Below, one piece after another: positions 1-32,000 of a stretch of 32,000 nt of DNA. Made by a program: the position numbers and the translations under genes. The notes beneath the pieces are model-generated. The model was given only the letters and a program-made list of their open reading frames with translations. It made no database searches and was not told the DNA's origin. How positions within the stretch are numbered: position 1 is the first letter of the stretch; every line of letters begins with the position of its first letter. The stretch covers positions 30,001 to 62,000 of the forward strand of contig NZ_LT606950.1 in the NCBI RefSeq assembly GCF_900095195.1, given 5' to 3'. The DNA comes from Polynucleobacter necessarius (GTDB lineage: Bacteria > Pseudomonadota > Gammaproteobacteria > Burkholderiales > Burkholderiaceae).

Positions 1-2687
<2,687 letters not shown>

Positions 2688-2725
2688 TTAATACTGATAG
2701 ACATAAAAGATACCAAGGATTCGAT

Positions 2726-4189
2726 ATGGGTAAGGTCACTGGATTTATGGAGTTTGAGCGCGTCGATGAGACATACGAAGCGCCCACTAAACGTCTCCAC
2801 CATTACAAAGAGTTTGTTGCTGCATTAACGGATGAAGAAGCAAAAGTTCAGGGAGCGCGTTGCATGGACTGTGGCATTCCGTTTTGTAATAACGGCTGCC
2901 CAGTGAACAATATCATTCCCGACTTCAATGACTTGGTATTTCATAGTGACTGGAAAAATGCACTGGATGTATTGCAGTCAACCAATAACTTCCCGGAATT
3001 TACTGGCCGCATTTGTCCAGCGCCTTGCGAGGCCGCATGTACATTGGGCATCAATCGTGCGCCAGTGGGTATTAAATCCATTGAGCACGCCATCATTGAT
3101 AAAGGCTGGGAAAGTGGTTGGGTAAAACCACAGCCATCGAAAACAAAACCCGGCAAAAAAGTGGCAATCGTTGGCGGTGGGCCTGCAGGCATGGCTGCTG
3201 CTCAGCAATTGGCGCGCGTTGGTCATGATGTAACTGTTTTTGAAAAGAATGATCGTATTGGCGGTTTACTCCGTTACGGCATCCCCGACTTCAAAATGGA
3301 GAAATGGCTTATCGATCGTCGCGTAGAGCAAATGCAAGCCGAAGGCGTGAAATTTGAAACCGGTGTTTTTGTTGGTAAGGAAGCAATAGGCGCTGCGGTC
3401 AAAAATTACTCGACCAAGACGGTTTCCCCAGATCAGCTCATGAAAGATTTTGACGCAGTGGTGATCACTGGTGGCGCTGAGCAGCCTCGTGATCTTCCTG
3501 TTCCGGGCCGTGAGCTTGATGGCGTTCATTTCGCATTGGAGTTTTTGATTCCACAAAACAAAGAAAACGCTGGCGACTTTAAGAATGAAATTCGGGCAAC
3601 GGACAAAAATGTCGTAGTGATTGGTGGTGGTGATACAGGCTCTGATTGTGTGGGCACTTCAAATCGCCATGGCGCAACGAAGATTACCCAATTTGAATTA
3701 TTGCCACAGCCGCCAGAAGTTGAAAATAAGCCATTGGTATGGCCGTACTGGCCAACGAAGCTTCGCACTTCTTCTTCTCATGAAGAGGGTTGCGATCGCG
3801 ATTGGTCGGTTGGTACGAAGCGTTTTGAAGGTAAAAACGGCAAAGTTGAAAAACTAATTGGCGTTCGCCTGGAATGGAAAGACGGAAAAATGTCAGAAGT
3901 TCCAAATTCTGAATTTGAGATCAAGGCCGATTTGGTGCTTTTAGCAATGGGCTTTGTTTCACCAGTTCAGCAAGTTCTGAATGCATTTGGTGTTGAAAAG
4001 GACGCTCGTGGTAACGCTAAAGCAACCGTAGAGGGTCAAAATGCCTATCAAACGAATGTTCCGAAAGCATTTGCTGCGGGAGATATGCGTCGTGGGCAAT
4101 CCTTGGTAGTTTGGGCAATACGTGAAGGTCGTCAATGCGCCCAGGCAGTAGACCAATATTTGATGGGATCATCCGTTTTGCCCCGATAA
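2726..4189 (+). CDS. gltD: Glutamate synthase small (NADPH) subunit
   Basis: Fe-S cysteine clusters CMDCGIPFC and CPAPCEAAC. Dinucleotide folds [14 protein letters not shown] and [13 protein letters not shown]. Starts 38 nt after gltB. Confidence 0.95.
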
Positions 4190-4199
4190 TATCGGGGAT

Positions 4200-5048
4200 A
4201 TGAATAGTTCGTTTCCAAGCGCATTGGATACTAAAAAATCCCTAGGTGATGTTGTCGTTGCTATCAAGGACGTCGACTTCTCCTATGCGCCTGGCGAACG
4301 ACAAATTCTGTCGGGACTCAATATGGAGTTTCGGCGTGGTCAAGTCGTTGCGGTCATGGGCGGATCGGGATGCGGCAAAACGACAATCCTGAGATTAATT
4401 GGCGGCCAATTTACAGCGCAATCTGGGCAAGTTTTCTTTGAAGGCAAAGACATCGGTACGATGTCGGGTAGCCAATTGATGCAAGCACGTCGTCGCATGG
4501 GCATGCTGTTTCAGTTTGGTGCGCTATTCACAGACCTTAGTGTTTTTGAAAATGTTGCATTTCCATTGCGCGAGCATACCAATCTGAGTGAAGAGCTTTT
4601 GCGTTCGCTAGTGTTGATGAAACTAAATGCAGTAGGTTTGCGTGGAGCTCGTGATTTAATGCCCTCGCAAATTTCTGGAGGCATGGCAAGACGTGTTGCG
4701 CTCGCTAGAGCAATTGCTTTAGATCCGCCGCTCATCATGTATGACGAGCCCTTTGCGGGCTTAGACCCGATCTCCTTGGGCATCACCGCACGGTTAATTC
4801 GAGATTTAAACGATGCCCTGGGAGCCACGAGTTTATTGGTGACTCACGATGTTGAGGAAACCTTTGAAATTGCAGGTTATGTGTACTTCATTGCCAATGG
4901 AAAGATTGGCGCGCAAGGCACTCCAGAAGAATTAAGTCGCTCTACCGATCCATTTGTTCGCCAGTTTCTAGACGCTGCCCCGGATGGTCCAGTACCGTTT
5001 CATTATCCAGGTCAAAGCTTTAAGGATGATTTTGGAGTGAGGGCCTAA
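4200..5048 (+). CDS. mlaF: Phospholipid (Mla) ABC transporter ATP-binding protein
   Basis: Walker [10 protein letters not shown], signature [13 protein letters not shown], Walker B LIMYDEPF. First gene of an mlaFED-like set. Confidence 0.85.
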
Positions 5049-5845
5049 TGCCTCTATTACAGGCGTTGCTTAATCTATTTGGGGACCTTGGGTTTTTTAT
5101 TCATCGCAATTTGACTAGTCTTAGTTTAGCTGCACGAATGTTTGTTGCAGTCATTTGGCGCTCTGGCTTTTTACTAAAAAGACCGCGTTTAGTAATTGAC
5201 CAAATACTCATTGTTGGCAATCATTCGTTTGTGATCATTGCCGTATCTGGCTTGTTCGTCGGATTTGTATTGGGGTTGCAAGGTTATTACACACTCAATC
5301 GTTATGGTTCAGAGCAGGCATTAGGTTTGCTAGTTGCCCTATCTCTAACCCGTGAACTGGGTCCAGTGATTACCGCCTTGTTATTTGCAGGGCGCGCTGG
5401 CACGTCCTTGACCGCCGAGATTGGGTTAATGAAAGCAGGCGAGCAACTAACTGCTATGGAAATGATGGCGGTTGATCCATTAGGTCGCGTGATTGCCCCG
5501 CGCCTTTGGGCGGGCATTATTTCAATGCCGTTGCTGACTACCATCTTTACGGCAGTGGGTGTATTGGGCGGCTATTTTGTTGGCGTGCCGTTAATTGGAG
5601 TTGATTCAGGGGCATTTTGGTCGCAGATGCAAGGTGGTGTTGACCTCTTTTCTGATATTGGAAACGGCTTAATTAAGAGTTTGGTTTTTGGTGTGGCGGT
5701 GACATTTATTGCCTTGTATCAAGGCTATGAAGCAAGACCTACCCCTGAAGGTGTTTCACAGGCAACCACGCGGACTGTGGTAATTTCGTCATTGTCAGTG
5801 TTGGCGTTAGATTTCTTGCTCACCGCATTGATGTTCTCGAACTAG
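5048..5845 (+). CDS. mlaE: Mla ABC transporter permease
   Basis: Polytopic membrane protein with the MlaE-type block [35 protein letters not shown] stop/start overlap with mlaF. Confidence 0.85.
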
Positions 5846-5866
5846 AAAGAATAAACTGAGGCCCTT

Positions 5867-6349
5867 ATGAGAAAAAGTGCAATTGATGTCTGGGTAGGAA
5901 TTTTTGTTGCCATCGGCCTGTTGGCGGCATTATTTTTGGCCTTGAAGGTGGGCAATATGAATGCTGTCTCATTTGCACCGACATACAAAATTTCCGCTCG
6001 CTTTGACAATATCGGCGGCTTGAAGCCTCGCGCTCCTGTAAAAAGTGCCGGCGTTGTCGTTGGTCGCATTGCCAATATTGCGTTCGATGACAAAATCTAT
6101 CAGGCAACCGTGGTGATGACGATCGATGAGTCTTATAAGTTTCCCAAGGATTCCTCCGCAAAGATTTTGACTTCAGGCTTGCTGGGCGAGCAATATATTG
6201 GTCTAGAAGCGGGTGGATCTGACGATATGTTGGCAAATGGAGAGAAGATTACCCAGACACAATCTGCAATTGTTCTTGAGAATTTAATTAGCCAGTTTTT
6301 GTACAACAAGGCTGCAGACAGTGGTCAAGAAAAAGGCGCTACAAAATAA
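5867..6349 (+). CDS. mlaD: MCE-domain periplasmic substrate-binding component
   Basis: N-terminal TM helix (VWVGIFVAIGLLAALFLAL) followed by an MCE-like domain (GGLKPRAPVKSAGVVVGRI). Lies after mlaE. Confidence 0.8.
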   Translation: MRKSAIDVWVGIFVAIGLLAALFLALKVGNMNAVSFAPTYKISARFDNIGGLKPRAPVKSAGVVVGRIANIAFDDKIYQATVVMTIDESYKFPKDSSAKILTSGLLGEQYIGLEAGGSDDMLANGEKITQTQSAIVLENLISQFLYNKAADSGQEKGATK

Positions 6350-7107
6350 TGTTTTGGGTGTGCAGGCTCACAAGCCAAATAAAGCAATTGCTTTTGCTGC
6401 TGGTAGCCGCCAGCTTAGTGGGTTGTGCCTCGATTCCGGCTGGTGTTGAGCCATCCCCGCAAGATCCTTGGGAATCCTTTAATCGCTCTGTGTTTGAATT
6501 TAACGAAGGTCTTGATGCTTGCCTCCTCAAGCCCGTAGTGGCAGGCTATCGTTTCGTACTCCCAGAGTTTGTGCGCGAAGGAATTTATAACTTCTTTAGC
6601 AACTACAACGATATTTACACCGCATTATTTAATTTGTTGCAAGGTAAGCCAGGTTACGCATTTAATGACTTCATGCGAGTTGTCGTTAATACGACGATGG
6701 GTCTGGGTGGCTTGATCGATTTGGCAACGCCAGGTGGTCTTGAAAAGCATAAAGAGGATTGGGGGCAAACCTTGGGTGTATGGGGTGTCCCAGCGGGTCC
6801 TTATGTAGTCTTACCCTTCTTTGGTCCCAGCAATGTACGAGACACCTTTGGTACCGTGGCGGACTTGGAGTCTGACTACCTATTTAGATTGCTGCCGAAC
6901 GTTGCATTAAGAAATAGCATCACCGGATTACGTGTTGTAAACGCTAGGAATACTTATTACGAGGCGGGTGATTTGCTCGATGGTGCAGCCATAGATAAAT
7001 ACAGTTTTATGCGCGATGCCTATATTCAGCGACGTGAGTATCAAGTTAATGAAGGTCGCGATGACGAAGAGCCGCTCATGCCGGTCTACGAAAACCCGTA
7101 CGAATAA
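6349..7107 (+). CDS. mlaA: VacJ/MlaA outer-membrane lipoprotein
   Basis: Lipobox LVGC after a hydrophobic leader. VacJ-family block DPWESFNRSVFEFNEGLD. TAATG overlap with mlaD. The exact start is uncertain. Confidence 0.8.
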   Translation: MFWVCRLTSQIKQLLLLLVAASLVGCASIPAGVEPSPQDPWESFNRSVFEFNEGLDACLLKPVVAGYRFVLPEFVREGIYNFFSNYNDIYTALFNLLQGKPGYAFNDFMRVVVNTTMGLGGLIDLATPGGLEKHKEDWGQTLGVWGVPAGPYVVLPFFGPSNVRDTFGTVADLESDYLFRLLPNVALRNSITGLRVVNARNTYYEAGDLLDGAAIDKYSFMRDAYIQRREYQVNEGRDDEEPLMPVYENPYE

Positions 7108-7178
7108 ATAAGCTGTTAGCGGGCTAAAATGAGCCCTTATTGACTGAATTAGAAATAACGACCAAGCGAGCTAAATTA

Positions 7179-7820
7179 ATGAAAAAATGCGGATGGATTT
7201 CAAGTGTTTTAGCGGCTGTCTCACTGAGCTTTTCAAGCCCCCTATTTGCGCAAGCTCCGGATCAGACGACCCCACCAGATGCATTAATCAAGATGGTCGT
7301 TACTGAGGTCATGGCTTCTGTAAAAGCCGATCCTGAAATTCAGAAAGGGAATATCCCCAAAATTGTTGATTTAGTGGAAAAGAAAATCGTTCCCTATGCC
7401 GACATGCGTCGCACTACGGAAATGGCAATGGGGCCGAATTGGAAAAAAGCGACACCTGAACAACAGGCGCAACTCACTTTTGAGTTTAAGGGGCTGCTTA
7501 TCCGAACCTATTCCGGTGCGTTGAGTCAGTTACGCGATCAGACTGTGCAATTTAAAACGCTTCGCGCAGCACCAGACGATAAAGAGGTCGTTGTGAAGAC
7601 TGTTGTATTAGGTCGCGGCGATCCCGTGCCATTGGACTACCATTTAGAAAAAACCGATAAGGGTTGGAAGGTCTACGATATGAACATCATGGGCGTATGG
7701 CTTGTAGAGGCCTACCGCAATCAATTTGCGAATCAAATTAGCCAGAATGGTATCGAGGGCCTTGTGAAATTTTTGCAAGAGCGTAATAAGCAGTTAGCTG
7801 CCGCAAAACCTGCAAATTAA
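7179..7820 (+). CDS. mlaC: Periplasmic MlaC/Ttg2D-family lipid-binding protein
   Basis: Signal peptide MKKCGWISSVLAAVSLSFSSPLFAQA. Ttg2D-like C-terminal block GWKVYDMNIMGVWLVEAYRNQF. I prefer the ATG at 7179 over the TTG at 7140 used by the ORF track. Confidence 0.75.
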   Translation: MKKCGWISSVLAAVSLSFSSPLFAQAPDQTTPPDALIKMVVTEVMASVKADPEIQKGNIPKIVDLVEKKIVPYADMRRTTEMAMGPNWKKATPEQQAQLTFEFKGLLIRTYSGALSQLRDQTVQFKTLRAAPDDKEVVVKTVVLGRGDPVPLDYHLEKTDKGWKVYDMNIMGVWLVEAYRNQFANQISQNGIEGLVKFLQERNKQLAAAKPAN

Positions 7821-7830
7821 TTCTAGAAAT

Positions 7831-8088
7831 ATGCCCTTTCTTTTGCCGCAAATAGTTACAGAAGCAAATGCTCTGCAGTTGGAGAAAGAGGGTGTGATGA
7901 ACATTTCGTCTTTGCAAACGATTGATTGTTCAGCGCTGACTGATTTTGATTCAACAGTATTAACGGTGTTTCTGGCTTGGCAAAAAAAGTTACAAGCGGA
8001 TGGAATAAAAATGGCGCTTGAGCGGCCACCTGAAAAATTAAAAGTGCTAGCCAGTGTCTATGGCGTCTCAGAATTGTTGGGTTTATAA
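7831..8088 (+). CDS. mlaB: Small STAS-domain protein (MlaB-like)
   Basis: 85-aa acidic protein in the position that follows mlaC in mla operons. The call rests mainly on context and size. Confidence 0.55.
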   Translation: MPFLLPQIVTEANALQLEKEGVMNISSLQTIDCSALTDFDSTVLTVFLAWQKKLQADGIKMALERPPEKLKVLASVYGVSELLGL

Positions 8089-8090
8089 AC

Positions 8091-8843
8091 GTGCATTCTG
8101 CGATATCAATAAAACATGCATCAAAGCATTACGGAGCTCTTCAGGCTCTTGACGATGTTTCTTTGGAGATTGAGTCGGGAGAATTTTTTGGGCTTTTGGG
8201 CCCCAATGGCGCTGGAAAGTCTACGCTCATTTCGATCTTGGCGGGCTTAGTAAGGGCGGATAAAGGGCAGGCGGCCATTCTTGGGGCAGATGTGCAAAGC
8301 GCTTTCCGTGAGGCCCGCCGCATGCTTGGTGTAGTTCCTCAAGAATTGGTTTTTGATCCATTCTTTACAGTACGTGAAACTTTGCGCTTTCAGTCAGGTT
8401 ACTTTGGCATTCGTAAGAACGATGCATGGATCGATGAGATCATGGCGAATTTGGATCTGACTGGTAAAGCCGATAGCAATATGCGCGCGTTATCTGGTGG
8501 AATGAAGCGCCGAGTCTTGGTTGCGCAAGCATTAGTACATCGTCCCCCTGTGATTATTCTGGATGAGCCAACTGCTGGCGTAGATGTGGAGTTGCGTCAG
8601 TCTTTGTGGCAATTCATCAGTCGCCTAAACCAAGATGGGCATACGATCGTATTGACCACGCACTACTTGGAAGAAGCGGAAGCTTTATGCCAACGAATTG
8701 CAATGCTGAAACAAGGCAAAATTGTTGCGCTCGATATCATCGCCAATTTATTAACGCGCTACGGCTCGAATAAAAAAAATGGTGATGGCAGAATGGACCT
8801 CGAAGATGTTTTTGTGAACATCATGTCGGGGAGCGCATTGTGA
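8091..8843 (+). CDS. ABC-2 type exporter ATP-binding protein
   Basis: GTG start. Walker A GPNGAGKST, signature LSGGMKRRVLVAQA, Walker B VIILDEPT, terminal LEDVFV motif. 4-nt GTGA overlap with the permease gene. Confidence 0.85.
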   Translation: MHSAISIKHASKHYGALQALDDVSLEIESGEFFGLLGPNGAGKSTLISILAGLVRADKGQAAILGADVQSAFREARRMLGVVPQELVFDPFFTVRETLRFQSGYFGIRKNDAWIDEIMANLDLTGKADSNMRALSGGMKRRVLVAQALVHRPPVIILDEPTAGVDVELRQSLWQFISRLNQDGHTIVLTTHYLEEAEALCQRIAMLKQGKIVALDIIANLLTRYGSNKKNGDGRMDLEDVFVNIMSGSAL

Positions 8844-9640
8844 TTAATCGTTTACAAAGAGTGCTAAATAAGCCGGCGCTTGAATACGGCAGCGGTTTCC
8901 CGACACTTCTCTTCAAAGAAGTAAAGCGCTTTTATAAGGTGGCTTTCCAAACAGTTGCGGCTCCTGTCTTAACAGCTATTTTGTATTTAATGATTTTTGG
9001 CCATGTATTGGATGGTAAAGAGGTTTACGGTCGCCTGAGCTACACAGCATTCTTAATTCCTGGCCTGGTGATGATGAGTGTTTTGCAAAATGCGTTTGCA
9101 AATACCTCATCTTCATTGATTCAATCGAAGATTACTGGCAATCTTGTCTTTATATTACTTGCGCCACTAAGTCACTTTGAGTTTTATGCGGCATATATTT
9201 TGGCGGCGGTATTCCGAGGGATTGTCGTGGGCTTCGGCGTATTTATCATCACAATCTGGTTTGGTATGCCTACGTTGGAATACCCGATTTGGATTTTGGT
9301 ATTTGCGTTCTTGGGGGCGGCAATATTGGGAAGCTTGGGCTTGATTGCCGGCATCATGGCAGATAAGTTTGATCAGCTTGCGGCGTTTCAAAATTTCATC
9401 ATCATGCCTGCGACCATGCTGTCCGGTGTTTTTTATTCCATTCATTCGCTACCGCCAGCCTGGCAAGTCGTGCCCCATTTCAACCCAATTTTTTACATGA
9501 TCGATGGTTTTCGCTTTGGCTTTTTTGGAGTGTCCGATGTTGCCCCATGGAGCAGCCTAGCAATCGTGTTGTGTTTCTTTATTGTCGTCTCGGCTATTGC
9601 TTTGCGTCTATTGCAAAAGGGCTACAAGCTGCGCCATTAA
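8840..9640 (+). CDS. ABC-2 type exporter permease
   Basis: About six hydrophobic segments, YadH/ABC-2-like. Translationally coupled to the upstream ATPase. Confidence 0.8.
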   Translation: MINRLQRVLNKPALEYGSGFPTLLFKEVKRFYKVAFQTVAAPVLTAILYLMIFGHVLDGKEVYGRLSYTAFLIPGLVMMSVLQNAFANTSSSLIQSKITGNLVFILLAPLSHFEFYAAYILAAVFRGIVVGFGVFIITIWFGMPTLEYPIWILVFAFLGAAILGSLGLIAGIMADKFDQLAAFQNFIIMPATMLSGVFYSIHSLPPAWQVVPHFNPIFYMIDGFRFGFFGVSDVAPWSSLAIVLCFFIVVSAIALRLLQKGYKLRH

Positions 9641-9685
9641 TCATTAAATTTTAGAAATCAAATTCGTGCGTTTTTGGAGAGAAGG

Positions 9686-9934
9686 ATGTTGCCAACCCCT
9701 GAGCAAATTGAGGGCTATATTAAGCAAGGAATTCAATGCACCCATATCCAAGTCGAGGGTGATGGACAACATTTTTTTGCCACCATTGTTAGTCCAGAGT
9801 TTGAGGGCAAGCGTTTAGTGCAACGGCATCAGTTGGTTTATGGCGCAATGGGTGATCGCATGAAGGCTGAAGTACATGCCCTATCAATCAAAGCATTTAC
9901 CCCCGAAGAGTTTGCACAAAGTTCTGCACAATAA
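9686..9934 (+). CDS. ibaG: BolA-family protein (IbaG/YrbA-like)
   Basis: Small BolA-like sequence (HFFATIVSPEFEGKRLVQRHQLVY). The ATG at 9686 is preceded by GGAGAGAAGG. Sits between the mla cluster and murA, as in E. coli. Confidence 0.7.
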   Translation: MLPTPEQIEGYIKQGIQCTHIQVEGDGQHFFATIVSPEFEGKRLVQRHQLVYGAMGDRMKAEVHALSIKAFTPEEFAQSSAQ

Positions 9935-9976
9935 AATTATTAAATTAGGCTAAATAGCCATTACTGGAATCGTTTC

Positions 9977-11251
9977 ATGGATAAATTACGAATGGTTGGC
10001 GGAACCCCCTTAAAAGGTGAGGTCAAAATTGCTGGTGCTAAAAATGCCGCATTACCCATTCTGTGTGCATGTTTGTTGACGGATGAGCCGGTGGTTTTGC
10101 GTAATCTTCCAGACTTACAAGATGTGCGAACGATGCTCAAACTTTTGCAAGAAATTGGTGTCGCTGTGAGCTTCCCCAATCCAAGCGATCGCAATCATGT
10201 TGTACTGAATGCAGCAGTCATTAAGAGCTCAGAGGCAACCTATGAAATGGTTAAAACGATGCGCGCCTCGATTTTGGTTCTTGGCCCATTGCTTGCCAGA
10301 ATGCATAGCGCGAAGGTTTCTTTGCCAGGCGGTTGCGCGATCGGTGCCCGTCCTGTAGACCAGCACATAAAAGGCTTAAAAGCCATGGGCGCGAGCACCA
10401 AGATTAAGAGTGGCTATATTCAGGCTGAAACCAAGCCGCTATCGGAGCGCCTCAAAGGCGCCTCTATTCTGACGGACATGATTACAGTCACCGGTACAGA
10501 AAATTTACTGATGGCTGCAACACTGGCTTCTGGTACTACCGTTCTAGAAAATGCTGCGCGCGAGCCAGAGGTGGGTGACCTAGCTGAATTGCTAGTCAAA
10601 ATGGGCGCGAATATTTCTGGAGTTGGCACCGATCGTCTAGTAATTGAAGGTGTTGAAAAATTGCATGGTGCAGAACATTCTGTAATTCCGGATCGCATCG
10701 AGGCAGGTACTTTCCTTTGCGCAGTCGCTGCGGTTGGTGGGGGGGTGTTGGTCAAAGATTGTCGTCCAGATACTTTAGATGCGGTGATGGTGAAGCTGAG
10801 GGAGGCGGGGCTGCAAATGGAGGTAGGTCCCGATTGGATCAAGGCATCAATGCAGGGCCGCCCTAAAGCAGTGAGTTTTCGAACGTCCGAGTACCCTGCG
10901 TTTCCAACGGATATGCAGGCACAACTCATGGCTGTGAATGCCGTTGCTAGCGGCAGCTCCATGATCACAGAAACGATTTTTGAGAATCGCTTTATGCATG
11001 TTCAAGAGCTAAATCGTCTTGGAGCGGATATTGCAATTGAGGGTAATACGGCGATTTCACAGGGTGTAGATAAACTTTCGGGCGCGATCGTGATGGCTGC
11101 CGACCTGCGTGCTTCTGCCAGTTTGGTTATTGCTGGTTTGGCTGCTCAAGGCGAAACCCAGGTGGACCGGATTTACCATTTAGATCGTGGTTATGACCGC
11201 ATGGAACAAAAGCTAACCCTTCTGGGCGCCAATATTGAACGCGTGAAGTAA
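9977..11251 (+). CDS. murA: UDP-N-acetylglucosamine 1-carboxyvinyltransferase
   Basis: Full-length 424 aa. N-terminus [27 protein letters not shown]. Active-site loop [15 protein letters not shown]. Confidence 0.95.
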
Positions 11252-11282
11252 CTGACACGCCTAACTGGGCGATAATAACCTG

Positions 11283-11909
11283 ATGAAATTGACGTTGGCC
11301 CTCTCTAAAGGGCGTATTTTCGAAGAGACTGCAGAGATCCTCTCTAAGGTTGGTATTGTGCCAAAGGAGGATCCTGAGAAATCACGCAAACTGATCATCG
11401 AGACATCTAATCCCGATGTACGGTTGATTATCGTGCGCGCCTCAGATGTTTCGACATATGTGCTATTCGGGGGAGCAGACATTGGCGTCGCGGGTCTAGA
11501 TGTATTGATGGAAAAAGGCACGGATGGCTTGTACGTTCCTTACGATTTGAACATTGCAAAGTGTCGGATGTCCGTGGCGGTCCGTGAAGGTTTTGATTAT
11601 GCCGCCGCTGTCCAGCAGGGGTCGCGTTTGAAAGTTGCCACAAAATACGTTAATTGCGCTCGTGAACACTTTGCGAACAAAGGTGTGCATGTCGATACCA
11701 TTCAGCTTTATGGTTCTATGGAACTCGCCCCATTAGTTGGTTTGGCAGATGCAATTGTTGACTTAGTTTCTACTGGCAACACTCTCAAAGCCAATGGCTT
11801 AGTGGAAGTGGAGCCCATCGCTGATATCAGTGCGCGTTTGATCGTCAATCAAGCTTCCTATAAACGTAAGCGCACTCAACTACAGCCAATTTTTGAATTG
11901 CTGCAGTAA
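11283..11909 (+). CDS. hisG: ATP phosphoribosyltransferase, short form
   Basis: 208 aa, [15 protein letters not shown]... and [13 protein letters not shown]. It lacks the C-terminal regulatory domain of long-form HisG. Confidence 0.9.
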
Positions 11910-11940
11910 GCACATCGTCAATACTTAGCGGACACATTGC

Positions 11941-13281
11941 ATGTCTTCATCGATTGAGGTTAAGCGCCTCAATAGCCAGGATTTAGGTTTCAAGGAAACA
12001 CTGCTATCCAGCCTTTCATTGCCGACGGCTGATGATGTGGCCATCGATACCGCTGTGGTAAAAATTTTGTCAGCGGTGAAGGAGCAAGGAGACTCCTCGG
12101 TCCTCGCTTATACAAAGCAATTTGATCGGCTAAATGTTTCCAGCGTTTCGGATTTAGAAATTCCCCGTCAGGATCTAGAGTGCACCTATAGCGCCTTAGC
12201 GAACGAGCAGAAAAATGCGCTCGATATTGCTGCGAAACGAGTACGCGCATATCACGAGCGACAAAAGAGCGAAACGGGATGTCACTCTTGGGAATATGAA
12301 GAGGCCGATGGAACAAGATTGGGTCAGAAAGTGACGCCGTTGGATCGCGTGGGCATTTATGTGCCCGGTGGAAAAGCAGCTTACCCATCCTCGGTTTTGA
12401 TGAATGCAATTCCTGCCAAGGTTGCTGGTGTTGCTGAGGTCATCATGGTGGTGCCAACCCCGGATGGGGCGCGCAACTCTTTGGTATTGGCTGCAGCATA
12501 TTTGGCTGGTGTTGATCGCGTCTTTACGATTGGCGGTGCTCAGGCAGTGGCTGCCTTAGCCTATGGTACGAACACGATTCCTGCGGTGGACAAGATAGTT
12601 GGTCCAGGCAATGCTTACGTTGCTGCAGCCAAGCGAAGAGTATTCGGTACGGTGGGCATCGATATGATCGCCGGCCCATCTGAGATTTTGATCTTATGTG
12701 ATGGTTCTAGCAATCCTGCTTGGATTGCAATGGATTTGTTTTCTCAAGCCGAGCATGATGAACAAGCCCAATCGATTTTGCTATGTCCCGATGCTGGATT
12801 CATAGCGCAAGTTCAAGAAAGTATTGATCGTTTGCTCCCTGAGATGCCGCGGGCAAACGTGATTGAGACTTCATTAACGAAGCGAGCGTTACTCATTCAA
12901 GTCCAGGATATGAATGAAGCTTGTGACATTGCTAATGCGATTGCCGCAGAGCATTTGGAAATTTGTGCTGAAGATCCGCGGAAATGGGCTGAGAAGATTC
13001 GCCATGCAGGTGCTATTTTTATGGGAAATTACACCAGCGAATCCCTCGGCGATTATTGTGCTGGACCCAATCACGTCTTACCTACGGCCCGAACAGCGCG
13101 CTTTTCGTCGCCATTGGGCGTCTACGATTTTATTAAGCGCTCTAGCATGATTGAGGTGAGTGAGGCTGGCGCACAAACCTTGGGTAGGGCGGCGAGCACC
13201 CTAGCGCATGGCGAGGGTTTGCAAGCGCATGCTCGTGCTGCTGAAATGCGTGTATCTAAGTCATATGGGAACTATGACTAG
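11941..13281 (+). CDS. hisD: Histidinol dehydrogenase
   Basis: 446 aa with blocks [33 protein letters not shown] and [13 protein letters not shown]. Confidence 0.95.
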
Positions 13282-13890
13282 AAAAAAACTTTTGATTGAA
13301 GGTTTGAGGGGAATAAACCATTCATATGCCCTTGTAAATCAAAATCAATTATTGCAATTAAGAAACAGTCATTTCGAATCATTTCATAATGATCTGCCTT
13401 TTTATAATCACAAATGGAGTAAAGCATTAAATGGATCGGGGTTTGACGAGTCTAGCTCACAACAGTTAAGCAATATTCCATCACTAGACAATAATCTAAT
13501 TCAGTCAGATATTACTTATAGAATCAGTTTCCCATATCGCTTCTATAGCGGTAATACAAAAAGGTTATTCGTATACGGCACATTTATCAAAATGATTTGA
13601 AGAGCGGCATTTCAAATGCACGTTTGAAAAACATCACTCCTTCATATTGGTCCAAGGAAAGCTTTTTACGTGCTGGATTTCTTGATGAGCAAGTGGTTGT
13701 AGTTCCGCATGAAGTGTCTGATGTGTTTTGGCCTATATCAAGCGATCGAAGGTTACATTTTTAGAAATGCTTTAAGGTGTCAAGATGATGATTTTTTACT
13801 TTTATCAATGGCGCCATGATGGGCAATAAAGGCATTGATAAATTATTGACATCATATGCTTTTGAAAGAAAAATATCCCCATATAAGATT
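13274..13890 (+). pseudogene. Remnant of a glycosyltransferase (GT4/group-1-like), N-terminal half only, at least 3 frame breaks
   Basis: Frame 1 reads [29 protein letters not shown]...DITYRISFPYRF...RLFVYGT (stop at 13600). A second frame reads NITPSYWSKESFLRAGFLDEQVVVVPHEVSDVFWP. A third reads [18 protein letters not shown]. The family assignment comes from my recall of the motif order, not from a search. The segment is visibly AT-rich. Confidence 0.5.
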
Positions 13891-14227
13891 GGTTTTGTAA
13901 TCAATTCCGAAAAGCTTGCAGTAAACCGGATAAAAACTGTAAGTAATGTCTGGAAAATGGACGGGCTTACTTTGTTTTAAAAGGCCTGCAAAAACATGCG
14001 CCAGTACTTCATCAGAGCCATTGCCCAAAAACACTTGATTTGAATGAAGGCCATGTAATTTGGCAATGGCGTTTTTTAAGTCTGCGCCTTGATTGCTGCT
14101 AGCGCTTTAGGCAACGGTCCGTAAGGGCTTTCATTGGTGTTGAGCTTCACCAACCGATTCATTTTCGGCTGTTCCCCGGTATGTAGGGTGTCAAAGTTTC
14201 AACAACAGGGCTCCAAAAACGGCTCAT
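13852..14227 (-). pseudogene. hisC: Histidinol-phosphate aminotransferase remnant (N-terminal third), inverted relative to the his operon
   Basis: The minus strand from ATG 14227 reads [18 protein letters not shown] / [31 protein letters not shown] / [64 protein letters not shown]. There are two frame breaks. HisC-like sequence fades near 13890. Confidence 0.8.
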
Positions 14228-14342
14228 TAATGTACTCAGTTTAAAAATCAGAGGGAATTAACAATAAGTTCTGCATTTAAATATCTTCTAGGAATGATAT
14301 TATGAAGTTTCATTTAACACTTCGCCTCGCGGCGTTAGAAGC

Positions 14343-14930
14343 ATGCGGCAAGCCGACGTCACCCGAAATACTTCGGAAACCAAAATTCAGATTTCCATCA
14401 ATTTAGATGGTGCCGGTAAGGCTGAGCTAGCCTCAGGCGTTCCTTTCCTAGACCACATGTTGGACCAAATTGCCCGTCACGGGATGATTGATCTCAAGGT
14501 TGTCGCGCAGGGCGATACCCACATTGATGATCATCACACGGTTGAGGACGTTGGCATTACCTTGGGGCAGGCATTTGCAAAGGCGGTAGGGGATAAAGCA
14601 GGGATCACCCGTTGTGGGCATTCTTATGTCCCATTGGATGAAACCCTCTCTCGCGTGGTCGTGGATTTCTCTGGTCGTCCTGGCCTTGAATTTAATGTGC
14701 CATTTACTCGCGCTCGAGTAGGTAATTTCGATGTGGATCTCAGTATTGAGTTCTTCCGTGGTTTTGTAAACCATGCGGGAGTGACTTTGCATATTGATAA
14801 TTTGCGCGGGATCAATGCGCACCATCAGATTGAGACGGTTTTCAAAGCCTTTGGACGGGCTTTACGTATGGCCTTGTCTGTTGATCCTCGTGCATCGGGT
14901 ACCGTTCCATCAACTAAAGGCAGTCTTTAA
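14343..14930 (+). CDS. hisB: Imidazoleglycerol-phosphate dehydratase
   Basis: 195 aa, monofunctional IGPD. Metal-binding blocks [12 protein letters not shown] and [17 protein letters not shown]. Confidence 0.95.
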
Positions 14931-14978
14931 TCTTCATTTTTTAGTTGCCGGTTTGATAACAGCAAAGATAGGCTAATT

Positions 14979-15635
14979 TTGGCGCAGACTATTGCGATCG
15001 TCGATTACGGAATGGGCAATCTTCGTTCTGTGTATCAAGCGCTTCATCATGTGGCGCCTAGTGACAAGGTATTAATTGCGCATCAGCCGGAGGAAATACG
15101 ATCAGCCGACCGTGTAGTCTTGCCTGGTCAAGGGGCGATGCCAGATTGCATGAAACATCTAGAGGAGTCGGGGCTTTTAGAATCCTTGTTGGAGACCTCT
15201 AAAAATAAGCCTTTACTGGGCGTTTGTGTGGGCGAGCAAATGCTATTTGATAAAAGTGCTGAAGTGCGGACAAATGAAGTTTGGACCCCGTGTTTAGGGC
15301 TGATATCGGGTGAAGTACGGCGCTTTGATTTGGCTGGTACAAAACAAGCTGATGGATCCGCATACAAAGTGCCTCATATGGGCTGGAATCAAGTCCGCCA
15401 AGATCGATCTCATCCGATTTGGGATGGAATCCCTGATCTGACAAGTTTTTATTTTGTGCACAGTTACTTTGTGTCTCCATGTCATAACGAAGATACTGTA
15501 GGATCTACAGAATATGGAGCATGGTTTACTTCTGCGGTGGCAAAGGATAATATTTTTGCAACACAGTTTCATCCTGAAAAAAGCACAGAATATGGATTGA
15601 AGCTTTATCAAAATTTTGTTTCTTGGCGACCTTAA
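14979..15635 (+). CDS. hisH: Imidazole glycerol phosphate synthase, glutaminase subunit
   Basis: TTG start. [14 protein letters not shown], nucleophile Cys in [11 protein letters not shown], and ATQFHPEKS. Confidence 0.9.
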
Positions 15636-15655
15636 TCAATTTTTAACGTTTTACT

Positions 15656-16417
15656 ATGCTGCTTATTCCCGCAATAGATCTGAAAGACGGCCACTGTGTT
15701 CGACTAGAGCAAGGTGATATGGATAAGGCTACGGTGTTCTCTGAGGATCCAGGCGCAATGGCTACTCACTGGATTAGTAAAGATGCACGCCGTTTGCATT
15801 TAGTTGATCTCAATGGTGCTTTTGCTGGAAAATTGAAGAACGAGTCAGCCATTAAATCGATTCTGAAGGCGGTTGGTGATGAGATCCCGGTTCAGTTGGG
15901 TGGCGGTATTCGTGATCTTGAAACAATTGAGCGTTTATTGGATGACGGTATCAGTACCGTCATTATTGGTACTGCTGCGGTTAAGAATCCCGGTTTTGTA
16001 CAAGATGCTTGCACCGCGTTTCCTGGCCATGTAATGGTGGGTCTAGATGCACGTGATGGCAAAGTGGCAACCGATGGCTGGAGCAAGAACACGGGACATG
16101 AAGTGATTGATCTCGCCAAGAAGTTTGAAGACTGGGGCGTTGAAGCGATTATCTACACAGATATTGGTCGGGACGGCATGCTCAAGGGCGTCAATGTTGA
16201 TGCCACCATTAAATTGGCGCAAGCTATTCGTATTCCAGTCATTGCCAGTGGCGGCTTATCCAGCAATAAAGATATTGATGCACTCTGTCAGGCTGAAGAG
16301 GATGGCGTCATGGGGGTGATTGCTGGCCGGTCAATATATTCCGGCGATCTTGATTTAGCGGTGGCCCAAAAATATGCCGATGAGTTAACGCTTAAATATA
16401 AAAAGAAACTCATCTAG
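15656..16417 (+). CDS. hisA: ProFAR isomerase
   Basis: [18 protein letters not shown]-terminus and the GGGIRD and ASGGLS phosphate-binding blocks. Confidence 0.95.
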
Positions 16418-17175
16418 TGTTAACCAAAAGAATTATTCCGTGCTTGGATGTGACGGCGGGACGAGTTGTTAAAGGGGTGAACTTTGTGGGTTTGCGTGAT
16501 GCTGGTGATCCTGTCGAAATCGCCAAGCGTTATGACACTCAGGGTGCAGACGAACTCACATTCTTAGATATCACCGCCACTTCAGATGGCCGTGATTTAA
16601 TCTTGCACATCATTGAAGATGTGGCATCGCAAGTATTTATTCCATTAACAGTCGGAGGGGGCGTGCGTGCAGTCGCTGATGTGCGTCGCTTGCTGAATGC
16701 CGGCGCGGATAAAGTGAGCATGAATTCTTCGGCAGTGGCTAATCCTGATTTAGTCTCCGATGCAGCTGCTTACTATGGATCTCAATGCATTGTGGTAGCT
16801 ATTGATGCCAAGCGGACTGAGTCTGGAAACTGGGAAGTATTTACTCATGGCGGTAGAACAGCTACGGGTATTGATGTTGTTGAGTGGGCGACTGAGGTAG
16901 CTAAACGGGGTGCAGGCGAAATTTTATTAACGAGCATGAACCGCGATGGCAGTAAGGATGGTTTTGATTTAGCACCTACTGCGGCAGTAAGTGATGCGGT
17001 TTCGGTTCCAGTCATCGCTTCTGGTGGCGTGGGCAATTTACAGCACCTGGTTGACGGCATTACCAAGGGTCATGCTGATGCGGTTCTAGCTGCAAGTATC
17101 TTTCACTATGGTGAATTTTCCGTTGGGCAAGCAAAAGAATATATGGCTGCTCAGGGAGTCCCGGTTCGCATTTAG
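16417..17175 (+). CDS. hisF: Imidazole glycerol phosphate synthase, cyclase subunit
   Basis: GTG start overlapping the hisA stop by 1 nt. [27 protein letters not shown] and IASGGVG blocks. Confidence 0.95.
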
Positions 17176-17216
17176 TGCAATTTCAGGATTTATCACTTTC
17201 ACGGTAAAGTTCAGGT

Positions 17217-17591
17217 ATGAACAAGCCCATGAGCACTTTCACTCCGATTGAGTCTATTCAAGCCGGTTCTTGGTTAGATGCGGTTTCTTGGAACGAACAA
17301 GGTCTCGTGCCCGTCATCGCGCAAGAGTTCGGCAGTAATGACATTTTGATGATGGCTTGGATGAATCGAGATGCGCTCATGGCAACGCTGCGTTTAGGTG
17401 AGGCGGTTTATTGGACCCGTTCACGTCAAAAGCTATGGCACAAGGGCGAAGAGTCTGGCCACACCCAAAAGGTAAAAGAAATTCGTTTAGATTGTGACGG
17501 AGATACGATCTTGTTGATCGTTGAACAAAAAGATGGGATCGCTTGTCATACGGGTGAGCACAGCTGTTTTTTTTCAGCAGTGGGATTCTAG
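17217..17591 (+). CDS. hisI: Phosphoribosyl-AMP cyclohydrolase (C-terminal tail altered by a T8-run frameshift)
   Basis: [19 protein letters not shown] and [29 protein letters not shown]. After the T8 run (17567-17574) the reading frame ends quickly (SAVGF*). The -1 frame reads [18 protein letters not shown] to 17631, which resembles normal HisI tails. Confidence 0.9.
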
Positions 17592-17649
17592 TCAATTAAC
17601 TTGGGTCAATGAGTCAACCCCCAAGAAATAAAAGACATAAAATGAAATC

Positions 17650-18051
17650 ATGAGTAACCCAACAGATAAATCTTCCAATTTAGATTCCGCATTAGCTCAT
17701 CTAGCTGATGTGGTGGATCAACGTCGCGACGCATTTAAGGCTGGCAACGCTGACCCAAAAACCTCTTACACAGCATTGCTTTTCTCAAAAGGGGATGATG
17801 GCATTCTCAAAAAAATTGGAGAAGAAGCTACCGAAGCAGTAATGGCCGCAAAAGGTGTTCGGGCATCTGGTTTAGCCCCAGAGCAACAAAAGTTATTTGT
17901 GGGTGAAATGGCTGATCTTTGGTTTCATTGCTTGATTGCACTCTCCCAATTTAATTTGCGTCCTGAGGATGTGATGGCAGAGCTTGATCGTCGTCTTGGT
18001 ACTTCGGGTATTGAAGAAAAAGCAGCCAGAAAAGCCGCAAATAAAGAATAA
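17650..18051 (+). CDS. hisE: Phosphoribosyl-ATP pyrophosphohydrolase
   Basis: [28 protein letters not shown] and [13 protein letters not shown] blocks (MazG-like fold). Follows hisI. Confidence 0.85.
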
Positions 18052-18056
18052 GGTTT

Positions 18057-18416
18057 TTGATGTCACACGATCCAAATTGCCTATTTTGTAAGATTTCACA
18101 GGGCTTGATACCGTCATCCAAGGTGTACGAGGATGACGAGATTTATGCCTTCAAAGACATAAATCCAGCGGCACCAGTGCATTTTTTAATGATTCCGAAG
18201 AAGCATATTCCCATGTTGGAGTCAGCAGAAAGCATTGATGCTCCTTTGCTGGGTAGAATGATGGAATTAGCACCCCGCCTTGCCAAAGAGCAAGGTTGTC
18301 GTCCTGGAAAAGACGGCGGCTTTCGATTGATGGTGAATAACGGTGCGGATGGTGGTCAGGAGGTTTATCACTTGCATTTGCATGTGATGGGCGGTCCCCG
18401 CCCCTGGAAAAAGTAA
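18057..18416 (+). CDS. HIT-family (HinT-like) nucleotide hydrolase
   Basis: CLFCKI N-terminal motif and histidine triad HLHLHVMGG. 119 aa. Confidence 0.85.
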
Positions 18417-18453
18417 GTTAAGAGATCAGTTCAGGATTCCAAGGAGATTCAAA

Positions 18454-18675
18454 ATGGGTTCATTTAGCATTTGGCATTGGTTAATTGTTTTAGTGATCGT
18501 GATGTTGGTGTTTGGCACTAAAAAATTGCGCAATATTGGCCAGGATTTAGGTGGTGCTGTTAAGGGTTTTAAAGATGGCATGAAATCGACAGACGAACCT
18601 AAAGAACAAATTCAACAAAGTACTGCTAGCACTGATAAGACTGTGGATGTTCAGGCTAAAGACGTTAACAAATAA
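18454..18675 (+). CDS. tatA: Twin-arginine translocase subunit TatA
   Basis: [45 protein letters not shown] Shine-Dalgarno upstream. Confidence 0.9.
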
Positions 18676-18680
18676 TTCCA

Positions 18681-19157
18681 GTGATTGATTTAGGAGTTTC
18701 AAAGCTTGCTTTGATTGCTGTAATCGCATTGGTGGTGGTGGGTCCTGAGCGCTTACCCAAGGTCGCCAGAATGGCCGGAAATTTATTTGGTCGTGCGCAA
18801 CGCTATATGGCGGATGTCAAAGCAGAAGTGAACCGACAGATGGAGGTTGAGGAATTTAAAAAATTCCGTGAAGACAGTGCCTCTGCCTTGAAAGAGGTTG
18901 AAAACAGCATCAGCTCTGTTGCAAGCGAAGCAAATGCCAATTTAACGGACCAGGCCGACATCTTTGAAACGCGCTTTGAGGCATTGCCGCTTGATGAAAA
19001 ATCAGTACTAAAAAAGACTCAGCGTCAGGGCCGAAATAGTTGGGGAGTAAAGCGATCCGCAAAACCCATTTGGTACAAGCGTTCAGCGGGAGTTCGTGCT
19101 CGCGTGCAATCTGGGGCGGCCAGAATGAAACGTTTTCGCCATACTGCTGGCAAGTAG
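18681..19157 (+). CDS. tatB: Twin-arginine translocase subunit TatB
   Basis: GTG start. MIDLGVSKLALIAVIALVVVGPERLPKVARMAGNLFGRAQRY. Confidence 0.85.
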   Translation: MIDLGVSKLALIAVIALVVVGPERLPKVARMAGNLFGRAQRYMADVKAEVNRQMEVEEFKKFREDSASALKEVENSISSVASEANANLTDQADIFETRFEALPLDEKSVLKKTQRQGRNSWGVKRSAKPIWYKRSAGVRARVQSGAARMKRFRHTAGK

Positions 19158-19188
19158 GCCTGCAAAATCAAATTAAAGGTCGATTCGC

Positions 19189-19965
19189 ATGCCTGAAAAC
19201 AATACCCCTGAAGATTCTGGAATTCAAGAATCGGTTTTGTCTCATCTTTTTGAGCTTCGGGATAGGGTAGTTAAATCCGTTCTGGCAATTATTGTTGCCC
19301 TTGTCGGCTTGGTTTATTGGGCCCCCGATATTTTTCATCTCTTTGCACAACCACTTTTAGATGCGTTGCCTGCTGGCGGAAAAATGATTGTGACTGACGT
19401 GACCGGTTCGTTTTTTGTACCCATGAAAGTGACGATGTTAGTTGCCTTTCTGATTGCGTTGCCGGTTGTGATCTATCAGTTGTGGGCTTTCATAGCCCCA
19501 GGCTTATACCTTCATGAGCGCAAATTGATTCTGCCGCTCGTCGTCAGTAGCTATACCCTGTTCATTATTGGTATGGCATTTGCTTATTTCTTGGTATTTC
19601 CTACGGTATTTAAATTCATGGCGAGTTATAACGCCCCGCTTGGTGCTGAGATGTCGACGGATATTGATAACTACCTCAGCTTTGCTATGACAACCTTTTT
19701 GGCTTTTGGTGTCACCTTTGAGGTGCCGGTCGTCGTGGTTGTTTTGGTGCGTATGGGCATGGTTTCCTTGGCAAAGTTAAAGGAGATCAGGCCATACGTG
19801 ATTGTGGGGGCATTTGTAATATCAGCAATCCTTACTCCGCCAGACGTACTTTCTCAATTGCTGTTAGCTGTACCAATGACTCTGCTTTATGAATTGGGTC
19901 TGTTGATTGCGCGCCTTTATGTTCCCAATCCTACTGTAGAGGATGCGAATACACCATCAAGCTAA
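19189..19965 (+). CDS. tatC: Twin-arginine translocase subunit TatC
   Basis: 258 aa with six TM segments. HLFELRDR N-terminal block and TPPDVLSQ block. Confidence 0.95.
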   Translation: MPENNTPEDSGIQESVLSHLFELRDRVVKSVLAIIVALVGLVYWAPDIFHLFAQPLLDALPAGGKMIVTDVTGSFFVPMKVTMLVAFLIALPVVIYQLWAFIAPGLYLHERKLILPLVVSSYTLFIIGMAFAYFLVFPTVFKFMASYNAPLGAEMSTDIDNYLSFAMTTFLAFGVTFEVPVVVVVLVRMGMVSLAKLKEIRPYVIVGAFVISAILTPPDVLSQLLLAVPMTLLYELGLLIARLYVPNPTVEDANTPSS

Positions 19966-21425
19966 AGCAGCTCGGTACCTTTTTGTTTTTTTATGTTTTG
20001 CCGAAAAGTAGTACCCAACCAGTCTGTAACTTGATCGAAGCGATACCGTCTTTGACGCAAGTTGCCTTCCAGTTCCATATCAGCTCCAGCAGAAACTTTC
20101 CCTGCCGCTAGTAGAGCGCGACGTTGTTGAATCGTCTCAATTAGGATCAGTCTGGGTAGTATTTTGGGAAGTTCCCAACGAATATCGACAACTACACAAT
20201 GCTCATGCTGAAGTTGCCCCACCTTAGCGAGTAAAAGCTCTGCTTTAGTAAAGTTAAATTGATTAGCAATGATGATTCGGTGGCATAGGAGCATCCATTC
20301 CTCATCAATCTTATATTCGGCATGATGACTAATTGCCATATTGGCGAACTGAGCGAGCTCATGCCAATCATTTTCTTCTGGCTTAGAGCAACTAGTAAGA
20401 ATTTTGCCAAGTAATTGTGTGGCTTCACTAACGCCTTGTTGGTGAGCCTGCCAAGCCCAATAAGATGCTTGTAGACCCTTTACTTTTTCTTCGATTTTGT
20501 CGCGTTTACGCCAGAGGTTGGCGCCCTTACGATATTGTGCTTGGGGGTGACCAAGATCTGCAGCGCGATCAAAACATCGGTCACTTTCTGCGGCGCTGTA
20601 CCCAGAAAATTGCGGGCGTCGATAAATCTCACCGAGAGCGAACCATGCATCTCGATCGCCATCTTTAGCTGCTAGCGAAAGCCAGTGAGCGGCTTTTTTA
20701 AGTGAAACATTTGATTTTCCGTCCTGGCTCCCATCAAATTGCGCGAGGCGCAGTCCCAAGGCCATTTTGGCAGCAGTTAACCCAAGTTCGGCAGCACGAA
20801 CTAACGCATCTTCATTTTGGTCTTTTATCCAGGCATCCCAAAGAGAGGAAAGGGCTTCATTTTTGGGTTGAAGTTGAATCAGCAATTCTTTTGCTTGATG
20901 AGTAAACTCAGAATTACTTTCCGCGATTTCTTGCAGGTACTCTTTGGCAACTTTTTGAAGTCCACCGAAGTCTAAGTTGGCAAATCGTTCGTTAGAGGAA
21001 ATGGACAATCCTTTTGAAAGCCAGTCAGATAATTTTGATTGAATATCCTCATTTGCTGGGTTGATGAGTAGGTGGATCAACTGCCACCGAGCCATCAGAC
21101 TGGTTCTCGGCGACTCTTTTGATTCTGCTAGTGCCCAAAAATGATCCCACCCGAATTGAAATGCTGGGGAGCTAATGGTTTTGGCTAACGGAACCTCAGC
21201 AAGGCGTTTAAAAACTTCCTGAATATCTTCGTTTAGCCCTAAATTTTCTGTATCTAATTGATTTTTAAGGGATAAATATGATTTTTCTAGCCAAATTAAC
21301 GCATTGGAGGGCTGAATAGGAGTCTTAAAAGCGCCTGTAAGGTAGGCTTCAGACAATTGTTGTTGCGCATATACATCACCAAAGCGTGCAGAACTAAGGA
21401 TTTTTAAGAATTCGCGACTAGCCAT
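19962..21425 (-). CDS. Sel1-like repeat (SLR/TPR-family) protein of unknown function
   Basis: Several Sel1-type units (GDVYAQQQLSEAYLTG; AAELGLTAAKMALGLRLAQ; WLSLAAKDGDRDAWFALGEIYRRP; FDRAADLGHPQAQYRKGANLW; AHQQGVSEATQLLGKIL). I prefer the ATG at 21425 (MASREFLK...) to the TTG at 21554. There is no obvious signal peptide. Confidence 0.6.
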   Translation of the reverse strand: MASREFLKILSSARFGDVYAQQQLSEAYLTGAFKTPIQPSNALIWLEKSYLSLKNQLDTENLGLNEDIQEVFKRLAEVPLAKTISSPAFQFGWDHFWALAESKESPRTSLMARWQLIHLLINPANEDIQSKLSDWLSKGLSISSNERFANLDFGGLQKVAKEYLQEIAESNSEFTHQAKELLIQLQPKNEALSSLWDAWIKDQNEDALVRAAELGLTAAKMALGLRLAQFDGSQDGKSNVSLKKAAHWLSLAAKDGDRDAWFALGEIYRRPQFSGYSAAESDRCFDRAADLGHPQAQYRKGANLWRKRDKIEEKVKGLQASYWAWQAHQQGVSEATQLLGKILTSCSKPEENDWHELAQFANMAISHHAEYKIDEEWMLLCHRIIIANQFNFTKAELLLAKVGQLQHEHCVVVDIRWELPKILPRLILIETIQQRRALLAAGKVSAGADMELEGNLRQRRYRFDQVTDWLGTTFRQNIKKQKGTELL

Positions 21426-21633
21426 ATAACAATTTTTGCATCTAAGAGCCCAAAAAGGCACAAATCCAACGTCTTGTTGCCGAGATACAACGAAGAAAGC
21501 CAAAAAACTACCTTTTGACAAGCAAAAAGTACCCCTAAATGCTCTTGGCAGCAATCTGCCACATCAAAGGAAGGAAAATTCATAGGTCCCAGCTTTATTT
21601 GGGCATTACTTTCAATTTATGGAGATTTACAGA

Positions 21634-22821
21634 ATGAAAAAATCGCTATTTGCTATCGCGGCCACAACAGCTATTGCTGGTGTTGCTCATGCACAGTCCA
21701 GCGTTACCGTTTACGGTATTTTGGACGTTGGTTTCTCAGACAAGTCAACGCGTACTGGTACAGCTTCATCTGGTGGCGTTAATAAGACAAACGCAAATTT
21801 GTTTACTGCGGACGCTGAGCAATCCGGCCGTTTGGGTTTCAAAGGTACTGAAGATCTTGGTGGCGGTGCTTCTGCATTCTTCACTATTGAAACAGGCTTA
21901 ACACCAGCTGGTTCACAAATGTCCACTATGAATAACCGTCAATCATTTGTTGGTTTGAAAAAGAATGGCATTGGCGCTCTCTCAATCGGTACTCAGTACA
22001 CTCCAATCCACAACGCGTTTGCTGCTACTGACCCTGGTCAAAACAACACAGTTGGTAACGTTGTACATCCTTCCGCTGGTACAGAAGGTTCACAGCAAGC
22101 CTCTTCATCTGCATACACCATTAGCACAACCAACACCTTGGTTGCTAGCTCTGATAAGTTTTCTGGATTCCAAGTTCAGTTGAACTACTCACAAAACATG
22201 CAAGATGCTACTCAGCGTGGTAACGCCACAACTGTTGCTACAAACGGCGGTAACATCAACTGGAACGGCTGGGGTATTGGCGCTAACTACACATGGCAAA
22301 AGCTGTATGTAACCGCTGCATATCAGGCATTCAAAAACTCTACAGATAACGCTAACCCACTAACTGCTGCTTATACAACTGTATTGAACCCAGGTACAAC
22401 TGTTAGCCAAACAACTTTGACTAATGTTTCTGATAATCAAGTTTACGTTGGCGCAACTTATGACTTCGGTATTTTGAAGGCTTATGCTAACTACATTAAC
22501 CGTAAAGTTACAAGCAACCTCAACTCTAACAACTACTACAGCCGTACTGCTCAGCAGATTGGTGTTCGTAGCTACATCACTCCAACAATCGAATCATGGG
22601 CTTCTATCGGTAACGGTCGAGCCAACGTATTTGGTAACGGCGAGCCAGCTGTTAACTTCGATGCATGGCAGCTTGGTAGCAACTACTGGTTGAGCAAGCG
22701 TACTAACTTGTACGGTATCTATGGCCAAACATTAACTTCCTCTGGAAGTTCTTCTGTATTGGGTTACAATACTTCGGCAGCTGCTAGCCAGTTTGCTTTG
22801 GGTGTACGCCATACATTCTAA
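21634..22821 (+). CDS. Trimeric-type outer-membrane porin (Burkholderiales Omp32/OpcP-like)
   Basis: GGAG lies 9 nt before the ATG at 21634. Signal peptide MKKSLFAIAATTAIAGVAHA followed by QSSVTVYGILDVG. Alternating beta-strand pattern and C-terminal GVRHTF. Confidence 0.85.
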   Translation: MKKSLFAIAATTAIAGVAHAQSSVTVYGILDVGFSDKSTRTGTASSGGVNKTNANLFTADAEQSGRLGFKGTEDLGGGASAFFTIETGLTPAGSQMSTMNNRQSFVGLKKNGIGALSIGTQYTPIHNAFAATDPGQNNTVGNVVHPSAGTEGSQQASSSAYTISTTNTLVASSDKFSGFQVQLNYSQNMQDATQRGNATTVATNGGNINWNGWGIGANYTWQKLYVTAAYQAFKNSTDNANPLTAAYTTVLNPGTTVSQTTLTNVSDNQVYVGATYDFGILKAYANYINRKVTSNLNSNNYYSRTAQQIGVRSYITPTIESWASIGNGRANVFGNGEPAVNFDAWQLGSNYWLSKRTNLYGIYGQTLTSSGSSSVLGYNTSAAASQFALGVRHTF

Positions 22822-22875
22822 TAATTTGCTAGCTATGCTAGTTTAGTTTTAGATTGTTGTAACTGAAGTAACGTT

Positions 22876-22910
22876 AAACCCACTGTGGCAACGCAGTGGG
22901 TTTATTCTTT
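22876..22910 (+). terminator. Rho-independent terminator after the porin gene
   Basis: Perfect 10-bp stem AAACCCACTG / CAGTGGGTTT with an 8-nt loop, followed by ATTCTTT. Confidence 0.6.
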
Positions 22911-22937
22911 GTAAACCCAAAATTCCCTTTAAAGACT

Positions 22938-25357
22938 ATGAATGATGACCCGTTATTGACTCAAAACCAGAGACAATTGGCTCATGATATTTTTTTAAGA
23001 GGATTAGCAGAACATCAAGCAGGACAATTGTCGGGGGCGCAAGATTTATACCGAGAAGCATTACGCTATGACTCATTGCATGCCGAGGCAATTCACCACC
23101 TTGGAGGTGTCGAAGTCCAATACTCCAATTATGAGAATGCTCTAAAGCTCATTACTGAATCCATACAGATCAACCCCTCCAATGGGGTCGCTTTAAAGAA
23201 CCGAGGCTTGGGCCAAGCAATATTTGGATGACTTTATCGGAGCACTTAGCGACTTTTTAGAGGCTAAAAAATTTTCACCGAATGATCCAGAGTTGGATTA
23301 CAACTGTGGAAGTGCTTACTTAGGTCTGCATGAATATGAAAAAGCGCTTCAATATTTTGAGGGGCTAATTAATCGAGGGCATGTCAATGCGTTGATCTTG
23401 AATGATCAGGCAAATGCCTTCCACGAATGTGGAAAAACTCAGGACGCACTCGCATCGTATGATCAAGCGATTACTCTGGATCCGTATTATCCGGATGCTC
23501 ACTACAACAAAGCGCTACTGTTGCAATCTGAGAATCGGCTGGAAGAAGCGTGTGTTGAGCTTCAGAAAACCGTTGATATTGATCCCTGCAATAAACAGGC
23601 CCTGAATAATCTTGGAATTATCCATGAAAAAATTTATGACTTTCCAAGCGCCTTAGAGGTGCTGAAGAGGGCGGTTGAGATTGATCCAGATTATGTAGAA
23701 GCACATGCAAATTTGGGAAATATCTATTCATCATTAAAGCAAATGGATCTAGCTATCCAATGTTATGACAAGGCGATATCTTTGAAAAATGGTCTGTCAC
23801 AATTCTATAACAATCGAGCAAACGCGTTGGGTGAACTGGATGGGTTGGAAGAGGCATTGGAGGATTATGAGACCGCTATAAAGCTCAATCCCGATTATGT
23901 AGATGCTTATAGCAATAAGGCGTTAACGTTGTATGAAATGAAGAAGCCTAAAGAAGCGCTTGAAACTTACCAGTAAGCGCTTCAGCTAAAACCAAATTAT
24001 GAATATCTTTTTGGTTTGCGTATGCATACTAAGATGATTATCTGCGAATGGGAAAATTATGAGCAGGAGCTTGCAGAATTATTTGAACGAATTGATGCAG
24101 GAGAAAAAGCTACTACCCCATTTCCGTTATTGGCATTGACCGATTTGTGTGAAATACAAAAGAGAGCAACAGAGCTGTATACGGGAGATAAATATCCCTC
24201 AAGTAGCTTATTAGGCGCTATTCAGAAATCTGCGCGAAAAGGAGTAATTACTGTAGGATATTTTTTGGTGATTTTCGGTCACATGCGATTGCCATTTTGA
24301 TGGCTGGTGTATTGGAGAATCACGATAAAACTAAATTTAAGCTAATTGCATTTTCATTTTCGCCTGGATCTCGGGATCCTATAAGACAGAGGGTGGAGGA
24401 TGCCTTTGACGAATTTATCGACATTAGCAATATGAGTGATGAAGAGGTTGCGCGATTGGCCCGAGAAAAAAATATTGACGTGGCGGTGGATTTAACGGGG
24501 TATACGCACTTAAATCGAACGCTGATCTTCGCCTACCGCGCCGCTCCCATTCAAGTTAACTATCTGGGTTTCCCAGGAACAATGGGCGCTCAATATATGG
24601 ATTATTTGATTGCGGACCCAACCGTGATCCCGCAAGACAGTCAAGCGTACTACACGGAAAAAATTGCTTACCTGCCGCATTGTTATCAGGCAAACGACTC
24701 CAAGCGCGTGATTTCTGAAAAAATCTTTAGTCGCTCAGAGTTGGGCTTGCCAGAAAATGCATTTGTATTTTGCTATTTTAATAATAATTACAAGATTACG
24801 CCGGATATCTTCTCGATCTGGATGCGCATCTTGCAGGCAGTCCATGATAGTGTTTTATGGTTGATTGAGGATAACCTGGTAGCCGCCAAGAATCTGAAGG
24901 CGGAAACCCAAAAAAGAGGCGCATCGGCAGATCGCATTATTTTTGCTCCCCGTATGCAGCCTGCCGATCATTTAGCCCGTCACCGCGCTACCAATTTATC
25001 TTTAGATACGCTGCCGTATAACGCACACACAACGGCTAGTGATGCCCTTTGGGCAGGCTTGCCGGTCTTAACGCGCTTGGTACAACCTTCCCAGGAAGGG
25101 TGGCTGCAAGCCTGCTCAAAGCAGTTGGTTTGCCTGGGCTGATTACAAATTCAGCGCAGGAGTATGAGGCAATGGCGATGGATTTAGCGACCGATCCTGA
25201 AAAACTCCAAGCAATCAAGCAAAAGTTGGCGGAGCACCGCCTAACAGAACCTTTGTTTAATACCGAGAAATTTGCCAGAGATATCGAAAATCTTTATACG
25301 CAAATGTATGAGCGCTATCAGAACAATTTAGGGGTCGATAGTATTCGGGTGGTTTGA
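22938..25357 (+). pseudogene. TPR-repeat / O-GlcNAc-transferase-like (SPY family, COG3914-type) glycosyltransferase, inactivated by 3 frameshifts and 1 nonsense codon
   Basis: Four ORF-track pieces (22896-23231, 23224-23976, 24016-24300, 24297-25142, plus 25049-25357) join into one ~806-codon reading. It has N-terminal TPR units and then ...ICEWENYE..., GDFRSHAIAILMAGVLENHD, and DALWAGLPVLTRLGTTFPGRVAASLLKAVGLPGLIT. The lesions are at 23210-23212, 23974-23976 (TAA), 24261-24266 and 25079-25080. Confidence 0.8.
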
Positions 25358-25376
25358 GGGGTAAGGAAATTTGTAT

Positions 25377-25398
25377 GCTCTATTTAACAAAATAGAGC
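25377..25398. terminator. Possible bidirectional hairpin between the convergent OGT pseudogene and mscL
   Basis: Perfect 8-bp stem GCTCTATT / AATAGAGC with a 6-nt loop. There is no clear U-tract on either strand. Confidence 0.3.
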
Positions 25399-25470
25399 CA
25401 CGGTTCTGCCTTTGAATCTTTAGCTTGGCCGACTACTTTTTGAGGCTATCGCGAATTTCGCGTAAAAGCG

Positions 25471-25854
25471 TTATGCCCTCTGGCGTGGGGGTGCGGGTGG
25501 CGCATCTAAAACCCGAATTTTATTTACCACTTTTACCATTTGAAAAATAACAAAAGCCAAAAGAATAAAGTTAATTGATATGGTGATGAAGTTCCCGTAA
25601 GCGAAAATCGGCACACCCGCCTTCTTAAGGGCATCAAAGGTCCTTGGAGCCCCATCTGGGATATGCCCCAAAACGATAAAGAGGTTTGTAAAGTCAATAT
25701 GCCCACCCAATAACGTCGAAATAATGGGCATAACGATGTCATTTACGAGGGAATTAACGATTTTTCCAAAAGCACCGCCAATAATGACCCCGACCGCCAG
25801 GTCTATAACGTTGCCCTTGACCGCAAAATCTCTAAATTCCTGCAAAATGCCCAT
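25471..25854 (-). CDS. mscL: Large-conductance mechanosensitive channel (C-terminal helix lost through a homopolymer frameshift)
   Basis: [33 protein letters not shown]... The present frame ends [10 protein letters not shown]. The shifted frame continues [17 protein letters not shown] to 25433. Confidence 0.9.
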
Positions 25855-25991
25855 ATTTGCTCCCTTTTTTATCCAAATAGTGATTAACCCGAGATTAACC
25901 CCATAACTTTCTTGCTTACCCCACTTTTTACTTTAAAATCCTACCTTTAAGCAATTTCCACCCATAAATACCCTTTCTAGGAATTTTGTAA

Positions 25992-26594
25992 ATGTGTGAT
26001 AAGCCCTGTATGGACAAGGATCGCCGTAATTGGCTAATCGCCACATCCGCTGTTGGCGGTGTAGGCGCAGCAGCAGCACTTTATCCCTTCGTTGATAGTT
26101 TTGAGCCATCCGAGCGTGCTAAGGCGGCTGGTGCAGCGGTTGAGATCGACATTACTGGTATGCAGCCAGATGAGATGAGAACCGTAGAATGGCGCGGCAA
26201 GCCTGTATGGGTCATTCGTCGTACTCCCGAGCAAGTTGCCGAACTCTCCAAGCTTGATGGCGAGTTGGCAGACCCGAATTCATTGCGCGATCCTGCGCAA
26301 TTTACTCCACCTTATGCACAGAACCAATGGCGCTCCATTAAGCCAGAGTACTTAGTGGTGGTGGGTATTTGTACCCACCTTGGATGTTCTCCTACCGCTA
26401 AGTTTGAAGCTGGTCCTCAGCCTTCATTGCCAAATACTTGGCCAGGTGGTTTCCTTTGCCCATGTCACGGCTCGACATTTGATATGGCAGGTCGTGTCTA
26501 TAAAAATAAACCAGCCCCAGACAATCTTGGCGTGCCTCCGCACATGTACTTAAGCGACACCAAGATTTTGGTTGGCGAAGATAAGAAAGCCTGA
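25992..26594 (+). CDS. petA: Ubiquinol-cytochrome c reductase Rieske iron-sulfur subunit
   Basis: Tat-type RRNWLIATSAVGG leader. Rieske boxes CTHLGC and CPCHGS. AGGA lies 8 nt before the ATG. Confidence 0.95.
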   Translation: MCDKPCMDKDRRNWLIATSAVGGVGAAAALYPFVDSFEPSERAKAAGAAVEIDITGMQPDEMRTVEWRGKPVWVIRRTPEQVAELSKLDGELADPNSLRDPAQFTPPYAQNQWRSIKPEYLVVVGICTHLGCSPTAKFEAGPQPSLPNTWPGGFLCPCHGSTFDMAGRVYKNKPAPDNLGVPPHMYLSDTKILVGEDKKA

Positions 26595-26604
26595 GGAGAA
26601 ATAA

Positions 26605-28005
26605 ATGGCATTTCAAGAAAAACAAGTTCCAGCGAATGCTCCCGTGGCACAGAAAGTCTTGGCCTGGGTTGATTCACGCTTTCCGCTGACCTCTACCATT
26701 AAAGGTCATCTCACAGAATATTACGCACCCAAAAACCTCAATTTTTGGTATTTCTTTGGATCCTTAGCAATCGTTGTGTTAGCTCTGCAAATCATCACCG
26801 GTATCTTTTTGGTGATGAACTACAAGCCAGATGCTGCAAAAGCATTTGAGTCGGTTGAATACATCATGCGTGAAGTTCCATGGGGCTGGTTAATTCGTTA
26901 CCTCCACTCCACGGGTGCCTCCATGTTCTTTGTAGTGGTTTATCTGCACATGTTCCGCGGTTTGATTTATGGCTCATATCGCAAGCCACGTGAACTGATT
27001 TGGATCTTTGGTTGCGCGATTTTCCTGTGCCTAATGGGTGAAGCTTTCTTTGGTTATTTGCTCCCATGGGGTCAAATGTCTTATTGGGGTGCTCAAGTTA
27101 TCGTGAACTTGTTCTCCGCCATTCCTTTTATTGGCCCAGATCTCTCTTTGTGGTTGCGTGGGGATTATGTGGTTGGCGATGCCACCCTCAATCGTTTTTT
27201 TGCTTTCCACGTCATTGCGATTCCATTGGTATTAATTGGTTTAGTGGCTGCCCACATCATCGCTTTGCATGAGGTGGGATCCAATAACCCTGATGGCGTT
27301 GAAATAAAAGAAGCTCTTGATGCGAACGGCAAACCTGTTGATGGTATCCCGTTCCACCCTTACTACACGGTTCATGACGTGTTTGGTCTAGGTGTTTTCT
27401 TAATGATTTTTGTGTGCATTGTGTTCTTTGCGCCAGAGATGGGGGGTTACTTCCTCGAGGCAAATAACTTTATTCCCGCAAACCCATTGCAAACGCCCCC
27501 ACACATTGCACCCGTTTGGTATTTCACGCCGTTCTACTCAATGTTGCGTGCCACAACCTCTAACTTCCTATTGCCACTGTGGATTTTCTTGGCAGTTATT
27601 TTGGCTATGTTTGCAAAGTCATCAAGCGATAAAAAGGTAAAAGGTGCATGTGTTGCTATTGCACTAGTGTTGGCCGGCGGCTTTTATTTGTTTGATGCGA
27701 AATTCTGGGGTGTGGTGATCATGGGTGGTTCAGTGGTGATCATGTTCTTTTTGCCATGGCTCGATCATTCTCCAGTGAAATCTATTCGCTATCGCCCACA
27801 GCTTCATAAATACATTCATGGCGTGTTTGTGGTGAGCTTTGTAATCCTAGGTTACTTGGGGATCCAGCCACCATCGCCTGTATTTGAAAAGATCTCTCAG
27901 GTCTGCACGATTTACTACTTGGGCTTTTTCTTGGCAATGCCGTTTTGGAGCAGGCTTGGTACATTCAAGTCCGTCCCAACACGCGTTACTTTTGAGTCCC
28001 ATTAA
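26605..28005 (+). CDS. petB: Cytochrome b
   Basis: 466 aa, polytopic. RYLHSTGASMFF and FFAFHV heme-ligand contexts, and the PVWYFTPFY block. Confidence 0.95.
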   Translation: MAFQEKQVPANAPVAQKVLAWVDSRFPLTSTIKGHLTEYYAPKNLNFWYFFGSLAIVVLALQIITGIFLVMNYKPDAAKAFESVEYIMREVPWGWLIRYLHSTGASMFFVVVYLHMFRGLIYGSYRKPRELIWIFGCAIFLCLMGEAFFGYLLPWGQMSYWGAQVIVNLFSAIPFIGPDLSLWLRGDYVVGDATLNRFFAFHVIAIPLVLIGLVAAHIIALHEVGSNNPDGVEIKEALDANGKPVDGIPFHPYYTVHDVFGLGVFLMIFVCIVFFAPEMGGYFLEANNFIPANPLQTPPHIAPVWYFTPFYSMLRATTSNFLLPLWIFLAVILAMFAKSSSDKKVKGACVAIALVLAGGFYLFDAKFWGVVIMGGSVVIMFFLPWLDHSPVKSIRYRPQLHKYIHGVFVVSFVILGYLGIQPPSPVFEKISQVCTIYYLGFFLAMPFWSRLGTFKSVPTRVTFESH

Positions 28006-28035
28006 TCGAGAACTGAGAAAGAATTAGGAACTAGT

Positions 28036-28809
28036 ATGAAACGAATTCTTCAAACTTTGATGGGCGCATTCCAAGCTACTGCAGTGGTAGTTGCCCTTGG
28101 CCTAGGCGCAACAGCCCAAGCAAATGAGGGCGGTTTCCCATTGGAAACTGCTCCCAATCGCGTTAGCAGCAACGCCTCTTTGCAAAATGGCGCGAAATTA
28201 TTTGTTAACTATTGCTTAAATTGTCACGCTGTTTCCAGTATGCGTTACAACCGTCTACGCGATATTGGGTTAACCGATCAACAAATCAAAGATAACCTTA
28301 TTTTGACTGATGCTAAGGTTGGTGATTTGATGACAATTTCCATGACGCCAAAAGAAGGCAAAGTCTTTTTTGGAAACAATCCACCTGATTTATCGGTGGA
28401 AGCACGTGCGCGTGGAACAGATTGGTTGTATACCTATCTTCGCACTTTCTACAAAGACGACACCACCCAAACTGGTTGGAATAATTTAGTGTATCCTAGT
28501 GTTGGTATGCCGCATGTGCTTTGGCAGCTTCAGGGTGAGCGCGCCGCCAAGTTTGAGGAGCGCAAAGATCCACATGATGACAGTAGAGTAGAAAAAGTAT
28601 TTGTTGGTTTTGAGCAGCTAACCCCTGGCACGATGAAGCCTCAAGAATATGACGATAATATCGCCGACCTTGTTGCGTTTATGTCCTGGATGGCAGAGCC
28701 AGTTCAGCTTGAGCGTAAGCGTCTTGGCGTTGTTGTTCTCCTGTTCTTGGCAATCTTTACCCTTTTGGCATGGCGTTTAAATAAGGCCTACTGGAAAGAT
28801 ATTCATTGA
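28036..28809 (+). CDS. petC: Cytochrome c1
   Basis: Signal peptide, heme motif CLNCHAV, PPDLS block and a C-terminal TM anchor (VVVLLFLAIFTLLAW). Confidence 0.9.
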   Translation: MKRILQTLMGAFQATAVVVALGLGATAQANEGGFPLETAPNRVSSNASLQNGAKLFVNYCLNCHAVSSMRYNRLRDIGLTDQQIKDNLILTDAKVGDLMTISMTPKEGKVFFGNNPPDLSVEARARGTDWLYTYLRTFYKDDTTQTGWNNLVYPSVGMPHVLWQLQGERAAKFEERKDPHDDSRVEKVFVGFEQLTPGTMKPQEYDDNIADLVAFMSWMAEPVQLERKRLGVVVLLFLAIFTLLAWRLNKAYWKDIH

Positions 28810-28812
28810 TGC

Positions 28813-28850
28813 TGGATTGGGGCCCCTTTGGGCTTCAATCCATATCTTTT
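28813..28850 (+). terminator. Rho-independent terminator after petC
   Basis: A ~13-bp stem (TGGATTGGGGCCC / GGGCTTCAATCCA, including two G-U pairs) with loop CTTT, followed by TATCTTTT. Confidence 0.55.
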
Positions 28851-28897
28851 AAATTACGTATTGTTGTACTGCAGTTGAAATTTAAGGAAATAAATTT

Positions 28898-29509
28898 ATG
28901 ATGGTGTTGTATTCTGGCACGAATTGCCCATTCTCGCAACGCTGCCGTTTAGAGCTTTTCGAAAAAGGCATGGATTTTGAAATCCGCGATGTTGACTTGT
29001 TCAATAAGCCAGAAGATATTTCGGTTATGAATCCTTATGGCCAGGTACCCATCTTGGTTGAGCGTGATCTCATTTTGTATGAATCGAACATTATTAATGA
29101 ATACATTGATGAGCGTTTTCCTCACCCTCAATTGATGCCGCCAGATCCCGTTGCTCGCGCTCGTGCCCGCCTATTTTTATTCAACTTTGAAAAAGAGCTG
29201 TTTGTTCACGTTGCTGCTCTCGAGAATGAAAAAGGCAAAGCCGCTGAGAAGACACATGAAAAAGCCCGCTTAGCCATTCGTGACAGCTTAACGCGGCTAG
29301 CCCCCATTTTTGTTAAGAACAAATACATGCTGGGCGATGAGTATTCTATGCTGGACGTGGCGATTGCACCGTTGCTATGGCGCCTTGAGCACTATGGCAT
29401 TGATCTCTCTCGTAACGCTGTAGCGCTCTTAAAGTATGCTGAGCGTATCTTTAGCAGACCGGCTTATATTGAAGCTTTAACGCCCTCCGAAAAGGTCATG
29501 CGTCGCTAA
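28898..29509 (+). CDS. sspA: Stringent starvation protein A (GST-like)
   Basis: 203 aa with a GST fold. MVLYSG..CPFSQRCR... and NPYGQVPILVERDLILYESNIINEYIDERFPHP. Confidence 0.9.
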   Translation: MMVLYSGTNCPFSQRCRLELFEKGMDFEIRDVDLFNKPEDISVMNPYGQVPILVERDLILYESNIINEYIDERFPHPQLMPPDPVARARARLFLFNFEKELFVHVAALENEKGKAAEKTHEKARLAIRDSLTRLAPIFVKNKYMLGDEYSMLDVAIAPLLWRLEHYGIDLSRNAVALLKYAERIFSRPAYIEALTPSEKVMRR

Positions 29510-29530
29510 AAGTGGCGCTGCCCAGTCAGT

Positions 29531-29938
29531 ATGTTTGACATACCTAGCAATAAACCATATTTAATCCGTGCCCTACATCAGTGGTGCACGGATTTTGGTT
29601 TTACGCCTTTTATCGCAGTATTTGTTGATGAAAGGGTTGAGGTTCCCCTGGAGTGCGTAAAAAATAACGAAATTGTTTTAAACCTGTCTACTGAAGCATG
29701 TCATCAATTGCAAATTGAGAATGACTGGATTAGTTTTCAAGCAAGATTCGGGAGCATCCCTAAGAAGATTAGGGTTCCAATAAGTCATATCCTAGCTATT
29801 TATGCGAGAGAAAATGGTCAGGGTATGTCGTTTCCATATGATCCTCTACAGGCTAGAGGGCTACTCGGGAAGGATGCACCCAAAGGGGTTGATGAAAAGC
29901 CTAAGCCCCCTAGACCCTCCTTGAGAGTTGTGAAATAG
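29531..29938 (+). CDS. sspB: Stringent starvation protein B (ClpXP adaptor)
   Basis: PYLIRALHQWCTDFGFTPFI N-terminus and the C-terminal ClpX-binding-type tail PSLRVVK. Follows sspA. Confidence 0.85.
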   Translation: MFDIPSNKPYLIRALHQWCTDFGFTPFIAVFVDERVEVPLECVKNNEIVLNLSTEACHQLQIENDWISFQARFGSIPKKIRVPISHILAIYARENGQGMSFPYDPLQARGLLGKDAPKGVDEKPKPPRPSLRVVK

Positions 29939-29955
29939 GCTAAAATACAAATGTT

Positions 29956-30031
29956 GCCCCTTTAGCTCATCTGGTAGAGCAACTGATTTGTAATCAGTGG
30001 GTGGTCTGTTCGAGTCGGACAAGGGGCACCA
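29956..30031 (+). tRNA. tRNA-Thr (anticodon UGU), CCA encoded
   Basis: I folded it by hand. Acceptor GCCCCTT/AAGGGGC, D arm GCTC-ATCTGGTA-GAGC, anticodon arm ACTGA-TTTGTAA-TCAGT, 5-nt variable loop, T arm GTCTG-TTCGAGT-CGGAC, discriminator A, CCA. 76 nt in total. Confidence 0.9.
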
Positions 30032-30040
30032 GATCTACGG

Positions 30041-30066
30041 CCATCCAAGTTCTTGGAGGGCTTTTT
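30041..30066 (+). terminator. Candidate terminator after tRNA-Thr
   Basis: Imperfect hairpin CCATCCAAG..CTTGGAGGG followed by CTTTTT. Confidence 0.45.
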
Positions 30067-30069
30067 AAC

Positions 30070-31400
30070 TCAAAGATTGAGATTAATTCTCCTGGTTTCA
30101 AAGACACACAAAAAGTAAATAATTGCAGCGCTTGCCAAAAAAGAGATTTTGTACCAAAGTCCAGGCAAGCTATTGCCACAAATTTGATTTAACCAAGCCA
30201 CAATCAGGGGGCATCCCACCAACCCATCCAGCTGCGAGATTGTGTGGAAGTGTGGCAGCGCTATTCCTATTTTTTGCGGGAAATAATTCTGCAAGAAGTG
30301 CTGTTTGAGGTCCAACTGCTAGCCCTAGTGAGGGGGCAAGAAGAAACAAGATAAGTCCAATGCCAAGCAATGCACTGTTTGATGCTGAATTTAAATAAGC
30401 GTTACCCAATATCTGTAGTAGTTCGTACGCAAGCTGAATACATAGGGCCCCAAGAATAATCCCACTCAAGATTGTCGGTTTTCGGCCAATTCGATTCGAA
30501 AGCCATCTTCCTAAAACTATTAGAGGACAAAGAGCTAGGGTTGAGAAAATACTCAAATTATCTACTAAGGCAGCATTGAGTCCTACGGAAGTTTTTAAGA
30601 AGATCGCTGTATATACCTGAACGCAGAAAAACAGAATTGCACCACTTGAAGAGATGCAAAAAATAATAGAAACATTCTTTTGCGAATTTCAGGATCCTTG
30701 AAATTGTTTAGAAGTTGCGATTCATTTTTTTGCTCTTGCTTTGCGAGTTCCAAAAACACGGGAGTTTCTTCTAGTGACCGTCGCAAATACACAGCAATCA
30801 TAAGAAGGATCAGTGAAGCCCAGAATGGTACCCGCCAGCCCCAATCCTGAAACTGTGATTGCGAAAGCCATTTTTGAAGAATGGCAATTTGTAATGTAGA
30901 AGCCAATATACCCAGAGGGCCCATGAGTTGCAGGAAGCTTGTTTTAAAACCTCGATGCCGATTGCCAGCATGCTCCGTGAGGTAGATGGCACTTCCGCCG
31001 ATTTCGCCGCCGGCAGATAAGCCCTGAAGAATGCGTAAAACAACTAAAAAAATGGGTGCCCAAATACCAATTTCTGCATAAGTTGGTAAAAATCCTACGC
31101 AAACCGTTGCGAAACCCATGATGGCAATCGTGATCATGAAGACAGGTTTACGGCCAATACGATCACCCAAGGAGCCAAACAAGGCTGATCCCATGGGTTC
31201 TGACCACCATGCCAATACCAAAAGTCGCTAAGCTTGCTAATAGCTCTGCATTTGGATCGTTTGTTGGAGAAAAGAGCGGACCAAGAACTACTGCAAGCGT
31301 AGCGAATGTGAGAAAGTCATACCACTCTAAAAAAAGTCCCAAAACAAGCTGCTATGGCTACTTTTTTGTAATGACGCCCACTTGTATTTGAGTCGTTCAA
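30070..31400 (-). pseudogene. MFS transporter of the metabolite:H+ symporter (ProP/KgtP-like) type, inactivated by 4 frameshifts
   Basis: The minus-strand pieces join as MNDSNTSGRHYKKVAIAACFGTF|LEWYDFLTFATLAVVLGPLF...FGIGMVVR|PMGSALFGSLGDRIGRKP...RILQGLSAGGEIGG...MFLLFF|CISSSGAILFFCVQVYTAIFLK...LSNRIGRKP...AELFPAKNRNSA...GGMP|LIVAWLNQ...*. The breaks are at 31329-31335 (A7), ~31196-31202, 30658-30663 (A6) and 30217-30221 (G5). Confidence 0.8.
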
Positions 31401-31401
31401 T

Positions 31402-32000
31402 TTATTCAGAATCAGATGAGGATTCTATTAGAGGGGGGGATAAATTTTTGGAGGGTTTAACGCCAAGTTCTCGCACTTTTTCTGCGGCTCGAATTAAATT
31501 ACCTTTTCCAGTTTTGAGTTTATTAAAGGCATCGTGATAGCTTGTTTGTGCTTGGTCTAAGCGTTGCCCCAATTTTTCAAGATCATCTACAAAGCCAACA
31601 AACTTATCGTATAGGTTGCCGCATTGCTTCGCGATTTCAAGCGCATTACGGTTTTGGTGATCTTGCCTCCAAAGATGTGCAACAGTTCTGAGAGTTGCCA
31701 TCAGGGTACTTGGGCACACAAGCACAATATTTTTGGCTAATGCCTCTTGATATAAGTTTGGAGTAGTCTTTAAGGCCAGCAAGAAAGCAGGCTCTATTGG
31801 TATAAACATGAGGACAAAATCTACTGATCCAGCGCCATATAGTGTGCTGTAGTTTTTGCCTGAAAGCCCTTGAATATGTTGTCGCAAAGATTGAATATGG
31901 GCCGCTAATTCAAGTTCGCCAACTTTTGCATCAGAAGCTTCAGTGTGTCTTGCATACGCAGTAATAGAGACTTTACTGTCAATAACTAAGCTTCTACCCT
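31402..32000 (-). CDS. rmuC: DNA recombination protein RmuC (C-terminal part; 5' end beyond the window)
   Basis: The frame is open to the window end (SLVIDSKVSITAYARH...HIQSLRQHIQGLSGKNY...VDFVLMFIPIEPAF...VLVCPSTLMATLRTVAHLWRQ). The TTG at 31887 in the ORF track is internal. Confidence 0.85.
   Translation of the reverse strand, partial: GRSLVIDSKVSITAYARHTEASDAKVGELELAAHIQSLRQHIQGLSGKNYSTLYGAGSVDFVLMFIPIEPAFLLALKTTPNLYQEALAKNIVLVCPSTLMATLRTVAHLWRQDHQNRNALEIAKQCGNLYDKFVGFVDDLEKLGQRLDQAQTSYHDAFNKLKTGKGNLIRAAEKVRELGVKPSKNLSPPLIESSSDSE

Follow-up and report, generated by a model that had tools for sequence, protein, structure and literature searches.

The interval between hisD and hisB

The window, a 32-kb stretch of DNA from Polynucleobacter necessarius, contains a histidine biosynthesis operon in which hisD and hisB are separated by a 1,061-bp spacer (Table 1). 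We utilized NCBIfam profiles to place the eight named his genes, all of which lie on the plus strand as the initial annotation of this DNA had listed them, and the order from hisB to hisE is colinear with that of free-living relatives. The HisD and HisB proteins correspond to WP_114661536.1 and WP_114661540.1, both carrying the name P. necessarius. The absence of an intact ORF between the hisD stop and the hisB start, also noted in the initial annotation, was confirmed, and no long ORF was found in the spacer. Further fragmented genes are present inside the window, consistent with an eroding genome.

Table 1 Features of the his locus. Positions are those of the window; L001 is the P. yangtzensis locus and L081/L082 are contigs of a sister lineage
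Feature	Position	Strand	Description and basis
hisD	11941..13281	+	intact, 446 aa; TIGR00069 5.7e-160, full profile coverage
GT4-family glycosyltransferase pseudogene, 5′ half (about residues 1-200)	13274..13897	+	homologues, tblastn, L081/L082 alignment
Deletion junction	13890..13897	.	8-bp direct repeat TGGTTTTG, of which one copy survives
hisC pseudogene remnant	13891..14227	-	residues 1-127 of 355; tblastn, TIGR01141, DNA alignment
HisC residues 1-18	14227-14174	-	tblastn with L001 HisC
HisC residues 18-49	14177-14082	-	tblastn with L001 HisC
HisC residues 61-127	14091-13891	-	tblastn with L001 HisC
Ancestral divergent hisC/hisB spacer	14228..14342	.	promoter scans, 12-locus alignment
hisB, hisH, hisA, hisF, hisI, hisE	14343..18051	+	all open; NCBIfam, tblastn with L001 proteins

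The hisB-proximal part of the spacer holds the beginning of hisC on the minus strand. With HisC from P. yangtzensis (L001), where the protein is intact, as tblastn query we obtained matches in three frames with 84-89% identity and a combined E-value of 4e-49. The peptides previously read from the start codon at 14227 were reproduced and are supported by the tblastn, TIGR01141 and Pfam searches, while the end of HisC-like sequence, earlier placed near 13890, is set at 13891 by tblastn. The joined peptide matches the hisC profile TIGR01141 (E 2.1e-18, profile positions 3-121) and Pfam Aminotran_1_2 (PF00155, class I/II aminotransferase fold, E 1e-7) and retains the N-terminal blocks of the HisC family (LNTNE.PYGP and GNGSDE), but with 66.3 bits against the TIGR01141 trusted cutoff of 276.55 bits it does not qualify as a full-length HisC. 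Residues 128-355 are absent from the window, with no HisC-like sequence detected by tblastn past residue 127, in agreement with the earlier claim that the PLP-lysine region and the rest of the protein are missing. In L001 HisC the motif TLSKS occupies residues 210-214, and lysine 213 within it is the PLP lysine, an assignment taken from established knowledge of the HisC family.

What is left of the gene carries two further lesions. The loss of one nucleotide from the run of four Cs at 14174-14177, equivalent to a -1 in a G-run on the coding strand, had already been proposed and is confirmed because relatives carry five bases there. The feature first described as an out-of-frame gap proved to be a 44-bp deletion at about 14079/14080, which has the direct repeat AAGGCGCA(A/G)AC at its flanks and adjoins the 11-bp repeat AAGGCGCAGAC at 14080-14090. 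hisC is destroyed, being truncated, frameshifted and without the PLP-lysine region; in the slot and on the strand of the intact gene at no fewer than 17 loci, it combines a -1 frameshift with deletions of 44 bp and 1,229 bp, and we class it as a pseudogene.

The remainder of the spacer is derived from a GT4-family glycosyltransferase gene whose ATG overlaps the hisD stop. We had considered whether 13282-13890 represents hisC sequence that can no longer be recognized after extreme decay, which is ruled out by the lack of HisC similarity and the clear glycosyltransferase homology of this stretch. Its conceptual translation matches three proteins (P0003, P0004 and P0006, E 1e-39 to 1e-59), all of which carry PF00534 (Glycos_transf_1)/PF13692. 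Residues 1-199 of the homologue P0003 (363 aa, E 3.8e-59) map to 13331-13897 by tblastn. The remnant itself has no Pfam match, and its C-terminal catalytic Glycos_transf_1 domain is missing because the deletion took the rest of the gene. It has a GC content of 34% and is without a match in most relatives. A 28-bp deletion specific to the window falls between 13582 and 13583, and a frameshift lies near 13860-13870. The homology of hisD to free-living relatives ends at 13250/13251, and the 9 codons that close the gene (13252-13278) were contributed by the inserted glycosyltransferase cassette and do not descend from ancestral hisD; HisD of L001 terminates in ...AAEMRLKK, and the C-terminus of the window HisD differs.

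Gene order in relatives and in a sister lineage

The initial annotation had described hisC as inverted, a claim that did not survive comparison of synteny. Intact hisC is opposite in strand to hisD and hisB in all 17 of the Polynucleobacter-clade loci recovered (L001-L013, L016, L017, L025 and L037), and likewise in the further metagenome contigs L086-L088. With hisC antiparallel at every locus examined, this orientation is therefore ancestral to the genus. hisC of P. yangtzensis MWH-JaK3 (L001 8817-9884, minus strand, 355 aa) shares with the window its slot, its antiparallel orientation, the divergent spacer towards hisB and a promoter-like motif. The P. yangtzensis gene is complete, includes TLSKS and matches solved HisC structures (3hdo, 4.9e-66), whereas in the window residues 128-355 are gone and two frameshifts are present.

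The suggestion that hisBHAFIE must now be transcribed through about 1 kb of debris, or from a new promoter, likewise finds no support since the hisC/hisB spacer is itself ancestral. Promoter scans identified the site TTTAAA-16-TGnTATTAT at 14276-14303 (+) with an exact counterpart at L001 9933-9960, and the core AATGATATTATGA at 14293-14305, which includes the -10, is invariant in 12/12 aligned loci. Both its -35/-10 spacing and its conservation are those of a putative sigma-70-type hisB promoter. Between the window and L081 the spacer differs by 1 substitution in 115 bp. Conservation of this motif means that neither a new promoter nor read-through is needed, and hisBHAFIE is probably still expressed from the ancestral promoter within the hisC/hisB spacer.

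Two Logan contigs, L081 and L082, obtained from separate sequencing runs (SRR32119647 and SRR14234079), differ from each other by 1 base in 2,341, and the flanking genes of L081 share 96-98.7% nucleotide identity with those of the window. L081 has the order hisD, a nearly full-length glycosyltransferase pseudogene, a nearly full-length hisC pseudogene and hisB. Both contigs resemble the window in having a replaced hisD C-terminus, a glycosyltransferase cassette with the frameshift in common and a dead hisC, but differ in the near-complete length of the two pseudogenes and in lacking the 1,229-bp, 44-bp and 28-bp deletions. L081 has 47-bp and 1-bp deletions of its own, and its hisC is interrupted by a +1 within a run of As and, at about residue 163, by a stop, sharing none of the hisC lesions of the window. 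On this comparison, the hisC lesions of the two lineages are independent.

Selection on the remaining his genes and the transamination step

To judge from the substitutions and lesions that separate the window from L081, the eight his genes besides hisC appear to remain under purifying selection. Of the changes between window and L081 in these genes, 26 are synonymous and 21 non-synonymous (pN/pS 0.25, binomial p 2.5e-6 vs neutrality), and pN/pS of the non-his neighbours is 0.19. In the 2.1 kb of glycosyltransferase and hisC there are about 4 disruptive lesions per lineage (about 1.9 per kb), a rate at which 5.5 kb of neutrally evolving his genes would be expected to carry about 10; 1 and 0 were observed in the two lineages. 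This signal of selection could in part be older than the loss of hisC.

That loss is recent. Relative to L001, pN is 0.115 for the hisC pseudogene of L081 and 0.066 for the window remnant, compared with 0.05-0.13 for intact orthologues, and this lack of excess amino-acid change together with lineage-specific hisC lesions points to a young event. The option of very recent loss offered by the initial annotation fits these data. The hisC remnant diverges from L081 by 1.5% against a pS of 2.0% and indels are frequent; 3 of its only 4 classifiable substitutions are synonymous, which leaves room for a late inactivation of hisC.

It is possible, though we think it the lesser possibility, that the histidine pathway has been abandoned as a whole, the host supplying histidine, with hisC the first gene to break by chance and the others intact only for want of time. 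Such a course is compatible with the nature of the organism, an obligate symbiont living inside cells and still losing genes, with a recently inactivated hisC and with the synonymous bias among its few substitutions, which would allow for a late death. hisI in addition carries a window-specific +1 T at about 17566-17574 by which, in the alignment, its last 18 residues are replaced, and this 3′-terminal frameshift could be the first sign of decay of the whole pathway; it lies, however, downstream of the last conserved motif, HSCFF. Also against abandonment are the disparity in lesions between the two dead genes and the his genes, and a his pN/pS that in our assessment is not above that of the non-his neighbours. 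hisD, which would serve no purpose if the HisC step were lost, differs from its L081 counterpart at 7 synonymous and 5 non-synonymous sites and has zero disruptions.

The histidinol-phosphate transamination step would now be covered by another aminotransferase. Queried with the repaired HisC, a protein search gave nothing but orthologues of 355 aa and at most 86% identity, none named P. necessarius, and a literature search on hisC in Polynucleobacter found nothing useful. Substrate ranges can overlap among HisC paralogues and aromatic aminotransferases. Such paralogues are therefore obvious candidates for a bypass, though as a lead only; the structures 3euc ('Histidinol-phosphate aminotransferase 2') and 4r2n ('putative phenylalanine aminotransferase') in the PDB come from related bacteria and fall into the family of the lost HisC. 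We have low confidence in the full proposition that hisC was lost independently in two sister lineages of putative symbionts while eight his genes stayed under selection and transamination came to depend on a source other than the operon. With one enzyme lost from a histidine pathway otherwise still under selection, a simple and testable question is which aminotransferase fills the hole. Should this be a host enzyme, or should a host-derived intermediate take its place, rather than a bacterial paralogue, the result would be a young patchwork pathway of host and symbiont.

Origin of the fused remnants

L081 holds two copies of TGGTTTTG, at 2825-2832 in the glycosyltransferase gene and at 4054-4061 in hisC, which are 1,229 bp apart, and on a comparison of assemblies, not reads, the 1,229 bp between these copies are missing from the window. 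As the deletion occurs in this assembly only, the junction might be a chimera or collapse behind which the true hisC region is intact or longer. We find this very hard to reconcile with a junction placed exactly at an 8-bp direct repeat, as a biological deletion would give, with two further lesions in the hisC sequence that remains and with flanks colinear with relatives; L081 and L082, although from different runs, also confirm both the order hisD-glycosyltransferase-hisC-hisB and the pseudogene state.

A tail-to-tail join of the hisC remnant to a foreign gene remnant had been proposed from the outset. The join is real and its partner is the GT4 glycosyltransferase remnant, but the description as foreign does not hold since the gene is intact in the same slot of L083, an environmental Polynucleobacter contig, where it lies between the hisD and hisC 3′ ends. 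This also rules out that the gene is random foreign junk inserted in the symbiont. The hisD/hisC spacers of other strains hold other cassettes. The glycosyltransferase is an accessory GT4 gene that, given the frameshift common to the window and L081, was already a pseudogene before the fusion. A recent rearrangement that inverted hisC, imported foreign DNA and broke the operon, leaving hisB-hisE in need of a new promoter or read-through, could explain why hisC runs against the operon and why the adjoining 0.6 kb is low in GC and unmatched in most relatives. Such a rearrangement is most improbable, however, in a clade where antiparallel intact hisC is universal, the spacer promoter-like motif is conserved, the low-GC gene is found intact at the same position and the spacers of other strains are occupied by other cassettes.

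A new role for the debris as small ORF, antisense RNA or hisB regulatory element could be read into its promoter-like hexamers (for example 13846-13874) and the 123-aa ORF placed by the gene caller at 13208-13600 (P0002), but is scarcely plausible as the promoter-like matches (6 vs 3.6 ± 2.3 in shuffled sequence) are not significant, no Rfam family was found in the region, and the divergence of the region from L081, no lower than the synonymous rate and with freely occurring indels, would be in keeping with neutral DNA.

We consider it highly probable that the hisD-hisB spacer is the non-functional debris of two convergent genes that decayed in P. necessarius, an obligate endosymbiont of the ciliate Euplotes. 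The ancestral order would have been hisG and hisD followed by the glycosyltransferase, all forward, then hisC in reverse, and then hisB, hisH, hisA, hisF, hisI and hisE forward, with the accessory GT4 gene seated in the convergent spacer between hisD and a natively antiparallel hisC. The glycosyltransferase would have been frameshifted already when the window and L081 last shared an ancestor, and hisC would then have been hit by different lesions in each lineage. In that of the window these would comprise the homopolymer 1-nt loss, the 44-bp deletion between 11-bp direct repeats and the 1,229-bp deletion between 8-bp direct repeats, the last of which would have cut away the 3′ portion of each gene and left the two 5′ portions joined tail-to-tail. 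Transamination of histidinol-phosphate would now be carried out by another aminotransferase, and selection would still keep the remaining his genes intact, among them hisD, whose step follows that of HisC.

In itself the matter is slight, being one more pseudogene in a pseudogene-rich symbiont of a kind that annotation pipelines would flag. It has some modest use in showing with good resolution how such genomes shrink, since the locus is seen at three stages: with both genes intact, with both dead yet full length, and with both fused through a deletion between 8-bp repeats. It also advises caution in scans of operons, as a gene that appears 'inverted' can have just the orientation that is usual in its genus.

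P. necessarius is a recent, pseudogene-rich endosymbiont (PMC5632650), and decay of hisC in such a source is expected as ordinary genome erosion. It serves as the published genus example of decay in recently host-restricted symbionts (PMC5632650; Boscaro et al. 2013, 2017, cited there and in PMC9837558). This type of event is already known; what has been worked out here is the tail-to-tail fusion of convergent pseudogenes and the independent hisC lesions in two sister lineages. With its homopolymer frameshifts, its deletions at pairs of short direct repeats, a number of fragmented genes within 32 kb and a genome that remains colinear, the window resembles the decay of recently host-restricted symbionts and shows no difference in kind from it.

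Structure of the hisD-hisB gap

The 1,061 bp separating hisD from hisB form the sole long non-coding stretch of the 32-kb window. Six-frame translation recovered the peptides quoted in the initial annotation, and the joined hisC peptide matched both TIGR01141 (hisC; E = 2.1e-18) and Pfam Aminotran_1_2 (1e-7). Using an intact orthologue as query, tblastn identified three HisC segments in three different frames with 84-89 % identity (combined E-value 4e-49), and no match in the window to residues past 127. The PLP-lysine motif, TLSKS at residue 213 of the orthologue, is therefore absent from the remnant; the orthologue itself matches HisC proteins of solved structure (e.g. 3hdo at 4.9e-66). Translation, profile matches and tblastn thus confirm the initial observation and its coordinates as accurate: hisC has been destroyed, leaving a hole at this step of a pathway whose other genes are identified by NCBIfam. 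WP_114661536.1 is identical to the HisD of the window, and WP_114661540.1 to its HisB. The debris showed no match to RNA families, and promoter-like matches within it were not above chance. The sole RNA-family match in the window is a tRNA gene at 29956-30028 (+; Rfam RF00005, 62.4 bits).

Features of the window and of related loci (coordinates are those of each sequence)
Sequence	Feature	Coordinates	Strand	Basis or detail
Window	murA	9977-11251	+	NCBIfam
Window	hisD	11941-13281	+	NCBIfam
Window	hisB	14343-14930	+	NCBIfam
Window	hisG, hisH, hisA, hisF, hisI, hisE, HIT-family gene		+	NCBIfam
Window	HisC residues 1-18	14227-14174		tblastn with intact orthologue
Window	HisC residues 18-49	14177-14082		tblastn with intact orthologue
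Window	HisC residues 61-127	14091-13891		tblastn with intact orthologue
L081	Glycosyltransferase pseudogene	2246-3313		nearly full-length
L081	hisC pseudogene	4436-3374	-	nearly full-length
L008	RelE and HTH_3 antitoxin pair	8026-8799		RelE: PF06296, 5.8e-42
L011	Small coiled-coil/membrane ORFs	757-1443		
L012	Small coiled-coil/membrane ORFs	155-715		
L083	GT4 glycosyltransferase	94-1306		intact

Native orientation of hisC and residents of the spacer

A HisB-based scan of species-representative genomes returned 80 loci. In each of the 17 loci recovered from the Polynucleobacter clade (L001-L013, L016, L017, L025 and L037), intact hisC lies on the minus strand, including that of P. yangtzensis (L001), where a 355-aa hisC separates hisD and hisB. 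Convergent hisD/hisC is also seen in three more metagenome contigs, those carrying the nearest intact orthologues (≤ 86 % identity). Antiparallel hisC is thus the native state of the genus and not, as initially proposed, the product of an inversion. Accordingly, hisB has always required its own promoter and a new one need not be invoked. A promoter-like site, TTTAAA-16-TGnTATTAT, is present at 14276-14303 with a counterpart at the equivalent place in L001, and its core AATGATATTATGA is identical across 12 loci; we infer that this conserved motif functions as the hisB promoter. The hisC genes of Cupriavidus, Burkholderia, Paraburkholderia and relatives (loci compared within L014-L080) occupy the hisD-hisB slot on the + strand and are only ~28 % identical to the clade hisC, which is ~60 % identical to hisC of L065 (Pseudazoarcus, minus strand) and L068 (+ strand). 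Such a pattern suggests that in the ancestor of the genus the operon hisC was long ago replaced from another HisC lineage.

Homology to relatives by blastn extends up to 13250/13251 and resumes from ~13891, the stretch between having no match in relatives. Its + strand translation, frameshifts included, corresponds to the N-terminal half of a glycosyltransferase starting at ATG 13274 (+) and overlapping the hisD stop, and hisC indeed adjoins another gene remnant tail-to-tail. Among the homologues is P0003 (363 aa, 54 % identity, E 3.8e-59), which like P0004 and P0006 carries PF00534/PF13692. The remnant had been called foreign. On L083, however, the JGI metagenome contig encoding P0003, the gene is intact between the 3′ ends of a Polynucleobacter hisD and a minus-strand hisC. 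It is therefore an accessory gene that some strains carry in the convergent hisD/hisC spacer, and not random foreign debris. The cassette took the place of the last three hisD codons (ancestral-type C-terminus ...AAEMRLKK), although the HisD profile match stays complete. Different Polynucleobacter strains have different small cassettes in this spacer; those of L008, L011, L012 and L083 are all GC-poor (35-38 %), and such small accessory cassettes apparently have a hot spot here. P0002, a 123-aa gene call from this genome (13208-13600, +) that starts within hisD in another frame and enters the glycosyltransferase remnant, is almost certainly spurious, called on pseudogene DNA.

Recent loss of hisC and the state of the pathway

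L081, a 16.7-kb Logan contig from a sister lineage, is 96-98.7 % identical to the window, and L082, from another run, differs from it by 1 base in 2,341. In L081, which represents an intermediate stage of decay, glycosyltransferase and hisC pseudogenes lie in that order between hisD and hisB. A glycosyltransferase frameshift near 13860-13870 is common to window and L081, which places the death of that gene before the two lineages split. It would thus have been inactivated first, with separate deletions following in each lineage (28 bp in the window; 47 bp and 1 bp in L081). The L081 hisC is disrupted by a +1 in an A-run near residue 64 and by a stop at ~residue 163, and it lacks the normal stop codon; no hisC lesion is common to both, and hisC was apparently lost independently in the two lineages with selection continuing on the other his genes. 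Between window and L081 the hisC debris diverges by 1.5 % and the glycosyltransferase debris by 3.0 %, the synonymous rate in neighbouring genes being 2.0 %. Non-synonymous divergence from L001 (0.115 for L081; 0.066 for the 127 window codons) falls within the range of intact orthologues (0.05-0.13), so hisC was normally constrained until recently, in keeping with the recent loss initially entertained.

All neighbours between 4.4 and 22.8 kb are open and colinear with L001. Across the eight his genes we found 26 synonymous and 21 non-synonymous differences from L081 (binomial p 2.5e-6 for the synonymous excess), with pN/pS of 0.25 versus 0.19 in non-his neighbours. At the rate of disruptive lesions in the glycosyltransferase and hisC (~1.9 per kb per lineage) ~10 would be expected neutrally in 5.5 kb of his genes; the window has one (Poisson p 3.5e-4) and L081 none (3e-5). 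The lone lesion, a window-specific +1 T in a T-run (T8 vs T7 in L081) at the 3′ end of hisI (~17566-17591), replaces the last 18 HisI residues with SAVGF. As the frameshift lies just past the conserved HSCFF motif HisI may still work, although the pathway may here be showing a second early lesion.

HisD acts downstream of HisC, and its retention argues that something still carries out the HisC step. The simplest candidate would be a different aminotransferase from this fold family; paralogues named 'histidinol-phosphate aminotransferase 2' and 'phenylalanine aminotransferase' are found in related bacteria. P. necessarius is an obligate endosymbiont of the ciliate Euplotes, and supply of histidine by the host, with decay of the pathway only just begun, is a less probable reading. 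It keeps substantial weight, given how recently hisC died and that three of the four classifiable substitutions in the remnant are synonymous, but retention of hisD speaks against it.

Short-repeat deletions and genome erosion

The window lacks 1,229 bp relative to L081, in which TGGTTTTG occurs twice, in the glycosyltransferase gene (2825-2832) and in hisC (4054-4061); it occurs once in the window, at 13890-13897. A direct repeat, AAGGCGCA(A/G)AC, flanks a 44-bp deletion in the window hisC, and the 1-nt loss there lies within a homopolymer run. These lesions are textbook slippage and short-repeat deletions. An assembly chimera at the hisC/glycosyltransferase junction is unlikely given two independent sister assemblies, a junction falling exactly on the direct repeat and further independent lesions.

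Further fragmented genes in the window fit symbiont pseudogene formation. Four consecutive ORFs at 22896-25142 (+; 111, 250, 94 and 281 aa), with TPR repeats followed by Glyco_transf_41 (4.5e-61, profile positions 356-491), look like a single large TPR/GT41 gene that frameshifts have broken up, and so a further pseudogene. At 30170-31221 (-), two adjacent ORFs of 208 and 128 aa align to positions 60-217 and 305-390 of the Sugar_tr/MFS_1 profile and represent a fragmented MFS transporter gene without its N-terminus. An ORF at 31402-31887 (-), close to the window end at 32000, begins right after an in-frame stop and aligns to the RmuC profile over the C-terminal half alone (positions 150-290 of 291); it may be an rmuC that is truncated or frameshifted. 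P. necessarius has been described as a recent symbiont in which intensive pseudogene formation is still under way (PMC5632650). Only one point remains mildly interesting, namely that two sister lineages apparently lost hisC independently with the other his genes still selected; the loss itself is ordinary reductive evolution, a known kind of event in a symbiont already known for such decay.
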